In this document: in pieces, positions 1 to 64,000 of the stretch | Layout of the letters: each line of letters opens with the position of its first letter | Position numbering within the stretch: the first letter of the stretch is position 1 | Virus record (IMG/VR): IMGVR_UViG_3300032303_002590 | Source: a virus | Taxonomy: Duplodnaviria > Caudoviricetes | Length of the DNA stretch: 64,000 nucleotides | Direction: 5' to 3' (one strand) | Notes under the pieces: generated by a model | What the model was told of the DNA's origin: nothing | The model's input: the letters and a program-made list of their open reading frames with translations, nothing else | Databases searched by the model: none | Program-made: the position numbers and the translations under genes

Positions 1-2
1 CA

Positions 3-230
3 GTAGGTGATATTATTTTATGGAATGAAGATTATTACGAAGTTAATAATGTAAATGAAAACCAATTAGTAGTTGGTAAAGATCCAGATTACGCTTATAC
101 AACTGATGATTACGTTCCTGATACAGGTACTAGTTTATCTGTTATATTAGAATGTTTCTATACTCATCCAGAAAAAGTTAATATTAGAGAAAATAGATTT
201 CCAGGTGATCCTGGTTCAATGGTAGTATAA
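3..230 (+). CDS. Partial (5'-truncated) neck/head-tail connector protein, T4 gp14-like
   Basis: Open frame from the window edge (VGDIILWNEDYYEVNNV...) to TAA at 228-230; lies directly before a tail terminator-like gene. Confidence 0.5.
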   Translation, partial: VGDIILWNEDYYEVNNVNENQLVVGKDPDYAYTTDDYVPDTGTSLSVILECFYTHPEKVNIRENRFPGDPGSMVV

Positions 231-236
231 TAAATT

Positions 237-1112
237 ATGGAAATTAAACCACGTCCTTTAAATACTAGAGAGTTTTTAACTACTCTTTCAGAGCCCTACC
301 AAGAGCCTGAAAGAGATATACAACCTTATTCTAACCCTAACTCTAAGGCTTCATTAGATGCCCAACCTGGTCAACCTGAATTTAATAGAGCTTTACAAAT
401 CTCTTTAAAAGACGATAATCAATCTACTATTAATTTAGGGTTACAAGAGCATGATGATGCTGTGTTATATTACTTAGAAAATGTAATTAGACCTACGGTA
501 ACTCACAACGAAAGACAAATAGCAGTTCCAATTATATATGGTTCGCCTGAAAGATGGAAATCGATTCAATACGACGGGTTTTATCGTGATAAAAACGGTA
601 AAACAATGGCTCCACTAATAATGTTTAAAAGAGAATCATTTGAAAAAAACCGTTCATTAGGTAATAAATTAGATGGTAATGTAGTTCATAACGTTCAATA
701 TTTTGAGAAAAATTACTCACAAAGAAATGTATATGATAATTTTGGAGTTTTAAATAACCAAAAACCTCAAAAAGAATACATGTTAGGAGTTATACCTGAC
801 TACATTAATATCACTTATAAACTAGCTATTTTTACTGACTATGTTGAACAAATGAATCAGTTAATAGAAGGATTAGAATTTTCTTCAGATTCATACTGGG
901 GTGATCCTGAAAAATATGTATTTAGAGCTATTATAACTTCATTCCCTACTCCAGTAGTATTGGAAAATGGCGCTGATAGAGTGAGTAAAAGTGAATTATC
1001 TATAATGCTACAAGGTTATATTATACCTCACAACATAAATGTTGCGATGGCTGGACCAAACCCAAAATCATATAACGTAACTAAAACAACATTTACAGAA
1101 AAAATACAATAA
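237..1112 (+). CDS. Tail completion / sheath stabilizer (T4 gp15-like)
   Basis: VPIIYGSPERW and PDYINITY motifs resemble gp15-like proteins; position in the tail module. Confidence 0.6.
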   Translation: MEIKPRPLNTREFLTTLSEPYQEPERDIQPYSNPNSKASLDAQPGQPEFNRALQISLKDDNQSTINLGLQEHDDAVLYYLENVIRPTVTHNERQIAVPIIYGSPERWKSIQYDGFYRDKNGKTMAPLIMFKRESFEKNRSLGNKLDGNVVHNVQYFEKNYSQRNVYDNFGVLNNQKPQKEYMLGVIPDYINITYKLAIFTDYVEQMNQLIEGLEFSSDSYWGDPEKYVFRAIITSFPTPVVLENGADRVSKSELSIMLQGYIIPHNINVAMAGPNPKSYNVTKTTFTEKIQ

Positions 1113-1113
1113 T

Positions 1114-1497
1114 ATGTCAGCAGGAATATATAACATAACAATAGAACAAGGTGCTACAGTAGATTTTAAAATCCAATACAAAGATGTAAGTGGTAGCGCT
1201 ATAAACTTAACAGGATATGAAGCAGCTATGCAAATTAGAAGTAATTATGCTGATAATAATCCTACTACATATTTAACCTTATCAAGTTCATTAAAAACAG
1301 ATGGTACAGGATTAAATATGAATAGTGCAAGTTCAGGATATATTGGAATTTTTATTTCAGCTTGTTCTTCTTCAGCATTAAATTTTCCTAATGCTAGATA
1401 TGATTTAGAAATCTACTCAGGAAGTGCTAGTTGCCCTATAACAACACGTTTATTGGAAGGACAAGTTTTATTAAGTAGAGAAACAACCAGAAAATAA
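1114..1497 (+). CDS. Virion structural protein (BppU-N-like Ig fold, tail-fibre associated)
   Basis: YNITIEQGAT...INLTGY.A.MQIR...YDLEI...RLLEG pattern typical of this family. Confidence 0.6.
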   Translation: MSAGIYNITIEQGATVDFKIQYKDVSGSAINLTGYEAAMQIRSNYADNNPTTYLTLSSSLKTDGTGLNMNSASSGYIGIFISACSSSALNFPNARYDLEIYSGSASCPITTRLLEGQVLLSRETTRK

Positions 1498-3893
1498 TGT
1501 CTCAAGTAAATATAACATTAAATACTAACCAAGTAAATGTAAATACAACTAATAACCAAATAGTTGTAACTAATCCTGATAACCCTACTACGGTTAATGT
1601 GGTACAACCTACTACTAAAATAGTAGAAGTAATTACTGCTGGACCACAAGGACCACAAGGGATACCAGGACCAATAAATTCTGGAAGTACATTAACAGGA
1701 GGAACAGACGGATACATACCTTTATGGAGTGGAAGTACTGCTCTAACAAGTAGTATAGCCAAACAAGTATTAGGTACTTTACAGATATCTGGATCAGTTA
1801 CCGTAACAGGTTCAATAACTGGCTCGTTATTTGGAACAGCCTCATATACAACTCAAGCATTATCTGCTTCTTTCGCAGTATCATCTTCAACATCAGTATC
1901 GAGTTCATTTGCAATAAGTGCCTCACAGGCAACATCAGCATCCTGGGCACCATCAATTGCTGGAGGAAGTAACACCCAAATTCAATTTAATAGTGGAAGT
2001 AGACTTTTAGGTACAGGATCATTTACTTTTAATTATCAAAGTCAAAGTTTACAACAAGGACAGGATGGATCAGCTTTAGGTCGGTTTTCTCATGCAGAAG
2101 GATTTCAAGCACAAGCATTAGGAAATTACTCACATGCTGAAGGACATCAAACAACATCAACCGGATCTTATTCACATGCTGAGGGATATTTATCAACAGC
2201 AATAGGAAATTTTTCACATGCCGAAGGAACATATACAGTAGCGTCTGGTATAGCAAGTCATGCAGAAGGAAGCAATACAATAGCATTTGGAGGAGGATCA
2301 CATGCAGAAGGTCAAGAAACAATAGCATCAGGATCTTACTCACACGCTGAAGGGTATTCAACAATAGCTCAAGGAGACCGATCACATGCTGAAGGATATA
2401 CTACACTAGCATCAGGATACTATTCACATGCAGAAGGAAACAATACAATAGCAGCAGGATACGTTTCACATGCAGAAGGACTTAGTACATTAACAGGTTA
2501 TAAACTTTTTGTTGATGATTATACTGATAATGAAGGAAATATTACAATATCAGGAAATTCTACACCTTACTTTCAAGGGTCTACTAAGGTAATAGTACTT
2601 GCAGATGATTTTATTTATTATGGTACTTTTAATATGACTCATGTTATATATAATGCTGGTAATAATACCACCGCTATTCAAATCGATGGTTGGAATAGTA
2701 GTTATGTAGGATTTATGATATCTACAACATTTGGAGGAGATTATTCACATGCAGAAGGAGCAAATACAACAGCACAAGGAAATTATTCACATGCAGAAGG
2801 AGCAGGTACAGCAGCATCAGGATATGCTTCACATGCCGAAGGTAATGCTACAGTAGCATCAGGATCTTACTCACACGCAGAAGGACTAAGTACAACAGCA
2901 CAAGGAAATTATTCACACGCTGAAGGAAATCAAACACAAGCATTAGGAATATTCTCTCATGCTGAAGGAGAAAATACAATAGCAATAGCAGACTACCAAC
3001 ACGTACAAGGTCAATACAATACAACATCCTCAGTAGTAGGAGCATTCATTCACGGAAATGGAACATCAGATGCTAATAGATCAAATTTAATATACGCACA
3101 CGATTCTACAGTAGAAATAACAGGTTCATTAAAGGTATCAGGATCAATAACAGGTTCATTATTTGGAACTGCTTCATGGGCTATATCATCTTCATGGGCA
3201 CCATTCCAAGTATCTGCATCTTATGCTCTAACAAGTTCCTATGCAAATATCGCTACAAGTGCTTCTTTTGCAGTATCTGCTTCAATAGCAGTAACAGCTT
3301 CATATATACTAAATGCAGTATCAAGTTCATTTGCAACAACAGCTTCTTTTGCATCAACAGCATCTATAGCACTTCAAGTATCAACTAGTATATCCACACA
3401 GAACTTACAACATAACGTACTATTTGTAGATACAACAGGACCAGGTTACATCCAGGTAGATGGAGGTTTAAGGTATAATCCAAATCAAGACCTATTAACA
3501 ACCACCTCATCCTATGCTCTTGTAGCAAATACTGCTTCATACGTTTTACAAGCAGTAAGTTCATCTTATGCATTAACTGCTTCATTCGCTCCTAACTACC
3601 AATTAACAAGTGATACTGGTTCTATGTTAGCACCTTATGTTTTAACATCTGCTACTAGCTCAATGTTAACTCCTTACGTTTTAACTAGTGCTACTAGTTC
3701 AATGTCTGTAGCAACAGCTTCATACGTTCAAAATGCACAAAGTGCTTCATATATTCTAAATGCAGTAAGTGCTTCTTTTGCAGTATCTGCTTCAAGAGCA
3801 GTAACAGCTTCTTATGCATTAAATGCAGGCGCAGGGGGAACTAGCATTGGATTAGTACAAGCAATGACAATAGGATTACAAAATATTTTTTAA
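1497..3893 (+). CDS. Tail fibre / adhesin with 16 SHAEG 14-aa repeats (YadA-head-like) and ASYA stalk repeats
   Basis: 10+6 SHAEG repeats, short collagen GPQGPQG segment, Ser/Ala-rich ASYA/ASFA repeats. Confidence 0.75.
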   Translation: MSQVNITLNTNQVNVNTTNNQIVVTNPDNPTTVNVVQPTTKIVEVITAGPQGPQGIPGPINSGSTLTGGTDGYIPLWSGSTALTSSIAKQVLGTLQISGSVTVTGSITGSLFGTASYTTQALSASFAVSSSTSVSSSFAISASQATSASWAPSIAGGSNTQIQFNSGSRLLGTGSFTFNYQSQSLQQGQDGSALGRFSHAEGFQAQALGNYSHAEGHQTTSTGSYSHAEGYLSTAIGNFSHAEGTYTVASGIASHAEGSNTIAFGGGSHAEGQETIASGSYSHAEGYSTIAQGDRSHAEGYTTLASGYYSHAEGNNTIAAGYVSHAEGLSTLTGYKLFVDDYTDNEGNITISGNSTPYFQGSTKVIVLADDFIYYGTFNMTHVIYNAGNNTTAIQIDGWNSSYVGFMISTTFGGDYSHAEGANTTAQGNYSHAEGAGTAASGYASHAEGNATVASGSYSHAEGLSTTAQGNYSHAEGNQTQALGIFSHAEGENTIAIADYQHVQGQYNTTSSVVGAFIHGNGTSDANRSNLIYAHDSTVEITGSLKVSGSITGSLFGTASWAISSSWAPFQVSASYALTSSYANIATSASFAVSASIAVTASYILNAVSSSFATTASFASTASIALQVSTSISTQNLQHNVLFVDTTGPGYIQVDGGLRYNPNQDLLTTTSSYALVANTASYVLQAVSSSYALTASFAPNYQLTSDTGSMLAPYVLTSATSSMLTPYVLTSATSSMSVATASYVQNAQSASYILNAVSASFAVSASRAVTASYALNAGAGGTSIGLVQAMTIGLQNIF

Positions 3894-3912
3894 TAAATTA
3901 AAATAAAAAACA

Positions 3913-4341
3913 ATGGCAGCAAACACAGCACCAATATTCTCAGGAACAGGAGATATTCAATGGGCATCAACTCCTTTAGTAGCAGCAAATACCAACTTTG
4001 ATGGTACTGGAGCAAACTCAGTAATAGTAGCAACAGCAGGAGCATCAGGAAGTTTTATTCAAAGAATAAGATTTAGAGCATCAGGTTCTGCAACAGCAAC
4101 AGTAGCTAGAATTTTTTTAAATAATGGGCAATCAACAGGATCAGCAGCAAATAACATTTTATTTGATGAAATTACTTTAGCAGCAACTACAGTATCTAAT
4201 ACTGCAGCACAGGCTGTATATGAACTTCCTTGTAACTTTGCACTACCTGCAACTTATAAAATTTTAGCAACTATAGGTACAGCACAAACAACAGGAGGTT
4301 GGTATGTATCATCAGTAGGAGGATCTTATGCATCAATTTAA
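3913..4341 (+). CDS. Putative tail-fibre associated structural protein
   Basis: 142 aa beta-rich ORF in the fibre cluster. Confidence 0.5.
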   Translation: MAANTAPIFSGTGDIQWASTPLVAANTNFDGTGANSVIVATAGASGSFIQRIRFRASGSATATVARIFLNNGQSTGSAANNILFDEITLAATTVSNTAAQAVYELPCNFALPATYKILATIGTAQTTGGWYVSSVGGSYASI

Positions 4342-4352
4342 TATTTAGTAAT

Positions 4353-4532
4353 ATGAGATACATTTTAGTACAAGAATCAGAAAATCCAGACAATACATGG
4401 TTTTACATTATGGATGATAATTTATCAAATGTAATTAAAATAGTAGATCACAATTGTAATGAGGTACCGGAGTTACCACCTCATCAAGTAATAGATGCCA
4501 ATCCAACTTTACCAATTTGTGCAACTGAATAA
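4353..4532 (+). CDS. Small hypothetical protein (likely start 4353)
   Basis: ATG at 4353 follows the previous stop; MRYILVQES... Confidence 0.45.
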   Translation: MRYILVQESENPDNTWFYIMDDNLSNVIKIVDHNCNEVPELPPHQVIDANPTLPICATE

Positions 4533-4538
4533 ACTTAT

Positions 4539-5426
4539 ATGTTAGATTTCTCTCACATACCTTCTCAACAACAGAATACTACTATATTTTATGCAAATAG
4601 TGGAAGCTGGCAAACCTTTGTAAAACCACGTAATGCTAAATTTATAGAGATATTCTGTTTAGGTGGTGGAGGTGGTGGTGCTAGAACCGCAAATGCCGCC
4701 GGTAATAGTGGTGGTGGAGGTGGTGGTGGTTCCGCAGGAATTGTTAGAGGAATTATTCCTGCGTTTTTACTACCTGACACACTTTACATATTAGTGGGTA
4801 AAGGTGGTGCTGGTGGAGCGGCAACCGGAACCGCAGGAACTGCGGGAGGTATTAGTTATGTATCATTAAGTGCCACAACATCGGAACAAACACTTATTTG
4901 TAAATCATCAACCGCAACCGCTAATGGAGGTTCCGCCTCAACTGCAGGTGCTGCGGCAACAATATCCGTAGTATCATTATCAGCCTTTGGTAATTTAGGT
5001 CTATTCACGGCAATTGCTGGAGTAATTGGTGGTGCAGGCGGAGCTCTTACACCAACTCCGGGAGGAAATCAAACCGCTTTAGGGACTAATTTAGTCACAG
5101 GTGGTGCAGGTGGAGGTGGAAAAAACACCGGAGCATACGCGAGTGGAGGAAATATAGCTCCTGCTTCAGTAATATTAACATCACCAGTTTCAGGTGGTTT
5201 AGGCAGTAACCCAGGTATTAATACGAATGGTGCTAGCGGTTACGGTTCACTAACCCCATTTTGTGGTACAGGAGGTGCTGGTGGTGCCGGTTCACCTACA
5301 TCAACAGGGGGTAATGGCGGAAATGGCTATTATGGTTGTGGTGGTGCCGGAGGAGGTGGAGGAAATCCAAGTGGTAATGGCGGTGACGGAGGAGACGGTT
5401 TAGTAATAATTACAGTTATAACATAA
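4539..5426 (+). CDS. Glycine-rich tail fibre tip/adhesin paralog 1
   Basis: MLDFSHIP...WQTFVKPR...CLGGGGGG; ends GGDGLVIITVIT. Confidence 0.65.
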   Translation: MLDFSHIPSQQQNTTIFYANSGSWQTFVKPRNAKFIEIFCLGGGGGGARTANAAGNSGGGGGGGSAGIVRGIIPAFLLPDTLYILVGKGGAGGAATGTAGTAGGISYVSLSATTSEQTLICKSSTATANGGSASTAGAAATISVVSLSAFGNLGLFTAIAGVIGGAGGALTPTPGGNQTALGTNLVTGGAGGGGKNTGAYASGGNIAPASVILTSPVSGGLGSNPGINTNGASGYGSLTPFCGTGGAGGAGSPTSTGGNGGNGYYGCGGAGGGGGNPSGNGGDGGDGLVIITVIT

Positions 5427-6301
5427 TGTTAGATTTATCATATTTTCAAAATCAAAATTCAAATGTACAAGGTTTCTTCAATGGAGGAACTTGGCAAACT
5501 TGGATAAAACCAAGAGGTGCTAAACTTGTCAATATTATTTGTCAGGGTTCAGGTGCTGGAGGAGGAGGAGGTCTACAATCTGCTTCTACACCAAGAGGTG
5601 GTGGTGGTGGTGGTGGAACAGGTGCTACTGCAAGATTAACTATAGATGCAAATCTTCTTCCTAACATACTTTACATACTACCCGGTATAGGAGGAGCAGG
5701 AGGATTAGGAGGAACAACAGCAACAGCAGGTTCTCCAGGACAAAATAGTTTTGTATGTTTAATCCCAGATACAGGTTCAGTATCAAATGTTATTTTACGT
5801 TCAGGAATAACACCAGCAACTGCAGGGTTTGCAGGTACAACATCAGGTGGTGGTGGAGGTGCGGCAGAAACAATATCATTAATAGCAAACAATATTTTTG
5901 CTAATCTAGGAACATTTACTTTTCAAGCTGGACAACCTTCAGTAGCTGGTGTAACAGTTAATTCAACAGCTAATACTCCAGTAAATTTTATTACAGCTGC
6001 AGGAGGTGGAGGTGGTTCAGGAACAGGTTCTGGATTTAATGCTACAGGAGTTTTTCCTTCAATAGCAAACACTTCTGTAAATATAAATGGACAAAATGGA
6101 ATCATTTTATATAAACCCATACTAATATTATATGGTGGAGCAGGTGGTGGCGGCTCAACTGCAGGTAATGGAGGTAATGGAGGTAATGGAGCACCCGGAT
6201 GTGGTGGAGGTGGTGGTGGAGCTTCTACTAACACAGGAGTAAATGCAGGTAATGGTGGAAATGGAGGAAATGGTTTTATAATAATAATAACAAGTATATA
6301 A
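5426..6301 (+). CDS. Glycine-rich tail fibre tip/adhesin paralog 2
   Basis: MLDLSYF...WQTWIKPR...; ends GGNGFIIIITSI. Confidence 0.65.
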   Translation: MLDLSYFQNQNSNVQGFFNGGTWQTWIKPRGAKLVNIICQGSGAGGGGGLQSASTPRGGGGGGGTGATARLTIDANLLPNILYILPGIGGAGGLGGTTATAGSPGQNSFVCLIPDTGSVSNVILRSGITPATAGFAGTTSGGGGGAAETISLIANNIFANLGTFTFQAGQPSVAGVTVNSTANTPVNFITAAGGGGGSGTGSGFNATGVFPSIANTSVNINGQNGIILYKPILILYGGAGGGGSTAGNGGNGGNGAPGCGGGGGGASTNTGVNAGNGGNGGNGFIIIITSI

Positions 6302-6302
6302 T

Positions 6303-7211
6303 ATGTTAGATTTATCTCATATACCTAATAGTCAACAAGACATAAAAATATTTTACGCAGCATCCGGATCAAACTCATGGCAAACTTGGCAAAAACCAAG
6401 AAAATGTAATTATGTTTGGATAATGTGTATTGGTGGTGCAGGTGGAGGTGGATATGGTCCTAATATTAATAGTACTTTTACTTCAACAGGAGGAGGTTCA
6501 GGAGCTATATCAAGAGCTTTGTATAATGCACAACAACTTCCTGATACATTATATGTACAAGTAGGTGTAGGTGGAGCAGGTGGAGTAAGTGGATCAAATG
6601 GTTCACCTGGCACAAGAAGTTGGGTATCTCTACAACAAGCAACAACAATAGTTGCACAAAATATAGTGCAAGGTTCAGGAGCAGCAGTAGCGGCCGGTGG
6701 TATTGTTGGGAATACAGGTGGAAATGCCGCTGGGGAAACAGCAGTAACTCAAACTCAAGCTACTTTTCTTACTCTATCAAATTTTACAGGATTAGCAGGA
6801 GTTACAGCTGTAAATGGAGGAGTTCCACAAGCTCCTGATGTAACACCTTTATCATCTCAAATAACATGTCAAGGAGCAAACGGTTCTAGTAATTCTGCTG
6901 CTATTTTAGGACAAAATGGAGGTTCAATACTATCATCATCAATATCACCATTAATACCAGGAGGAATAGGAGTAACAGCATCAGGAAGTAATGCTACAAA
7001 TGGTGCAAATGGAATTACATCATGGAAACCCTTCTTTTCTACAGGGGGAGCTGGTGGAGGAAGTGCAGTTAGTGGTTCAGGAGGAAATGGAGGCAATGGT
7101 GGAATAGGATCTGGTGGTGGCGGTGGTGGTGGAACTAGCCCTTCATCGGGGTTTTTAGCAGGAAGCGGAGGAAAAGGAGGAGACGGGTTAGTAGTAATAA
7201 TATCTTTCTAA
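6303..7211 (+). CDS. Glycine-rich tail fibre tip/adhesin paralog 3
   Basis: MLDLSHIP...WQTWQKPR...; ends GGDGLVVIISF. Confidence 0.65.
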   Translation: MLDLSHIPNSQQDIKIFYAASGSNSWQTWQKPRKCNYVWIMCIGGAGGGGYGPNINSTFTSTGGGSGAISRALYNAQQLPDTLYVQVGVGGAGGVSGSNGSPGTRSWVSLQQATTIVAQNIVQGSGAAVAAGGIVGNTGGNAAGETAVTQTQATFLTLSNFTGLAGVTAVNGGVPQAPDVTPLSSQITCQGANGSSNSAAILGQNGGSILSSSISPLIPGGIGVTASGSNATNGANGITSWKPFFSTGGAGGGSAVSGSGGNGGNGGIGSGGGGGGGTSPSSGFLAGSGGKGGDGLVVIISF

Positions 7212-7220
7212 CCACTCCCA

Positions 7221-7230
7221 ATATTTATTA
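7221..7230 (+). promoter_or_regulatory. Putative late promoter ATATTTAT
   Basis: Motif recurs in intergenic gaps before structural and endonuclease genes. Confidence 0.55.
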
Positions 7231-7243
7231 TAAAATACAGTAA

Positions 7244-8515
7244 ATGGCTACAATAAGCACTTCAGGAATATCTACTCAACAAATAATTCGTTCAGAACAT
7301 ATATTACGAATAATAAATGCTTTAAACGGAGTTAATGCTAATGATATAATAATAACAGGACCATTAAATAATGGTTTAAGTTGCATAGCAACTGGTTCTT
7401 ATTCACACGCTGAAGGGTTAGGAACAATAGCATCAGGAGATTACCAACATGCTCAAGGAGCTTATAATATATCTTCCTCATTACCCTCATCATTTATTAT
7501 AGGAAATGGAACATCTGCCGGTAATAGATCAAATTTAGTATTTGCTTCTGGAAGTACTTTTCAAATAACAGGTTCATTACAAGTATTAGGTTCAATAACA
7601 GGTTCATTATTTGGAACTGCTACTACTGCTTCATATGTTCAAAATGCTCAAAGTGCTTCATATGTACTACAAGCAGTAAGTGCATCTTTTGTAGTTTCTG
7701 CCTCAAGAGCAGTGAGTGCATCTTATGCTGTAAGTGCCTCTTTTGTAGTATCTTCTTCAAGAGCAGTAACAGCTTCTTATGCTTTAAATGGAGGACCTAT
7801 TGCAGTAACAGGATCAATTTTATACTCAACATCACCTGCTGCAGGACCAGGATTTGGGGTATCAACTGCTGATTCTATATTTTTAGGTTTTTTAGCTGGT
7901 GGATCAACAAATGTTGCATATTCAACCTTCTTAGGTTATCAAACTGGTCAAAATGCATATAGTGCTAATAATTCAAACTTTTTTGGACAATCTGCAGGTA
8001 TTAATGCTATTAATGCTAATAATTCAAACTTTTTAGGTGCAAGTGCTGGTTTTGGTGCATCAAGTGCTTCTTACTCAAACTTTCTAGGTAATGCTGCTGG
8101 TTATCAATCAGTATCTGCTTCATACTCAACATTAATAGGATATCAAGCAGGATATAATACAATAGGATCTATTGGTTCAAATAATATTATTATTGGTACA
8201 AATATAACATTAGCTGCTCAACAAAAAGACTCAATTAATTTAGGAGGAATAATATTTGCGACAGGTTCATATTCAACAACATCAGGTAACCCATTCTCAG
8301 GTTCAGTATCAGGAGCTAAAGTAGGTATTGGAACTTCAACACCTTCATATACATTAGATATCTCAGGTTCAACTAGAATCAATGATATTCTTATACTAGA
8401 ACCAAGAACAACAACACCAGGTACTCCTACAAATGGAATGGTAATAGTCTCAGGTTCAGGAGCTAATCAACATATTTATTGCTATCTAAATAGCATATGG
8501 AAGCAATTAGATTAA
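7244..8515 (+). CDS. Tail fibre protein
   Basis: SHAEG, ITGSLFGTA and ASYV modules shared with 1497-3893; NSNFLG repeats; KVGIGTSTPSYTLDISG fibre motif. Confidence 0.7.
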   Translation: MATISTSGISTQQIIRSEHILRIINALNGVNANDIIITGPLNNGLSCIATGSYSHAEGLGTIASGDYQHAQGAYNISSSLPSSFIIGNGTSAGNRSNLVFASGSTFQITGSLQVLGSITGSLFGTATTASYVQNAQSASYVLQAVSASFVVSASRAVSASYAVSASFVVSSSRAVTASYALNGGPIAVTGSILYSTSPAAGPGFGVSTADSIFLGFLAGGSTNVAYSTFLGYQTGQNAYSANNSNFFGQSAGINAINANNSNFLGASAGFGASSASYSNFLGNAAGYQSVSASYSTLIGYQAGYNTIGSIGSNNIIIGTNITLAAQQKDSINLGGIIFATGSYSTTSGNPFSGSVSGAKVGIGTSTPSYTLDISGSTRINDILILEPRTTTPGTPTNGMVIVSGSGANQHIYCYLNSIWKQLD

Positions 8516-8533
8516 TAAAATTAAAATAACGTT

Positions 8534-8785
8534 ATGATTAAACCAACAAAGTTACAAGACACAGAATTACAAGAATTAAAAGATTTTCAATCTAAATCTG
8601 AAAATTTAATTGCTCAATTAGGTCAATTAACCTTTAAAAAGTTTCAACTTGAAAAAGAAGAACAATTTTTAAAAAAGCAATACGACCAAATTACATCTGC
8701 CGAAATTGAATTAAGTAAAAAACTTAAAGAAGCTTATGGAGATGTTTCAATCAACTTACAAACAGGTGAAATAACATATCCCTAA
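8534..8785 (+). CDS. Small coiled-coil protein
   Basis: 83 aa, heptad-rich; ends YGDVSINLQTGEI. Confidence 0.55.
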   Translation: MIKPTKLQDTELQELKDFQSKSENLIAQLGQLTFKKFQLEKEEQFLKKQYDQITSAEIELSKKLKEAYGDVSINLQTGEITYP

Positions 8786-8810
8786 AATATAGGTTTTGAG
8801 CCTTCTTGTA

Positions 8811-8820
8811 ATATTTATTA
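8811..8820 (+). promoter_or_regulatory. Putative late promoter ATATTTAT before the sheath gene
   Basis: Recurrent motif. Confidence 0.55.
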
Positions 8821-8855
8821 TCAAATGATTAACATTAAAAACTAAATAAAACAAA

Positions 8856-10934
8856 ATGGCTGAAACTTTATTATCTCCAGGTGTTCTAACTAGAGAAAAT
8901 GACCAATCCCAAATTACACAAGGCCCTATTACTGCGGGAGCAGCTATTATAGGACCAACTGTTTCTGGTCCTGTTAGAATACCAACTTTAGTTACTTCTT
9001 ATAGTGACTATTTAAATAAATTCGGTGGTTCTTTCATCAGTGGAGGAGCTTCTTATGAGTACTTAACCTCAATCTCTGCTTATAATTACTTCCAACAAGG
9101 TGGAACTACTTTATTAGTAACTAGAGCAGTAAGTGGTACATTTGCTCCTGCAACTTCTAGTGTAACTAATAATGTATCTTTAATAACTGGATCTGTTGCT
9201 TCTGCTTCATTTTTAGTATTAAATTCTAGTACAGCTTCATGGAATCAAATACAAATTAATGCAACTACTGCTGTAGGTAGTGTTAATTATACAATTTATA
9301 ACTATCCTTATGCAGCTACTGGTTCATATATAGATGGTACTACTTATATTTACTTAGGTGTAGGTAATGGAACTCAAGATGGTACAAATGTTGTACCTTC
9401 AACAGGTAGTTGGGCAGGATATGTAGTAAATGCAGTTAATAATGGAACAAGTGGATTAGCTAGTTATTTTTCAGCTTCATTCTCAGGAGGAAGATTAACT
9501 TTCTACACTGATAATACAGGTACTTCACAAAATTCTTTCTCACTTACTAGTAGTTTTGGTGTAGGAACACCAGTAACACAATCATTTGTAGGAGGTACAG
9601 ATGGTACTCCAAATACAGTATTTGTATTAGAAACTTTATCACAAGGTGCTATTAATAATAGTACTAGTACAGAAGGAGCAAATAATACATTACCTTCAGG
9701 ATCTGAAGATAACTTAAGACTTGAAATTGTAAACCCTAACACAGGAAGTGGTACATTTGATTTATTAATCAGAAGAGGTAATGATAATATTAATACTAAA
9801 GTAGTATTAGAACAATGGACAGGATTATCACTAGATCCAAACGCTCCAAATTATATCGAAGCCGTAATTGGTAACCAAACAACTAGTACTACTAACGGAT
9901 ACACTCAAGTAACAGGAGATTATACTAATAAATCAAGATATGTAAGAGTAAAATCAGTTAATTATACTACTCCAAATTATTTTGATAATAACGGAGCTCC
10001 AATTTCTTCTTATACTTCATCTTTACCAACTGCTCAAAGTAGCTCATTTGGTGGTGCTGCAGGAACAAATTGTGGTGTTTATGGTTTATCAAATAGTAAC
10101 TATACTTTACCAATCACTTTATTAAATAATAAAGATGAATTTAAATTTAATATAATCACAACTCCAGGTATAACAGCTACTGCAGGAAATTCAGTTATTA
10201 CTTCATTAACTAACTTAGCAGTTAACAGAGGTGATTGTATTGCAATTGTTGATATGTCTAGTTTTGGAGATGGTATTGCTACCGTAGTAGCTAATGCTAC
10301 CGCAGTTGATAGCTCATACGCAGCAACTTACTATCCATGGGTTCAAATTAGCGCTCCTAATACAGGAAAATTAACATGGGTTCCACCATCAACTATTATA
10401 CCAAGTGTTTACGCTTATAACGATAGAGTAGGTGCTCCATGGTTCGCTCCTGCAGGATTTACAAGAGGTGGATTAAGTGTAATTCAAGCTGAAAGAAAAT
10501 TAGCTCCAACTGATAGAGATACTTTATATGCTGGTAAAGTTAATTCATTAGCTACATTCCCTGGTCAAGGTGTTGTTGCTTATGGACAAAAAACATTACA
10601 GAAAAAAGCATCTGCTTTTGATAGAATTAATGTAAGAAGATTATTAATTGAATTAAAATCATATATTGGTCAAATTGCTAATGGATTAGTTTTCGAACAA
10701 AACACAGCAGTTACAAGAAATAGATTCTTAAGACAAGTAAATCCATATCTAGAATCAGTTCAACAAAGACAAGGTTTATACTCTTACAAAGTAGTAATGG
10801 ATGAATCAAATAACACCGCAGATGTGATTGACAGAAATCAAATGTTAGGTCAAATTTACCTTCAACCAACTAAAACTGCTGAGTTTATTATATTAGACTT
10901 TAATGTTACACCAACAGGTGCTACTTTCGCATAA
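8856..10934 (+). CDS. Tail sheath protein
   Basis: LSPGVLTREND N-terminus; YYPWV, WFAPAG, RINVRRL and PTKTAEFI sheath motifs. Confidence 0.95.
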   Translation: MAETLLSPGVLTRENDQSQITQGPITAGAAIIGPTVSGPVRIPTLVTSYSDYLNKFGGSFISGGASYEYLTSISAYNYFQQGGTTLLVTRAVSGTFAPATSSVTNNVSLITGSVASASFLVLNSSTASWNQIQINATTAVGSVNYTIYNYPYAATGSYIDGTTYIYLGVGNGTQDGTNVVPSTGSWAGYVVNAVNNGTSGLASYFSASFSGGRLTFYTDNTGTSQNSFSLTSSFGVGTPVTQSFVGGTDGTPNTVFVLETLSQGAINNSTSTEGANNTLPSGSEDNLRLEIVNPNTGSGTFDLLIRRGNDNINTKVVLEQWTGLSLDPNAPNYIEAVIGNQTTSTTNGYTQVTGDYTNKSRYVRVKSVNYTTPNYFDNNGAPISSYTSSLPTAQSSSFGGAAGTNCGVYGLSNSNYTLPITLLNNKDEFKFNIITTPGITATAGNSVITSLTNLAVNRGDCIAIVDMSSFGDGIATVVANATAVDSSYAATYYPWVQISAPNTGKLTWVPPSTIIPSVYAYNDRVGAPWFAPAGFTRGGLSVIQAERKLAPTDRDTLYAGKVNSLATFPGQGVVAYGQKTLQKKASAFDRINVRRLLIELKSYIGQIANGLVFEQNTAVTRNRFLRQVNPYLESVQQRQGLYSYKVVMDESNNTADVIDRNQMLGQIYLQPTKTAEFIILDFNVTPTGATFA

Positions 10935-10949
10935 AGATAATTAGGAATT

Positions 10950-10975
10950 GAAGCCCTAGATAAAGGGCTTCTTTC
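10950..10975 (+). terminator. Hairpin/terminator after sheath, followed by late motif at 10980
   Basis: GAAGCCCT...AGGGCTTC followed by TTT. Confidence 0.5.
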
Positions 10976-11027
10976 CCTAATATTTATTGTAAACAGATAA
11001 TAATAAAAATAATACACAAAATATAAC

Positions 11028-11516
11028 ATGGCAGTATTAAACCCAAACGAAATAATGTTCACCGCATTTGAACCTAAAGTTTCAAATAGATTCATAATGT
11101 ACATTGAAGGAATCCCAGCTTATATGATTAAGAAAGCTTCGGCTCCAGGATTCGATGCAGGTGAAATCACACTAGATCACATTAACGTTTACCGTAAAAT
11201 CAAAGGTAAAGTTAAATGGAATGACATTTCAATGACATTATATGATCCAATCGCTCCTGCAGGATCTCAAGCAGTAATGGAATGGATGCGTTTATCTCAC
11301 GAATCTGTAACAGGTAGAGATGGATACTCAGATTTCTATAAAAAAGATATTACAATGAACATTCTAGGTCCAGTAGGTGACGTAGTTGGTGAATGGATTA
11401 TAAAAGGTGCATTCATCAAAACATCAACATTTGGAGATTATGATTGGGCACAAGGTGAATCAGCAGCTGAAATCTCTGTAACATTAGCGATGGATTATTG
11501 TATCTTGAACTTCTAA
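11028..11516 (+). CDS. Tail tube protein (T4 gp19-like)
   Basis: FEPK..NRF, W.DI.MTLYD, YKKDI, GPVGDVVGEW; follows the sheath. Confidence 0.9.
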   Translation: MAVLNPNEIMFTAFEPKVSNRFIMYIEGIPAYMIKKASAPGFDAGEITLDHINVYRKIKGKVKWNDISMTLYDPIAPAGSQAVMEWMRLSHESVTGRDGYSDFYKKDITMNILGPVGDVVGEWIIKGAFIKTSTFGDYDWAQGESAAEISVTLAMDYCILNF

Positions 11517-11540
11517 TATAAGTTTAAAACATATAAAAGT

Positions 11541-11566
11541 AACCCACCATTTTGGTGGGTTTCTTT
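11541..11566 (+). terminator. Intrinsic terminator
   Basis: AACCCACC-ATTTT-GGTGGGTT followed by TCTTT. Confidence 0.7.
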
Positions 11567-11622
11567 GTCTACCCAAATAATGTTTCGTATATTCAAGCAT
11601 AAATCATTAAAAAAGAAAAAAT

Positions 11623-11871
11623 ATGAATGTATTAATTACTAAAATTCTTAATTTAGATGGAACTTGGCAAGGTTATAAATTACAACCATCTCATGCTTAT
11701 GCAAAATCAACTTGGAATGAACCCGGTAAACAATTTAATTTATTAAGTGAGATAATTGAATTTTATAAATTACAAAATGTACGTGAGTTAGGTATAAAGT
11801 ACACTTACGATAATAAAGATAGAAAATATGGGATTGAATCATATGAAGCTATTCTTCCAACAAAAAACTAG
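11623..11871 (+). CDS. Hypothetical protein
   Basis: 82 aa ORF after an early-type promoter (TTG 11565, TA 11588). Confidence 0.55.
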   Translation: MNVLITKILNLDGTWQGYKLQPSHAYAKSTWNEPGKQFNLLSEIIEFYKLQNVRELGIKYTYDNKDRKYGIESYEAILPTKN

Positions 11872-11904
11872 GTTACCTGAAATATTTTTCGTATATTTAA
11901 GTAT
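11869..11904 (+). promoter_or_regulatory. Host-type (Bacteroidota sigma) promoter
   Basis: TAG-N20-TATATTTAAGTAT, preceded by TTCG. Confidence 0.6.
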
Positions 11905-11927
11905 AATAATAAAAACAAATAAAGGTT

Positions 11928-12749
11928 ATGAATTACACAATTAAAACAACAGCACTTCCTGTGAAAGTAGAACGTAGAGGTCGTCCAAAATCACCTTCAA
12001 TTACTCCTGATTTTAACCCAACTAAAGTAGAATTATTTAGAGGTACTGATTTAAAATTTAGTGATGAATTATTTAATCCTATTAAAACCAATAGTGAAAT
12101 AGATGTAATTCTATCAACTGAAGGAGGATTAATGCCAGGAACTAATATGGTATTAGTAGGTGGACCTGGTTCAGGTAAATCAACAATTGCACTTGATATG
12201 TTAGCTAATTTTACTCTTCAAGGTTACAAATGTTTATTTGTAAGTGGTGAAATGGATGAAATAGCTTACTTCAAATATTGTAAAAGATTACCTAAATTTA
12301 ACTGCGTTCAAACGCTATTCCTAAAAAATTATTCACATTGTGTTAAAGAAACATTAGAATACGTGTTTAATCAAGGTTATGACGTGGTTTGTATTGATTC
12401 ATTAGCTGAGGTAATTGATATGGTTAGAGATAATTATAAATTAACTGAAGGTGCAGCTGAACATTGGTTATTAAGATTACAAGATAAAAATAAAAAAGGT
12501 GAAAACGAAATGGGTTACTATACCACATTTGTTAACATTCAACAAGTAACTAAAGCTGGTGATTTTGCTGGATCAAACAGGATAAAACACATGACAGATG
12601 CAATGGCATTAATAGAGCGTGATAAAAGTGGTTTAACACGTACTTTACACTTCTCTAAAAATAGAGATTGTGATAAAGATTTTAAAATGCATTTTGCTAT
12701 TAACCAAGATACTGTACATTATACTTACGAAACCGAAAACGAAAACTAA
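11928..12749 (+). CDS. RecA-superfamily ATPase (RadA/Sms/KaiC-like)
   Basis: Walker A GGPGSGKST, LFVSGEM, Walker B VVCIDS, QVTKAGDFAG, FSKNR. Confidence 0.8.
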   Translation: MNYTIKTTALPVKVERRGRPKSPSITPDFNPTKVELFRGTDLKFSDELFNPIKTNSEIDVILSTEGGLMPGTNMVLVGGPGSGKSTIALDMLANFTLQGYKCLFVSGEMDEIAYFKYCKRLPKFNCVQTLFLKNYSHCVKETLEYVFNQGYDVVCIDSLAEVIDMVRDNYKLTEGAAEHWLLRLQDKNKKGENEMGYYTTFVNIQQVTKAGDFAGSNRIKHMTDAMALIERDKSGLTRTLHFSKNRDCDKDFKMHFAINQDTVHYTYETENEN

Positions 12750-12750
12750 T

Positions 12751-12885
12751 ATGAGCTGTTCAGGAGGAAAATCAACAATGAGAGGTAGTTACAATAAAGC
12801 TACTAATTTAAAAAAACCAACAGGTTACACAATTGATAAAAAAGGAAACATAAAACCCACATATAATGAGAACAACAAAAAGTAG
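12751..12885 (+). CDS. Small basic protein
   Basis: ATG at 12751 right after the upstream stop; MSCSGGKSTMRG... Confidence 0.4.
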   Translation: MSCSGGKSTMRGSYNKATNLKKPTGYTIDKKGNIKPTYNENNKK

Positions 12886-13654
12886 AATTATTCCGTTAAA
12901 TAACGATGTTAACAAATTAATGGCTTTTATTCCTTCCCTTGATAAAGGTTGGAGAGATAACCAAAGAATTAAATCTAAAGAGTATCAAATTGAAACATTA
13001 GATGCTATTGAAGGATTTCAAAAAGAGGGTTGGAAAATAAATGGTGCATATGAACAACGAGGTAAAGATAGAAGAATATCTTCTCATATGATCAAAATGC
13101 AACATCCTGATTTTAATATTAAAAATAATAAAAATCAAACTGAAGCTATTGCTACTTTAAACATTTCAAACTCATGTAATGGTTCTAAACCACTAGAAAT
13201 GGATTTAGGTGCATTTAGACAAATATGTTCTAATGGAATGATAGCTCATACCAAATATAGTTCAGAAAAAGCTAGTCATACTCAAAAAGGATTTTATAGC
13301 TTACCACAAATTATGACTAAACTAAACACTAAAATTTCAGATGTAATGAATGAATTTAACAAATTAAAAACAGTTAAATTATCACCATCTGAAGCAATGT
13401 CTCTTGCTGTAGCAGCAGTAGAATCACGTTTTGGTAAAGATAGTGGTATTGAAGCTTCACAACTATTAAATATAGTTAGATCTGAAGATGAAGGTAATGA
13501 TTTATGGTCGGTTTATAATCGTATTCAAGAAAACGTAACACAACCTAACCGAATTTATAATCCTGAAGGTAAATTAATTACAGGTATTGATAATCCTTTT
13601 GTAGATACTAAAGTAAATAAAGAATTATTTCAATTAGCATATGCTTATGCATAA
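12866..13654 (+). CDS. DUF932/DUF945-like protein
   Basis: NSCNGS, GAFRQICSNGMI, DLWSVYNRIQEN motifs. Confidence 0.75.
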   Translation: MRTTKSRIIPLNNDVNKLMAFIPSLDKGWRDNQRIKSKEYQIETLDAIEGFQKEGWKINGAYEQRGKDRRISSHMIKMQHPDFNIKNNKNQTEAIATLNISNSCNGSKPLEMDLGAFRQICSNGMIAHTKYSSEKASHTQKGFYSLPQIMTKLNTKISDVMNEFNKLKTVKLSPSEAMSLAVAAVESRFGKDSGIEASQLLNIVRSEDEGNDLWSVYNRIQENVTQPNRIYNPEGKLITGIDNPFVDTKVNKELFQLAYAYA

Positions 13655-13698
13655 TTTTTTTATCTTACTATATTTATATATAAACACAAATAAAATTT

Positions 13699-14445
13699 AT
13701 GGATAATCAAGTTACAAAACCAAAATTCCCTACAGAAATTGTAGAATTACCTTCAAAAGGTTTACTTTACCCTAAAGAAAATCCTCTTTCAAGCGGTCAA
13801 ATTGAAATGAAGTACATGACAGCTAGAGAAGAAGATATCTTAACTAATACTAATTATATTCAACAAGGTACTGTTTTAGATAAATTATTAGAATCACTAA
13901 TTGTTTCTAAAGTAGATTTAAAAGATATCTTAATTGGAGATAAAAACTCTATTTTAATTGCTTCTCGTATTTTAGGATACGGTCAAGATTATGAGTTTGA
14001 ACATAAAGGTCAAGTTTATAAAGTAGATTTAACTACTTTAAAAGATAAAGAACTTCCTGAAGATGTAGATTATACTAAAGGTAATGAATTTTACTTTACA
14101 TTACCTGCTTCCGGAGTTGAAGTTGGATTTAAATTACTAACTCATGGTGATGAAGCTGCAATTGACGCTGAATTAAAAGGATTAAAAAAATTATTTCCAA
14201 ATGGAGGTGCACCTGAACTGTCAACTAGATTAAAATATATGCTAATTTCAGTAGGTGGAAGTTCTGATAGAAAAACCGTAAGAGAATTCGTTGATAACGA
14301 ATTATTAGCAAGAGATTCAAGATCATTACGTCAAGAAATAAAAAGAATATCACCAGATATTGATTTAACTATTAAAGGCGATGAAGGGGAGGACATCGCA
14401 GTACCAATTAGTCTTAACTTTTTTTGGCCTGACTCCAACCTATAG
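13699..14445 (+). CDS. Baseplate hub / tail assembly chaperone (T4 gp26-like)
   Basis: ELPSKGLLY, MTAREEDIL, FFWP; upstream of the tape measure gene; late motif at 13670. Confidence 0.7.
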   Translation: MDNQVTKPKFPTEIVELPSKGLLYPKENPLSSGQIEMKYMTAREEDILTNTNYIQQGTVLDKLLESLIVSKVDLKDILIGDKNSILIASRILGYGQDYEFEHKGQVYKVDLTTLKDKELPEDVDYTKGNEFYFTLPASGVEVGFKLLTHGDEAAIDAELKGLKKLFPNGGAPELSTRLKYMLISVGGSSDRKTVREFVDNELLARDSRSLRQEIKRISPDIDLTIKGDEGEDIAVPISLNFFWPDSNL

Positions 14446-14698
14446 AATAAATTTATTCTCCCAAATGAATGAAATAGTATTTCATGGTAAGGGAGGATAT
14501 ACTTGGGATACAGTTTATGAAATGCCTATTTGGCTTAGAAACTTTACATTTAAAAAATTAAAAGAATGGTATGATAAAGAACAAGAGCAAGCAGAAGCAC
14601 AAAATAATCAGTTAACCAATAAAAATGCAGCTCAAATAGCTAGACCTAACATACCACAAGCAAGTACATATAATGCAACAGTGCCTACTAAACAGTAG
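14420..14698 (+). CDS. Second tail-assembly chaperone segment (probable frameshift extension; alternative ATG at 14465)
   Basis: GGYTWDTVYEMPIWLR motif; overlaps the upstream gene at the T7 run 14419-14425. Confidence 0.6.
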   Translation, partial: FFGLTPTYRINLFSQMNEIVFHGKGGYTWDTVYEMPIWLRNFTFKKLKEWYDKEQEQAEAQNNQLTNKNAAQIARPNIPQASTYNATVPTKQ

Positions 14699-14707
14699 GC
14701 ATTTTTT
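14682..14707 (+). terminator. Intrinsic terminator
   Basis: TGCCTACT-AAAC-AGTAGGCA followed by T6. Confidence 0.7.
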
Positions 14708-14742
14708 GTCCTTTACATATTTATATTATATACAAAATTACT

Positions 14743-17115
14743 ATGGCAGATAATATAGGTGATGTTAATAAACAAATAGATGATCTTAGAAAACAACTAG
14801 GCCAAAAATCCTTATCTCCTTTTGATCAAAAAGATTTGGAAATGGCTAAAACCTATTTAAGTGGTTTGAGAAACGAACTTAGAGAGATGAATAGTGATTT
14901 AAACTATATTGCTCAAAGTTTTAAAGACAGTGTTGCTGAATTATCTAAACAAAATACCCAATTAAACATAGCACGAAACTCTATAAAGGGTATATCTAAT
15001 ATTGCTCGTGATGTAGTTGATTATAGAAAAGGAGAAGTTGATTTATCTGAAAAACAACTAAAAAATCTTCAAAGGCAAGCTAAACTTAAATTTGATGATT
15101 TACAATATACTTTAAGAAGTGGTAAATTAACTCAAACTCAAGCTAATGAAGTAAGAGAAACCTTATCCCAACAAGAAGCATTTAATAAAAGTCTCACCAG
15201 AACTCTTGATATTCAAGCTGAAGTTAATAAAGAAATAGGATTAATGGGAGTTGGTTTAGAAGGAGCAGGTAAATTTTTAGAAAAATTAGGATTTACTGGT
15301 ATATCTAAACCTATAACTGATGCTATTCAAGCTACTAAGAGAGCAAGATTTGAATTAAAGTTAAATCAAGATGCTATTGCGGCTATAAAAGAAGAATATG
15401 ATACATTAGGGCCTTTAGATATAGAAAGAAAAAAAGAACTAAGAGAACAATTAGCTCATTTAAATGCTCAAAATAAAGAGTTAGATAAACAGACTAACAA
15501 ATATAAAAATATAGCAATAGCTTTAAAGGAACAGATTACCTTAACAAATATGACAGATTTTGCCATAGGAGGTATTATTAAGAGTTTTTTGGAAGTAGAT
15601 ACCATGATAGGAAATACTGCTAAGAGTTTAGGGATATCTTATAAGGAATCTCTAGGTTTAAATGCTAGTTTTACTGTTATGGCTGCCAATAGTAATAGTG
15701 TATTTGTTACTACTAAAGGTATTAATGAATCCTTTAATCAAATTAATGCTGCTTTAGGAACTAATGCTACTTTAAGTCAAGAAATACTTGTTTTCCAAAC
15801 AAAAATGGTAAAACAAGCAGGTTATAGTGTTGAAGCAGCTACAATGTTATCTAAATTATCTTTAGCTACAGGTAAACCTGCTAAAGAAATAACTACAGCA
15901 TTTTTGGGGCAAGCTAAAGCTTTAAATTTAGCTAATGGTACAGCTATTAACGAAAAACAATTACTTGAAGATATATCAAAAATATCAAAAGATACATTAG
16001 CTACATTTGCTGGTCAACCAGGTAAATTAGCTGAAGCTGCTTACGAAGCTAGAAAATTAGGATTAGATTTAGAAAAATTAAAAGGAACTCAAAGTGCCCT
16101 ATTAGATATAGAATCTTCTATTGCAAATGAATTTGAAGCTGAAGTATTAACTGGAAAACAGTTAAACTTAGAAAAAGCAAGATACTTTGCCTTAACAAAT
16201 GATTATGCAGGATTAGCAAGAGAACTTGGAAGACAAGATATAACAAGAGCTTCATTTGCTAAAATGAACGTTATACAACAAGAAGCTACAGCTAAGGCTT
16301 TAGGAATGTCAGCTGACACAATGGGTGGAATGCTTATGGATCAGGAAGCTATGACTAAACTTTCAAGTGTTGATGGTAAAACTGCTAAAGAAAAATTTGA
16401 TAATCTAGTAAAACAGGTTGGCATGGAAGAAGCTAAAAAACGTTTAGGAGATGAAACTTTAGCTAGTCAAATGGAATCAGCCTCAGTCCAAGACAGATTT
16501 ACAGCATCAGTAGAAAAATTAAAAGAAGTATTTGTAGCTATATCAACAGTATTAATGCCTATTTTTGATGGTTTTGCTAATTTAGTAACTTGGCTTGCTC
16601 AATCAAAAATTGCTATGGTAGCTATACTAGGGGTTGTTTCAGCACTTGTAGGATTTCAGGCGGCATTAGCCATTAGATCCATAATTACTGCTATTGCTTC
16701 TATATTTTCTGGGTCATTTATGGCTGGACCCTTTGGTTTACCTATAGCTATTGCAGGAGTTGCAGCTTTAACTGGAATGGTAGCAGGAGCCGCCTCAATG
16801 GCTGGAGATATCAACTCACCAGCAGATGGTAAAACTCAAATATCTACTAAAGAAGGAGGTTTATTTGAATTAAGTAAAAATGATGATGTAGTAGCTTTTC
16901 CTGGTGCTTCTAAAGCCTTAAATAATCCAACCCAAATAATTACTCCTTCAACTCCACAACCATCACCAACAATTAATAATGATGCTTTAGGAAAAGTAAT
17001 AGGGGAACATGTAGCTAATGCCTTTAGACAAACACCTATTCAAACCAATCTAGACGGAGTAGCTGTATCAAGAGGATTACAAGCCCCAATGGGTCAAGCC
17101 ACACGTAAAATATAA
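14743..17115 (+). CDS. Tape measure protein
   Basis: 790 aa, helical and Ala/Leu-rich with hydrophobic C-terminal segments; follows the chaperones. Confidence 0.8.
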   Translation: MADNIGDVNKQIDDLRKQLGQKSLSPFDQKDLEMAKTYLSGLRNELREMNSDLNYIAQSFKDSVAELSKQNTQLNIARNSIKGISNIARDVVDYRKGEVDLSEKQLKNLQRQAKLKFDDLQYTLRSGKLTQTQANEVRETLSQQEAFNKSLTRTLDIQAEVNKEIGLMGVGLEGAGKFLEKLGFTGISKPITDAIQATKRARFELKLNQDAIAAIKEEYDTLGPLDIERKKELREQLAHLNAQNKELDKQTNKYKNIAIALKEQITLTNMTDFAIGGIIKSFLEVDTMIGNTAKSLGISYKESLGLNASFTVMAANSNSVFVTTKGINESFNQINAALGTNATLSQEILVFQTKMVKQAGYSVEAATMLSKLSLATGKPAKEITTAFLGQAKALNLANGTAINEKQLLEDISKISKDTLATFAGQPGKLAEAAYEARKLGLDLEKLKGTQSALLDIESSIANEFEAEVLTGKQLNLEKARYFALTNDYAGLARELGRQDITRASFAKMNVIQQEATAKALGMSADTMGGMLMDQEAMTKLSSVDGKTAKEKFDNLVKQVGMEEAKKRLGDETLASQMESASVQDRFTASVEKLKEVFVAISTVLMPIFDGFANLVTWLAQSKIAMVAILGVVSALVGFQAALAIRSIITAIASIFSGSFMAGPFGLPIAIAGVAALTGMVAGAASMAGDINSPADGKTQISTKEGGLFELSKNDDVVAFPGASKALNNPTQIITPSTPQPSPTINNDALGKVIGEHVANAFRQTPIQTNLDGVAVSRGLQAPMGQATRKI

Positions 17116-17156
17116 TTTTACAATATTTATTATAAACAAATAAAACAACAATAACA

Positions 17157-17444
17157 ATGGGATTACTAACATTATTAAACTCAGGAGTAAGTAACTTAGG
17201 ATACGATGGAGCTCCAGTTCCTTCAACAGTGAACGCTAATCCTCCAGGATTTACACGTCATAATTTATTCTCTACTACAGGACAACCTAACCAAGCTTCT
17301 CACATTATAGTAGGTGGAGTAGCAGGTTTACAAGCACCACCAAGAACTTATGTTCCTTCTAGATTAGAAGAAACAGATCCATTAAACACAAGTATTTTTA
17401 ATAGTGCTGCTGGGAATCATTATACTGATCACTTACCAGGATAA
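17157..17444 (+). CDS. Hypothetical structural protein
   Basis: After late motif at 17123. Confidence 0.55.
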   Translation: MGLLTLLNSGVSNLGYDGAPVPSTVNANPPGFTRHNLFSTTGQPNQASHIIVGGVAGLQAPPRTYVPSRLEETDPLNTSIFNSAAGNHYTDHLPG

Positions 17445-17454
17445 AAACAAATAA

Positions 17455-19485
17455 ATGGGGTTAATTAATCTTAAAACCAATCTAAAGTCTCTACAATTTG
17501 GGAATGATACTCAAGGTGGGGGCTCTAGCGGACTACCTTATATCAAGACTGGCTTACCTGAGGATTCACCTGCAGGTGAGTATCTTGCTGGTATAGCAAG
17601 AACTAGCGCAGATTGGCCATTAAGAGGTGGAGCATATTCAACTATAGCTGCTACAACAGATACTATTAGAATATCGCGTTTTTTAACGGATTTTCCACGT
17701 GGTTCAATATTTACTGCTAAGCAAGTAGGATTACAAAAATCAAATCCTAATATTGAAACAGGAGGACTTACCTCAAGATTAAATACTCAAACATATAATT
17801 TAAATGCTAATTTATTAGCACAAATTTTACTAGAAGGAGATGGTACTCATATTCCAAGACCAGGAGCTAACACAAATGAGTTAGGACCTGAAGGGCAAAA
17901 AAATAAATACGAGTATATTGTATCACATAAAGGTACTGATCAAAATAGATTAGTTACTTTATATAGTTTAAAAGTAAAAACCCCTGATAATATATCATTA
18001 GGTCCTATAATTTCAAATGCAGATAAATTAGGAATAAATTCAGATAGTGATACTATATTATTTGATTATCCAGGAGGACCGGATTCATTATATGGAGAGG
18101 GTAATACAACTATTTTTAAAGCAACAGATTTTCAAGGAGTTCCTATAAATACTGCTAACGCGTCTAGTGGGCAAATTAGACCTTTACCTATTATTAATAT
18201 TACTAATTTTACTTCTAATAAATTTAATACTGAAATTAATAATGTATTATTTACAGGAAATAATATTAATAATACTATTAATGAAATTACCTTTACATCA
18301 ACTGATTATCAACAATCTTCAAAAGATTTTATAAGACCTGAAAAATTACCTGAAGGAATACCTGCTATAAATTATTTTGGTAATACTTTAGCTTACAGTA
18401 AATTATTAGAATCTAAAGCTTTCACTGATTCAACTTTTTTACAAGATTTTAGATCTCAATCATTAAACCCAGATGATCCTGTTCGTTCTCAAGCACGTAA
18501 TTATAATAACCCTTTAGTTAATATAACAACAAGAGTTGGTATAGGTAGTCCTGGAAGTAGAACACCAGAACAAAAGAAATATATAAATCAAGTTAATTAT
18601 AGTGGTCAAGATCAGGTAAATATGATACCTTTATATTCTGATGCGGCGGATCCTTTTTTACATAAACCTGAAGCTAGAGATTTAATTAAATTTGCTTTTG
18701 AAGTAATAAGTAATGATAGTACAGGTACTACTAAACGATATAATAAGGAAGGACAAATTGATGATATAACAGATGCTATTACTACTAAAGTACACTTTAG
18801 AGCATTTCTAACTAACTTCTCTGATAATCATGGCTCAGAATGGGCCAGTCAAAAATACATGGGTAGAGGTGAAAATTTTTATGCATATCAAGGTTTTACT
18901 AGAGATGTAAGTTTTCAATTTAAAGTAGCAGCCCAATCTAAACAAGAAATGTTACCTTTATGGCAAAAGTTAAACTACTTAGCTTCTTCATTATACCCTG
19001 ATTACCAAACAGGTACAAGCTTTATGAGAGGTAATTTACATAGATTAACTTTAGGAGAATATTTTTATAGAACACCTGGTATTTTAAAATCAATGAATAT
19101 TTCAGTTGATGATAATTATCCTTGGGAAATTAAATACTCAGAACCTGAAACCCAAAAAGTATTTGCAACCCAAGATTTTACTAATATTACAAATAGAGGA
19201 AAATATGATTTTATAAATTCTAATTCAGATGCTGATATGATGGAATTACCACAAGTAATTAATGTATCATGCACCTTTACTCCTATACTTAGTGAATTAC
19301 CTTCATTATCAAAATTAACTGAAAATGGTGGTGGTAAACATATATTAATAAGTGGTCACGGTTTTCAAGAAAATTTTATAGACCGTATTCCTAATTTACC
19401 AAATAAAGTTCCATCACCAAATAAAAACGGATTATTTAATTCTGTACTTTTTAATATTAATACTCCTCCTCCACCAATACAATAA
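17455..19485 (+). CDS. Baseplate / tail tube initiator protein
   Basis: FRAFLTNFSD..W...KYMGRGENFYAYQGFTR and LNYLASSLYPDY motifs. Confidence 0.65.
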   Translation: MGLINLKTNLKSLQFGNDTQGGGSSGLPYIKTGLPEDSPAGEYLAGIARTSADWPLRGGAYSTIAATTDTIRISRFLTDFPRGSIFTAKQVGLQKSNPNIETGGLTSRLNTQTYNLNANLLAQILLEGDGTHIPRPGANTNELGPEGQKNKYEYIVSHKGTDQNRLVTLYSLKVKTPDNISLGPIISNADKLGINSDSDTILFDYPGGPDSLYGEGNTTIFKATDFQGVPINTANASSGQIRPLPIINITNFTSNKFNTEINNVLFTGNNINNTINEITFTSTDYQQSSKDFIRPEKLPEGIPAINYFGNTLAYSKLLESKAFTDSTFLQDFRSQSLNPDDPVRSQARNYNNPLVNITTRVGIGSPGSRTPEQKKYINQVNYSGQDQVNMIPLYSDAADPFLHKPEARDLIKFAFEVISNDSTGTTKRYNKEGQIDDITDAITTKVHFRAFLTNFSDNHGSEWASQKYMGRGENFYAYQGFTRDVSFQFKVAAQSKQEMLPLWQKLNYLASSLYPDYQTGTSFMRGNLHRLTLGEYFYRTPGILKSMNISVDDNYPWEIKYSEPETQKVFATQDFTNITNRGKYDFINSNSDADMMELPQVINVSCTFTPILSELPSLSKLTENGGGKHILISGHGFQENFIDRIPNLPNKVPSPNKNGLFNSVLFNINTPPPPIQ

Positions 19486-19490
19486 AAACT

Positions 19491-19513
19491 AGGCTCCATC
19501 AGGAGCCTTTTTT
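19491..19513 (+). terminator. Intrinsic terminator
   Basis: AGGCTCC-ATCA-GGAGCCT followed by a T run. Confidence 0.7.
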
Positions 19514-19543
19514 ATCTTACATATTTATATTAAAATATAAACT

Positions 19544-19864
19544 ATGCCAAGTAGATATCAAATCGTCTCTACCATGAAATCAGATACAGGTGTTGTCTCA
19601 ACATCTGGTAAAGACATGTATAAACCAACTTACTATCCTAGTATTTATGCTAAATCTGATGATACTTATATTATAGCAGGCACTACAGATAGATTAGATA
19701 ATATAGCACTAGATTTTTACAGCGATTCAACTTTATGGTGGGTTGTAGCTATGGTAAATGATCTACCAGGTGATTCAATTTATCCTACACCAGGTCAATA
19801 CCTAAGAATCCCTAAAGATTTATCTTCAATATTAGCAAAATACAACCAATCAAACAATATATAA
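19544..19864 (+). CDS. LysM-like baseplate wedge protein (gp53-like)
   Basis: DRLDNIALDFYSDSTLWWVVAMVN...LRIP. Confidence 0.8.
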   Translation: MPSRYQIVSTMKSDTGVVSTSGKDMYKPTYYPSIYAKSDDTYIIAGTTDRLDNIALDFYSDSTLWWVVAMVNDLPGDSIYPTPGQYLRIPKDLSSILAKYNQSNNI

Positions 19865-19870
19865 TAAGTT

Positions 19871-22105
19871 ATGGCAATTGATTTAGATTATACTAACATT
19901 GCGGGTTCTCCCTTTCAACCCTATGTTGCTACTCAAATAGAAAAACGTAAAGACTTAGTTTATAATGAATTAAGAAGCTCAGACCAATTACAATGGCTAA
20001 ACAACAAAAATGTTTGGATCAGAGTAAGTTCAGGAGTTAATGTTTTACCAGGTAATAAATCCTATGATGGATTAGAAGACGATGCTTTATCTAAAAAATA
20101 TATACTTCAGGGAGGAGTTTTAAGTCATCCTACTGATAAAGAATATAATCTACGTTATGGAGTAGGTGAGGATAATGCTTATGGTTTAAAAGGCAAATCA
20201 AGTGATCCTACAATACCTAATAATTTTGGTCAAGTTCCAATGCCTGGTATTACAAATATTGCTGTTAAAACTGGTGGTAAATTAGGTACCTTAAAAGAAA
20301 CAACAATTGACTTTGTTTGTTATGGTATGGAGCAACTTCATATAATGGAAGCTCTTTATATGAAACTAGGTTTTAGTTTATTAGTAGAATGGGGTCATAC
20401 CTTTTTTATAGATAATAAATATGGTAAAGTAGAAACCAATGTTCAACCACTAGATTTTTATAAAATTAATTCTAAAGAGGAATTAATGGAGAAAATTACT
20501 GAATATAGAGTAATGCATAGTGGGAATTACGATGCTACTTGGGGTACTGTTAAAAACTTTACATATACTCTTGAAGGAAATGGAGCTTTTAAATGCCAAG
20601 TCCAATTAGTAGGAGCAGGAGATATTCTAGAATCATTAAAAATAAACGTATCAGGAAATTTTAAAGATGCAAACGCTTCAACACCTAGTATTGCTACCAA
20701 TGAAACAGGATCAGCATATCCTATAGTAGCGGATGCTAATGAATCATTATTAAATAACGCTTTATATTTTATATATTCTTATACCCCACAAGTAACTACT
20801 GAAGATAAATCATCATGGCAAAAATTTTATGATTATATATTACCATCAACCCCACCAGGAAGTGGTTATAATATAATTACAGAAAAAGATTATGCTTCAT
20901 TTTTAGATCCATTTTTTTTCAATTTAAATTTATCTATATCAAATTGGGAATCTAATACTGAATTACAACAAAAAGGATATAACTTTAGATTAATAAATAC
21001 TCCTGGTATGAATGCCCCGCATGAAGGTTTTATTGATTCTAAGGTACCACCATTATTTTATAAATCTTCATTTTTTGGAAAACTATCAGTTGATTTTGAA
21101 TTAACTGAAGAACAAGAAAAAGATCCAGGCGCTCAACAAAATTATATTACTTTAGGGCATTTACTTTTATTAATAAAGTCTACAGGTATGTTATACCAAA
21201 GAGGCGAAAATGATGGTAGAACTAAACAAAAACCTTACATTTATATAGATGTAAACCCTGAAACGAATAGATGCTATACATTCCCAGGACATTGCTCTTT
21301 AGATCCTACAATTTGTTTAATAGGATCCGAAACATTACCATTTGGAATAACATCTACTATGTTTGATGATATTAAAGCAAACTTTAATTGGTTTGATCCT
21401 GATGGATTAGGAGGAAGATTTATGTATACTTTAGTAAATCTAGACTTTGTAGCAAGTACTATGAAAAAGTACCGAGGAAATGATAAAAAAGGTGATGTTA
21501 ATTTTGTAGATTTAATTAAAGATATTTTAGACGGAATTTCTAAAGCAACTGGAGGTTACAATGAATTTAGAATAGTACCAGATGATGATACTAGATGTGT
21601 AAGAATACTTGATGATAGAAGAAAATCACAAAATAATAAATCTATTGATGATAATTACTATACAGAAATTCCAATTTTAGGTACAAAAAGTATTGCTTAT
21701 AATTTTAGTTATACTGCTAAAATTTCACCTAATACTGCAGCTATGGTAGTAGTAGCAGCTCAAGCTATTCCTACAGGAGTACAAGGAGCTGAAAATGCTT
21801 TATCATTCTCCCACTTAAATAAAGGATTATATAACAGATTAGGTGCTGTGACTGTAGATTCAGGTACTGAGGTCAATAAAGAAGTAGCACCTGGAGATAG
21901 TGCTGAATCAAGATATGTAGAGTTACGAACTTATATAGAAAACTTATATAATGGAAAAGGTGGAGCCCAAACAGAGGCTGAAAAAGCAGCATCTACCCCA
22001 GCAGCCCAAGCTATTACAACTAATTCTAATTTAGTAGCAGCAGGAGTTACAGATGAGATACATAATTCAGATGGAACAGTAACTTTTGTAGGACCTAAAA
22101 TTTAA
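19871..22105 (+). CDS. Baseplate hub-like protein
   Basis: PMPGI, LYMKLGFSLLVEWGH motifs; baseplate context. Confidence 0.6.
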   Translation: MAIDLDYTNIAGSPFQPYVATQIEKRKDLVYNELRSSDQLQWLNNKNVWIRVSSGVNVLPGNKSYDGLEDDALSKKYILQGGVLSHPTDKEYNLRYGVGEDNAYGLKGKSSDPTIPNNFGQVPMPGITNIAVKTGGKLGTLKETTIDFVCYGMEQLHIMEALYMKLGFSLLVEWGHTFFIDNKYGKVETNVQPLDFYKINSKEELMEKITEYRVMHSGNYDATWGTVKNFTYTLEGNGAFKCQVQLVGAGDILESLKINVSGNFKDANASTPSIATNETGSAYPIVADANESLLNNALYFIYSYTPQVTTEDKSSWQKFYDYILPSTPPGSGYNIITEKDYASFLDPFFFNLNLSISNWESNTELQQKGYNFRLINTPGMNAPHEGFIDSKVPPLFYKSSFFGKLSVDFELTEEQEKDPGAQQNYITLGHLLLLIKSTGMLYQRGENDGRTKQKPYIYIDVNPETNRCYTFPGHCSLDPTICLIGSETLPFGITSTMFDDIKANFNWFDPDGLGGRFMYTLVNLDFVASTMKKYRGNDKKGDVNFVDLIKDILDGISKATGGYNEFRIVPDDDTRCVRILDDRRKSQNNKSIDDNYYTEIPILGTKSIAYNFSYTAKISPNTAAMVVVAAQAIPTGVQGAENALSFSHLNKGLYNRLGAVTVDSGTEVNKEVAPGDSAESRYVELRTYIENLYNGKGGAQTEAEKAASTPAAQAITTNSNLVAAGVTDEIHNSDGTVTFVGPKI

Positions 22106-22109
22106 AAAT

Positions 22110-23084
22110 ATGCCAATAACATTTGATAAATCTAAAACCGACGGTTGTTTAAATACCTATAGAGAAATATTCTCTGATCCTTATAAATCAGGAGATGATA
22201 ATGCCTTTACAGGAGATGTAATATTGCCATTAGATTTTAGTATAGAAATGGATGGGTTAAGTGGGATAATTCCTCATTCGGCATTTGTTATTCCTGCTGA
22301 TTCTTTACCTAAATCTTATTTAATTAAAGAAGGACCTGAAAAAAGAAAACAAAAAATAGCATTTATTTTACATACTATTGAGCAAAATTTTGCTAATAAT
22401 AAGTGGACTACTAAATTAACAGGACAAGTACTTAATATTAGATTTGAACCATTGACTGAAGCCGAAAAGAAAGCAATTGCTGATGCTAAAGCTAAACAAA
22501 AATCTATTACTAAGTATGCTGATACTACTAAAGGGTATGGTGTTAGTAAAAATAAATTAGATGCTTATAATAAAGCAGAAGCTGCTTATCCTGGATTTAA
22601 AGAAAGATTAAGACAAACTGCTACTAATATTGGTGTTTCTGAAGATGTTTTATTAACAGTAATGTATAAGGAATCAGCAGGAACTTTATCCCCTACAATA
22701 AAAAATAATATAGGCTGTGTAGGTTTAATTCAATTTTGCCCTGATAAAGGAGGTGGATCTACAAAAACTATTAAAGGAGTTACTTATAAACTTTCAGATA
22801 TTCAAAACGCAGGACTTAAACAATTTGATTATGTTGAAAAATACTTTAAATCTTTAGGATTTAATAGTGGACATTTATCAACAGCTGGAGAATTATATGG
22901 AGCTACATTTTATCCTATTTCTAAAGGAAAACCAATAAATTGGGTATTTGGTAGTGAAAAAAGCTCTGAATACGCTATTACAGTAGCTAAACAAAATCGT
23001 GGTATAGCTGCTTTTAGTACTGCTAAAATAAATGGTCAAACTGTAATAGATAAAGCAGCATTTGAAAGATATGTTTATGCCTAA
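22110..23084 (+). CDS. Baseplate protein with C-terminal lytic transglycosylase/lysozyme-like domain
   Basis: N-terminal LDFSIEMDGLSGI hub-type motif; C-terminal VMYKES...GCVGLIQF SLT-like motif. Confidence 0.65.
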   Translation: MPITFDKSKTDGCLNTYREIFSDPYKSGDDNAFTGDVILPLDFSIEMDGLSGIIPHSAFVIPADSLPKSYLIKEGPEKRKQKIAFILHTIEQNFANNKWTTKLTGQVLNIRFEPLTEAEKKAIADAKAKQKSITKYADTTKGYGVSKNKLDAYNKAEAAYPGFKERLRQTATNIGVSEDVLLTVMYKESAGTLSPTIKNNIGCVGLIQFCPDKGGGSTKTIKGVTYKLSDIQNAGLKQFDYVEKYFKSLGFNSGHLSTAGELYGATFYPISKGKPINWVFGSEKSSEYAITVAKQNRGIAAFSTAKINGQTVIDKAAFERYVYA

Positions 23085-23096
23085 TAAAAATAAAAA

Positions 23097-23699
23097 ATGA
23101 AATACTTTCCAAAATCAAGAATAATCCCAAACCAAAAAACAACCCCAGGTCAATTTGTATCGGCAGATGGAAAAGAATATACTGGTTTATATTATACTAC
23201 TTTTAAAGGAGAATCATTTGCTGGAGCTAGTCCTACTTCAGGTAGTTCTTATCCTTTAACATCAAAACCACCAATAGCAAGTTTTGATTTTGGAAATCCA
23301 ACTATAGAAGGGTATAAACAATTAGTTCCTACTAAAGTTAATTTAGTTGATCCAACCCCATATACTCCACGCCCCACAGAAGCAGATTATAAAGCAGGAA
23401 AAATCACAAGATATTTTGCTAGGCAAAGAAATGGTACTACATTTAGATTAATGGAAATTGATAAATCAACATATGATGCTTTTACTACTAGTAAAGGAAA
23501 TGCAAATACAGCCTTATGGAAAGTAATTTCAATATTCTGGCAAATAAGTGGTCCACTTTATAACGAAAAAGTAAACGGAATACAAACCAGAGCAGGTGTA
23601 ATAGATACTAATCAAAGAATACTAGATAAAACAGAACCTAATTTTATAGGAATAAAACAATATCTAACAGATCTAACTCAATTTAGAAGACCTTTTTAA
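23097..23699 (+). CDS. Putative structural protein
   Basis: MKYFPKSRI...YTGLYY...ITRYF...WQISGP; end of the tail operon. Confidence 0.55.
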   Translation: MKYFPKSRIIPNQKTTPGQFVSADGKEYTGLYYTTFKGESFAGASPTSGSSYPLTSKPPIASFDFGNPTIEGYKQLVPTKVNLVDPTPYTPRPTEADYKAGKITRYFARQRNGTTFRLMEIDKSTYDAFTTSKGNANTALWKVISIFWQISGPLYNEKVNGIQTRAGVIDTNQRILDKTEPNFIGIKQYLTDLTQFRRPF

Positions 23700-23722
23700 T
23701 ATTTATTATAAAACACTAAAAA

Positions 23723-23821
23723 ATGGCTGAAGGTCTTATTGTTGGAATTATTATATTTGGATGTATCCTTATAATAATTGAGTATAAGGATTCAACTAAT
23801 TCAAATAAAAATAAACTATGA
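23723..23821 (+). CDS. Small membrane peptide (32 aa, not in the ORF track)
   Basis: MAEGLIVGIIIFGCILIII...; late motif at 23699; ATGA overlap with the next gene. Confidence 0.4.
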   Translation: MAEGLIVGIIIFGCILIIIEYKDSTNSNKNKL

Positions 23822-24639
23822 GCATCAAATTAAAAACAATACTCGATCAAATCCTAAAAGAAAGTACTGAAGAAAAAACATACACAGTTGATTACTGGTA
23901 CCGATATGGAAATGATGATAAAGAAATGGACGATATTGAAGTAAAAGCAACTTCTGAAGAAGAAGCAATTAAAAAAGCTAAAGAAAAAGCAAAAAGAGGT
24001 GCTATCCAATCTTCATTTAAAGCTAAAGAAAAATCTATAAAAGAAGATTTTAAACGTTTTGACTTTCAAAACACTACAGGCGGGGGAGGTAGAAGATTTA
24101 TCCCAAACCAAGGAATAATCCCTTCATCTATGTTTAATGATAAAGACTTTATGTTAAGCAATGATGGTACTAAACTTTACATGGATCCACTTTTAGTTAA
24201 TGCTATTGTAAACAGCAAAACTTTAACTAATAGAGCAGCCCAAGTTAGATATCAAGAATTTAAAGAAAAAATGGGCCCTCATTTCCAACAATTTAAAAAA
24301 GGATTAGAAGGTAGATTATCTAAAGTTTTAAAAAGTGGAAAACCATTTGATGTATGGAATGGAACCATAATGACTAATAAAAAAGGACAAATTGTTTTCC
24401 CTTATAGTGATATAGGAACTATAGCAGAAAGTGAAGATAATCTTAGACCACAATTACATACCCTTGTTGGTAATGAAATGAGATTAGGAAAAAGAGCAGA
24501 TATGACTGGTTATTCTCATCACGAAGAAGAACATAAAAAAGCAGAAAGAGAACTTAATACTTTCCTTAAAAATAATCCTTCTATGATGAATGATTTAGAT
24601 ACAGTTACAGATCATTTCATGAAACAATTATATAAATAA
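23818..24639 (+). CDS. Putative head-internal protein
   Basis: MSIKLKTILDQILKE N-terminus with repeated I/L-x-E sites. Confidence 0.45.
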   Translation: MSIKLKTILDQILKESTEEKTYTVDYWYRYGNDDKEMDDIEVKATSEEEAIKKAKEKAKRGAIQSSFKAKEKSIKEDFKRFDFQNTTGGGGRRFIPNQGIIPSSMFNDKDFMLSNDGTKLYMDPLLVNAIVNSKTLTNRAAQVRYQEFKEKMGPHFQQFKKGLEGRLSKVLKSGKPFDVWNGTIMTNKKGQIVFPYSDIGTIAESEDNLRPQLHTLVGNEMRLGKRADMTGYSHHEEEHKKAERELNTFLKNNPSMMNDLDTVTDHFMKQLYK

Positions 24640-24642
24640 AAA

Positions 24643-24966
24643 ATGGAAAACACATTTAATTTTAAAAAATATCTTGCTGAAGGAAAATTACTAAAGGAAG
24701 AAATAACCTCAGACGTAGAAGACTATTTAATTAACTTATATGATTTATCTTCAAGTGAAGAACATGAAGAAGGACAAGAAGTTAGTAGTATACTTTCTAG
24801 AGAAGAATATGGTGATCCTGAAGCATATGAAGATGCTGAAATGTTTGATAAAGCCTACAATGAAATAGAACAACAAGGTGGCTCTATTACAATTGAAGGT
24901 CAACCTGATATTACATTCTCTATTCAAGGAGACGATATAAAAATGGATTTCGTAGCAGAATACTAA
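24643..24966 (+). CDS. Acidic protein with MENTFNxKKxLAEG leader
   Basis: N-terminus paralogous to 27543-27800. Confidence 0.55.
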   Translation: MENTFNFKKYLAEGKLLKEEITSDVEDYLINLYDLSSSEEHEEGQEVSSILSREEYGDPEAYEDAEMFDKAYNEIEQQGGSITIEGQPDITFSIQGDDIKMDFVAEY

Positions 24967-25040
24967 AAAATAAAAATACAAACTAATTAGGCTCCCGTAG
25001 GGAGCCTTATTACATTATATAAAAATAAAGGTTATAACAA

Positions 25041-26378
25041 ATGTTTTACATAGTAGAAACACAAGATCAATTATCACAACTTCACATATCGGAAGAATGC
25101 TATATTAATGTTATTCCACTATCATCAAATTACCACCCTATATTAACGGAAGTATCCTTAATTTACTATAAACCAAAGTATGGTAAAGGATTAATACTAA
25201 CTATAAATCATAGTGAAGGATTTTATTTAAGTTTAGAAAAAGTAAAAGAATTTATTTTAAATCATAAAAATATTTATGTTTTAGATAAAAAAACAACAGC
25301 TCATTTAATGGGAGAGGAATTTTTAGCAAGTAAAGTACAAGATATAAATTTGCTTTCAATGCACACCTCCACTTCCACTCCGTATATACAAGATTGCGAT
25401 ACAAATATACACACCCATTTCGAACGACTTTATAAAGATAAATCTTATTTAAACTCGATTATCCCAATTTGTAAACATTATGAAAAACAAGAAAAAATAT
25501 ATGAAATAGTACAACAATGGGTAGGAAAACAACATGAAATAGCGTATTATAACGAGCAATATATTGAGGTGTTCTATGGTATTGAAAAACAAGGTATCAC
25601 GTTGGATATGCCTGTTTTTAATAAGAATTTTTTATTAGAAAATCCAAAATTTAATATAAGAGATAATAAGATTTATACTCAATTTAATTTAAATAACTTT
25701 ACCTCAAGACCCACTAACTCGTTTAATGGGATTAACTTTGCAGCATTAAATAAAAATAACGGACAAAGAGCATCTATTATTGCTCAAAATGATGTTTTGT
25801 TTGAATTTGATTACGATTCGTACCACCCACGTATTTTAGCAAAATTGGTTGGATACGAATTTAATGAGGCCTCTGTTCACACCCATTTGGGACAAATGTA
25901 TTTTAAAACAGAAGTATTAACTCCCGAACAATATCAAGCTTCTAAAGAATTAACATTCAAGCAACTATATGGAGGAGTATTTGAGCAATACAAAGACATA
26001 CCGTTTTTTGCTAAAGTAAAACAATATACAGATAAGATATTTAAAGATTTTAATTCCCTGGGATATATAGAGTTAGTTGGTGGGAGGAAATTATTTGCAG
26101 GGGATATTGAAAACGTTACACCACAAAAACTATTAAATTATATAATACAATCAGGAGAAACTTTTTATAATGTAAACTCGATAAAGAAAGTATTGGAGTA
26201 CTTGAATACTAGAAAAAGCCATATTATATTATACACTTATGATTCAATACTATTGGATTATAGTAGAGAAGATGGGAAGGAGGTATTAAAAGAAATTAAA
26301 AGGTTATTAGAAAATGAATTTGGATTTAAAGTAAATGCAAGTTTTGGAACAAATTACAATAATTTAAATAAATTATAA
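25041..26378 (+). CDS. polA: Compact family A DNA polymerase
   Basis: Motif A FDYDSYHPR, motif B KELTFKQLYG, NYIIQS, motif C YTYDSIL. Confidence 0.8.
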   Translation: MFYIVETQDQLSQLHISEECYINVIPLSSNYHPILTEVSLIYYKPKYGKGLILTINHSEGFYLSLEKVKEFILNHKNIYVLDKKTTAHLMGEEFLASKVQDINLLSMHTSTSTPYIQDCDTNIHTHFERLYKDKSYLNSIIPICKHYEKQEKIYEIVQQWVGKQHEIAYYNEQYIEVFYGIEKQGITLDMPVFNKNFLLENPKFNIRDNKIYTQFNLNNFTSRPTNSFNGINFAALNKNNGQRASIIAQNDVLFEFDYDSYHPRILAKLVGYEFNEASVHTHLGQMYFKTEVLTPEQYQASKELTFKQLYGGVFEQYKDIPFFAKVKQYTDKIFKDFNSLGYIELVGGRKLFAGDIENVTPQKLLNYIIQSGETFYNVNSIKKVLEYLNTRKSHIILYTYDSILLDYSREDGKEVLKEIKRLLENEFGFKVNASFGTNYNNLNKL

Positions 26379-26421
26379 ATTCTTTTGCACCCTTTACATA
26401 TTTATTGTAAATAATATAGAT

Positions 26422-27108
26422 ATGAAAATTTGTAAAAAGTGTAATATAGAACAAGATATAATTTTATTTGCTAAAAATAAAACAAAATCTGATGGTTTAC
26501 ATATATGGTGTAAAAAATGCACTAGTGAAAATAATAAAAATAGATATTTACTTAAAAGTGAATATATTAAAAATCAAACCAATTCTTATTACAACTCAAA
26601 TAAAGAAAACATTTTACCTAAGTTAAAAAAATATAGAGAACAAGATTTTATTAAAGAAAAACAAAAAAATTATATTAAACAATGGGTATTAGATAACAAA
26701 GATTCATATAGAAAATATCAAAATTCTTATACTAAACAAAGAAGAAAAAATGATCTCTCCTTTAAAACTATAGAAAGTTTAAAAATACAGATTAATCATT
26801 TTTTAAAAAAAGAAACAAAAAACAAAAAAACTGAAGATTTATTAGGATACACTTATAAGGAATTTATAGAAAAATTAGGAGTAATAGAAGAAAACCAAGA
26901 TTTAGATCACAAAATTCCAATTAGTTGGTTTATACCAGAAACTCCTATAAACATAATATGGGATTTAAGAAACCTGCAAATCACCTCAAGAAAATACAAC
27001 AGAAAAAAGAAAAACACCTATGCCGATTCAGTTAATAAAGAATATCATCAAACAGTTATAAAATGGATAAAACATACACAGTTATCAATGATTTCAACAT
27101 ATTTATAG
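26422..27108 (+). CDS. HNH homing endonuclease-like protein
   Basis: N-terminal CxxC...CxxC; DHKIPIS...NLQ...N; own late motif at 26398. Confidence 0.75.
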   Translation: MKICKKCNIEQDIILFAKNKTKSDGLHIWCKKCTSENNKNRYLLKSEYIKNQTNSYYNSNKENILPKLKKYREQDFIKEKQKNYIKQWVLDNKDSYRKYQNSYTKQRRKNDLSFKTIESLKIQINHFLKKETKNKKTEDLLGYTYKEFIEKLGVIEENQDLDHKIPISWFIPETPINIIWDLRNLQITSRKYNRKKKNTYADSVNKEYHQTVIKWIKHTQLSMISTYL

Positions 27109-27530
27109 ATAATGAGAATCTTTCATTAGACTATGATAATATGAATAACAAATTATTTTGTACGTTTTCAAGTAAGAACGACTTGGAAAGTACTTTATCC
27201 AATATACAATCAAAATATAAAATATTATTTAATAAGATATTTGTTTTATATGTTGAATCAACCGAAGAATACGTTTGTACTTACAATATAGACCACAACA
27301 ACATGAGTGGTGGATTATTAGAAAATACAATTTTATTACATAGAAAGAAAGAATCAAATACACTTTATACAATTAACGCTCTAAATGATTTAATAAAATC
27401 ATTAAATGGCGGTCAATTAGATACTTCATTTATGGTTAATTGGAAAGATTATCAAAACAGTATATTATTGACCCATGCAGGTGAATTAAAGAAATTAGAT
27501 ACTAAAATTTACAAAATAATTACACTATAA
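27063..27530 (+). CDS. Hypothetical protein (true start possibly near 27141)
   Basis: KLFCTF, LHRKKESNTLYTINALN; replication cluster. Confidence 0.6.
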   Translation: MDKTYTVINDFNIFIDNENLSLDYDNMNNKLFCTFSSKNDLESTLSNIQSKYKILFNKIFVLYVESTEEYVCTYNIDHNNMSGGLLENTILLHRKKESNTLYTINALNDLIKSLNGGQLDTSFMVNWKDYQNSILLTHAGELKKLDTKIYKIITL

Positions 27531-27810
27531 TTTAATAAAAAAATGGAAAATACATTTAATTTAAAAAAATTCCTTGCTGAAGGGAAAATGTTAAAAGAAG
27601 AAGTAGAAAATATTACTACTCTTACAGAATTAAAAGCATATCTTGATTCATTAGTCAATGATTATGTTGCAGCTACTAGTGAAATCGCAGGAGAAGATTT
27701 AGATTGGGACGGAAATGGCTCTAATATGGGGATAAATAAAACCGAATTAGTAAATGATTTTGTTGGTTATCTTACTGATGAAATACCATCTACAAAATAA
27801 TTACACTATA
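27510..27810 (+). repeat. 20-bp perfect direct repeat TACAAAATAATTACACTATA at 27510-27529 and 27791-27810
   Basis: Read directly from the sequence; flanks ORF 27543-27800. Confidence 0.9.
27543..27800 (+). CDS. Acidic protein with MENTFNxKKxLAEG leader
   Basis: N-terminus paralogous to 24643. Confidence 0.55.
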   Translation: MENTFNLKKFLAEGKMLKEEVENITTLTELKAYLDSLVNDYVAATSEIAGEDLDWDGNGSNMGINKTELVNDFVGYLTDEIPSTK

Positions 27811-27884
27811 GCTTGGATACCTGAAGTATCTTTATTATATTTACGATCACATAAATTAGTTTTAACATTAAAATCAAAAAAGTT

Positions 27885-28730
27885 ATGAATTTAGACTTGA
27901 TTCAAAACAAGCTGAATGCCCTATCCGCACCTAAAGGAGGTGGCATGAAAAACAATGAAAAAGCATTAAGCTTTTGGAAACCAACAGTTGGAAAAGCCTT
28001 AGTAAGGTTTGTTCCCTCAAAGTACAACCCCGAAAATCCATTTAGAGAATTATACTTCCATTATGGAATCGGAAAAAGAACAATTATTTCACCTTCAAAC
28101 TTTGGTGAAAAAGATCCAATTATCGAATTTTCAAAAGAACTTCGTAAAACTAAAGAACCTGAAAACTGGAAATTAGCTAAAAAACTTGAACCTAAAATGA
28201 GAGTTTTCGCACCTGTTATCGTTAGAGGTGAGGAAGACAAAGGAGTACGTTTATGGGAATTTGGTAAGGAAATTTATCAATCATTACTATCATTAGCTGC
28301 TGATGAGGATATCGGAGATTTTACCGATATCATGGAAGGTAGAGACATGAAAATTGAAACAGTAGGACCTGAAACTACAGGAACTGATTATAACAAATCT
28401 CGTATTATGCCTGCTTTAAAAACTACTCCATTATGTAATGATAATGACGAATTAAACAAATGGTTAGAAACACAACCAGATCCAACTTCATTTTCAAAAC
28501 GTTATACTTTTGATGAAATTAAACAATTCTTAGCTGAATGGTTAAATCCAGAAGAAGAAGCTAAAGAAGAAGGTAATATAATGGATGGACCTGCAACTGA
28601 ATTTGCACCAGTTCCTCCTAGTGAATCTAAATTTGAATTAGACACTAAACCAAAAGCAAATAAAGCATTTGCTCCTAAAAAAGAAATCCCAACCGCTGAT
28701 GAGTTTGACGACTTATTTGGTGATAATTAA
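27885..28730 (+). CDS. Single-stranded DNA-binding protein (gp32-like)
   Basis: FWKP...VRFVP, GVRLWEFGK, DIMEGRD, acidic tail DEFDDLFGDN. Confidence 0.8.
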   Translation: MNLDLIQNKLNALSAPKGGGMKNNEKALSFWKPTVGKALVRFVPSKYNPENPFRELYFHYGIGKRTIISPSNFGEKDPIIEFSKELRKTKEPENWKLAKKLEPKMRVFAPVIVRGEEDKGVRLWEFGKEIYQSLLSLAADEDIGDFTDIMEGRDMKIETVGPETTGTDYNKSRIMPALKTTPLCNDNDELNKWLETQPDPTSFSKRYTFDEIKQFLAEWLNPEEEAKEEGNIMDGPATEFAPVPPSESKFELDTKPKANKAFAPKKEIPTADEFDDLFGDN

Positions 28731-28737
28731 TTAATTT

Positions 28738-29808
28738 ATGGCCGGTAAAAAAACAGAAAGCCTTTCCTCTAAAGTGGGAAAGGCAGTTACTGGGACTTTT
28801 TCACTTGATAAGTTCAAAAAAGGTAAAAATCTAGGGCAAAGTTCATCTAATTTTAAACCACAAGCGTGGATTAATTTTACTGAACCTGTTAAAGAAATGC
28901 TAGAAATGCAAGGTATTCCTAAAGGGCATATCACTTTAGTTAGAGGTCATAGTAATACAGGTAAAACTACTTTATTAATTGAAGCTGCTATTGAAGCTCA
29001 AAAAACAGGTGTATTACCAGTTATTATTATAACTGAGATGAAACATAGTTGGGAACACTGGTCTGCAATGGGGTTTGAATTAGGAGAAGAAATTGATGAG
29101 AATGGTAATAAAGACTATAAAGGTTTCTTTATTTATGCAGATAGAGAATCTTTACAATGTATTGAAGATGTAGCAGCATTTATGGCTGATTTATTGGATG
29201 AACAAAAGAAAGGTAATTTACCTTATGACTTACTATTCTTATGGGATTCAATTGGATCTATTCCATGTAAAATGAGTATTGAAAAAAATACTAATTCACC
29301 AATGTGGAATGCAGGAGCAATGTCTCAACAATTTGCTAACTTTATTAATCAAAGATTGATTATGTCTCGTAAAGAATCACAAGCTTACACTAATACAATG
29401 CTTTGTGTAAATAAAGTATGGGTTGAACCAGCACTTATGCCAATGGCTCAGCCAAAATTACGGAATAAAGGCGGTGATAGTATGTTTTTTGATGCCTCAT
29501 TCATAATTACTTTTGGTAACGTGACTAGTCCTGGTACTCAAAAAGTAAAAGCTACTAAAAATGGTAAGGAAATTGAATTTGCTCTTAAAACTAAAGTATC
29601 TTGTGATAAAAATCACGTAACAGGTGTAACAGCTAAAGGTACTATTGTAAGTACAGCTCACGGGTTTATTAAAAATTCACCTAATGAGATAAACAAATAT
29701 AAAAAAGAACACTCTAAAGATTGGTCAGTTATTTTAGGAAGCGATGATTTTGATATCGTTGAAGAAGAAAACACTGATTTTGTAGGAGTAGATTTATCAG
29801 AAATATAA
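28738..29808 (+). CDS. RecA/UvsX-like recombinase
   Basis: GHSNTGKT Walker A, LFLWDSIG Walker B, KGG, DKNH. Confidence 0.8.
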   Translation: MAGKKTESLSSKVGKAVTGTFSLDKFKKGKNLGQSSSNFKPQAWINFTEPVKEMLEMQGIPKGHITLVRGHSNTGKTTLLIEAAIEAQKTGVLPVIIITEMKHSWEHWSAMGFELGEEIDENGNKDYKGFFIYADRESLQCIEDVAAFMADLLDEQKKGNLPYDLLFLWDSIGSIPCKMSIEKNTNSPMWNAGAMSQQFANFINQRLIMSRKESQAYTNTMLCVNKVWVEPALMPMAQPKLRNKGGDSMFFDASFIITFGNVTSPGTQKVKATKNGKEIEFALKTKVSCDKNHVTGVTAKGTIVSTAHGFIKNSPNEINKYKKEHSKDWSVILGSDDFDIVEEENTDFVGVDLSEI

Positions 29809-29810
29809 TT

Positions 29811-30839
29811 ATGGATTATAAAGATCTTTTAAACAATATAAAAGAAGATTCACAAAGTGAGGCCCTACATTTAAATAGTAGGGTCTTATTGGTGGATAGT
29901 ATGAATACTTTCCTAAGATCATTTGCTGTTATTAATAGTACAAATACACAAGGAACACACGTAGGAGGTATGATTGGGTTTTTAAGATCATTAGCTTACG
30001 TAGTTAATCTTGTACAACCTACAAGAGTAGTATGTGTTTTTGATGGTGAGGGAAATACTACAAATAGAAAACATTTATATGCTGATTATAAAGGTAATCG
30101 TAAATTAAAAAGAATTACTAATTGGTCTTCATTTGATGATTTTGCTGATGAATCTGCTTCATTATCACAACAAATGTTAAGATTAGTTGACTATTTAAAA
30201 ACATTACCTATAAGCATTATAACTAGAGACAAATTAGAAGCAGATGATTTAATTGGTTATTTAGCTCCTAAATTTGATTCTTCAATTATAATGTCAGCCG
30301 ATCAAGATTTCTTACAATTGTGTAGTGATACTGTTCAAGTATATTCTCCAATTAAAAAGAAATTTTATGGACCCAAAGAGGTATTTGATGAATATGGGTT
30401 ATGGCCTCAAAACTTTATTAATTATAAAGTATTAATGGGTGATAGTTCTGATAATTTACCTGGAGTAAAAGGATTAGGTCCTAAAAAATTATACAAATTA
30501 TTCCCTGAAATTACAGGAGATAAAAAAGTTACATTAAAGGAAATTATTTCAAAAAGTTTAGAAAAACATGATGAAAATGGAATTTACGGCAATGTATGGC
30601 TTTTTAGAGGACAATTAATAATTAATGAACAATTAATGTCATTAGAAAAACCAAATATTCCTGAACCTGATGAAATGGTATTAGAGAGATTAATAGATGA
30701 AAGTCCTTACACTTTAAATCAAACAAGATTTTTACAATTACATAAATCCGATTTATTAGAAAGACAAATATCTCCCAACATAGAATTTTGGATCCAGAAT
30801 AATTTTTCGTATCTTACAAATTACAAACACAAAAAATAA
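29811..30839 (+). CDS. 5'-3' exonuclease / RNase H (FEN family)
   Basis: LLVDSMN, VFDG, YKGNR, EADD, SADQDFLQ, GDSSDNLPGVKGLGPK. Confidence 0.9.
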   Translation: MDYKDLLNNIKEDSQSEALHLNSRVLLVDSMNTFLRSFAVINSTNTQGTHVGGMIGFLRSLAYVVNLVQPTRVVCVFDGEGNTTNRKHLYADYKGNRKLKRITNWSSFDDFADESASLSQQMLRLVDYLKTLPISIITRDKLEADDLIGYLAPKFDSSIIMSADQDFLQLCSDTVQVYSPIKKKFYGPKEVFDEYGLWPQNFINYKVLMGDSSDNLPGVKGLGPKKLYKLFPEITGDKKVTLKEIISKSLEKHDENGIYGNVWLFRGQLIINEQLMSLEKPNIPEPDEMVLERLIDESPYTLNQTRFLQLHKSDLLERQISPNIEFWIQNNFSYLTNYKHKK

Positions 30840-30850
30840 AAGTTATATAA

Positions 30851-32236
30851 ATGGTTGCATTCGCTAGTTTAAAGGATTACGGTCCTAATTTTCAAATAAA
30901 AGTTATTAATTCTTTACTAAAAAATAAAGCATTTTTACTTAATGTTAGAGATATTATTGATGATAGCCATTTCGAACATCCTGGTCATAAGTGGGTTTTA
31001 ACTGAAACTTTAAAATACTTTGACAAATATCATACAACACCAACTTTAGATACTTTAAAAATTGAAGTTAAAAAGATTGATAATGATATTTTACAAACAG
31101 CTGTAAAAGAACAATTAAAACTAGTTTACACTACACAATATGATGATCAAGAGTATGTTGAAGAGGAATTTGCTAATTTTTGTAAAAACCAATTATTAAA
31201 AAATGCTTTAATAGACTCAGTAGATTTATTAAAAAGTGGTCATTACGATGATATCAGATTACTAATTGATAATGCTTTAAAAGCAGGCGCTGATAAAAAT
31301 CTAGGTCATGAGTATAAAAAAGATGTTGAAACTCGTTATAGAGAATCAAGTAGAAAAACTGTACCTACACCTTGGACGGTGTTAAATACTTTACTTCAAG
31401 GAGGATTAGGTGGAGGTGATTATGGTTTAATTTATGGCGGTCCTGGTGGAGGTAAATCATGGGATTTAGTAGCATTAGGTGCATTCGCGGGTTCATTAGG
31501 TTATAAAGTAATTCACTATACTTTAGAATTAGGTGAAGATTATGTTGGTAAAAGATATGATGCCTATTATACAGGAATTTCTGTAAGTGAAGTGCATAAC
31601 TACCAAGATAAAATTAAGGAAATGTTAGAAGAATACGATGATAATATTATTATCAAAGAATATCCTTCTAAAGGAGCATCACTAACTACAATTAAATCAC
31701 ACATCCAGAAAACAATGGATTTAGGTTTTACACCTGATTTGATTTTAATTGATTATGTAGATTTATTAAAACCACCTTCAAGACGTAAAGAAAAGAAAGA
31801 AGAAATTGATGATTTACATTACGGAACTAAAGGTTTAGCTAAAGAATTAAATTTACCTATTTGGTCAGTGTCTCAAGTAAATAGAGCAGGTGCTAAAGAT
31901 GAGATTGTAGAAGGTGACAAATCAGCAGGTTCATATGAAAAACAAGCTATTGTGGACTTTGGTATGTCTCAATCTAGATTGAAGAAAGATAAAACAGATG
32001 GTACAGGAAGATGGCATATTCAAAAGAATCGTTACGGACCTGATGGTATGACTTATAATGTTAATATTGATACTTCTTGTGGTCATATTGAAGTGCTAGG
32101 AGAGTATGATGATACTGAGGATTATAAAAATCAATCACAAGCCCCTGCATCTAAATTTGGAGGAATAAGTTCCAATGAGAAAAGCACAATGAGTAATCTG
32201 TTTAAAAACTTTGAATTGAGCAACACCTCCGAATAA
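30851..32236 (+). CDS. DnaB-like replicative helicase
   Basis: GGPGGGKS, YTLEL, ILIDYVDLL, SQVNR, KNRYG. Confidence 0.9.
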   Translation: MVAFASLKDYGPNFQIKVINSLLKNKAFLLNVRDIIDDSHFEHPGHKWVLTETLKYFDKYHTTPTLDTLKIEVKKIDNDILQTAVKEQLKLVYTTQYDDQEYVEEEFANFCKNQLLKNALIDSVDLLKSGHYDDIRLLIDNALKAGADKNLGHEYKKDVETRYRESSRKTVPTPWTVLNTLLQGGLGGGDYGLIYGGPGGGKSWDLVALGAFAGSLGYKVIHYTLELGEDYVGKRYDAYYTGISVSEVHNYQDKIKEMLEEYDDNIIIKEYPSKGASLTTIKSHIQKTMDLGFTPDLILIDYVDLLKPPSRRKEKKEEIDDLHYGTKGLAKELNLPIWSVSQVNRAGAKDEIVEGDKSAGSYEKQAIVDFGMSQSRLKKDKTDGTGRWHIQKNRYGPDGMTYNVNIDTSCGHIEVLGEYDDTEDYKNQSQAPASKFGGISSNEKSTMSNLFKNFELSNTSE

Positions 32237-32269
32237 TATTTATAACCACGTCTTTAAAAAAATAAAAAT

Positions 32270-33220
32270 ATGTTAACTACACCTCGTCACTATTACAAAC
32301 CATTCGAATATCAAGAAGCATTCGATTATTATCTTGATCAACAACGCTCACACTGGCTAGCAGATGAAGTACCTCTAGCATCCGATTTAAATGATTGGAA
32401 ACAGAAACTTTCTAAATCTGAAAAAAACCTAATAGGTAATATCTTAAAATCATTTGCTCAAACTGAAGTTCATGTAAATGATTATTGGTCTTCTAAAGTA
32501 TCACAATGGTTCCCAAAACCTGAAATTGTTGCTATGACTTCTACTTTTGGATCGTTTGAATCTATTCACGCTCATGCTTATGCTCGTTTAAATGAAGAAT
32601 TAGGATTAGAAGATTTTAAAGCATTTTTAGAAGATGAAGCTTCATCAGCTAAAATTGAACGTTTATTATCAATCCCTAACGATACTATTGAAGAAAAAGC
32701 GCAATCTCTAGCAATATTTTCTGCATTCACGGAAGGTGTTAATTTATTCTCTTCATTCGCGATTTTAATGTCTTTTCAACTGAGAAACTTAATGAAAGGT
32801 ACAGGCCAAATTGTAGAATGGTCAGTAAGAGATGAATCACTTCACTCACAAGCTGGATGTTGGTTATTTAGAACACTTTTAAGTGAACAACCCGAATTAA
32901 ACACTGATGAATTAAGAAACAAAATAACTGAAGCTTGTCATTTATCAGTTAAATTAGAATTTGATTTTATTGAAAAAGCATTTGAAATGGGTGAAATAGA
33001 AGGTTTAAACATGAACCAACTAAAAAACTTTATCAAAGCTAGAGCTAATGAAAAAATGATTGAATTAGGTTATAATGCAGTTTATAATGATATAGACCCA
33101 AATCACCTAAAACAAATGGAATGGTTTGGCCATTTAACATCAGGAAAAACCCATCAAGATTTCTTCGCAGGAAGAGTAACAGATTATGCCAAATCAACTT
33201 CTGATTGGTCGGATTTATAA
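32270..33220 (+). CDS. nrdB: Ribonucleotide reductase class Ia beta subunit
   Basis: ESIH, EGVNLFSSF, RDESLH, DFFAGRVTDY. Confidence 0.92.
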   Translation: MLTTPRHYYKPFEYQEAFDYYLDQQRSHWLADEVPLASDLNDWKQKLSKSEKNLIGNILKSFAQTEVHVNDYWSSKVSQWFPKPEIVAMTSTFGSFESIHAHAYARLNEELGLEDFKAFLEDEASSAKIERLLSIPNDTIEEKAQSLAIFSAFTEGVNLFSSFAILMSFQLRNLMKGTGQIVEWSVRDESLHSQAGCWLFRTLLSEQPELNTDELRNKITEACHLSVKLEFDFIEKAFEMGEIEGLNMNQLKNFIKARANEKMIELGYNAVYNDIDPNHLKQMEWFGHLTSGKTHQDFFAGRVTDYAKSTSDWSDL

Positions 33221-33230
33221 AAATTAAATT

Positions 33231-33656
33231 ATGATAAAATTAAATGATATTTTAAAAGAAAATCTAAACTTAAAATCTGGAAAAATATATCCTGAAATAA
33301 CATTAAATCCCTCAAATAACAAACTGTTTCCTAATACCTATGAGATAATTAACGAAAAAGGAGATAATGTTGGAGCAGTTCAGATAAGAAATATTGACGG
33401 TATTAACAATGTAGTAAATAGTATTCACATAGGAGAAGAATACCGAGGGCAAAATTATGCTATACCTACTTATGTTAAACTAGTTGAAATGTTAGGGAGT
33501 GTATGTTCTGGAGAATATAGAAATGATGGTTCTCCTACATCCTTTGTTAGTAAAGAAGCTGACAACGTGTGGAAAAGGTTAAATGAAATATTTGAAGTTA
33601 AAAAAATTCCTATACAAGGAGATAAATTCAGATATTGTTTAGATAAAATTAAATAA
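33231..33656 (+). CDS. GNAT-fold-like protein with MIKLNDILKE leader
   Basis: SIHIGEEYRGQNYA resembles the acetyl-CoA-binding motif A; S.EA..VW.RL. Confidence 0.5.
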   Translation: MIKLNDILKENLNLKSGKIYPEITLNPSNNKLFPNTYEIINEKGDNVGAVQIRNIDGINNVVNSIHIGEEYRGQNYAIPTYVKLVEMLGSVCSGEYRNDGSPTSFVSKEADNVWKRLNEIFEVKKIPIQGDKFRYCLDKIK

Positions 33657-33664
33657 TAAAATAA

Positions 33665-35392
33665 ATGAGCGTACACGTAGACACAACCCACTGGGTTAAG
33701 GGAAAAAACTATCCTAATTGGATGGATCAAATAGGATTAGATATAGTTTCAAATGGGTATTTATTGCCTGAAGAAGATGTGTTTAAAGCTTTCTTAAGAG
33801 TAAGTAAAGCATCAGCTCGTAGATTAAAACGTAAGGATTTACAACCTTTATTTTATGAGGCATTAACAAAAAATTGGTTGTGTTTAGCATCTCCAGTATT
33901 ATCAAATATGGGTACAGAAAGAGGAATGCCTATTTCATGTTTTGGAATTGATGTTGAAGATTCAATTGAAGGAATTGCAGGTTCAAATTCAGAATTAATG
34001 AGATTAACCTCACAAGGTGGTGGAGTAGGTATTGGTTTATCTCGTATTAGAGGTAGAGGTAAACTTATTAAAGATAATGGAACATCCGAAGGAATTGTTC
34101 CATGGGCTAAAATGTTTGATTCAACTATTTTAGCTACTAATCAAGGATCAGTTCGTAGAGGAGCAGCATCAGTAAACTTATCAATTAATCATCCAGATAT
34201 TGAAGAATTTCTAGGAATTAGACGGCCAAAAGGTGATGTTAATAGACAATGTTTAAACTTGCATCAATGTGTATCAATTGATGATGCTTTTATGGATAGA
34301 CTTGAAGAAAGAGAACCAAGAGCTTTAAAACTATGGGGTGAAATTTTAAAAACACGTTTAGAGACAGGTGAACCTTACATTATGTATGAAGATAACGTTA
34401 ATAACGCTAATCCTCAAGCATACAAAAACAATAATTTAAAAGTAACAATGACGAACATTTGTTCTGAAATTGCACTTTACACCGATGAATTACACTCATT
34501 CATTTGTTGTTTATCTTCATTAAATCTTGCGAGATGGGATGAATGGAAAGATTACAAATTTGAAAATGGAATGACTTTACCTGAAGTATCTACATGGTTT
34601 TTAGAAGGAGCATTACAAGAATTCATTGATCGCGCTAAAAATATTAAATTCTTTGAAAATACTGTAAGATCTGCAACAAAAGGTAGAGCAATTGGTTTAG
34701 GAGTACTAGGATGGCATACATTTTTACAATCTAAAAACTTACCATTTACTGGAATACCAGCAGATACTTACACAAGATTAATGTTTGATTTTATTGAGCA
34801 AGGAGCATTAAAAGCTTCCAAAGAGCAAGCAGAACTTTATGGAGAACCAGAATGGTGTAAAGGAACAGGTTTAAGACATACTCACCATTTAGCAATTGCT
34901 CCTACAGTATCAAATGCTCACATTTCAGGTGGTGTTTCACCATCAGTTGAACCAATTCCTGCTAATGTTTATAATTTAAAAACAGCAAAAGGTGTTTTTA
35001 TTAAGAAAAATAGAATATTAGAACAAGTATTAGATGCTAAAGGGTATAACATTGATAGTATTTGGGATCAGATATTAAAAGATAAAGGATCTGTATTAGG
35101 TTTACCTGATTATATTTTATCTCCTGAAGAAAAAGAAATATTCTTAACATTTAAAGAGATTAATCAATTAGAATTAGTAAGACAAAACGGGATTAGACAA
35201 AAATATGTTGATCAAGCAATGTCTTTAAACCTTTCATTTGATCCAAATGATACTCCTAAATTCATTAGTTTAGTTCACAAAGAAGCTCATAAATTAGGAA
35301 TAAAAACATTATATTATTTAAGAACTGAATCAGTACTTAGAGGAGATAATTTACAAAGAACCAATGAAAGTTGTGTATCTTGTGAAGGATAA
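33665..35392 (+). CDS. nrdA: Ribonucleotide reductase class Ia alpha subunit (no ATP cone)
   Basis: ISCF, GGGVG, TNICSEI, APTVS, KTLYY, C-terminal CVSCEG. Confidence 0.93.
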   Translation: MSVHVDTTHWVKGKNYPNWMDQIGLDIVSNGYLLPEEDVFKAFLRVSKASARRLKRKDLQPLFYEALTKNWLCLASPVLSNMGTERGMPISCFGIDVEDSIEGIAGSNSELMRLTSQGGGVGIGLSRIRGRGKLIKDNGTSEGIVPWAKMFDSTILATNQGSVRRGAASVNLSINHPDIEEFLGIRRPKGDVNRQCLNLHQCVSIDDAFMDRLEEREPRALKLWGEILKTRLETGEPYIMYEDNVNNANPQAYKNNNLKVTMTNICSEIALYTDELHSFICCLSSLNLARWDEWKDYKFENGMTLPEVSTWFLEGALQEFIDRAKNIKFFENTVRSATKGRAIGLGVLGWHTFLQSKNLPFTGIPADTYTRLMFDFIEQGALKASKEQAELYGEPEWCKGTGLRHTHHLAIAPTVSNAHISGGVSPSVEPIPANVYNLKTAKGVFIKKNRILEQVLDAKGYNIDSIWDQILKDKGSVLGLPDYILSPEEKEIFLTFKEINQLELVRQNGIRQKYVDQAMSLNLSFDPNDTPKFISLVHKEAHKLGIKTLYYLRTESVLRGDNLQRTNESCVSCEG

Positions 35393-35416
35393 CTAATACT
35401 TACATTTTTTAAAAAT

Positions 35417-35441
35417 AAAGCCCCATTAACTTGGGGTTTTT
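35417..35441 (+). terminator. Intrinsic terminator, followed by late motif at 35443
   Basis: AAAGCCCCA...TGGGGTTTTT. Confidence 0.6.
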
Positions 35442-35520
35442 AATATTTATGTCAAAACGTTCTATTAATATTGTTTTGTTTAAGCAGGTTATAAATTAAC
35501 TAATTTAAAAAACAAAATTT

Positions 35521-35772
35521 ATGGGATTTTTCAGTATCTTTAAAAAATCAAATGATTATAACGAAAAAGTTATAATTGGATTCTTATCATTCATGGTAAT
35601 GGTAGCAGCAATTACAGTAGACCTAGTAACAGGTTACATGGGTAAACCATTAGAATTAAACGAGTACATCTTCGATTCATTTATGTACATCTGCCTTGGT
35701 TCATTCCTTCCAGACGTTCTAGAGAAGTTTGCAGGATTTAAAAATGGTAAAAAAGAAAGTAACGAAGAATAA
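35521..35772 (+). CDS. Small membrane protein (holin/antiholin candidate)
   Basis: Two hydrophobic segments; directly before the endolysin. Confidence 0.5.
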   Translation: MGFFSIFKKSNDYNEKVIIGFLSFMVMVAAITVDLVTGYMGKPLELNEYIFDSFMYICLGSFLPDVLEKFAGFKNGKKESNEE

Positions 35773-35782
35773 AAATTAGATT

Positions 35783-36394
35783 ATGAGCTTAAAAAGTTTA
35801 CAAGAAAAGATTGGAGTAACAGCAGATGGTGCTTTTGGTCCAGGAACAATGAAAAAAGCAATGGAGTTTTATAAACTAACTCCAGTAAGAGCAGCACACT
35901 TCTTTGCTCAAACAGCACACGAAACAGGTGGGTTCAAAGCATTTGCAGAAAACCTAAACTATTCAGCAGAAGGATTGCAAGGGATCTTTGGAAAATATTT
36001 TCCAGGTAACTTAGAAGAATCTTACGCAAGACAGCCAGAAAAGATTGCCAATAGAGTTTACGCATCAAGAATGGGTAACGGAGCAGAGGCTTCAGGAGAT
36101 GGATTCAAGTTCAGAGGAAGAGGAGCTCTTCAATTGACCGGAAAAGAAAACTACAAAGCATTTTCAGACTATTTGAAAAAGCCAGAGATCATGACCAATC
36201 CAGATTTAGTAGCAACTACTTACTCTTTTGAATCAGCAATGTTCTTCTTTGACAAAAATAAATTATGGTCAATTTGTGATCAAGGAGTTAATGATGCTTC
36301 AATATTAGCTCTTACAAAAAGAATTAACGGTGGTACTCATGGTTTGGCAGACCGTTCAGAAAAAACTAAAAAGTATTACGAATACGTTAAATAA
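35783..36394 (+). CDS. Endolysin, GH19 family, with short peptidoglycan-binding N-terminus
   Basis: FFAQTAHETGG, FRGRGALQLTGKENY, TKRINGG; ADGAFGPGT. Confidence 0.9.
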   Translation: MSLKSLQEKIGVTADGAFGPGTMKKAMEFYKLTPVRAAHFFAQTAHETGGFKAFAENLNYSAEGLQGIFGKYFPGNLEESYARQPEKIANRVYASRMGNGAEASGDGFKFRGRGALQLTGKENYKAFSDYLKKPEIMTNPDLVATTYSFESAMFFFDKNKLWSICDQGVNDASILALTKRINGGTHGLADRSEKTKKYYEYVK

Positions 36395-36405
36395 GGTATT
36401 ATAAG

Positions 36406-36831
36406 ATGAAAACATCACTATTAATTACATTATCATTGACAACAGCATTAGCATTTATAGGTTCATACTTTATGCACCTAACAGCAGATAACATTGAACA
36501 ATATCTTTCAGTGGGATTTGTTGTATTCACTGATGGTTTCTTTGGTATATGGGCAGGAACTAAAAGAGAAGGTTTTCAAACTTATAAAGCACTTAAAGTA
36601 TTAAAAACATTTGGATTTTGGGTAATAATGTTATCCGCTATCCTAACAATAGAAAAAGGATTTGCTGGAACATCATGGTTAAGTGAAACTATAATGGCTC
36701 CCTTCCTGGTATTCCAGTTAATCTCTATTCTAAAAAATGCCTCAATGGTAGGGGTAGTTAAAAATGAACTACTAACACAAATCCTAGATAAACTAGACAA
36801 ACATAAAGGAGACAGAGATGTTACAGAATAA
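36406..36831 (+). CDS. Holin
   Basis: About 4 TM segments; SILKNA motif of phage holin family 4-like proteins. Confidence 0.7.
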   Translation: MKTSLLITLSLTTALAFIGSYFMHLTADNIEQYLSVGFVVFTDGFFGIWAGTKREGFQTYKALKVLKTFGFWVIMLSAILTIEKGFAGTSWLSETIMAPFLVFQLISILKNASMVGVVKNELLTQILDKLDKHKGDRDVTE

Positions 36832-37171
36832 ACAAAATATATTACTTATTATTGTAGTTGCATTAATTGGTTACAACATTTTTACTACTAACAGTATTAG
36901 AACTGATGTAAAAGGATATGAACAAAGAATTGATTCAGTCCAAACCAAAATAGATTCAGCACAAGTAATAAATAAACAAATCGATGTTAAGATCGATTCA
37001 GTAAAAGAGAATGTAGTTTCTATTACAAAAGAAATACATCATATAGACAATACAATAACAATCGTAAAAAAACAAACAGATGAAAAAATTAATACTGTTG
37101 ATAAGTTTTCTAATGCTGAGCTTGAATTCTTTTTCACAAACAGATACAACGAAAGTAACACTACCAACTAA
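36818..37171 (+). CDS. Inner-spanin-like protein
   Basis: N-terminal TM plus coiled coil after the holin. Confidence 0.55.
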   Translation: MLQNKQNILLIIVVALIGYNIFTTNSIRTDVKGYEQRIDSVQTKIDSAQVINKQIDVKIDSVKENVVSITKEIHHIDNTITIVKKQTDEKINTVDKFSNAELEFFFTNRYNESNTTN

Positions 37172-37478
37172 AGTAGTAAGATTAGCAGCAAAAGATTTAG
37201 TTCGCTATGATGGATGCAAAGAGGAATTAAAACTTACTCAACTAAAAGTTACAAAACTAGAAGAAAGAGAAATACAAAAAGATACAATCATCAGCCTTCT
37301 AACAAGTAAAGATAAAAACAACCAATTCATTATAGGACAAAAGGATGTTCAGATTGGAGAGTATAAAGGAATGACTGATGACTTAAAGAAAGAATTAAAA
37401 GGTCAAAGGAATAAAACATTCTGGTACAAAGTACTTTCTTTTGCAAGTTTAGCAACAGCATTATTCTTTATAAAATAA
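37080..37478 (+). CDS. Spanin partner-like protein
   Basis: Overlaps the previous gene; signal peptide ending SFS-Q, coiled coil, C-terminal TM. Confidence 0.5.
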   Translation: MKKLILLISFLMLSLNSFSQTDTTKVTLPTKVVRLAAKDLVRYDGCKEELKLTQLKVTKLEEREIQKDTIISLLTSKDKNNQFIIGQKDVQIGEYKGMTDDLKKELKGQRNKTFWYKVLSFASLATALFFIK

Positions 37479-37490
37479 TTAAATAAACAT

Positions 37491-37526
37491 TTGGCTCCCA
37501 CAAGGAGCCTTTGTATATTAATGTAT
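37491..37526 (+). promoter_or_regulatory. Terminator hairpin overlapping a host-type promoter
   Basis: TTGGCTCC...GGAGCCTTTG; TTG 37491-N20-TATATTAA. Confidence 0.6.
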
Positions 37527-37539
37527 TAAAATAAAAGTT

Positions 37540-38055
37540 ATGATATATAATCCTCCTGTTTCACAAGTAGAATTAGAGAAAAAATTTAAAAAGTTACGTA
37601 AATTAAATTACAATCCTTACAGATGGTGGAGGATGTATGATGATCCTAAACCTGCATTATCTAAGCAATCTCAACTTATAGACAAGATAAAAAACGGTGA
37701 TTTTAATTATTCTCATTACAATTATCAAGCTATGTGGTGCGAGCATGAAATGGATAAAGTTCATGATATGTATGGTTTTGATGATATGGGGCGTTATGTA
37801 GCAGAAACTTCATTACTTCGTTCTAGAAGAAAACGTTTATTAGAAGATCACTACAAAGAAGAAGATAATCGCTTAAATTCAATTGCTATTGAATTAGCAA
37901 AAGCTTTTAAAATAACTAAAGACGAAGTAAAAATATTTATGGAAGAATTTGGAGGTACACTAGAAGAGTTATACATTCACTTAGAACAAAAATTTCCATA
38001 TAATAAATTTTATTTACCAAAATCATTAAAACATTTACAATCACGTTATGATTAA
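37540..38055 (+). CDS. Hypothetical protein
   Basis: 171 aa ORF after an early-type promoter. Confidence 0.6.
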   Translation: MIYNPPVSQVELEKKFKKLRKLNYNPYRWWRMYDDPKPALSKQSQLIDKIKNGDFNYSHYNYQAMWCEHEMDKVHDMYGFDDMGRYVAETSLLRSRRKRLLEDHYKEEDNRLNSIAIELAKAFKITKDEVKIFMEEFGGTLEELYIHLEQKFPYNKFYLPKSLKHLQSRYD

Positions 38056-38845
38056 AATTTCACATGAATTACCATTAACTTTAATGGAACATAGTTTAGA
38101 CTGGAACGACTATGATTATTGCTTACCACATTTAATAGACAAACATCCTGATTACAGACAATACTTTCTAGATTCAAGAGAAAGAGATAGATTCATTATC
38201 ATGGATAATGGTTTATTTGAAGGAGTAAAACATACCACTCAAGATTTACTTGAAAAAATAGAATTAATACAACCAGACATTTTTATTGTTCCTGATGAAT
38301 GGAACGATTCAATAATTACAGTTAAAAACGCTAAACATTGGATTCAATATAAGATGCCGATGCGTACTAAATTAATGGTAGTATTACAAGGAAAAACCGT
38401 AAGTGAAATACATTTATTATATAAACAATGTGTTGATTTGGGTTATACTCACTTTGCATTTAATCATTCTTCTGTTGTATATCAAGAATTAGGAGGAGCA
38501 GAAAATGTCTTAGCTAATCAATCAGTTGGAAGAGTACTATTAATTCAATATTTAATAACACAAAACGTTATTAAAAGTCATCATTACATCCACTTATTAG
38601 GAGCATCAACTCCCCAAGAATTTACATTCTATAGAGATGCTTTACCAGATTTAGTAAACTCAGTTGATACTTCAAATCCAATTATTTGTGGGGCTTTAGG
38701 TATTAGATATACTGAAATGGGTTTATTAGAAAAACCTAAAAATAAAATTGAAGAGTTTATGGAAACTGATTTAGAAGATAAATTAGAAGATATTAAACAT
38801 AATGTTAAACTATTTAAAGGATTCTGTCAAAATGCTAAAGTATAG
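38048..38845 (+). CDS. TGT/DpdA-like TIM-barrel protein (guanine transglycosylase family)
   Basis: IMDNGLFE, IVPDEW, VVLQG, HLLG, SVDTS motifs in TGT-like order. Confidence 0.6.
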   Translation: MIKISHELPLTLMEHSLDWNDYDYCLPHLIDKHPDYRQYFLDSRERDRFIIMDNGLFEGVKHTTQDLLEKIELIQPDIFIVPDEWNDSIITVKNAKHWIQYKMPMRTKLMVVLQGKTVSEIHLLYKQCVDLGYTHFAFNHSSVVYQELGGAENVLANQSVGRVLLIQYLITQNVIKSHHYIHLLGASTPQEFTFYRDALPDLVNSVDTSNPIICGALGIRYTEMGLLEKPKNKIEEFMETDLEDKLEDIKHNVKLFKGFCQNAKV

Positions 38846-38977
38846 ATTAATACAAATTATAAACCCTATATTAAGAATATTTGGGTATGAGTATCAAAAA
38901 TCAGGATATTTTGATACAGAAACATTTGAAGTAATTTACACCCCTTGGGAATTAAAAAAATTAAAACAAAAATAAAA

Positions 38978-39556
38978 ATGAAAAAACTATTATTATTACT
39001 ACTATTACCATTAATTGGGTTTAGTCAATTACGCGATAGCGTTTATGTAAAAACTGACATCTACGAAGTAATGTATTCTGAAAAATTAGAACAACCACTT
39101 TGGGTAAAATACACAGTAGCTTGTACAGACGGTAAAGCTTCTCGTAAAGGAATGGATTTTTATATAGATAAAAAAGTACATACATCAGATGCTAAAGATT
39201 ATATTCATAATTCTTACGACAAAGGACATTGTGCCCCAGCAGCAGATTTTAATTGTACTAAAGAAATGTTATTTAAAACATTTTCATATTTAAATTGTAC
39301 CCTCCAAAATGATAGATTAAATAGAGTTCATTGGAGGTTATTAGAAGATTATGAGAGATTGTTAGCATATACGGAAGCACCAGTTAATGTTGAAATAAGA
39401 ATAGTATTTGATAAAAAACCCAGTAGGGTACCCGCAGGTGCAGCTATACCTACCTCTTTCCTTAAAATTATTAAAACAAAGAATAAAACACTTAAATTTT
39501 TCTTTAAGAATGAGCCACCAACTAAACCAACATTTGTGGATTATCAGATAAGATAA
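38978..39556 (+). CDS. Secreted DNA/RNA non-specific endonuclease (His-Me finger)
   Basis: Signal peptide MKKLLLLLLLPLIGFS-Q; YDKGHCAPAAD, LNRVHW..LE, IPTSF.KII. Confidence 0.85.
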   Translation: MKKLLLLLLLPLIGFSQLRDSVYVKTDIYEVMYSEKLEQPLWVKYTVACTDGKASRKGMDFYIDKKVHTSDAKDYIHNSYDKGHCAPAADFNCTKEMLFKTFSYLNCTLQNDRLNRVHWRLLEDYERLLAYTEAPVNVEIRIVFDKKPSRVPAGAAIPTSFLKIIKTKNKTLKFFFKNEPPTKPTFVDYQIR

Positions 39557-39562
39557 ATATTT

Positions 39563-40738
39563 ATGTCCATGAATATTATTTCAAAATACATAAAAAAAGT
39601 TATATACCCTCTACTAATACTAGGGGGTATTTTATTGTCTAACGCACAAACTTTTACGTATTCAGGAAATATTTATGGCTCAAATGCAACAGGAATATCA
39701 GGAATACCAGTTTCTTTATATAAAAGAACAACTACATCAACTTCAAATACAAATACCACTGTAAGAATATTTAGAACTCATAACAGTAATGGAAGTACAA
39801 ATCAGTATGCTCAATGGCCAATGTCTAGAGTTGAAATGGATAAGTTATTTAATACAGCATATTCAAATACAACTTTATGGTGGACAGGTACAGTAGGGGC
39901 AGCATACTCATTAAATTTTAATTCCTATGGAACATTAGTAGCAGGAGGAGCATCAGTACCTAACGGAGGAGATTACTACTCGGCAGAAGTTACATTTGTA
40001 TTTACACCAAAAGAAACAGGAACTTATTCATTTGGATTAACCTCAGATGATGGTGGAGATTTATGGCTAATGGGAGTTGGAAGTATAATTGAATGGTATG
40101 GAGGAAAAGGAACAGGAGAATATAGGTATGGAAATGCTACTTTAATAGCTGGTACAGCTTATACTTTTATTGCTAGAATGCAAGAATTTCAAGGAGGTGA
40201 TGGATTACTTGTATATTGGAAAAGACCTTCACAAGGCGGATATTCATTACAAACAGATGAAGTAGGAGGCACAACTACTACAACATCAGCTTGGGTACTA
40301 CAAGCAACATCAACTACATCATCATTAGGAGCTTACTCATTTTCAACACCTTCAGGAACAGGAGTTGAATTTTATATTACATTTACACCACCAGCACTAC
40401 CAACTCCAACACTTTTAGATGGAACAACTTGTAATAATATTGCAATGGGAAATACACCTTTCAAAGCAATTGACTATTATAGATTTGATGTAAATGGAGA
40501 TAATAGGTTTACAGTTTCAGACACATATAGTATAATGGCTAAGAAATCAGGTCTACTTTCTACTTTTACTCCAACACCTGTTAGTAGAATTTTTACAACA
40601 ACAGATTGGTCAGTTATCAACCCATCAACAGCAAATTTAAAGGTAACATATCCCGGAGTTCAAACTATAACGATTAACACACCAACATCAGGAGGAAGTT
40701 CAAACTATTATATTTCTAGATTAGGGAACACTAATTAA
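39563..40738 (+). CDS. Secreted PA14-domain plus dockerin-like protein
   Basis: Signal peptide ending SNA-Q; PA14 motif GTYSFGLTSDDG...EFQGG; dockerin-like DVNGDNRFTVSD. Confidence 0.7.
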   Translation: MSMNIISKYIKKVIYPLLILGGILLSNAQTFTYSGNIYGSNATGISGIPVSLYKRTTTSTSNTNTTVRIFRTHNSNGSTNQYAQWPMSRVEMDKLFNTAYSNTTLWWTGTVGAAYSLNFNSYGTLVAGGASVPNGGDYYSAEVTFVFTPKETGTYSFGLTSDDGGDLWLMGVGSIIEWYGGKGTGEYRYGNATLIAGTAYTFIARMQEFQGGDGLLVYWKRPSQGGYSLQTDEVGGTTTTTSAWVLQATSTTSSLGAYSFSTPSGTGVEFYITFTPPALPTPTLLDGTTCNNIAMGNTPFKAIDYYRFDVNGDNRFTVSDTYSIMAKKSGLLSTFTPTPVSRIFTTTDWSVINPSTANLKVTYPGVQTITINTPTSGGSSNYYISRLGNTN

Positions 40739-40809
40739 CAAATATTTATTCAAGATAATGTGCTAGAGCACCTAGGTTATATTAACAAATAAAACTTAAA
40801 AACAAAAAA

Positions 40810-41901
40810 ATGAAAAAAATTATTTTAGTTTTAAGTATGTTTTTAGTAGTGATCACGGGCTTTGCACAACAAGTTGCACCTGATAACACTAAACCATACT
40901 TAGTATTCGACGCAAGTTACAACTTAGCTCCTGTAGCATCAGGAACAAACACACAAGTTGCAATTTATTACAGTAATCTTAACGCAACAGCTATCAAAGC
41001 CGTTCAATATAGATTCTGGTATGACAAAACCGTTTTTGACGCTCCAACAGTAACTTATACTGGAGCTGAAACAAACAACGTATTCAATTCAAAAGTAAAT
41101 ACTACAGAAGGTAACGTAACAGTTACTTGGGTTTACACAGGATCAAATGCTACTTTTAATATTGCAAATGGAGCAATGTTTAACGTATCTTTACCATTTA
41201 AAGCAACTTATACAAATGGTGCAGTAACAGATATGTTATTTACAGGAGCAACAGCATTTTCTTCTTATGGTACTCTTGCAACAGGAACTGATACAGCATT
41301 AGGATTACAAAACTACGGTGGTCACTTTACAGAACCAGTATTCAACTACGCAGCTACATTCTTAAACAACCCAACAAACCCAGCTTCAGATATTCCAGTT
41401 GTATTACAAAAATCTTCAAACGGTACAGTTTGGACAGATGTAATGACAGTTCCAACTCTAACAACAGGAGTAGCATCATTCTCAACTCACTTAGATCAAA
41501 ACTACTGGCAAATCAGAGTAAAAGTAGCTCCAGGTTTAACAGCACCAGATGCTATTGCCGCAGCAGATGCAGATATGATTGCTCAAATTGCTACAGGATT
41601 ACAAACCCCAACTGGAACTCAATTCTATACTGCTAACCCTAACCAAGCAAATGGAATTACAATTTCAGATTCATATACAGTATTTTCTAGATTAGCACAA
41701 GGATTAACAACCTATCCAGGTAACCCTGATATCTTATTCTTTACAGAAGCTCAATACAATACTATTGTAGCAGCTACAACAGATTTATCAGCTACTATTC
41801 CAGGAGTTTCAACATTCCTTTCAGCTAATATCAACAATACTACAGCAGCAAACTATTACCTGTTAGTATTAGGAGACGCTAACGGAACAGGGCATAACTA
41901 A
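40810..41901 (+). CDS. Secreted cohesin-like plus degenerate dockerin-like protein
   Basis: Signal peptide ending GFA-Q; IKAVQYRFWYDKTVF cohesin-like strand; ANPNQANGITISD and GDANG. Confidence 0.55.
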   Translation: MKKIILVLSMFLVVITGFAQQVAPDNTKPYLVFDASYNLAPVASGTNTQVAIYYSNLNATAIKAVQYRFWYDKTVFDAPTVTYTGAETNNVFNSKVNTTEGNVTVTWVYTGSNATFNIANGAMFNVSLPFKATYTNGAVTDMLFTGATAFSSYGTLATGTDTALGLQNYGGHFTEPVFNYAATFLNNPTNPASDIPVVLQKSSNGTVWTDVMTVPTLTTGVASFSTHLDQNYWQIRVKVAPGLTAPDAIAAADADMIAQIATGLQTPTGTQFYTANPNQANGITISDSYTVFSRLAQGLTTYPGNPDILFFTEAQYNTIVAATTDLSATIPGVSTFLSANINNTTAANYYLLVLGDANGTGHN

Positions 41902-41902
41902 T

Positions 41903-42634
41903 ATGGTACGCTATATAATCATAGCGTTACTAACAATAAATTCACTATATTCTCAGGTACAATTTCAAGTACCTGGGATTACAGTGACTCCTACTGGTAT
42001 AATAGATTTACCAATAACAATTCAAACAAATGGAAATACAGTAGGGAGCTTAGAATTTGCTTTAAATTACGATCAAACAATTTTACAATTCTCAGAAATA
42101 GTATTATCTGAAAAAACACAAACTTGGTTGACGTATGTAATGGATACAGGAATTGGAAAAGTAAGATGGGGTGGTTATGATAAATCACATGGTCAACACT
42201 CTGTTAATACCCCAACTGAACTATTCATATTAAAATTTACTATAATAGATCCAAACTGGATAACAACTCCTATTACAATTGGGAGAAAAACAGCAGGAGA
42301 TGTTCAAGGATGGGATATAGCAGTAACTAATACAGATGGATATATAAATTACAATAAAACAGGCATTCCTCTGGACGAAACTAAAATACAAGGGATTATA
42401 CACCCTAACCCAACAGATGGATTAGTAACCGTAGATTTAGTACTACCTGTAAGTGATTATTACAAAATAACAATTCTTAACATAAACGGATCTGAATTAA
42501 GAAGAAGAGTAGAACAATATATTAAAGGAGCAAACGTACTAGAAGAAGATTTAACTCCTTACCCAAGTGGTACCTATTTATTAAATATAACAACAAGGGA
42601 TTTTACCCAAACATTTAAAATTATAAAAAAATAA
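41903..42634 (+). CDS. Cohesin-domain protein with T9SS type A C-terminal sorting domain
   Basis: Signal ending LYS-Q; VGSLEFALNYDQTILQF, LFILKF; CTD IHPNPTDG...YPSGTYLLNI...TFKIIKK. Confidence 0.75.
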   Translation: MVRYIIIALLTINSLYSQVQFQVPGITVTPTGIIDLPITIQTNGNTVGSLEFALNYDQTILQFSEIVLSEKTQTWLTYVMDTGIGKVRWGGYDKSHGQHSVNTPTELFILKFTIIDPNWITTPITIGRKTAGDVQGWDIAVTNTDGYINYNKTGIPLDETKIQGIIHPNPTDGLVTVDLVLPVSDYYKITILNINGSELRRRVEQYIKGANVLEEDLTPYPSGTYLLNITTRDFTQTFKIIKK

Positions 42635-42637
42635 GCT

Positions 42638-42958
42638 ATGTCAGAAGAAACAAACAACGAAGGAGGATTATCAGGATTGAAAAAAACTCTAATTGGAACT
42701 CTAGGAACTATTGTAACAGCAGGAGGAGTATGGTTAACAACTCACTTAGGTGGTGGTGAAACAGAACACAAAGAAGAAGTAAAAACAGAAACAGCAGCTC
42801 CCGCAGCAGCAGCACCTGTTGTTATTAACTTATCTAACAACAACACCAACCAACAAAAACAACAATCAAACAATTCCAATTCAGCTAAAGCAGCACCTGC
42901 GCAACAAGCAGCACCTGCTCCTGCACCACAAGCACCAGCTCAAAAAGAATCATGGTAA
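42638..42958 (+). CDS. Single-TM protein with low-complexity Ala/Pro/Gln/Asn tail
   Basis: LIGTLGTIVTAGGVWL TM segment; PVVINLSNNNTNQQ. Confidence 0.6.
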   Translation: MSEETNNEGGLSGLKKTLIGTLGTIVTAGGVWLTTHLGGGETEHKEEVKTETAAPAAAAPVVINLSNNNTNQQKQQSNNSNSAKAAPAQQAAPAPAPQAPAQKESW

Positions 42959-43671
42959 AAAAAGTATTATATATAATATTTTTAATCTTTAGTGCAATAG
43001 GTGCTTTAAATGCTCAAAAGATAGGGTCTGTAAAAACAGAGACCTTTCAAGCAGATTTTGAAAAGAAGCAATCATTAGAGGTTGTTTCCGATTATAACGG
43101 AAACATTATCATCCCTATTCAGATACTAAAGATTGGTATCAACGAAGAACTATATGAAATGTACCCTGAACTAAAAGATAAAAGAGTTGGTTTAGGGGTA
43201 TCAAATATAGTATTAGAGTATTTAGAATCTACAAACAGATTTAAGTTTACAGAAGACAAAGAAGAAATAAAACAAAAAATGATTGCCCAGCATATAGCTT
43301 CTGCTAAGGGTATATCAGAAAATAAAATAGAAGTTAAAGGAAATGTTATATTAGCAAGATATTTTGTTTATATAGAGGTTTATGATTTTAGCATAGGTGA
43401 AGATGAAGAGGTTTCAACTTCAGGAGCTGAAATAAAACAAAAAACAATACTAGGGTTACAAGTAAGATTTGTGGATGCACAAAGCGGTGAAATAATCACA
43501 GGGTCAGGATCCGGTGAAGCAGTTACAGTGAAGAAGGCAAGCTTACTAGACGGACTAGACGATATAAAATTCAATCAATCAACAATCGGTATATCCACTA
43601 AAAAGTCATTAGAAACTGCCTCTTCAAGAGTCGTAAGTAAAATGATTAAAAAGGGGATATTTCCAAACTAA
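42952..43671 (+). CDS. CsgG/HfaB-like protein
   Basis: Signal ending LNA-Q; L.STNRFKFTE, A.YFVY.EVYDF, VRFVDAQSGEII.GSG pattern. Confidence 0.6.
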   Translation: MVKKVLYIIFLIFSAIGALNAQKIGSVKTETFQADFEKKQSLEVVSDYNGNIIIPIQILKIGINEELYEMYPELKDKRVGLGVSNIVLEYLESTNRFKFTEDKEEIKQKMIAQHIASAKGISENKIEVKGNVILARYFVYIEVYDFSIGEDEEVSTSGAEIKQKTILGLQVRFVDAQSGEIITGSGSGEAVTVKKASLLDGLDDIKFNQSTIGISTKKSLETASSRVVSKMIKKGIFPN

Positions 43672-45218
43672 TGATAAAATGGATTACTATATTTTTATAC
43701 TTTTCATTCCTGCAGGTTTCTGCACAGTACAGCTATACCTATACCGATCCATGTACACTTCAATCCAAAAGTGTATTCGTACCTGCTGGAGGTGGTGTAG
43801 TAGTAAACTACTTCGATAATCATAATATATTTACATCTAATGATTTTTCATCAGGAGCATTTGATAGTTGGATAGCTCAAGTATCTCAACAAAATTCTAA
43901 TACACCATGCCAATCAGTTACCACAGCCATAGTAAATACTGTGAGCACAGCTGTGGTTTCAAATACTGTTAGTATAGTAACAAATGTAGTTTCAATTTCA
44001 TCATTAGCCCAAACAATGGCTTCTGTTATGACCTCAGCTACGGGAGGTTCTCTAACCTCAACAGCAGAAAGTATCTCTAATTCAAATACTGGAGGTAGTT
44101 CTGATAGTACTAACCAAGATAATTCAAATGAATCAACAGCAGGAAATAACACAGGAGGAAGTTCATCAAATGATAACTCAAATAAAACAAACCAACAAAG
44201 TAAAGGAAATTCGAATACTATTCAAGGATCTGGAACAAATACTAATAACCAAGGAGGAACAGCATCAGGAGGAAATACTCAGACTCAAGGAAGCACATCA
44301 AGTGGAACTAACACAACTCAAGGAGGAGAACAAGAGGCTGGCTCATCTGTAGGAGGATCAGGTAATACAGCTAATTCAGTTTCTAATTCAGTAGACGGAG
44401 GATCCTCAGACGGAAGTAGTACTAATTCTTCAAATGAAACTCCAGAAGTAAAAGAAAGCAAATCTGGTGGAGGAAGCAATTTAGCAAACTCTTTATCAAA
44501 TGCAGTAGACGGAGGAGGAAGTAGTAGTGGAGGAAGTTCTTCAAGTGGAGGTAGTAGTTCTAAAAAAGAATCATCAGCAAAAGCTTCTACAGGTTCTTTA
44601 ATTGCATCCGGAGATATGGTTGTAATTGCAAATGCAGATAGAGAACAACCTAACCAATACAAATTTGTAGGAAGTATAACTCATGCTAATACTAGAGGAA
44701 CTAGAATTAAAGGAGTACTTTTTAATTATACAACTCAAGTAAATAACTTTAATGTAACTTTTTATAAATCATATGTTAATAAATCTAAAAAGCTAAATAC
44801 AGTTGTAGCAAATTCAACTATGATGAATACAGCTAAAGATATTTTCAATACAACAACATTATTAGAATCCTATAAAGCTACTAAAAAGATAACAGGAATG
44901 TTTGGTTTAAACCTTACAGGAGGACAATTAGGAGAAAGAAAATTTTATAATATATCAGCTGTAGTAGGAGGACATGCACCAATTCAAGTAAACAAAAGAG
45001 TATCTACAAGTATTTTAGTACTAGGAATTTATTCTCCATTTACTCAATTTTATGAAGGGAAATGGTGGAGCGCTGGAGTACTAGTTGTACCATTCAATTC
45101 ATGGGATCTTAAACTTACAAAGACGTTTAAATTTAATATTTCAGCAACAGCAGTTTATAGTTACGGACAATCGTTTTTAAATTATCAGGTTTTGACAGGA
45201 GGCAAAATAAATTTTTAA
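43671..45218 (+). CDS. Secreted protein: Cys-containing N-domain, Ser/Gly/Asn-rich linker, C-terminal beta-barrel-like domain
   Basis: Signal ending VSA-Q; long low-complexity linker; amphipathic strands ending in terminal Phe (GGKINF). Confidence 0.55.
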   Translation: MIKWITIFLYFSFLQVSAQYSYTYTDPCTLQSKSVFVPAGGGVVVNYFDNHNIFTSNDFSSGAFDSWIAQVSQQNSNTPCQSVTTAIVNTVSTAVVSNTVSIVTNVVSISSLAQTMASVMTSATGGSLTSTAESISNSNTGGSSDSTNQDNSNESTAGNNTGGSSSNDNSNKTNQQSKGNSNTIQGSGTNTNNQGGTASGGNTQTQGSTSSGTNTTQGGEQEAGSSVGGSGNTANSVSNSVDGGSSDGSSTNSSNETPEVKESKSGGGSNLANSLSNAVDGGGSSSGGSSSSGGSSSKKESSAKASTGSLIASGDMVVIANADREQPNQYKFVGSITHANTRGTRIKGVLFNYTTQVNNFNVTFYKSYVNKSKKLNTVVANSTMMNTAKDIFNTTTLLESYKATKKITGMFGLNLTGGQLGERKFYNISAVVGGHAPIQVNKRVSTSILVLGIYSPFTQFYEGKWWSAGVLVVPFNSWDLKLTKTFKFNISATAVYSYGQSFLNYQVLTGGKINF

Positions 45219-45222
45219 AACT

Positions 45223-45678
45223 ATGAAAAAACTATTAATATTATTACCGTTACTATTTTTACTATCTTCAGATACAACACCACCTTGTTATAAAGTATCA
45301 AAAGTATCTACACAAGTGGAAGCACCTGAGATGAAAAAAGAAAGAGTTACATTTGGAATTAAACAAATGGCTGAAGAAATGTTATCTGAAAAAGTAAACA
45401 TCTGCCAAGATGGAGAACCAATCGAAGTAGAGGTTATGTCTGTTGAGGCACCAACCAATAGTACTTCTTTAGGACCTTGGGCTAAAACTAAAAAGATAAC
45501 AATTGTAAAACTTAGATTACTTGTAGGAAAAGAAGAATACTGGGGTCAAGGTGAAGCAAATGTTACAGTTCAATCTACATTTTTAGATTTGAATGACGAT
45601 AACCTACCATTTAATAAAACAGCATTTTCAGGAGCAATTAAAAAAGCTTTACAAGAAGCGATAGAAGAAATGAAATAG
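45223..45678 (+). CDS. Secreted protein
   Basis: Signal peptide; FNKTAFSGAIKKAL echoes FNQSTIGISTKKSL of the CsgG-like gene. Confidence 0.55.
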   Translation: MKKLLILLPLLFLLSSDTTPPCYKVSKVSTQVEAPEMKKERVTFGIKQMAEEMLSEKVNICQDGEPIEVEVMSVEAPTNSTSLGPWAKTKKITIVKLRLLVGKEEYWGQGEANVTVQSTFLDLNDDNLPFNKTAFSGAIKKALQEAIEEMK

Positions 45679-45714
45679 ACTTGGTTTTCCAAGTCTTTTT
45701 TCTTATATTATATA
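45677..45714 (+). promoter_or_regulatory. Terminator hairpin overlapping a host-type promoter
   Basis: AGACTTGG-TTTT-CCAAGTCT followed by a T run; TTG 45681-N20-TATATTAT. Confidence 0.6.
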
Positions 45715-45726
45715 AAATTAATAGTT

Positions 45727-45879
45727 ATGATAGAAGTTATAAAACACACTTTAGGTATGTGTGGAGAAAATCATCCACATTTTTTAAATCTTTCTGCATT
45801 AGGGGTTGGAGTAGCAGGGTATTTTTCATATATTAAATTATATTTTAAAACAAAAATAAAGTTATGGACAAAAAATTAA
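45727..45879 (+). CDS. Small membrane protein (50 aa)
   Basis: MIEVIKHTLGMCGENHPH...; after the promoter, AGTTATG start context. Confidence 0.4.
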   Translation: MIEVIKHTLGMCGENHPHFLNLSALGVGVAGYFSYIKLYFKTKIKLWTKN

Positions 45880-46247
45880 CATTAAACTACGTAAAACATT
45901 CCCCAAGTTCGATCTTTACCAAAGAAGACGTAATCAAATTAATTGAAAATGTAGACGTAGAAGTAACAATTGAATTCTCACTTGAGGATTTAGATTTAAA
46001 TGAATTATTTATGGAAGAAAAAGTAGAAGAAAAAAAACCTTTTATGATGTCACTTTATGACTATTTAGGTAGAGCAGCAGGAAAAACATTAGGCGGAGAG
46101 GTATTTCGTACCGCAATGGCTTTAAAAGAAAATGTAGAAGAAAGAGCAATCTCTAATCCTGCTTATACTGGAAATGTTCATTTGTATAGAAGAGAATTCT
46201 TAGATGAATATTTTAACAAGAAAGTGTACGAAGGAGAGAAAAAATAA
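45864..46247 (+). CDS. Hypothetical protein
   Basis: SLYDYLGRAAG...YTGNVHLY. Confidence 0.55.
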   Translation: MDKKLTLNYVKHSPSSIFTKEDVIKLIENVDVEVTIEFSLEDLDLNELFMEEKVEEKKPFMMSLYDYLGRAAGKTLGGEVFRTAMALKENVEERAISNPAYTGNVHLYRREFLDEYFNKKVYEGEKK

Positions 46248-46298
46248 AAGCGTTTGCCTATACGTTTTAAATACCTGGCACAAATTAAATTATAAATT

Positions 46299-47141
46299 AT
46301 GTCTAAAAAACATGTTGTCCTTTCACTGAGTGGGGGATTAGATTCGAGTAGTCTTTTATTAAAATTATTAAAAGATGATTATGAAGTAACAGCTTTATCC
46401 TTTGATATTGGTCAAAAGCATAAAGTTGAATTAGAGAGAGCTAGTGAATTAGTAAACTTTCTAAATATAAAATTTCCTAATAAGCAAATCAAACATCAAA
46501 TCATTAAATTGGATGGGTTGTCTGAATTATTAGTTAGTGGTCTGATTAATAATGACTCAATGGAGTTAAAAACAGGACATTATGCTCATGAAAATGCCTT
46601 AACTACAGTTGTCCCTAACCGTAATTCTATCTTCGCTGCCATTGTGTATGCCGTAGCATTATCAGTAGTAAAAAGAACAGGAGAAACTTGTAAAATTGCC
46701 TTAGGAACCCACATGGGGGATTTTGATAATAAAACAAACTCAGGAATTTATCCAGATTGTTCAGAAGAGTTTAGAGTTGCATTAGAACACGCATTTAAAA
46801 TTGGAAATTGGGATAGTGATAAAGTAGATTATTATGCCCCTTATAATATTACAGATAAAACTGGGGTATTAGAAGATGGAGTAAATTCATGTAAACATTT
46901 CAATTTAGATTATAAAGAAGTTTATTCTAAAACTAATACTAGTTATGCTCCTATTCAAACTTCTACTGGATGGTTAAGTGATTATAAAAGTGGTTCTAGT
47001 ATAGAGAGAATAGAAAGTTTTATTAAACTAGGATTAGAAGATCCTTTACAGTATGCTGAAGAAGATGGTACTTTAGTATCTTGGGATTTTGTAAAATCTT
47101 ATGTTATTAAAATTTGTGAAGATTTTAAAAATAGATCATAA
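46299..47141 (+). CDS. queC: 7-cyano-7-deazaguanine synthase QueC
   Basis: SLSGGLDS, FDIGQKHKVE, VVPNRN, YPDCSEEF. Confidence 0.9.
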   Translation: MSKKHVVLSLSGGLDSSSLLLKLLKDDYEVTALSFDIGQKHKVELERASELVNFLNIKFPNKQIKHQIIKLDGLSELLVSGLINNDSMELKTGHYAHENALTTVVPNRNSIFAAIVYAVALSVVKRTGETCKIALGTHMGDFDNKTNSGIYPDCSEEFRVALEHAFKIGNWDSDKVDYYAPYNITDKTGVLEDGVNSCKHFNLDYKEVYSKTNTSYAPIQTSTGWLSDYKSGSSIERIESFIKLGLEDPLQYAEEDGTLVSWDFVKSYVIKICEDFKNRS

Positions 47142-47199
47142 TTTCTTTATTTTTGCAATATTTATAGGGGATAATAAATAATAATAAATTGTCCCCCTT

Positions 47200-47853
47200 A
47201 TGGAAAATAAAGATATAAACAAAACATTAAGGTTTTGTAAAAAATGTGATAGAGATTTACCTAAAACCCTAGAATATTTCCCTCATAGGAAAATTGATAA
47301 ATCAGGATTTGGCCTTTACTGTAAAGAATGTATAAACAGAGAAAAAAGAGAAAAAAGATCTGAAAAACGTAAATTATGGGATAAAGGAGGATCTATAGAA
47401 GGTGGTGAAGGAAGAAAATGTACTATTTGTAAAATTACTTATCCTGAAAATTTAGAATATTTCGGAGAACATAAAATGAACCCTAGTGGTTTAGATACTT
47501 ATTGTAAAATATGTCGAAGAGAAAGAGGAAGGTTAAATTATTCTAAAAATAAAGAAAAATGGAATAAAACCCACAATAAAACATCTTTAATCAAAAAAAA
47601 TAAAATAATAGATTATAAGAACAATAGTTGTGGGTGTGTTAAATGTAGTGAAAAAAGACATTATTTACTAGATTTTCACCATATTGACCCTACCACTAAG
47701 TTATTTCAAATTGCCCAAGGAGAATCTAAAGGTTGGGAAAAAGTATTAGAAGAAATAAAGAAATGTATTTTATTATGCTCTAACTGTCACAGAGAATTCC
47801 ATTATTTAGAAAAAACACAAAATATTAACATACAAGATTATTTAACATTATGA
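47200..47853 (+). CDS. HNH endonuclease-like protein
   Basis: Two CxxC zinc modules; LDFHHIDP...LLCSNCHREFH; late motif at 47158. Confidence 0.8.
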   Translation: MENKDINKTLRFCKKCDRDLPKTLEYFPHRKIDKSGFGLYCKECINREKREKRSEKRKLWDKGGSIEGGEGRKCTICKITYPENLEYFGEHKMNPSGLDTYCKICRRERGRLNYSKNKEKWNKTHNKTSLIKKNKIIDYKNNSCGCVKCSEKRHYLLDFHHIDPTTKLFQIAQGESKGWEKVLEEIKKCILLCSNCHREFHYLEKTQNINIQDYLTL

Positions 47854-48248
47854 ACGAAACAAGCAACAGCTGGTTGGGAACAACAGGAACAGCAGTAAAC
47901 ACAGTATACTCAGGAAATATTAATGGGTATTCAGGAACATCAATAACAACTGTGACAGATGGAGCAGGATTAACTCTATCAGGAAATTCAACAATTAACT
48001 ATCCAAACAATTTAGGTTTATCAACAGCAATAACAAATTCAAATAACATGAGCAAGCAAGTAAAAGTAGCTGTATTTACAGTAGAAAGAAATGACAAAAA
48101 TGAAGTAAAATCTTCTAAATTTGTAAAAGAATTTTGGGTAGAAGTTAAAAACGGAGGTTCAGTTGTATTAGCAGCAGCTAGACAACTAGACAGAGACTAC
48201 GATCCAGACACAACTGTAATCAGAGAAATACAAACAGTAACTTTCTAA
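47850..48248 (+). CDS. Hypothetical protein
   Basis: Thr/Ser/Asn-rich N-half and a globular C-half. Confidence 0.5.
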   Translation: MNETSNSWLGTTGTAVNTVYSGNINGYSGTSITTVTDGAGLTLSGNSTINYPNNLGLSTAITNSNNMSKQVKVAVFTVERNDKNEVKSSKFVKEFWVEVKNGGSVVLAAARQLDRDYDPDTTVIREIQTVTF

Positions 48249-48751
48249 TGAGAACTAAAGTAATTTCAGCATTTCCTGGAGTAGGAAAAACAACCTATCA
48301 TAAAAATAACCCAGACATCACTTTGGATTCCGATTCAAGTAAATTTAGTTGGGTTGTTAATGAGAATGGTGAAAAGGTAAGAAACCCTGAGTTTCCACAG
48401 AACTATATCACTCATATCAAAGAGAACATTGGAAAATACAAATACATCTTTGTTTCTTCACATAAAGAGGTGAGAGATGCTTTGTTAGACAACTGTCTAT
48501 ACTTTTACTTGGTTTATCCGGATGATAAAAGAAAAGAAGAGTTTATCCAAAGATATAAAGATAGAGGTAATGATGAGAACTTTATTAAATTAGTTGATTC
48601 TAAATGGGATGAATGGATGTCAGAATACTATTGGATGGATAGAGGTTGTGAAAAACTAACAGCATATGGTGGTTGGAATTTAGATACCGTATTGGAAGCT
48701 CAAGATAGAAGAGATGGTGGTGATAGTATAACTGAAGAAATAGAGGAATAA
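48248..48751 (+). CDS. P-loop kinase-like protein
   Basis: VISAFPGVGKT, DSDSS, FPQNY. Confidence 0.65.
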   Translation: MRTKVISAFPGVGKTTYHKNNPDITLDSDSSKFSWVVNENGEKVRNPEFPQNYITHIKENIGKYKYIFVSSHKEVRDALLDNCLYFYLVYPDDKRKEEFIQRYKDRGNDENFIKLVDSKWDEWMSEYYWMDRGCEKLTAYGGWNLDTVLEAQDRRDGGDSITEEIEE

Positions 48752-48752
48752 T

Positions 48753-49031
48753 ATGGGACAGTACAGAAAGAAACCAGTTGTAATTGAAGCAGTTCAAATA
48801 TCAGAACAAACTGAGTTTGAAATTAAAAAGTGGTCAGAAGGAAAAGTATATGCTTCTCCTGTATTAGAACCATCAGAAAATAACCCAAAAGGTTGCTATT
48901 GGCAAATCGATACACTGGAAGGAATCATGACAGCTATTCCAGGTGATTTCATTATCAAAGGAGTACAAGGAGAATTTTACCCATGCAAACCAGATATTTT
49001 TGAAAAAACTTACGAAAAAGTTGCAGAATAA
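48753..49031 (+). CDS. Phage protein of the YRKKPVVIEAVQ family
   Basis: YRKKPVVIEAVQ...TLEG.M....GDFIIKGVQGEFYPCKPDIFEKTY. Confidence 0.75.
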   Translation: MGQYRKKPVVIEAVQISEQTEFEIKKWSEGKVYASPVLEPSENNPKGCYWQIDTLEGIMTAIPGDFIIKGVQGEFYPCKPDIFEKTYEKVAE

Positions 49032-49079
49032 AAAAACAATTCGTATCTTTAAGTATTATTAATAACAAAAGAAAATAAA

Positions 49080-49250
49080 ATGAAAAAATTAGTTTTAGCA
49101 TTAGCCGTAATGGCTTTAGTAACAGTAAGTTGTAAACAAACAGAAACAACTACTACAACAGCAACAGATTCAACAGCAGTACAAGTTGATTCAGTACAGG
49201 TAGATTCTACAGCAGTAGACACTACACAAGCAGGCTTAGGCGCAGAGTAA
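49080..49250 (+). CDS. Small Bacteroidota-type lipoprotein (56 aa, not in the ORF track)
   Basis: MKKLVLALAVMALVTVS-C lipobox; DST/DSV repeats; own promoter TTG 49021-N20-TATCTTTA. Confidence 0.75.
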   Translation: MKKLVLALAVMALVTVSCKQTETTTTTATDSTAVQVDSVQVDSTAVDTTQAGLGAE

Positions 49251-49252
49251 AA

Positions 49253-49449
49253 CACACCCCAGTAGATAGGTCCGCCAAGAAAGTCTTTAAACAACGTGGG
49301 AACTGCGGCTCTCCCAATGTGGCTGGAATGTTTTATAAAATAAAAACTAATGGGAAGTAGCATTGATAGTATGCATCTTTTAAAGAGTTGTCCCCTAGTG
49401 GGAGTGTACGGACAAAAAGTCAACATCCAGGGAAATCGTTATTGGGTGT
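49253..49449 (+). ncRNA. Putative structured ncRNA (about 200 nt)
   Basis: GC-richer non-coding segment closed by ACACCC..AGTA / TATTGGGTGT; internal hairpins. Confidence 0.4.
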
Positions 49450-49512
49450 CACACGTAGGTGGTAACGAACCTCGTATCTTGGTGTAACAACACACCTTTA
49501 GTTTAAAATAAA

Positions 49513-49627
49513 TTACCAATGCTCGCTGTTAATTAATGATGGTGCTAAACGGATGAAAAAGGGTTTATAGTAATCTAGAGTACAAGCAAATCATTAATCA
49601 GAAACCCTGAAAGACCAAGGTTGGTAA
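49513..49627 (+). ncRNA. Putative structured ncRNA (about 115 nt)
   Basis: TTACCAAT/GTTGGTAA closing stem; ATTAATGAT/ATCATTAAT; AGGGTTT/AAACCCT crossing pair. Confidence 0.5.
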
Positions 49628-49630
49628 AGA

Positions 49631-49732
49631 AGCTAAGTGGGCGTAATGAGGAATTGGTTTCCGAATCCAGTCAAATGGTTGTCTAGTCCGTTTTAAATGA
49701 AACGGTATCCGGTTCGAGTCCGGCCTTAGCTC
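49631..49732 (+). ncRNA. tRNA-like RNA with a non-canonical core
   Basis: Acceptor AGCTAAG/CTTAGCT, T arm CCGG-TTCGAGT-CCGG, no standard anticodon arm. Confidence 0.6.
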
Positions 49733-49774
49733 TAAATTTAAGATTACCGTTCTTCGAATTTAAAAAACAAAACT

Positions 49775-50086
49775 ATGGAACAAATTTTAGCATTTGTTTT
49801 AGGTGTTGGTGCAGTTGCCTTTGTATGGGTAGTTGTGGTAGCGTTTAAGGCAGCAAACAGATTAAATGAAGTAGAAGGTCTTCTAAAAGACCTTGAACAA
49901 GCCTATGATATTATGGATAGGAGAATAGACGAAAGGGATCAACTAGCTAATAGAAGAATCGATCAAGAAATTGATCGAGTAGATCAAATCTACAGAGAAT
50001 GTATCTCACATACAGATTCAAGATTAGATAAATTAACAAATAAATTAAATGTAACTCCGGTAGCAAAGGAGTTCTTAAAAGATTAA
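49775..50086 (+). CDS. TM plus coiled-coil protein
   Basis: N-terminal hydrophobic segment; flanked by a 12-bp inverted repeat. Confidence 0.65.
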   Translation: MEQILAFVLGVGAVAFVWVVVVAFKAANRLNEVEGLLKDLEQAYDIMDRRIDERDQLANRRIDQEIDRVDQIYRECISHTDSRLDKLTNKLNVTPVAKEFLKD

Positions 50087-50116
50087 AAAAATAAATTAAC
50101 CAAAAGAACGGTAATT

Positions 50117-50608
50117 ATTAAAAAACTATTATACATATTATATTTCATTCCACTACTATGTCATTCACAGAATATCATAATAGGAGATTCACAAACACCT
50201 TACATTGATAAGCATTCAGATAAGGTAGAAAAAGTACAATCATTATGGAAAGGTGGAATAGGAGTTAAAAAATTAACTTCAATGGTTTTGAATTATAAAA
50301 CATCACCTGAAATAAAAAATGTAGTTTTATGTATAGGAACAAATGATACTTTCCAAGCAGGAAATATTAAGCAATTGTTTCAAGCAGTAAAAAGAACTTT
50401 TCCAAACGCTACTATTTATGCAATAAAAGGATCATGGAGTTGGGGAAACAACAAAAACATAACACAACAAAAAGTAAACAAATATTATAAACTATACGAA
50501 CAACAAGGAGCAATCATACTAGATCCAGCAATAGGAAATAATAATCCTCACAAAGATCTACCAGTTTATAAAACAATAGCAAAAAAATTAGACAGTATTT
50601 TAAAATAA
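50117..50608 (+). CDS. SGNH/GDSL hydrolase-like protein (frame extends to ATT at 50117)
   Basis: In-frame IKKLLYILYFIPLLCHS-QNIIIGDSQT upstream of ATG 50282; IGTND block III; NPH. Confidence 0.55.
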   Translation: MKKLLYILYFIPLLCHSQNIIIGDSQTPYIDKHSDKVEKVQSLWKGGIGVKKLTSMVLNYKTSPEIKNVVLCIGTNDTFQAGNIKQLFQAVKRTFPNATIYAIKGSWSWGNNKNITQQKVNKYYKLYEQQGAIILDPAIGNNNPHKDLPVYKTIAKKLDSILK

Positions 50609-50631
50609 ATCGAGGTTTTTATCTCTATTAC

Positions 50632-50640
50632 ATATTTATA
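50632..50640 (+). promoter_or_regulatory. Putative late promoter driving the tRNA-array leader
   Basis: ATATTTATA, 15 nt before the leader ATG. Confidence 0.55.
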
Positions 50641-50655
50641 GTCACAAAAATTAAA

Positions 50656-50799
50656 ATGAAAGCACAACAAAACATACATCAAGATTTAACTACAATAATG
50701 AGTAGAGCCATTCAACTATGGTCGAATTTATTATGTGGGGATGTCATTTTAGGCTTTACGTATAATAACGAACCGAAAACAACCAAAACCGGGATATGA
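50656..50799 (+). CDS. Putative attenuator leader peptide (47 aa, all 20 amino acids)
   Basis: MKAQQNIHQDLTTIMSRAIQLWSNLLCGDVILGFTYNNEPKTTKTGI*; A-rich start context; followed by a terminator. Confidence 0.7.
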   Translation: MKAQQNIHQDLTTIMSRAIQLWSNLLCGDVILGFTYNNEPKTTKTGI

Positions 50800-50832
50800 T
50801 ATAAGAAATTATAACATATAAATTCTAATAAG

Positions 50833-50866
50833 AAACCCGGATCAAAAAAGATTCGGGTTTTTTTTT
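50833..50866 (+). terminator. Intrinsic terminator of the putative attenuator
   Basis: AAACCCGGATC-A6-GATTCGGGTTT with the T run extending to 50866. Confidence 0.85.
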
Positions 50867-50875
50867 ATAGAAAAA

Positions 50876-50908
50876 TTTGGATAAGCAAAAGATAATTCGT
50901 ATATTTCG
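50876..50908 (+). promoter_or_regulatory. Host-type promoter for the tRNA array
   Basis: TTTG (TTG 50877)-N20-TATATTTCG. Confidence 0.65.
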
Positions 50909-50956
50909 AATGTTAAAAAAATAAATTGTTCATTGACATATTGGATAAAGCAAAAT

Positions 50957-51040
50957 GGAAGGCATCCGGCTGGATCAGGAGCTACTCTTGAAAAGTAGTA
51001 GCAGGTAATACTGTTGTGGGTTCGAGTCCCACGTCTTCCT
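50957..51040 (+). tRNA. tRNA-Ser(TGA)
   Basis: CTACT-CTTGAAA-AGTAG; long variable arm; GTGGG-TTCGAGT-CCCAC. Confidence 0.9.
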
Positions 51041-51046
51041 CAATAT

Positions 51047-51118
51047 TGGCTTATAGTGTAACGGTTAGCACAAAACACTTTGACTGTTTTAGTTTGGGTT
51101 CGAATCCCGATAAGCCAT
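51047..51118 (+). tRNA. tRNA-Gln(TTG)
   Basis: AAACA-CTTTGAC-TGTTT; acceptor TGGCTTA/TAAGCCA. Confidence 0.92.
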
Positions 51119-51128
51119 CAAATAATTA

Positions 51129-51204
51129 CTGGATGTAGAGGAGCCCGGTTTATCTCGCTGGCCTTGGACGCTAGAGCACGCAGGTTCGAATCCTGCCATC
51201 CCGA
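51129..51204 (+). tRNA. tRNA-Pro(TGG)
   Basis: CTGGC-CTTGGAC-GCTAG; GCAGG-TTCGAAT-CCTGC. Confidence 0.9.
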
Positions 51205-51210
51205 CAAATT

Positions 51211-51281
51211 GCCCTTCAAGCTTTAAGGTGAAGCACGATACTTTTAATATCGGGAATCAGGATCATTACCTGAGAGGGGTA
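51211..51281 (+). tRNA. tRNA-Lys(TTT), atypical T loop
   Basis: CGATA-CTTTTAA-TATCG; T arm TCAGG-ATCATTA-CCTGA. Confidence 0.8.
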
Positions 51282-51326
51282 CAATGTTAATTAGGTTTTG
51301 GTCGTTTTTCCTAAAAACTACCCGAA

Positions 51327-51397
51327 GCCTCGTTGGCGTAATGGAAGCGTATTTGTTTTACATGCAAATGGCAGTGGTTCGATTCCACTACGAGGTA
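51327..51397 (+). tRNA. tRNA-Val(TAC)
   Basis: TTTGT-TTTACAT-GCAAA; AGTGG-TTCGATT-CCACT. Confidence 0.9.
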
Positions 51398-51402
51398 CAA
51401 AA

Positions 51403-51483
51403 GGGTAGCAAAAGTCGTTCGGATACGGCAGCCAGACTGTAAATTTGGTCCTCACGGGAGTGGTTCGAGTCCACTGCTGCCCA
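51403..51483 (+). tRNA. tRNA-Tyr(GTA)
   Basis: CCAGA-CTGTAAA-TTTGG; variable arm present. Confidence 0.88.
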
Positions 51484-51500
51484 CAAACTAAAATTAATAA

Positions 51501-51821
51501 ATGGAAACTAAAAGTAAATACTCAGGAAGAGGAAATTATAGAGATTTTTCAAAAATATTAATAGGAGAAGAAATTGTTAAAAATTCTTACTATAACTCTA
51601 TCACAGGAGCTCTTAAAAGATATTTATATCGAAATGGAATTAAAAGTGAAAAATGTGAAGATTGTGGTATTACAGAATGGAATAATAAAAAAATTTCGTT
51701 TGATTTAGAACATATAGATGGTAATTCTTCTAATAATTTATTAGAAAATTTAAAAATATTATGTCCTAATTGCCATTCACAAACTTCTACCTATAAAGGA
51801 AGAAATATAAAGAAAAAATAA
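51501..51821 (+). CDS. HNH endonuclease inserted in the tRNA array
   Basis: CEDCG...LEHIDGNSSNN.LENL..LCPNCHSQT. Confidence 0.88.
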   Translation: METKSKYSGRGNYRDFSKILIGEEIVKNSYYNSITGALKRYLYRNGIKSEKCEDCGITEWNNKKISFDLEHIDGNSSNNLLENLKILCPNCHSQTSTYKGRNIKKK

Positions 51822-51823
51822 TT

Positions 51824-51896
51824 GGGTCTTTGGTATAGCTGGTGCGTACGCTAGTCTGAAGAACTAGAGGAGCAGGTTCGATTCCTGCAGGACCCA
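51824..51896 (+). tRNA. tRNA-Phe(GAA)
   Basis: CTAGT-CTGAAGA-ACTAG. Confidence 0.9.
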
Positions 51897-51909
51897 CAAT
51901 ATTAACCTT

Positions 51910-51981
51910 GGACTTGTAGCTCAGAGGAAGAGCGTTCACCTGTTAAGTGAGGGGTCGGGATTTCGAAATTCCCCAAGTCCG
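51910..51981 (+). tRNA. tRNA-Asn(GTT)
   Basis: TTCAC-CTGTTAA-GTGAG; acceptor GGACTTG/CAAGTCC. Confidence 0.88.
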
Positions 51982-51988
51982 CAAAAAT

Positions 51989-52142
51989 GCACGTATAGAT
52001 GTGCTGTGGATACGCAGAGAACACATCGAGTGGGTTAGTGAGGGTAGTAGGTACACAACACTCCTTAATACTAGGATTGGAGCAAAGAGTTGATGCATAC
52101 TACAAGTAGTTAACAAGGCTGGTTCGATTCCAGTTACGGGCG
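51989..52142 (+). ncRNA. Extended tRNA-like RNA (about 154 nt)
   Basis: Acceptor GCACGTA/TACGGGC and T arm GCTGG-TTCGATT-CCAGT enclosing about 120 nt of hairpins. Confidence 0.65.
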
Positions 52143-52147
52143 CAATT

Positions 52148-52219
52148 GCTCCTATAGTAGAATGGTTAGCACACATCTCTGATAAGGATGAAATGGAAGT
52201 TCAATTCTTCCTAGGAGTA
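52148..52219 (+). tRNA. tRNA-Ile(GAT)
   Basis: CATCT-CTGATAA-GGATG. Confidence 0.9.
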
Positions 52220-52225
52220 CAAAAT

Positions 52226-52310
52226 GGAAAGTAAATCACACAGGGTGTGGGACCGCTTGCTAAGCGAATCGTGCGTTAATTCGCATGGGGATCGATACCT
52301 CTGCTTTCCT
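52226..52310 (+). tRNA. tRNA-Ser(GCT)
   Basis: CGC-TTGCTAA-GCG; long variable arm; T loop ATCGATA. Confidence 0.8.
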
Positions 52311-52317
52311 CTTTAAA

Positions 52318-52443
52318 AACCTGGTCCCTGTCCTCATAACGTGTTTAAGGAACACAGGAGTTGAATGTGCATTCGGGGCGGATAGTGGTGGGACACTGAT
52401 AAATAAAATCTTAAGCACAAAGATAAGTTAACGGGTTCTTATC
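52318..52443 (+). ncRNA. Putative structured RNA within the tRNA array
   Basis: GTCCC/GGGAC, CTGTCC/GGATAG, GATAAG/CTTATC stems. Confidence 0.4.
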
Positions 52444-52447
52444 AATT

Positions 52448-52515
52448 ACCAAGAGGTCAAGGACCAAGGACGGCTCATATCCGACCTTAGAATGGAGCGT
52501 TACCATTTCTTGGTA
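52448..52515 (+). tRNA. tRNA-Met/Ile2(CAT), minimal D arm and atypical T loop
   Basis: Acceptor ACCAAGA/TCTTGGT; D arm GGTC-AAG-GACC; CGG-CTCATAT-CCG; AATGG-AGCGTTA-CCATT. Confidence 0.7.
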
Positions 52516-52573
52516 CTGCATCTCCCAAGGGAGAAGGCTCTGGTTGACGATCTGACCTTATAGATCGTAACAT

Positions 52574-52647
52574 GGTGATTGTAGCTGAATTGGTAAAGCG
52601 TCTGATTGTGGTTCAGGAGATTGTGGGTTCGAGTCCCACCCTTCACA
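52574..52647 (+). tRNA. tRNA-His(GTG)
   Basis: TCTGA-TTGTGGT-TCAGG; G-1 present; two acceptor mismatches. Confidence 0.8.
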
Positions 52648-52653
52648 CTTAAT

Positions 52654-52727
52654 GCCCTCATGGTGAAACTGGTAAACACAACGGTTTTAAGCGCCGTAAG
52701 CTGTAGGTTCGAGTCCTACTGGGGGTA
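52654..52727 (+). tRNA. tRNA-Leu(TAA), short variable loop
   Basis: ACGGT-TTTAAGC-GCCGT; 5-nt variable region. Confidence 0.85.
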
Positions 52728-52797
52728 CAAAAATTATATGGAATAACATATAAAATTACAAAATATAGTGTAATTATATGTAAACACATATACAATT

Positions 52798-52869
52798 GGT
52801 CTTATAGTTTAATTGGAAAAACTTATCGCTACGAACGATAGAACAAAGGTTCGATCCCTTTTAAGACCT
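52798..52869 (+). tRNA. tRNA-Arg(ACG)
   Basis: TATCG-CTACGAA-CGATA. Confidence 0.9.
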
Positions 52870-52874
52870 CAACT

Positions 52875-52947
52875 GCCCTTATAGCATAAATGGAAATGCA
52901 ACATCCTTCTAAGATGTAAAATGGAGATTCGAATTCTTCTAGGGGTA
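52875..52947 (+). tRNA. tRNA-Arg(TCT)
   Basis: ACATC-CTTCTAA-GATGT. Confidence 0.88.
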
Positions 52948-53041
52948 CAAAAAAATCGCATGTATAGACAGATGATAATAATCAAAAGAGCTATTAAAGA
53001 AGTCTGATCAACTTTGGTAGAGTAAGCGATACTCTGCAAAT

Positions 53042-53112
53042 GCGTTCCGCAGACAAGGTGTCGGTACGGTCTCCAAAACTGTTACGGCTGGGTTCGATTC
53101 CTAGGGTTCGCG
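53042..53112 (+). tRNA. tRNA-Trp(CCA)
   Basis: ACGGT-CTCCAAA-ACTGT; CTGGG-TTCGATT-CCTAG; two T-T acceptor mismatches. Confidence 0.8.
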
Positions 53113-53275
53113 CAAGAATTTATAGTAAGAAACAAAGGGCAGGGCACAAAGACACTGAACATTGGAAGAGGTCGAGGAACTTCCATTACTATAAATTAAA
53201 ACAAATTGTTCATAACTTTATGGCTAGTTCTATAATTTCTTAAAATTTTCGTATATTTATAATAAACGGTAAGAT

Positions 53276-53977
53276 ATGAAAAAAATATGTACTAGGTGTA
53301 AAGAAGAAAAGGATTTAGATGAGTTTAGTAATTATAAAAGTTCTAAAGATGGTAAACATATTTACTGCAAAATATGCTCTAGAGATAAATCAAAACAACG
53401 ATACTCTCAGGATACTGAAAGAATAAAAAAGTATCGTGAGGATAATAAAGAAAAGATAAAAGAAATAAACAAAGCTTATAGTCTTAAAAATAAAGAGATA
53501 TTAAATGCTCGTTCTAAACAATGGAATTTAGATAATAAAGAAAAGAGACAAGAGTATGTAAAGCAATGGGCCAGGGAAAATTACGAAAAGAACCATTCTA
53601 AAGTGAGAGAATACCAAAACACCTATAGTAGGAGTAAGTATGCCAACGATCCTCTTTACAGACTCGCTCAACAACTTCGATCACTAATATATCAGAGTTT
53701 TAAGTATAAGTATAAAAAGCAAAAAAGAACACAGACAATACTAGGATGTACCTACGAAGAGTTCAGAATATACCTAGAGTCGAAATTTGAACCTTGGATG
53801 AATTGGGAAAACCAAGGATTGTACAATGGAGATTTTAATTTTGGTTGGGACATGGATCATATAGTGCCAGCTTCAAGTGCAAAAACTGAAGAGGAGATTT
53901 GTAAACTAAATCACTATACTAATTTACGACCCCTATGTTCTAAGGTAAACAGAGATATAAAGAAAAATAAAATATAA
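53276..53977 (+). CDS. HNH homing endonuclease-like protein (paralog of 26422 and 62591)
   Basis: CTRC...CKIC; WDMDHIVP...LNHYTNLRPL...N. Confidence 0.8.
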   Translation: MKKICTRCKEEKDLDEFSNYKSSKDGKHIYCKICSRDKSKQRYSQDTERIKKYREDNKEKIKEINKAYSLKNKEILNARSKQWNLDNKEKRQEYVKQWARENYEKNHSKVREYQNTYSRSKYANDPLYRLAQQLRSLIYQSFKYKYKKQKRTQTILGCTYEEFRIYLESKFEPWMNWENQGLYNGDFNFGWDMDHIVPASSAKTEEEICKLNHYTNLRPLCSKVNRDIKKNKI

Positions 53978-53981
53978 AGTC

Positions 53982-54488
53982 ATGTCAAAACATCAGAGAA
54001 CCTTAGTTATTGATTCAAGTTTTATGGCTCGCAGTATCATATCGACTGAGCGTGCTTTCGTGATTTCGTATAAGGGTAATGCAGAAGTTATAGCTGAACA
54101 CCCAGAAACATTCGGATTAGTAAATCCAAAACTAGAAATTTATAAACCTTCAATCATTAGGGTTTACAAATACGTAAAACAAAACATTCAAAAAGTTCCT
54201 CTAACAAGAGAGAATGTTTATCGAAGAGATAATTACGAATGTGTTTATTGCGGAGCAAGTCACATCAAGTCTCTAACGTTAGATCACGTCATTCCACAAT
54301 CAAAAGGTGGACAAAATGCTTGGGATAATTTAGTAACAGCATGTAGAACTTGTAATTCAGAAAAAGCAGATTTAACTCTTGAGGAATATGGTAAAGAGAT
54401 AGTAGAACCAAAAAGACCTCATTACTTAATGCTAATGAAACAACTAACATACATTCCAGTGGAATGGGAAACATTTTTATTTTTCTAG
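53982..54488 (+). CDS. HNH endonuclease (McrA-like)
   Basis: RRDNYECVYCG...TLDHVIPQSKGG...WDNLVTACRTCNSEK. Confidence 0.9.
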   Translation: MSKHQRTLVIDSSFMARSIISTERAFVISYKGNAEVIAEHPETFGLVNPKLEIYKPSIIRVYKYVKQNIQKVPLTRENVYRRDNYECVYCGASHIKSLTLDHVIPQSKGGQNAWDNLVTACRTCNSEKADLTLEEYGKEIVEPKRPHYLMLMKQLTYIPVEWETFLFF

Positions 54489-54495
54489 TAAAAAG

Positions 54496-54532
54496 TTTGG
54501 ATATTTAAAATATTGTTCGTATATTTAAGTAT
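54496..54532 (+). promoter_or_regulatory. Host-type promoter for the second tRNA block
   Basis: TTG 54497-N20-TATATTTAAGTAT. Confidence 0.7.
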
Positions 54533-54543
54533 AAGAAAGAAAC

Positions 54544-54649
54544 ATCACCTACTACGTAACGCACGATCGACGACACGTACTGTCTGGCAGGTCAGGCTAG
54601 GTGAAAATATAGAAAGGGAGATGTGGGTTCGAATCCCACCTGATCACCA
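54544..54649 (+). ncRNA. tRNA-like RNA ending in encoded CCA, lacking an anticodon arm
   Basis: GTGGG-TTCGAAT-CCCAC-CTGATC-A-CCA; GGTCAG/CTGATC; TCACCTA/TAGGTGA. Confidence 0.6.
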
Positions 54650-54690
54650 AATGGGGTCGGTAGTAATAATTGGCAATTACACTCTAGTAT

Positions 54691-54761
54691 GGGCAGTTGG
54701 CCGATTGGTTAGGCGCAGGATTGCAAACTCTGTTAGGTTGGTTCGATTCCAACATTGCCCT
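54691..54761 (+). tRNA. tRNA-Cys(GCA)
   Basis: CAGGA-TTGCAAA-CTCTG; U73. Confidence 0.88.
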
Positions 54762-54769
54762 CAACAATT

Positions 54770-54843
54770 GCCCGAGTAGCCGAATTGGTATAGGCGCTAG
54801 ACTTAGGATCTAGATTTTGCGAGTTCGAGTCTCGCCTTGGGTA
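54770..54843 (+). tRNA. tRNA-Leu(TAG), short variable loop
   Basis: CTAGA-CTTAGGA-TCTAG; variable region ATTTT. Confidence 0.88.
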
Positions 54844-54848
54844 CAAAA

Positions 54849-54915
54849 TTACAGTTAGCTTATAGTAAAGCAGCAGGGGCTAACCTGCAGAACGGATACG
54901 AACACCGACTGTAAT
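54849..54915 (+). ncRNA. Degenerate tRNA-like cloverleaf with 6-nt loop GGCTAA
   Basis: TTACAGT/ACTGTAA; GCTT/AAGC; GCAGG-GGCTAA-CCTGC; CGG...CCG. Confidence 0.55.
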
Positions 54916-54921
54916 TTAATT

Positions 54922-54994
54922 GCCTTGGTAGCTCAATTGGTAGAGCACTTGTTTTGTAAACAAGAAGTTGCAGGTTCGAGTCCTGTCCTTGGCT
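54922..54994 (+). tRNA. tRNA-Thr(TGT)
   Basis: CTTGT-TTTGTAA-ACAAG. Confidence 0.9.
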
Positions 54995-54998
54995 CAAA

Positions 54999-55101
54999 GT
55001 GTTGTTCCCTTGAGAAAGGAATAGAGTTTGGTAGGTAGGAAAATTAGATACAACTTGCGTGGTTAGTAAAATCTCTACACAACACAGAGGAACTCAACCT
55101 C
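54999..55101 (+). ncRNA. Putative structured RNA between tRNA-Thr and tRNA-Gly
   Basis: GTGTTG/CAACAC, TTCC/GGAA, TAGAG/CTCTA, GAGG/CCTC; complementary loops TTGAG/CTCAA. Confidence 0.5.
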
Positions 55102-55107
55102 AAAATT

Positions 55108-55179
55108 GCGAATGTCGTATAATGGTCATTACTCTTGACTTCCAATCAAGGGATGAGGGTTCGATTCCCTCCATTCGCT
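55108..55179 (+). tRNA. tRNA-Gly(TCC)
   Basis: CTTGA-CTTCCAA-TCAAG. Confidence 0.92.
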
Positions 55180-55185
55180 CAACCT

Positions 55186-55257
55186 GCTGCCATCGTCTAA
55201 CGGTCAGGACCTATGGTTTTCATCCATAAAATCGGAGTTCGATTCTCCGTGGCAGTA
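55186..55257 (+). tRNA. tRNA-Glu(TTC)
   Basis: TATGG-TTTTCAT-CCATA. Confidence 0.9.
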
Positions 55258-55262
55258 CAAAA

Positions 55263-55335
55263 GGGGTCATAGCTCAATTGGCTGAGCGTTACTTTTGCAA
55301 GGTAAAGGATGTGGGTTCGACTCCCATTGGCTCCA
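55263..55335 (+). tRNA. tRNA-Ala(TGC)
   Basis: TTACT-TTTGCAA-GGTAA; G3:U70. Confidence 0.92.
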
Positions 55336-55340
55336 CAAAA

Positions 55341-55411
55341 GGTCTAGTAGTGAAAAAGCATCATCCAACACTGTCACTGTTGAGTAGCCGGAGCGTTACC
55401 GGTCTAGACCG
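55341..55411 (+). tRNA. tRNA-Asp(GTC), atypical T loop
   Basis: CAACA-CTGTCAC-TGTTG; GCCGG-AGCGTTA-CCGGT. Confidence 0.82.
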
Positions 55412-55420
55412 CTAATAAAT

Positions 55421-55493
55421 TGCGTTAAAGTGTAAAGGTTGCATCCTGGTCTCATAAGCCAGGGGGGTGGTTCGAGTCCACGTTACGCTACCA
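55421..55493 (+). tRNA. tRNA-Met(CAT), initiator-like
   Basis: CTGGT-CTCATAA-GCCAG; 1:72 mismatch; encoded CCA. Confidence 0.8.
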
Positions 55494-55565
55494 GGCCTTG
55501 TAGCTCAAAGGAGGAGCAGTTCGCTCATAACGAAAAGGTTGGGATTTCGAAATTCCCCAAGGCCA
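55494..55565 (+). tRNA. tRNA-Ile2/Met(CAT)
   Basis: TTCG-CTCATAA-CGAA; acceptor GGCCTTG/CAAGGCC. Confidence 0.85.
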
Positions 55566-55631
55566 CTAAATTTATCCAATATGAGAGCAATTCAATCGTC
55601 TCCAATGTAGTTTTAGCTATTAGCTAAAATT

Positions 55632-55865
55632 ATGACTCAGAAATTGAGAATTTGGAGAGTAGTCCCTACCAGCATGACTGGTGTTCAGGCTCCCACGTTT
55701 TTTGTTGAAACAACAGAGAACGGACGAGAAGAAGCAGTACGATCTGCAAACCTACAAGCAAGACAAAAATCTGGCTTGGGTAAGTTTAACAATTGGTATT
55801 TTGAATTAACTAAAATGAATGTCAGAGTTGACAGACATGGAAAGTATATTCGTCATCACCAATAA
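55632..55865 (+). CDS. Hypothetical protein
   Basis: 77 aa ORF at the end of the tRNA array. Confidence 0.55.
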   Translation: MTQKLRIWRVVPTSMTGVQAPTFFVETTENGREEAVRSANLQARQKSGLGKFNNWYFELTKMNVRVDRHGKYIRHHQ

Positions 55866-55880
55866 GATAAAAATATTCGG

Positions 55881-55924
55881 AGAAAGATTTGGATATCTGG
55901 ATCTTTCTTCTTATATTAAAGTAT
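55881..55924 (+). promoter_or_regulatory. Hairpin overlapping a host-type promoter
   Basis: AGAAAGATTTGG...CTGGATCTTTCT; TTG 55889-N20-TATATTAA. Confidence 0.55.
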
Positions 55925-56031
55925 AAAATAAAAGTTATGGAAATATTAGGAGGAATTTGTATTGGGTATTTTTTAAGACCATACATAGATGTTATAATTA
56001 AAATTATTAAAAATAGTTTAAAAAATTAGTT

Positions 56032-56523
56032 ATGAAAAAAGAATTTATACCTTACGCAAAAGCATTAGAATTAGCAAAACTTAATTTTAACGAAAAGTGT
56101 TTTGGGTACTATGGTACAGAAAATGAATTACATATTGAAATTAGTTGTAACTTAGATTCTAACTTAGTAAGACGCAACTTTATTGCATCACCAACATTCT
56201 CACAAGCATTTAGATTTTTTAGAGAGAAGTATGATTTATGTGCGTATGTTGTAACTGTTCCAAATTATATAAAAGGAGAAAGTAAGTATAAAACAAGGTT
56301 CTCTTATGAAATATATGGAATGAATGAAAAAAGTTCATCAACTGTCTTTATAACAATTAGAGATGAGGTAAATTTATCGACACACGAAGAAGCAGAACTT
56401 GAATGTCTAAAAAAATTAATAGAAATAAGACAATCACAAAAAACTTCAGATGAAAGTCCACATACTAGAACATTCAGAACACCATCAAGTGATTATAACT
56501 CTAGAGGTCAATATCGTAAATAA
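56032..56523 (+). CDS. Hypothetical phage protein
   Basis: EFIPY..ALEL..L.F.E.C; PTFSQAFRFFREK; THEEAELECLKKLIEI. Confidence 0.65.
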   Translation: MKKEFIPYAKALELAKLNFNEKCFGYYGTENELHIEISCNLDSNLVRRNFIASPTFSQAFRFFREKYDLCAYVVTVPNYIKGESKYKTRFSYEIYGMNEKSSSTVFITIRDEVNLSTHEEAELECLKKLIEIRQSQKTSDESPHTRTFRTPSSDYNSRGQYRK

Positions 56524-56563
56524 AATTAATAGAAATAGTAAAACAAAAATAAAAATTATAGTT

Positions 56564-57475
56564 ATGAAAAATTCGTTATCATCAAAAGGGTTATCAATGT
56601 CTCAAGCACAATCAATCTCTAACCTTTGTAATCAAAGAGCAAAAGAGATTTCTAGTCAACTAGACAACATCAACAATGTGTCTAAAGAGTTAACCATAGG
56701 AACAGAAACCTATATTGAAACTCAAGGGAACCCAATCCCAGAAAACGTAGTAGTATTATTAACTTCTAAAGCAAGATATTCTGCCACTCAAGCATTCTTG
56801 ATGGAGAACATCAAAGCTAAAGATGAATTGATTAACAAAATCAAATACGAAGGATTCAAGTACGATATAGAAGCTCCAGTTCGTCCACAAACAATCTCAG
56901 AAGATCTTCCTTTAGAAGTAGATGCAGATTTTGGTTTGGATCAATTAACTGCAGCCGAGTATAACGAATACTTAGAAGCAGAGGCTTATGCTTCACATAT
57001 TGGTCAGTTCATTCATAAAAAAGGAACTCTAGACCGTTTAAGAGCAGAACTTCCTACCATTAAAACTTTAGAGTTTATGGAAATTGAAGTAGGAAAGAAA
57101 ACTCCACTTAAAGTATCTATTCACCACACACCTGAGCAATTGCTTGCAATTCATGAAGAGTTAGCAGCACTTCATAGAGGGTATGAGCAAAAAGTGAATT
57201 ACTTCAAATCAAAAGCAAAGAATGCTGTTACTTCTGAGAATGCTAGAATTCAAAAAGAAAGAGGTGAGATCCAAGCAAGAGTGAATCAACAAAATGCAGA
57301 TCTATCAAATGCTTATAAATTAGCATATGAGGAGTGGACTGCCAATCAACGTAAAGCTCAACATGAGTTTGAAGAAAAACGTCAAGGTGCAATTCAAGAT
57401 GCTGTTAATTTAAAAATTGAAGTAGCAGAAAGATTCCAGGACGTAGTGGATGAGTTCTTAAACCAATTAAAATAA
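56564..57475 (+). CDS. Long coiled-coil protein (likely start 56564)
   Basis: MKNSLSSKGLSMSQAQSISNLCNQ; EAYASHIGQFIH; AGTTATG start context. Confidence 0.65.
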   Translation: MKNSLSSKGLSMSQAQSISNLCNQRAKEISSQLDNINNVSKELTIGTETYIETQGNPIPENVVVLLTSKARYSATQAFLMENIKAKDELINKIKYEGFKYDIEAPVRPQTISEDLPLEVDADFGLDQLTAAEYNEYLEAEAYASHIGQFIHKKGTLDRLRAELPTIKTLEFMEIEVGKKTPLKVSIHHTPEQLLAIHEELAALHRGYEQKVNYFKSKAKNAVTSENARIQKERGEIQARVNQQNADLSNAYKLAYEEWTANQRKAQHEFEEKRQGAIQDAVNLKIEVAERFQDVVDEFLNQLK

Positions 57476-57476
57476 T

Positions 57477-57785
57477 ATGAAGCTAGGAGAGTTTATCAAA
57501 AACTTCAGCCATAATAATATGGTTAGACTCCACTATAAAGAAAAGGGTGGTAATAGAATTGTATTAGATGAATGGGATGATGTATCAATGGACCACGAGA
57601 TAGTGAACGGTAAAGGTAAAAATCGTCACTACGTTAACAATGAGGTATTAGGTTTAGTGGGAATATATTTTCAATCTGGACACACTCATTATCCTGATGC
57701 CATTAATATAGTTATAGAAGAGTTAGAAAATCAACCATTCATAGAAGAAGTAGAAAATCAACAAAGTTATCAACAATCAAATTAA
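57477..57785 (+). CDS. Hypothetical protein
   Basis: 102 aa ORF. Confidence 0.55.
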   Translation: MKLGEFIKNFSHNNMVRLHYKEKGGNRIVLDEWDDVSMDHEIVNGKGKNRHYVNNEVLGLVGIYFQSGHTHYPDAINIVIEELENQPFIEEVENQQSYQQSN

Positions 57786-57791
57786 GTTATT

Positions 57792-58076
57792 ATGAACGAA
57801 GTACAAGAAGTAGAACAATTAGACAGACCAGACAGACCATCAAGATTAGAAGACGTATCTTGTGAAAAACAATGGCAACCATCAAGACAAGAATGTCTTA
57901 GAGAGTATGAAGTAAGGATTAAATTTCTAACCCTAGGATGTATTGTTTCTGTAGGATGTAAAGAAATTCCATTTACAACAATTAAAGAAGGAATGGAAGC
58001 TTTAAATCAATACGTAGCAAAACCTTACGAGACAAGACAGATTTGGGAGAAAAGATTCCAAGAAGAAGAAAAATAA
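57792..58076 (+). CDS. Hypothetical protein
   Basis: IKFLTLGCIVSVGCKEIPF. Confidence 0.55.
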   Translation: MNEVQEVEQLDRPDRPSRLEDVSCEKQWQPSRQECLREYEVRIKFLTLGCIVSVGCKEIPFTTIKEGMEALNQYVAKPYETRQIWEKRFQEEEK

Positions 58077-58080
58077 TTTG

Positions 58081-58410
58081 GTGCTAAGGAGGTAAGCACA
58101 AGCCGATCCTCCAAAGCTTTATGCTGGGATAGTAGAGTCTTAAATTATAGATACATATAAAAATGACTTTTAATCATTCTATGACAGACATAACACCTCC
58201 GGGTGTTTGTAAACTCGCTTCCCTACAACTTAAACCTAAACTGAGATAGAACTCAACAGCTAGACATGTTACTCCGTCAGAGGAGATTAAAAGTGGCTAG
58301 CGATTCTAAGACTTAGTTTTTGTCCTTGCCCTTGTGGTAGTGGAAGGTTTTTGACTTTGATTTTGCATTTGACCTAGTCTATATGCTTTACATCCCAGCA
58401 ACATTTTTTT
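58081..58410 (+). ncRNA. Large structured ncRNA with hexamer repeats
   Basis: 5' pseudoknot; TGCTGGGAT/ATCCCAGCA closing stem; several long-range pairings; YTTGNY repeats. Confidence 0.65.
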
Positions 58411-58424
58411 TAAAAATAATTACA

Positions 58425-58467
58425 AAAAGGCTTGTTTATTCAAGTCTTTTTTTGTATATTTAAGTAT
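58425..58467 (+). promoter_or_regulatory. Terminator hairpin overlapping a host-type promoter
   Basis: GGCTTG..CAAGTC followed by T7; TTG 58432-N20-TATATTTAAGTAT. Confidence 0.65.
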
Positions 58468-58490
58468 TAGAAACAAATAAAATAAAGGTT

Positions 58491-58664
58491 ATGAAAATTA
58501 AAGATAAAGTGTTTATAAATAAAGAATTACTGGGTAAATTTGAAAAAAATATACCTGGAGTAATTATCGATACTTGGGGAAGTGGTTTTGAGGTTAAGGA
58601 GGTCGCAACTGGATATATTTACAGGTGTTTTAAGGAAGAGGTAAGTAAAACTAAATTAAAATAA
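58491..58664 (+). CDS. Small hypothetical protein (57 aa)
   Basis: MKIKDKVFIN...; AAGGTTATG start context. Confidence 0.45.
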   Translation: MKIKDKVFINKELLGKFEKNIPGVIIDTWGSGFEVKEVATGYIYRCFKEEVSKTKLK

Positions 58665-58669
58665 AAGTT

Positions 58670-59320
58670 ATGAAAATAGAATTACAAAAAGGACAACAAT
58701 TGTTCTTCACATCAGACACACATTACGCTCACTCAAACATTTGTAGTGCTACTACAAACTGGACTGAGTCTTCAAACTTGACAAGAGAATTCAATTCACT
58801 TGATCATATGAATGCTACTCTAGTGAATAACATTAACTGTATGGTTGGTGAAGATGATATCTTAATTCACTTAGGTGACTGGTCATTTGGAGGATTTGAA
58901 AAAGTACAAGAATTCAGAGATAGAATTGTTTGTAAAAACATTCACTTGGTACTTGGGAATCACGATCATCATATCGAACGAAACAAAGAAGGTATTCAAT
59001 CATTATTCTCCTCAGTACAAAACTACTTGAGACTAGAAGTAAGAAGACAAGTTAGTAAATCTATGATGGAAAAGTTTATTTTCGTTTGTATGCACTATCC
59101 AATAGCGTCATGGCATGATATGAACCAAGGAGTAATTCACTTGCATGGACACGTTCATTTACCTGCAAACCTACGAATAGCCGAGGGTAAAGCAATGGAT
59201 GTAGGAGTAGATGGAAATGGTTTAGAGCCTTTATCAATGAACGAGGTATTATCGTTAATGGATAAACAACCAATTAAAAAATTAGCCTTACCAAAGGATC
59301 ATCATGAGAAAAGAATCTAA
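58670..59320 (+). CDS. Calcineurin-like metallophosphoesterase
   Basis: FTSDTH, HLGD, GNHD, MHYP, LHGHVH, DVGVD. Confidence 0.9.
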   Translation: MKIELQKGQQLFFTSDTHYAHSNICSATTNWTESSNLTREFNSLDHMNATLVNNINCMVGEDDILIHLGDWSFGGFEKVQEFRDRIVCKNIHLVLGNHDHHIERNKEGIQSLFSSVQNYLRLEVRRQVSKSMMEKFIFVCMHYPIASWHDMNQGVIHLHGHVHLPANLRIAEGKAMDVGVDGNGLEPLSMNEVLSLMDKQPIKKLALPKDHHEKRI

Positions 59321-60173
59321 AAAAATATTACATAAAGGAAGAATCTATCTGAAAGATGGAGTATGGGTAGTGAGGTATGAAACTAAAGAGAAAGTTAAAG
59401 GAGGTTCTCCTAAACAACTTGGAAGTTATAATATCAGAACAAAAGCTAATTTTATACCTATCATAGTAGAAGACACTAAAAATTTAATAGATCCTTATAG
59501 TCAGGGTAAAGAAACTTGTTTTGAATATATCATAAAAACTGAAATAGAAAACGGTTATAAGAATCAACCACCAGGAACAATAGGGTTTGTAGCGCAAACT
59601 AAACAAGTATGGTACGCTAAATTATGGCCTGTTTCTGAAATGGCTCAAGAATTGCAACATTATTTTGAAACAACACCTCAAGAAAAAATTGATGAGGATT
59701 GGGAGAAAGTAAAGGAATTTGACTTAGTAGGACCAACAGTAGAAGAATTTTTAGGAATAAATCAAAATAGTATGAAAGAGTTATTTTTATTAAGAGGATT
59801 ACCTGGCTCAGGTAAATCAACATTAGCAAAATCAATTGGACCTATTACTATTGAAGCAGATCAATATTTTATAGATTCAGATGGAGAGTATAAATTTGAT
59901 GCTTCACAATTAAAAAATGCTCACCAATATTGCCAAGGACAAACTCAAGCATGGATGAAGATGAACTCGGATCAACTTAATACTGATAAGATTGTAGTAT
60001 CAAATACATTTACTCAGGAATGGGAAATGCAACCATACTTTGACCTAGCAGACAAATACGGATACAGAGTTTATTCTTTAATTGTAGAAAATAGACATGG
60101 AGGAGTAAACGAGCATGGAGTACCAGAAGAAAAATTAGTACAAATGAAAAATAGATTTCAAATTCTTCTCTAA
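59304..60173 (+). CDS. Fusion ORF with C-terminal polynucleotide kinase-like (AAA_33) domain; internal ATG at 59772
   Basis: MKELFLLRGLPGSGKSTLA, EADQYF, AHQYC, VSNTFT. Confidence 0.8.
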   Translation: MRKESKKILHKGRIYLKDGVWVVRYETKEKVKGGSPKQLGSYNIRTKANFIPIIVEDTKNLIDPYSQGKETCFEYIIKTEIENGYKNQPPGTIGFVAQTKQVWYAKLWPVSEMAQELQHYFETTPQEKIDEDWEKVKEFDLVGPTVEEFLGINQNSMKELFLLRGLPGSGKSTLAKSIGPITIEADQYFIDSDGEYKFDASQLKNAHQYCQGQTQAWMKMNSDQLNTDKIVVSNTFTQEWEMQPYFDLADKYGYRVYSLIVENRHGGVNEHGVPEEKLVQMKNRFQILL

Positions 60174-60223
60174 GTTTTTCATTTAAAATATATTTTTCAT
60201 CTATTTATAATAAAGTATATTAG

Positions 60224-60868
60224 ATGAAAAAGTATTATGTGTATTGTCACAAAGATCCAACAACACAAGAAATTTTCTATATAGGAAAAGGAAGTGGACC
60301 TAGAGCATATGTGACTCAATCAAGAGGAAAGTATTGGAAGAATTATGTAAACAAACATGGTATTCCTATTGTAGAAATTCTATATGAAAATTTAGAAGAA
60401 GAAGAGTCTTTTACATTAGAGAAGCAATTAATCCAATCCCTAGGAAGAAGAGACTTGGGAACAGGTATATTAGTTAATACAACAGATGGTGGAGAAGGTT
60501 GCAGTGGAATGATACATTCTGAAGAGACTAAGAAAAACCTGAGAGAATCTCGAAAAGGAAAACCAAGTAATAATAAAGGGAAGACATGGATCCAAAAAAA
60601 TAAAAGAGAAAACAATATTCCTAGAGGAAGCTATAAGACTAGAAAAGATAAAGGAAAAACCTTTAGTTCTGAAATAAAAGAAAAAATGAAAGAAGGAAAA
60701 CGTGACAAAACTAAAGAAGTATTACAATTCGACCTTCAGAATAATTTAATCAGAGAATGGAGAAGTGCTGCCGATGCTATCGACAGTACTGGACTATGTG
60801 GGATTTATAATTGTTTAACAGGAATCTCAAAACAATCTGGTAAATTTATTTGGAAATATAAAGAATAA
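60224..60868 (+). CDS. GIY-YIG homing endonuclease with NUMOD-like repeats
   Basis: YYVY...FYIGKG..R; LVNTTDGGEG; HSEETK; VLQFDLQNNLIREW. Confidence 0.85.
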   Translation: MKKYYVYCHKDPTTQEIFYIGKGSGPRAYVTQSRGKYWKNYVNKHGIPIVEILYENLEEEESFTLEKQLIQSLGRRDLGTGILVNTTDGGEGCSGMIHSEETKKNLRESRKGKPSNNKGKTWIQKNKRENNIPRGSYKTRKDKGKTFSSEIKEKMKEGKRDKTKEVLQFDLQNNLIREWRSAADAIDSTGLCGIYNCLTGISKQSGKFIWKYKE

Positions 60869-60885
60869 TTCGTATATTTAAGTAT
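60849..60885 (+). promoter_or_regulatory. Host-type promoter
   Basis: TTG 60850-N20-TATATTTAAGTAT. Confidence 0.65.
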
Positions 60886-60899
60886 TAAAGAAATAAGTT

Positions 60900-61091
60900 A
60901 TGAGAGAAACATTTGAACAATACCTACAAAGACTAAAAGACAGACGTACAGAAGACGATTACAAGTACACTGATGAGGATTTTGAAAAGTATAAAGACTA
61001 TATTAAAAATTGTTATGAAACAGATTTAAGTGTTTATAAATGTCTTGAGTTTATGTGGTTTCAAACAGAAGAACTTAAAAATAAAAAATAA
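60900..61091 (+). CDS. Hypothetical protein
   Basis: 63 aa ORF after the promoter. Confidence 0.55.
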   Translation: MRETFEQYLQRLKDRRTEDDYKYTDEDFEKYKDYIKNCYETDLSVYKCLEFMWFQTEELKNKK

Positions 61092-61415
61092 ATGGAAAAT
61101 AAAAAAGCACCTAAGAAAATCCAAATAGAAAAACAAATATATTGGGGTAATAACAGTAAACAAATGACTTGGGCTGATATTAAACATCTGGAATTACATG
61201 ACGATGACGTAATACACTCAGGATGGGTTGATGATGAAAATTTTGATTATCATGGGTATTGGCATAATGAAATTACTCGTATGGTTGAAGAAACAGATCA
61301 ACAATTTGAAAAACGTATTGCTAAGATGAAGCAAGACGATATTTGGGCAAAAGAAAGAAGAAGAGAAAGTTATTTAAGACTAAAAGAAGAATTTGAAAAT
61401 GGAAAATCAAAATAG
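61092..61415 (+). CDS. Hypothetical protein
   Basis: Ends ERRRESYLRLKEEFE. Confidence 0.55.
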   Translation: MENKKAPKKIQIEKQIYWGNNSKQMTWADIKHLELHDDDVIHSGWVDDENFDYHGYWHNEITRMVEETDQQFEKRIAKMKQDDIWAKERRRESYLRLKEEFENGKSK

Positions 61416-62520
61416 TGTTTGCTTTGTAGCAAAAATAAATGAAGTAAAAGCAATCGAAGGAGCTGATAACATCGAACAAGCAGTTATCGGAGGATGGAAT
61501 TGTATTGTAAAAAAAGGATCACATAAAGTAAATGATCTAGTAGGAGTTGCAACAACTGATGCAGTTATTCCTCAAGGACTAGCAGATGCTATTGGAATTG
61601 CAAATTACCTAAGAAAAGGAAATAGAGTTAGAACTGTAAAGCTAAGAGGAGTGTATTCTGAATGCTTAGTAATTCCAGATCAATTCTTACCTATTGGTAT
61701 CAACCATGAAGGTAAAGATTTAATGGAAACTTTAAAAATTTCTAAATACGAACCACCAGTTAAACAAATTCAACTTGCTTCAGGTAGAAAAATTAAATGG
61801 AGAGACAATCAAAACTTCCATATCTATTACAAATTCCCAAACCTTAAAAACGTTGACGGAATGTTCACTGAACAAGATGAAGTTCAAATTACTAGAAAGA
61901 TTCACGGTACAAATGCTAGATACGGTATTGTGAAGAAAGGTCAATTAACATTCTGGGATAAAGTAAAAAAATTCTTAAGAATTGCAAATGAGTGGATTGA
62001 CTACGAATACATTTACGGATCACACAATTGTGAGAAAGGAAGTGACTCTCAAGGATTCTATTCAACTGATGTTTGGAGAACAGTTGCTGAAAAGTATGAT
62101 ATCAAAGCAAAGCTTTGGCAAGAAGCAAAACGTCAAGGTTCTGATTTAGGTGAAGGATTAATTCTTTACGGAGAAATTTACGGAGCAGGTATTCAAAAGA
62201 ATTACGAATATGGTTTAAAAGATATTGAGTTTGTAGCATTCGATATTAAAATAAATGGAGAATATTGTGCGACAGAAGTAACTGAAGTTATTACTCAAGA
62301 TTTATTAGACCTTCCTCACGTAGAGGTTCTTTATGAAGGATTATGGAATCAAGAGATACAAGATGAATATGTATTTAACAACTTCATTCCAGGTACAAAA
62401 GTACCGCATGAAGGAATTGTAATCAAAACAACCTCAGGTGAAAGAAACAAAGTAGCAAAGGTAATTAATAGCGATTATCTTATTTATGGTGAAAAACACG
62501 ATATAGGGGATAGTCATTAG
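61399..62520 (+). CDS. RNA ligase, DRB0094/Rnl2-like family
   Basis: IEGADNIE, VKLRGVYSE, motif I RKIHGTN, YGEIYG, FDI, EGIVIK, AKVIN. Confidence 0.88.
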   Translation: MENQNSVCFVAKINEVKAIEGADNIEQAVIGGWNCIVKKGSHKVNDLVGVATTDAVIPQGLADAIGIANYLRKGNRVRTVKLRGVYSECLVIPDQFLPIGINHEGKDLMETLKISKYEPPVKQIQLASGRKIKWRDNQNFHIYYKFPNLKNVDGMFTEQDEVQITRKIHGTNARYGIVKKGQLTFWDKVKKFLRIANEWIDYEYIYGSHNCEKGSDSQGFYSTDVWRTVAEKYDIKAKLWQEAKRQGSDLGEGLILYGEIYGAGIQKNYEYGLKDIEFVAFDIKINGEYCATEVTEVITQDLLDLPHVEVLYEGLWNQEIQDEYVFNNFIPGTKVPHEGIVIKTTSGERNKVAKVINSDYLIYGEKHDIGDSH

Positions 62521-62527
62521 TCATAAA

Positions 62528-62550
62528 TGGGCGCAACTTATTGCGCCCTT
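62528..62550 (+). terminator. Hairpin/terminator
   Basis: GGGCGCAA-CTTA-TTGCGCCC. Confidence 0.55.
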
Positions 62551-62590
62551 CTATGCTTTTATAATATTTATTATCGCCAAATAATTTATT

Positions 62591-63283
62591 ATGACGATAC
62601 ATATTCAAAAGAAATGCTCCCAATGTGAGCAGGAAAAATCTACCCTAGAATTTTATAAGAAAAAAGGATGCAAACATGGTGTAATGTCTGTTTGTAAAGT
62701 TTGTTGGAAATCTCAAGTTAAAACCTTCCAAACTTTAAATCAAAACTTAATAAAAGAAAAACAACAACAACATTATTCTGATAATAAAGAAGCATATTCT
62801 GAAAGGAATAAAGTTGCTTATTTAAAAGATCAAGATTATAGAAAGTTAAAACAAACCGAATATAATATTGAAAACAAAGATAAACGTAAGCTTTATAACG
62901 CTCAACCTCATATTAAACAAAGAGATAATGAGTATATGAAAGTTCGTAAGCAAAATGATCCTGTATTTAAGTTATCTCAAAATATGAGAGCTTCTATCTC
63001 TATGAGAATTAGAGAAATTAATTCTACCAAAGACCTCCCTACTTTAAATATAATAGGATTAGATACTTGGGAGAATTTTAAACAGCATTTAGAAAACCAG
63101 TTTACTGAAGGTATGAATTGGAGTAACTATGGCAATAAAGTAGAAACAGATTGGTCTATAGATCATTTTACCCCTATTAGTTCAGCTAATACCTTAGAAG
63201 AAGTTAAAAGATTAAATCATTATTCTAATTTAAGACCTATGTGGCATTTAGATAATATTAAAAAAAGAGATAAAATAATTTAA
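62591..63283 (+). CDS. HNH homing endonuclease-like protein
   Basis: CSQC...CKVC; WSIDHFTPISSA...LNHYSNLRPM...N; late motif at 62564. Confidence 0.8.
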   Translation: MTIHIQKKCSQCEQEKSTLEFYKKKGCKHGVMSVCKVCWKSQVKTFQTLNQNLIKEKQQQHYSDNKEAYSERNKVAYLKDQDYRKLKQTEYNIENKDKRKLYNAQPHIKQRDNEYMKVRKQNDPVFKLSQNMRASISMRIREINSTKDLPTLNIIGLDTWENFKQHLENQFTEGMNWSNYGNKVETDWSIDHFTPISSANTLEEVKRLNHYSNLRPMWHLDNIKKRDKII

Positions 63284-63295
63284 AAATAAATGACA

Positions 63296-63337
63296 AAAGG
63301 CTTGCTTCGGCAAGCTTTTTTTCGTATATTTAAGTAT
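63296..63337 (+). promoter_or_regulatory. Terminator hairpin overlapping a host-type promoter
   Basis: GCTTGC-TTCG-GCAAGC followed by a T run; TTG 63302-N20-TATATTTAAGTAT. Confidence 0.7.
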
Positions 63338-63350
63338 TAAAATAAAAGTT

Positions 63351-63521
63351 ATGAGAGGTAAAAGAACATGGTGTGAAGATGTTTCACCAATACTAAAATC
63401 TATTCGTTCACACAAGAATCATGGTAAGATTATGGAGATAAACGACAAGCAGTACGAGTGTATAGGTGGTGATATGTTTTTAAATACTAAAACAAATCGC
63501 ATAGAAAAGTTGGCTATTTAA
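63351..63521 (+). CDS. Small hypothetical protein (56 aa)
   Basis: MRGKRTWCEDVS...; AAAGTTATG start context. Confidence 0.5.
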   Translation: MRGKRTWCEDVSPILKSIRSHKNHGKIMEINDKQYECIGGDMFLNTKTNRIEKLAI

Positions 63522-63564
63522 AATAAATTTCGTATATTTAGGTATAATAATAAAAACAAAGATT

Positions 63565-64000
63565 ATGAAAAACATACATATATTACCAACAGATAAACCA
63601 AGTAGGTTAATATTACAAACTAATAATGTATTAAGATTATCTGAAATTACATTTAAAGGACAAATAGCAAGTGGTGTTACTCAAAACATCTACATCACTT
63701 CTGATGAAGAAATTAAAGAAGGAGATTGGTTTTTAACTGATGATAAAAGAGTTGAAAAATGCGCACCTGATTGGAGAGCAAGAGAATGGCATAAAAAAAT
63801 CATCCTAACAACAGACCAAGACTTAATCAAAGATGGTGTACAAGCTATCGATGATGAGTTTTTAGAATTTATAGTTAAGAATCCAAGTTGTGAGGAAGTT
63901 GAAGTATTTCATCAAGATGTTTATTCTATTGGTAAATGGGATAGAAGATACAAAATCATCATTCCAAAAGAAGAACCAACTATTGTTAGACTTCCAACTT
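63565..64000 (+). CDS. Partial hypothetical protein
   Basis: MKNIHILPTDKPSRL...IYITSDEEIKEGDW; open to the window end; promoter 63510-63545. Confidence 0.6.
   Translation, partial: MKNIHILPTDKPSRLILQTNNVLRLSEITFKGQIASGVTQNIYITSDEEIKEGDWFLTDDKRVEKCAPDWRAREWHKKIILTTDQDLIKDGVQAIDDEFLEFIVKNPSCEEVEVFHQDVYSIGKWDRRYKIIIPKEEPTIVRLPT

Follow-up and report, generated by a model that had tools for sequence, protein, structure and literature searches.

A codon-rich leader ORF and a covarying terminator at the 5' edge of a phage tRNA array suggest ribosome-mediated attenuation

A unit at positions 50614 to 50866 of a 64,000-nt stretch of phage DNA (here called the window), at the 5' edge of a tRNA array, is probably a ribosome-mediated attenuator responsive to overall decoding capacity. 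Sequence and comparison establish its anatomy, the conservation of its reading frame, the constraints on its codons and composition, the covariation between two strands labeled A' and B, its spacing, and its linkage to the array; from these we infer ribosome masking, kinetic competition, and a physiological trigger (starvation or an anticodon nuclease). Such a unit probably lets the phage match tRNA production to translation performance. A more specific reading, which we put forward tentatively, is that the leader is a selected test track for the whole code: its roughly 46 codons are kept such that they include all the amino acids, almost all the decoding boxes, and a fixed set of rare NNG/NNC codons, and a shortage of any one tRNA, whether through scarcity, lack of charging, or cleavage by an anticodon nuclease, would delay the ribosome and open transcription into the phage's near-complete tRNA set. 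The parts of the unit are as follows.

50614..50641, + strand: promoter-like motif of the leader unit, a T-rich stretch followed by ATCT and then CATATTTATAG
50656..50799, + strand: leader ORF of 47 codons, with all 20 amino acids, 24/25 decoding boxes, and 8 rare codons
50789..50793, + strand: A', the putative antiterminator strand CCGGG in codons 45-46 of the leader, complementary to 50836-50840 and covarying with the terminator 5' arm
50794..50819, + strand: P1, a hairpin with the TGA stop and the sense codon before it in the 5' arm, predicted by folding and showing compensatory changes
50823..50834, + strand: mini-hairpin TTCT-AATA-AGAA, predicted only in the antiterminated fold (MFE of the RNA cut before the terminator 3' arm)
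50833..50866, + strand: intrinsic terminator (5' arm 50833-50843, loop 50844-50849, 3' arm 50850-50860, U-tract to 50866)

Transcripts would start at the leader's own promoter or come from upstream genes, and in either case would carry the 47-codon ORF. In these transcripts A' (CCGGG) would pair with B (CCCGG), and the A':B helix would stack on P1, which holds the stop codon. A ribosome keeping pace with RNA polymerase would reach the stop, cover A', and melt P1; with A' covered, B would pair with the 3' arm and transcription would end at 50866. If the ribosome lagged, stalled in the first ~40 codons, or never loaded, A':B would form first, the terminator would be pre-empted, and transcription would continue into the tRNA genes. 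This would probably act as homeostatic feedback, in which a scarce, uncharged, or damaged tRNA pool would lead to more tRNA transcription and good decoding to termination. That P1 could serve as a pause hairpin is conjecture.

The composition claimed for the leader ORF in the original prediction was recounted and is correct in each respect: translation of 50656-50799 yields the predicted 47-aa peptide, in which none of the 20 amino acids is missing, and the 29 distinct codons (four of four Thr codons among them) represent 24 of the 25 decoding boxes, CGN being the only one absent. The G/C-ending codons singled out as uncommon are indeed scarce phage-wide, with TCG, GTC, ACG, and CCG each supplying 2% of their own amino acid, GGC 3%, GGG 6%, and GCC 7%. 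Rare codons make up 8 of the 47 in the leader versus 4.1% in genes (P = 6e-4), and the family mean is 9.5 per leader. Judged in this window alone, all-20 coverage would be unremarkable. It is reached by chance in 1.1% of random 47-mers, in 0.4% of the 47-aa windows in real proteins of the 64-kb window, and in 1 of its 37 small ATG ORFs, a control in which the original prediction had expected such coverage to be uncommon. The coverage is significant only because it is maintained across the family. In a single ORF it is not rare enough to decide against an ordinary gene, with promoter and terminator, for a small phage protein, in which case the synteny and the ORF-terminator complementarity would be incidental and the terminator would insulate the array. 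We consider this explanation unlikely. The leader peptide has no family match in Pfam or PHROGs, which counts against a protein gene, and no confident fold; AlphaFold with the peptide's alignment returned one helix (pLDDT 60, pTM 0.29), a model that is uninformative for or against protein function.

The leader family comprises about 140 distinct peptides of 44-54 codons from uncultured Flavobacterium-type phages, and the leader and its terminator precede the tRNA array in well over 100 relatives. All 20 amino acids are present in 114 of the 120 unique peptides of the main family, compared with 94.7 +/- 2.6 expected when diverged positions are randomised, and in 12 of 19 distant cluster representatives, compared with 2.5 expected (P < 5e-6). 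Singleton residues that have been lost are regained elsewhere in the peptide (His in 11/11 cases, Trp in 5/6, Phe in 2/2, and Glu in 2/2), and Arg, Cys, Pro, and Tyr are relocated in distant members. All-20 coverage is therefore actively maintained by compensatory relocation of residues, and relocation this systematic argues against an ordinary protein gene.

At the level of decoding boxes, all 43 unique ORFs cover 23-25 of 25 (null probability of at least 23, 1.6%). Since the ORF is kept codon-rich, with 20 amino acids, 23-25/25 boxes, and fixed rare NNG/NNC codons, the signal would be general decoding capacity rather than a single amino acid. The original prediction had called the sensing "universal." The coverage of all 20 amino acids and 24 of 25 boxes stood, but the label is too strong in view of gaps across the family: CGN is absent from 39 of 43 leaders although tRNA-Arg(ACG) is present, internal Met is absent from 26 of 43, and one clade has no Cys in its leader, although its phages still encode tRNA-Cys. 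As the Cys clade and CGN illustrate, one-to-one tracking of leader content by array content was not found.

Conservation of the reading frame suggests that the leader ORF is translated. Its start ATG is invariant across the family, the frame is open in every family peptide and in all 109 loci that yielded the whole ORF, and at least 10 indel events within the ORF are all multiples of 3, in keeping with the conservation in relatives that had been predicted. In a comparison of 12 loci, the neighboring HNH gene has 85% amino-acid identity and a 0.69 fraction of identical codons at identical residues, whereas the leader in the same loci has 63% amino-acid identity and 0.85 identical codons. The fixed codons include the rare codons GGC (42/43), TCG (38/43), and CCG (38/43). 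Selection on the leader thus acts on codons and composition and not as on an ordinary protein; codon identity that exceeds amino-acid identity, unlike in the HNH neighbor, and the fixation of rare codons both speak against the protein-gene explanation. RNA structure in the ORF body was considered as a cause of the codon conservation and rejected, since alifold found essentially none that is conserved there.

Some residues are nevertheless conserved in position (N6, I7, Q9, R17, L26, C27, G28, G33, and Y36-K41), and the QNIHQ and YNNEPK blocks are fixed in position, though some of their codons recur elsewhere in the ORF. A pure codon-sampling model does not explain the positional conservation of these blocks. 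Positionally conserved residues would suit an ordinary protein, and they would also suit a second alternative, in which the RNA switch is the same and its signal is nascent-peptide arrest (of the TnaC, SecM, or Erm type) caused by a small molecule or by ribosome state, with the blocks acting in the exit tunnel and codon supply irrelevant. For such a peptide the fixed QNIHQ and G-F-x-Y-N-N-E-P-K, with Pro 6-7 codons before the stop, would be expected features. However, YNNEPK becomes FNSEYK, YNKQNE, or EYNQPR in distant relatives while all 20 amino acids are retained, and arrest peptides need neither full amino-acid and box coverage nor fixed rare codons, so that we regard arrest as improbable.

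The RNA elements of the switch, namely, the complementarity between CCGGG at 50789-50793 and CCCGG at 50836-50840, the hairpin at 50794-50819, and the terminator at 50833-50866, were confirmed where the original prediction had placed them. The B core CCCGG lies within the terminator 5' arm, so the alternative helix would use that arm and exclude the terminator. Folding of the 106-nt region gives -28.3 kcal/mol (z = -6.6), and the terminator at 50833-50866 consists of an 11-14 bp stem followed by a U-tract. The A':B helix in the window's class is only 5 bp, among the weakest versions in the family. Displacement by the 3' arm would be possible, because the part of the terminator 5' arm nearest the loop stays unpaired; the predicted energies of the two states in the window are -13.7 kcal/mol for the antiterminator and -25.3 kcal/mol for the terminator. 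When the RNA was folded with and without a ribosome footprint, masking at the stop codon removed A':B and P1 and left the terminator alone, the outcome anticipated originally. By this geometric test, A' sits where a translating or terminating ribosome would cover it. The linker sequence at the mini-hairpin (50823-50834) is conserved, and the mini-hairpin itself, which comes from the folding model, is the weakest part of the unit.

No segment complementary to A' was found upstream that could act as a region-1-like anti-antiterminator, and this candidate element was rejected, as the MFE contains just a 3-bp CCG/CGG contact. Untranslated RNA would therefore read through by default. A permissive Rfam scan of 50400-56000 returned only tRNAs and sub-threshold terminator-like matches, for example Thr_leader at 27.8 bits (cut-off, 55), and no T-box.

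Across the family, more than 10 sequence classes preserve 5-8 bp of pairing between the 3' end of the ORF and the 5' arm of the terminator, and A':B reaches 7-8 bp in many relatives; this is the antiterminator-terminator covariation for which the original prediction had proposed a test. The A'/B classes include CCGGG/CCCGG, CCGAG/CUCGG, GAUCUGGG/CCCGGAUC, GAUCUGGG/CCCAGAUC, GAUUUGGG/CCCAAAUC, GGUACC/GGUACC, UCCGGGU/ACCCGGA, AUCCGGG/CCCGGAU, and CUGAGG/CCUCGG. In the DLG class, a synonymous CUG/UUG change follows G/A in the terminator. C-terminal residues vary freely and yet remain complementary to the local terminator arm, which again argues against an ordinary protein gene. The last 24 nt of the ORF pair with their own terminator 5' arm at -10.2 kcal/mol, compared with -3 to -5 for other ORF segments, and own pairings average -10.35 versus -9.07 +/- 0.18 for permuted ones (P < 5e-5). 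In a fixed-column count, 85% of A':B is paired with 12 cells changed on both sides, a result reached by 0 of 500 shuffles; these permutation and shuffle statistics correct only partly for shared ancestry. Compared with versions in which the ORF end is shuffled, nascent RNA cut off ahead of the 3' arm is more stable by 7.2 kcal/mol (z = -3.7), and A':B encloses P1 in the nascent-RNA MFE in five classes. The energy-based tests replaced a simpler one, the presence in the nascent MFE of 4 or more base pairs joining the ORF end to the terminator arm, which was satisfied in 72 of 72 cases, yet also in 64-83% of shuffled or substituted controls, and hence was not discriminating. Two loci, L045 and L030, fit the A':B pairing poorly.

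The surrounding geometry is similarly constrained. In 61 of 62 unique spacers, P1 forms in the MFE with the stop codon paired, and it shows compensatory changes, for example in L016 (TATAA/TTATA to TGTAA/TTACA). The stop and the terminator core are consistently 28-37 nt apart, and A' ends 1-15 nt ahead of the stop codon in all classes. The terminator itself was found in 105 of 108 loci (two others have a single mismatch and one has a deletion), and its helix is 96% paired among 43 sequences, with 3 pairs changed on both sides. Natural variants of the unit include 5- to 8-bp antiterminators, one locus in which the terminator 3' arm is deleted, and tandem leaders.

The unit is self-contained, running from promoter to terminator, and its nucleotide sequence is strongly conserved from mid-ORF onward as far as the terminator, so that it could also produce a functional RNA. 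In this third alternative, the terminated transcript of ~210 nt would be the product, a stable or dual-function sRNA acting in trans on tRNA processing or host targets, and the pairing would serve maturation or stability; attenuator-derived sRNAs are known, e.g., rnTrpL (PMC6614838). We consider it very unlikely. The ORF body has no conserved secondary structure, the strict frame conservation and selected composition point to translation, and mutually exclusive A':B and terminator helices are what a switch needs and not what a stable fold needs.

Three further features lie between the terminator and the end of the array.

50876..50906, + strand: putative independent host-type promoter of the array, TTTGGATA...TTCGTATATTT
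50928..50949, + strand: conserved 22-nt motif GTTCATTGACATATTGGATAAA, directly 5' of the first tRNA and unique in the window
50957..55566, + strand: tRNA array, the presumed regulated target, 21 tRNAs by ARAGORN

In every one of the first 54 loci (54/54), a tRNA array on the same strand begins 113-866 nt downstream of the leader ORF, usually with tRNA-Ser(UGA). The linkage is also found in metagenome loci and in three of four distant relatives examined; in the fourth, the sequence ends ~300 nt past the ORF and shows the terminator and the pre-tRNA motif. Every locus with sufficient flank placed the leader ORF directly 5' of a tRNA array on the same strand. The GTTCATTGACATATTGGATAAA motif precedes tRNA-Ser in almost all loci, distant relatives included. 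Flavobacterium phage immuto, the closest cultured relative, has no leader homologue at the syntenic place, where there are only four tRNAs; a small CDS before its tRNA-Ser was considered as a leader and rejected, having 18 amino-acid types and seeming to overlap tRNA-like sequence. A DNA search of GenBank phages with the 801-nt region gave no match, and tblastn with the leader peptide gave chance matches only. In the window, Rfam adds one tRNA (55421-55490) to the 21 from ARAGORN, and genes encoding a phosphoesterase, a PNK-like ATPase, and an RNA ligase are found 3' of the array. RNA repair genes near the array fit a phage contending with tRNA damage.

Two kinds of promoter-like sequence flank the switch. 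The motif that the original prediction took to be late type (at 50631) has copies at 13669, 14716, and 19520, on the + strand only, and its shape is thereby found 5' of the genes for a baseplate hub (13699), a 790-aa ORF (14743), and a baseplate wedge (19544); in many relatives a host-type TTG-N19-TATATTTATATAT promoter takes its place. The separate host-type promoter predicted downstream likewise has a promoter-like shape, with near-identical copies at 54496 and 60849, and its pattern has 9 matches in the window versus 2.4 expected. A promoter-like site lies between the terminator and the array in 70 of 78 unique loci, the window included, and thus the attenuator can control only part of the flux. 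A separate array promoter in most loci is also what an ordinary protein gene with an insulating terminator would allow. However, in three loci without such a promoter (L052, L100, and L106), the first tRNA begins 45, 39, and 9 nt past the U-tract, leaving no room for a promoter, and read-through would therefore be required there. The family includes loci both with and without a downstream promoter.

The reason for large phage tRNA arrays, whether codon compensation or counter-defense, is still debated, and to our knowledge, the regulation of these arrays is essentially unknown. A full-text literature search found no description of a translated attenuator controlling a phage tRNA array. If the proposal is true, the attenuator would give a phage a concrete mechanism for gauging decoding capacity and replenishing tRNAs as needed. 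It would widen leader-peptide attenuation from one amino acid to the whole code, with tRNA genes as the output. If the whole-code reading in particular is true, tRNA genes would be under feedback from the very decoding capacity that they supply, and the unit would also act as a phage-borne sensor of tRNA-targeting host defense. The natural family variants offer a ready mutational series, and a composition-complete, rare-codon leader could be turned into a small reporter for overall tRNA supply.

One view of phage tRNA arrays as counter-defense is that large sets stand in for host tRNAs lost to depletion or cleavage in infection (PMC10264068; PMC11464382; PMC11555353); those studies concern what the tRNAs do and not how the array is controlled. 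In this window, an RNA repair kit lies near the array.

Like the attenuators of amino-acid operons (trp, his, leu, thr, pheA/pheL, and ilv; Yanofsky model; PMC3082878), the phage unit combines a short translated leader with an intrinsic terminator, and a mutually exclusive helix shares the terminator 5' arm, the ribosome position would decide between the two, and the stop adjoins the competing strand. It nevertheless falls outside the amino-acid-specific class of trp/his type. Its leader has no run of one regulatory codon and instead has 20 amino acids and 23-25 of 25 boxes; the genes presumed to be regulated are tRNAs and not biosynthetic enzymes; and it is a phage element with a Bacteroidota-type host. 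No 1:2 anti-antiterminator was found in it, so the absence of translation would lead to read-through, and its antiterminator is predicted to be a three-way junction stacked on the stop-codon hairpin.

T-box riboswitches likewise tie tRNA status to the choice between terminator and antiterminator, but they do so through direct binding of one uncharged tRNA, independently of translation. The bmrB-bmrCD system of Bacillus subtilis (PMC4191407) and the macrolide-inducible mef/msrD leaders (PMC4335068) are ribosome mediated and sense general translation stress; there, as proposed here, leader translation reports the general state of the ribosome, and stalling leads to terminator read-through. In those systems, drugs that target the ribosome are the stimulus, the genes switched on serve efflux or protection, and the leaders are not composition complete. 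The output of the phage unit, in contrast, would be tRNAs, allowing direct feedback.

The simplest account of this element would be a ribosome-mediated attenuator ahead of the tRNA array. Translation of the ORF at 50656-50799 returns the 47-residue peptide of the original prediction, and the codon count agrees with the claimed content: every one of the 20 amino acids is encoded, 29 different codons are used, and 24 of the 25 decoding boxes are represented, all but CGN. Eight of the 47 codons are rare, each accounting for <8% of its amino acid in phage genes; such codons make up 4.1% of gene codons in the phage (P = 6e-4 for the leader excess). The hairpin and strong terminator claimed 3' of the ORF are both present, and predicted folding of the 106-nt region gives -28.3 kcal/mol (z = -6.6).

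Features of the leader unit and array
50794-50819, + strand: hairpin P1, with the TGA stop inside (folding)
50833-50866, + strand: strong intrinsic terminator, stem 50833-50860 and U-tract to 50866 (folding)
50876-50906: promoter-like site TTTGGATA...TTCGTATATTT (TTTGGA.A, 13 nt, TTCGTATATTT), between the terminator and the first tRNA
50928-50949: 22-nt motif GTTCATTGACATATTGGATAAA, 7-10 nt 5' of the first tRNA (tRNA-Ser)
50957-55566, + strand: 21 tRNA genes (ARAGORN)

A further tRNA at 55421-55490 (Rfam, 31.6 bits) is absent from the ARAGORN list.

No homologue of the element was found in GenBank phages, and it is also absent from Flavobacterium phage immuto, the closest relative in culture. 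Metagenomic collections hold many copies of the ORF, in 52 protein clusters, 53 viral contigs, and 60 metagenome contigs (mostly from lakes, some marine), and an exhaustive profile search added 19 more distant cluster representatives. The position 5' of tRNA arrays is conserved, with the ORF directly upstream of a same-strand array in every locus with enough flank; tRNA-Ser(UGA) is the first array gene in most. Upstream neighbours share only 41-66% protein identity, and the phages carrying the element are therefore well diverged. One metagenome contig (L110) has two leader-terminator units in tandem, about 320 nt apart, the first of a Cys/Trp-poor "SLW/SLR" type, which may be a paralogue, and the second canonical.

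The start ATG is invariant across the family, whose ORFs are 44-54 codons long, and each of the indel events (at least 10) is a multiple of three. At the same 12 loci, the neighbouring HNH gene has 85% amino acid identity, with identical codons at 0.69 of identical residues, and the leader has 63% and 0.85; on these alignments, its substitution pattern is inverted relative to that of a normal gene. AAC, AGA, TTT, TAT, and AAA codons are fixed in 43/43 leaders, as nearly are the rare codons GGC (42/43), TCG (38/43), and CCG (38/43), and the ORF body has no conserved RNA structure that would account for this codon conservation. Pfam and PHROG searches gave no family for the peptide, and structure prediction with its alignment gave no confident fold (pLDDT 60). 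The comparisons indicate an ORF that is probably read by ribosomes, yet is unlike an ordinary protein gene.

Within the window alone, coverage of all 20 amino acids is no more than chance, and only relatives could settle the question: full coverage is reached by 1.1% of random 47-mers, by 0.4% of windows taken from real proteins, and by 1 of the window's 37 small ATG ORFs. Of the main family's 120 unique peptides, 114 contain all 20, versus 94.7 +/- 2.6 expected when consensus-identical positions are kept and diverged positions randomised. A single-copy residue lost from its usual column is present elsewhere for His (11/11), Trp (5/6), Phe (2/2), and Glu (2/2), with Cys (1/5) and Arg (0/1) as exceptions; at least four lineages have lost His-8, each with a new His at a different position. 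All 20 amino acids are present in 12 of the 19 distant representatives (2.5 expected; P < 5e-6), with 19 in another six and 18 in the last; Arg, His, Trp, Cys, Pro, Tyr, and Phe are relocated in various members. These patterns indicate that leader composition is under selection. The proposed "universal" coverage holds in that each of 43 unique ORFs (first set) covers 23-25 of 25 decoding boxes (null probability of at least 23, 1.6%) and all 43 include both Ser, both Leu, and both Ile classes; it fails for CGN (missing in 39/43), internal Met (missing in 26/43), and Cys, which one clade's leaders lack though those phages still encode tRNA-Cys.

The C-terminal residues are highly variable (TGI, TEV, DLG, TGV, IGV, IWE, and others), and these ORF 3' ends (A') stay complementary, as nucleotides, to the 5' arm (B) of their own terminator. 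The complementarity first proposed for the window is kept across varied sequence classes.

Classes of A' / B pairing
CCGGG / CCCGG: the window's class
CCGAG / CUCGG: 3' arm also altered, to UCGAG
CCGGG / CUCGG: one G.U pair
GAUCUGGG / CCCGGAUC
GAUCUGGG / CCCAGAUC: L095; the change perfects A':B and makes an A.C mismatch in the terminator
GAUUUGGG / CCCAAAUC
GAUUUGGG / CCCGAAUC
GGUACC / GGUACC
UCCGGGU / ACCCGGA
AUCCGGG / CCCGGAU
CUGAGG / CCUCGG

Leaders of the DLG class use CUG for Leu when the terminator arm has G and UUG when it has A. Binding to the leader's own arm is calculated at -10.2 kcal/mol for the final 24 nt of the ORF and at -3 to -5 for other ORF segments. Mean own pairing is -10.35, versus -9.07 +/- 0.18 permuted (p < 5e-5), and a fixed-column count finds A':B 85% paired with 12 cells altered on both sides (0/500 shuffles match; slid controls fall far below), with shared ancestry controlled only in part in these statistics. 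Stronger evidence comes from how many different sequences satisfy the pairing. For nascent RNA that stops short of the 3' arm, predicted stability is 7.2 kcal/mol greater than with a shuffled ORF end, and the minimum free energy fold stacks A':B on P1 in five classes; full-length RNA folds as P1 plus terminator. The window's helix is only 5 bp (antiterminator and terminator states at -13.7 and -25.3 kcal/mol, respectively). No anti-antiterminator was found in the element. Natural variants include L095 and L112, where A replaces a G of the 5' arm and leaves the terminator with an A.C mismatch, and L043, in which the 3' arm is deleted.

The stop codon is paired within P1 in 61 of 62 unique spacers and lies 28-37 nt from the terminator GC core. 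When a ribosome footprint is masked over it, A' and P1 are lost and only the terminator forms in the model, in line with the claimed masking of CCGGG; a ribosome held more than ~15 nt upstream would leave A' free. On this account, a ribosome that kept up with RNA polymerase as far as the stop would favour termination, and one lagging anywhere on the diverse, rare-codon-rich track would favour read-through into the tRNA genes, giving feedback between decoding capacity and tRNA synthesis. That P1 is a pause element we infer, as we do the physiological trigger. The conserved positions of the blocks QNIHQ and YNNEPK are unexplained by pure codon sampling, which leaves room for a nascent-peptide component.

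The separate promoter claimed 3' of the terminator is found in 70 of 78 unique loci, the window among them, so an attenuator there would control only the extra flux arriving from upstream. In L052, L100, and L106, the first tRNA is so close to the U-tract (45, 39, and 9 nt) that array transcription must cross the terminator. Near-identical copies of the window's site lie at 54496-54526 and 60849-60879; two of the three precede tRNA-array segments and one the RNA ligase region. The "late-type" label for the motif ahead of the leader (T-rich, ATCT, then CATATTTATAG) is fair, because it is repeated ahead of baseplate genes. This T-rich/ATCT/yATATTTATA motif, a candidate phage late or middle promoter, occurs on the + strand only (13669, 14716, 19520, 50631, and 53252), ~25-50 nt 5' of the start codons of a baseplate hub gene, a 790-aa ORF, a baseplate wedge gene, the leader, and an endonuclease VII-like gene. 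GTTCATTGACATATTGGATAAA occurs once in the window and is almost unchanged in nearly all loci, including distant relatives (e.g., L126, L127, L128, and L130); it may serve as a promoter element or as a site for pre-tRNA processing or binding. tRNA-like sequences (GGGCGGTGGTAAAT...GGTTCGA...) uncalled by ARAGORN lie between the promoter and this motif in L003/L025 (about 12617-12735 of L003) and, downstream of the terminator, in L043 and L045.

Downstream of the array are genes for a phosphoesterase (58670-59320), a PNK-like ATPase (59304-60173), and an RNA ligase (61393-62520), with PHROG matches at 2e-42, 2e-40, and 5e-49, which together look like a tRNA healing-and-sealing kit. The feedback reading fits these RNA repair genes, and it fits current views that phage tRNAs replace depleted or cleaved host tRNAs (PMC10264068, PMC11464382, PMC11555353). 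Homing-type endonuclease genes are interspersed in the arrays (HNH and endonuclease VII-like at 51501-51821, 53276-53977, and 53982-54488 in the window), and in L005 a GIY-YIG gene follows the terminator. Phages with ~50% identity in their other genes share 80-97% identity in the HNH gene at 53982.

A full-text literature search returned no description of such an element, which is limited evidence of absence. The element would belong to the same mechanism class as trp/his-type leader-peptide attenuation, but it has no run of one codon of the kind that defines amino-acid-specific attenuators. Closest in kind of signal is bmrB-bmrCD (PMC4191407), which senses general translation stress. From the described attenuators found, the element differs in what it would control (a tRNA array), in being carried by a phage, and in having a composition-complete leader.

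Follow-up and report, generated by a model that had tools for sequence, protein, structure and literature searches.

A conserved structured RNA with phased six-base units downstream of a 303-aa protein gene in uncultured tailed phages

In a 64-kb stretch of DNA from a large tailed phage (this whole stretch is called the window below), a gap of ~415 nt extends from the end of a 94-aa ORF at 58076 to the start of a 57-aa ORF at 58491 and contains no ORF of at least 40 aa. What does this gap encode, and to which of the surrounding genes, if any, does its product belong? An earlier note on this DNA had proposed a large, highly paired non-coding RNA whose six-base repeats may bind an oligomeric protein, possibly the product of the gene at 56564-57475, which it called coiled-coil, in a ribonucleoprotein of a kind not yet described, and every string that it quoted is indeed present where it was placed. 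On the evidence of comparison with homologues, the segment 58080-58403 (+) is a conserved structured non-coding RNA. Its surroundings in the window are organised as follows.

56564-57475 (+): partner gene, upstream of the RNA, encoding a 303-aa protein of unassigned family
57477-58076 (+): two small ORFs of 102 and 94 aa (57477-57785 and 57792-58076), wedged between the 303-aa gene and the RNA
58080-58403 (+): structured non-coding RNA, whole conserved extent, ~325 nt
58424-58451 (+): terminator-like hairpin with T run, 3' of the RNA
58670-59320: metallophosphoesterase, downstream of the RNA
59304-60173: AAA_33 kinase-domain protein, downstream of the RNA
61393-62520: RNA ligase, downstream of the RNA

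The window also carries 21 tRNA genes at 50957-55566 (ARAGORN, Rfam). By DNA, its closest cultured relative is Flavobacterium phage immuto, which matches in patches only. The two small ORFs at 57477-58076, for which no family match was found, are not part of the gene-RNA module; relatives of the 94-aa ORF occur at nine loci, at the RNA or just ahead of it, and other loci have different inserts. Even behind these two inserted ORFs the RNA begins directly past a TAA stop. On its other side, the hairpin at 58424-58451 is the probable 3' end of the transcription unit. The segment 58408-58493, which contains this hairpin, is 85 % identical to immuto DNA, and a 441-nt query finds five places in the immuto genome; the segment is a terminator-plus-promoter-like cassette, probably one that this phage group uses routinely between genes. 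In a DNA search of cultured phages this cassette alone gave a match, to immuto, in which no counterpart of the RNA proper was found. No promoter specific to the RNA was seen in a scan limited to sigma-70-type sites.

The Rfam search that the earlier note had recommended leaves the RNA without an entry: at the gathering score, Rfam 15 places nothing in or overlapping 58077-58405, and at E up to 10 the region 57900-58700 returns only two chance mir-4000 matches, both on the terminator hairpin. Covariance models gave no match to GOLLD, ROOL, tmRNA, RNase P, 6S, Y RNA or group I/II introns, ARAGORN finds neither tRNA nor tmRNA at 58077-58405, and no description of the RNA or of its partner protein was found in the literature searched. 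Folding energy is a weak argument by itself since the single-sequence fold, compared with shuffles, has a z of -3.1 on this strand and -2.9 on the other, that is, equally mild values on both; the case for an RNA therefore rests on covariation. Related contigs were fetched from IMG/VR phages via the neighbouring phosphoesterase or via the invariant 15-mer CTGAGATAGAACTCA, and yielded 62 distinct full-length copies of ~45-93 % identity in addition to remote copies. The closer full-length homologues are 70-93 % identical, and the remoter ones were found by nhmmer. The elements that can be recognised along the RNA in the window are listed here from 5' to 3'.

58083-58117 (+): P1 hairpin, 58083-85/58115-17 (GCU/AGC) and 58088-92/58108-12 (GGAGG/CCTCC)
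58093-58107 (+): P1 loop UAAGCACAAGCCGAU, 15 nt, with bases invariant or almost so
58122-58138 (+): 5' strand of the closing stem P2, which pairs with 58385-58400; 16 bp, A58131 bulged
58162-58178 (+): P3, variable hairpin, 5-bp stem and 7-nt loop CUUUUAA
58192-58207 (+): P4, variable hairpin with tetraloop, AACACC-UCCG-GGUGUU
58218-58222 (+): 5' strand of P5, CUUCC, with long-range partner GGAAG at 58342-46
58242-58255 (+): P6, putative hairpin within the invariant CUGAGAUAGAACUCA, gone from the remotest relatives
58259-58301 (+): P7, GCUAG/CUAGC and CAU/GUG round a variable inner hairpin
58308-58316 (+): unpaired conserved motif GAGACUUAG (AAGACUUAG in the window), of high information content
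58317-58340 (+): track A, four units NNN-U-U/A-G: UUUUUG UCCUUG CCCUUG UGGUAG
58342-58346 (+): 3' strand of P5, GGAAG, between tracks A and B
58348-58377 (+): track B, five units: UUUUUG ACUUUG AUUUUG CAUUUG ACCUAG
58379-58400 (+): conserved CUAUAU followed by the 3' strand of P2 (information profile and covariation)

Covariation was tested helix by helix on the 62 homologues, with the partner strand slid by one or two columns as a control, because an all-against-all listing was too noisy owing to G-U pairs. The helices P1, P2, P5 and P7 are 88-100 % paired and show double changes in 33 of their 37 pairs; sliding the 3' partner by one or two columns causes a sharp drop in their pairing. In this alignment, covariation supports all four. 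Both parts of the P1 stem are ~94 % paired, with double changes in every one of the eight pairs. P2 is 88-92 % paired (double changes in 15 of 16 pairs) and P7 97-99 % (6 of 8), although the inner hairpin of the latter differs in length by up to ~50 nt among copies. The short long-range helix P5 is 99.7 % paired, with double changes in four of its five pairs; its variants include CUUCU/AGAAG, CUUUU/AAAAG and CUCAA/UUGAG, as well as GUCUAGAC/GUCUAGAC in one remote relative. RNAalifold draws a local hairpin CCUU/AAGG, which was discarded in favour of P5: it has no double change, and its pairing is barely lowered by the slide.

The remaining helices are of a different kind. P4 appears as a hairpin in nearly every copy folded singly, and compensatory variants are visible by eye (ACACC/GGTGT, ATGGC/GCCAT, ACGGC/GGCCC). 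P6 is beyond the reach of covariation because none of the 62 copies departs from CUGAGAUAGAACUCA. Pairing of the P6 loop (AUAGA) with UCUAU at 58378-82, which would make a pseudoknot, was considered and dropped; by eye, a remote relative alters both sides without compensation. The region of P3 is variable and aligns poorly, but most copies folded singly have hairpins there. The loop CUUUUAA is found on four unrelated stems of 4-6 bp in 13 of the 62 copies, against an expectation of 0.08 in shuffles. P3 in the window, AAUGA-CUUUUAA-UCAUU, resembles the anticodon arm of tRNA-Lys(UUU), a likeness also noted in L092, L169 and L190, and the tRNA-Lys gene of this very phage (51211-51282) has the same CUUUUAA loop. 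Six further copies have UUGAUAU or UUGAUAA loops (GAU, Ile-like).

These results bear unevenly on the pairings proposed in the earlier note. Its GGAGG/CCTCC stem, 58088-92 with 58108-12, forms standard pairs in 94 % of cases over the 62 copies and has double changes in all five pairs, and its closing stem, 58122-30 with 58392-400, does equally well (92 % standard pairs, double changes in 9 of 9) and can even be extended by 58132-38/58385-91. The other half of the H-type pseudoknot that it drew fares otherwise. GTGCT/AGCAC pairs in only 72 % of cases, shows no double change and leaves relatives with GTACC that still retain AGCAC; since this stem fails the covariation test, there is no evidence for the pseudoknot. 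AGTCTTA/TAAGACT (73 % pairs) is replaced by a different arrangement in which part of the 5' arm (58136-38) belongs to P2 and the 3' arm to the unpaired GAGACUUAG. The perfect 10-bp helix ACTTTTAATC/GATTAAAAGT is paired in 53 % of cases; in 13 of the 62 copies the local CUUUUAA hairpin (58162-78) forms instead, in a region that is poorly aligned. Finally, the T run that the note saw behind the closing stem is not conserved, and the terminator-like hairpin at 58424-58451 is a separate structure.

The phased hexamers of the earlier note are borne out, and there are more of them, 4 + 5, than it had listed. An information profile of the 62 copies reveals a near-invariant U-U-G with a period of 6 nt. 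In track A the G falls at 58322, 28, 34 and 40, the last unit being weaker, and in track B at 58353, 59, 65, 71 and 77; the tracks are separated by the 3' strand of P5, which shifts the phase by one base. Neither track changes in length among the 62 copies, so that the number of units is constant. This six-base phasing is the hallmark of the RNA family. The U-U-G cores evolve three to four times more slowly than stems, spacers and other sites, for which the per-site differences between copies of 90-99.5 % identity amount to 0.062, 0.059 and 0.075, respectively. The spacers keep pace with the RNA as a whole, and several spacer bases are nearly fixed. Elsewhere in the 64-kb window, on both strands together, three runs of four such units occur and none of five. 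When tracks and loops were compared with the window by contiguous blastn in search of complementary targets, only short matches at chance level were obtained.

Which gene does the RNA go with? When every ORF up to 4 kb from one of the 62 copies was clustered, the 303-aa gene turned up in all 60 loci that have enough upstream DNA; it always precedes the RNA, on the same strand, and the median offset is a few bases. The two copies without it are cut by the end of the contig. No other constant neighbour emerged from the clustered ORFs within 4 kb. In 42 of the 60 loci the RNA starts no more than ~11 nt from the stop codon that ends the gene, while an insert of 150-740 nt separates the two in the other 18, among them the window (602 nt). 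Overall, in ~70 uncultured phage sequences, the RNA always comes after the 303-aa gene, and the same is true of all four MAG contigs that cover both the gene and the DNA downstream of it. The association with the gene at 56564-57475 on which the earlier note had speculated is borne out at 60 of 60 loci, at six remote loci and on these four contigs. Covariation within the RNA and co-occurrence with the gene in other genomes, the two things whose lack that note had held to speak against its proposal, are both observed. Its term RNA-repair genes is also appropriate for the downstream neighbours in the window (phosphoesterase, kinase domain, RNA ligase), but the link that it implied between these genes and the RNA does not extend to the family: among the ORFs within 4 kb of the copies they are neighbours in this phage subgroup only. 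Of the contexts inspected, roughly two thirds have same-strand tRNA genes within 4 kb of the RNA.

How much of the RNA is essential to the association can be judged from distant members. Four remote protein relatives lead to six loci, and the gene-then-RNA order is kept in all six. Each has a gap of 250-520 nt 3' of the gene, which contains a closing stem of 15-17 bp at the place of P2, unrelated to it in sequence, and a P5 rebuilt from other bases; by eye, two tracks of 4-5 units each flank this helix. A hairpin is likewise retained at the place of P1 but not its loop UAAGCACAAGCCGAU, and a CUAYRY motif akin to CUAUAU persists. Since the remote relatives keep the tracks, P2 and P5, whereas P6 is lost in the remotest and the P1 loop in all of them, it is the tracks together with P2 and P5 that define the superfamily. 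In one locus, a tRNA-like sequence (L202:5410-5490) was noticed by eye ~10 nt past the 3' end of the RNA, which hints that the RNA is transcribed together with tRNAs and perhaps processed in common with them.

The partner protein belongs to a family of near-constant length with 51 invariant columns among 31 diverse members. In its longest version the ORF in the window begins at 56450, within the ORF ahead of it (56032-56523); the family alignment places the true start at the ATG at 56564, which gives 303 aa. Searched with a family profile, 1.84 billion cluster representatives yielded 801 relatives at E up to 0.001 (50 % identity clusters), and the records of ten family representatives give no more than 'hypothetical protein' as a name. 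Searches of Pfam, PHROGs, NCBIfam, PADLOC and PDB sequences, with the single sequence or a profile, gave nothing meaningful, the ESM Atlas no usable match and tblastn against 50,697 cultured-phage records no match at all; among 185,579 species genomes, the protein is found on six MAG contigs only. The AF2 model (pLDDT 86) consists of two copies of a helix, a beta-hairpin and a long helix, followed by C-terminal helices. With this model, Foldseek found nothing convincing in the PDB (best E 0.04, a TolC-like structure, TM 0.2), the BFVD fold search nothing but a family member that has no name, and VIA-align wide a best Z of 7.2, within the noise range for helical models. These fold searches revealed no recognisable RNA-binding fold. 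The protein is acidic overall (pI 5.5-6.1); basic, aromatic and His residues form a conserved patch at positions 146-232. An invariant cluster of His and Glu residues (E141, H146, H152, H188, H189, H198, H205 and E209) lies on predicted helices and a beta-hairpin. In the model, this cluster (residues 141-209) resembles a metal-binding site, and the partner protein may be an enzyme and not a passive RNA binder.

How could such a gene and such an RNA work together? The transcript would be a stable, multi-helix RNA of ~325 nt, co-transcribed with the upstream 303-aa gene and ending ahead of the hairpin at 58424-58451. The 16 bp of P2 and the inner long-range P5 would hold the two single-stranded tracks of four and five units at fixed positions, and several copies of the 303-aa protein would load on them, each on a single unit or on two, to build a defined ribonucleoprotein in which the RNA would act as an assembly scaffold or as a regulator. 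Since phased trinucleotide arrays are of the sort read by repeated-subunit proteins, and the RNA is invariably linked to one gene, loading of the 303-aa protein is the most economical reading. That gene and RNA form a phage ribonucleoprotein with the 303-aa protein loaded on the phased units is what we hold to be rather probable; co-transcription, direct binding and stoichiometry are points that we infer from sequence comparison and by analogy with known systems. The conserved patch at 146-232 speaks for such loading, the overall acidity of the protein and the lack of a recognisable RNA-binding fold against it, and a host protein is just as conceivable a reader of the units. Bolder, and correspondingly doubtful, is the proposal that reading RNA periodically was invented independently here, i.e., that a protein with neither a detected tie to RAMP proteins nor a fold match polymerises on six-base U-U-G units along two tracks borne by a scaffold, in a new class of ribonucleoprotein that acts on host or phage RNA. 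Phage tRNA genes are the usual neighbours of the pair, which points to a part in an RNA- or translation-related takeover of the host, or in counter-defence. A particle of this new class may, for instance, protect the tRNA pool of the phage; some members of the family carry decoys that look like the anticodon arm of tRNA-Lys.

The order of gene and RNA, with co-transcription, is also to be expected of a purely cis-acting 3' UTR element that stays on the mRNA of the 303-aa gene, as a shield against 3' exonucleases or as an operator by which the protein or another factor regulates expression of the gene in feedback, and forms no free particle. The beginning of the RNA at the stop codon in most loci, on the same strand and with a terminator-like hairpin behind it, is in keeping with this, as is the lack of a visible promoter of its own in the sigma-70-type scan. 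We nevertheless regard it as unlikely: the 150-740 nt that intervene in 18 of the 60 loci, including the window, bring in extra ORFs and leave the RNA unchanged, and seven helices, invariant loops and a constant set of nine units go far beyond the needs of an mRNA stabiliser. Strict linkage to one phage gene is what a sponge for a host factor would leave unexplained. In that scenario, the U-rich units, and in some copies the anticodon-loop look-alikes, sequester a host RNA-binding protein or a defence nuclease that cuts tRNA, and the 303-aa protein is a helper. We give it a small chance. The tRNA genes within 4 kb in roughly two thirds of contexts, the phosphoesterase, kinase and RNA ligase genes nearby in this window, and the tRNA-Lys-type loop, whose presence on four unrelated stems is far above that in shuffles, speak for it; the anticodon-like hairpin is missing from most copies, though, and the repair genes are neighbours in this subgroup only.

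The alternation of conserved and variable bases in tandem units, on an RNA that is phage-encoded and lies beside the gene, recalls the logic of vrRNA (bioRxiv 10.64898/2026.04.26.720920) and could betray a guide of the VIPR kind, with the protein polymerising on the conserved bases of each unit and presenting the variable ones to a gapped DNA or RNA target. This seems very improbable. The period is 6 and not 5, the motif is U-U-G and not GGY, the spacers change at the RNA's overall rate instead of being hypervariable, with several nearly fixed, and contiguous blastn, to which a gapped code is invisible, detected no complementary target in the 64-kb window. On the protein side, the predicted secondary structure is not RRM-like and no RAMP is among the fold matches listed. 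It is the non-hypervariable spacers and the absence of an ordinary complementary target in the window that weaken the guide reading.

Few large structured RNAs come with a dedicated protein partner, and RNase P, SRP, CRISPR and VIPR have each opened new biology or provided new tools. The present RNA-protein pair is widespread in uncultured aquatic phages (801 protein clusters at 50 % identity), and neither the RNA nor the 303-aa protein matches a described family. Moreover, the constant 4 + 5 array of six-base units leads to a clear and testable prediction of stoichiometry. If the protein does bind the units, the pair would exemplify a novel mode of recognition between RNA and protein, and the RNA/translation region of large phage genomes would gain a new player; if the RNA is only a 3' UTR element, it is all the same an unusually elaborate one.

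Several known systems share individual traits with this pair. Type III toxin-antitoxin loci (ToxIN-like) have tandem repeats of ~36 nt upstream of the gene for an endoribonuclease toxin. Here the repeats are of 6 nt and downstream of the gene, and the protein has no PADLOC or Pfam match. The period of 6 nt itself is that of Cas7, the RAMP protein of class 1 CRISPR systems, of which one protomer covers 6 nt of single-stranded RNA. In the Cas7 backbone every sixth base is displaced (bioRxiv 10.64898/2026.04.26.720927). The crRNA spacers differ from the present tracks in being unique guides without a repeated trinucleotide, and no CRISPR or cas features were seen at this locus. GOLLD and ROOL, which often lie beside tRNA genes, are likewise large and ornate orphan RNAs of phages and prophages. 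They form RNA-only assemblies (Nature 2025, PMC12286853) and have no fixed partner gene, whereas the RNA described here is smaller and always follows one protein gene.

The likeness to VIPR is broader: VIPR is mostly phage-encoded, and its protein gene adjoins a non-coding RNA made of short tandem units plus a conserved folded part. The vrRNA is ~100 nt long and has 9-16 five-base units YNNGG with hypervariable NN (bioRxiv 10.64898/2026.04.26.720920), and VIPR filaments contain one protomer per repeat, the unit being 5 nt (bioRxiv 10.64898/2026.04.26.720927). The repeats are defined in the methods of the former paper as at least four tandem 5-nt units of the form YNNGG, NNNGG, YNNNG or NNNNG. 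In the present RNA, by contrast, 4 + 5 six-base units NNN-U-U/A-G are embedded in a multi-helix scaffold of 325 nt; five-base units are absent, G recurs every six bases, and the spacers show no hypervariability (0.059 differences per site, compared with 0.062 in stems). Vipr is an RRM/RAMP protein, whereas for the 303-aa protein a mostly helical structure with two beta-hairpins is predicted, and no RAMP, with its RRM core, glycine-rich loop and thumb, is among the Foldseek and VIA-align matches listed. No vap-like accessory gene accompanies the pair.

TRAP (MtrB) of Bacillus, whose small beta-sandwich subunits of 75 aa form an 11-mer ring, reads 11 phased (G/U)AG triplets with spacers of 2-3 nt in the trp leader. 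Like the tracks A and B, these are evenly spaced trinucleotides in single-stranded RNA, with a period of 5-6 nt in TRAP. Attenuation of the TRAP type finds no counterpart at this locus, where the partner protein has no Pfam match and the RNA follows the partner gene instead of lying in a leader; the repeats are part of a large scaffold RNA downstream of the 303-aa gene, and there is no relation in sequence or fold. We rate the gene and its RNA as a new RNA-protein family, with a working principle that is probably like that of the known readers of phased repeats.
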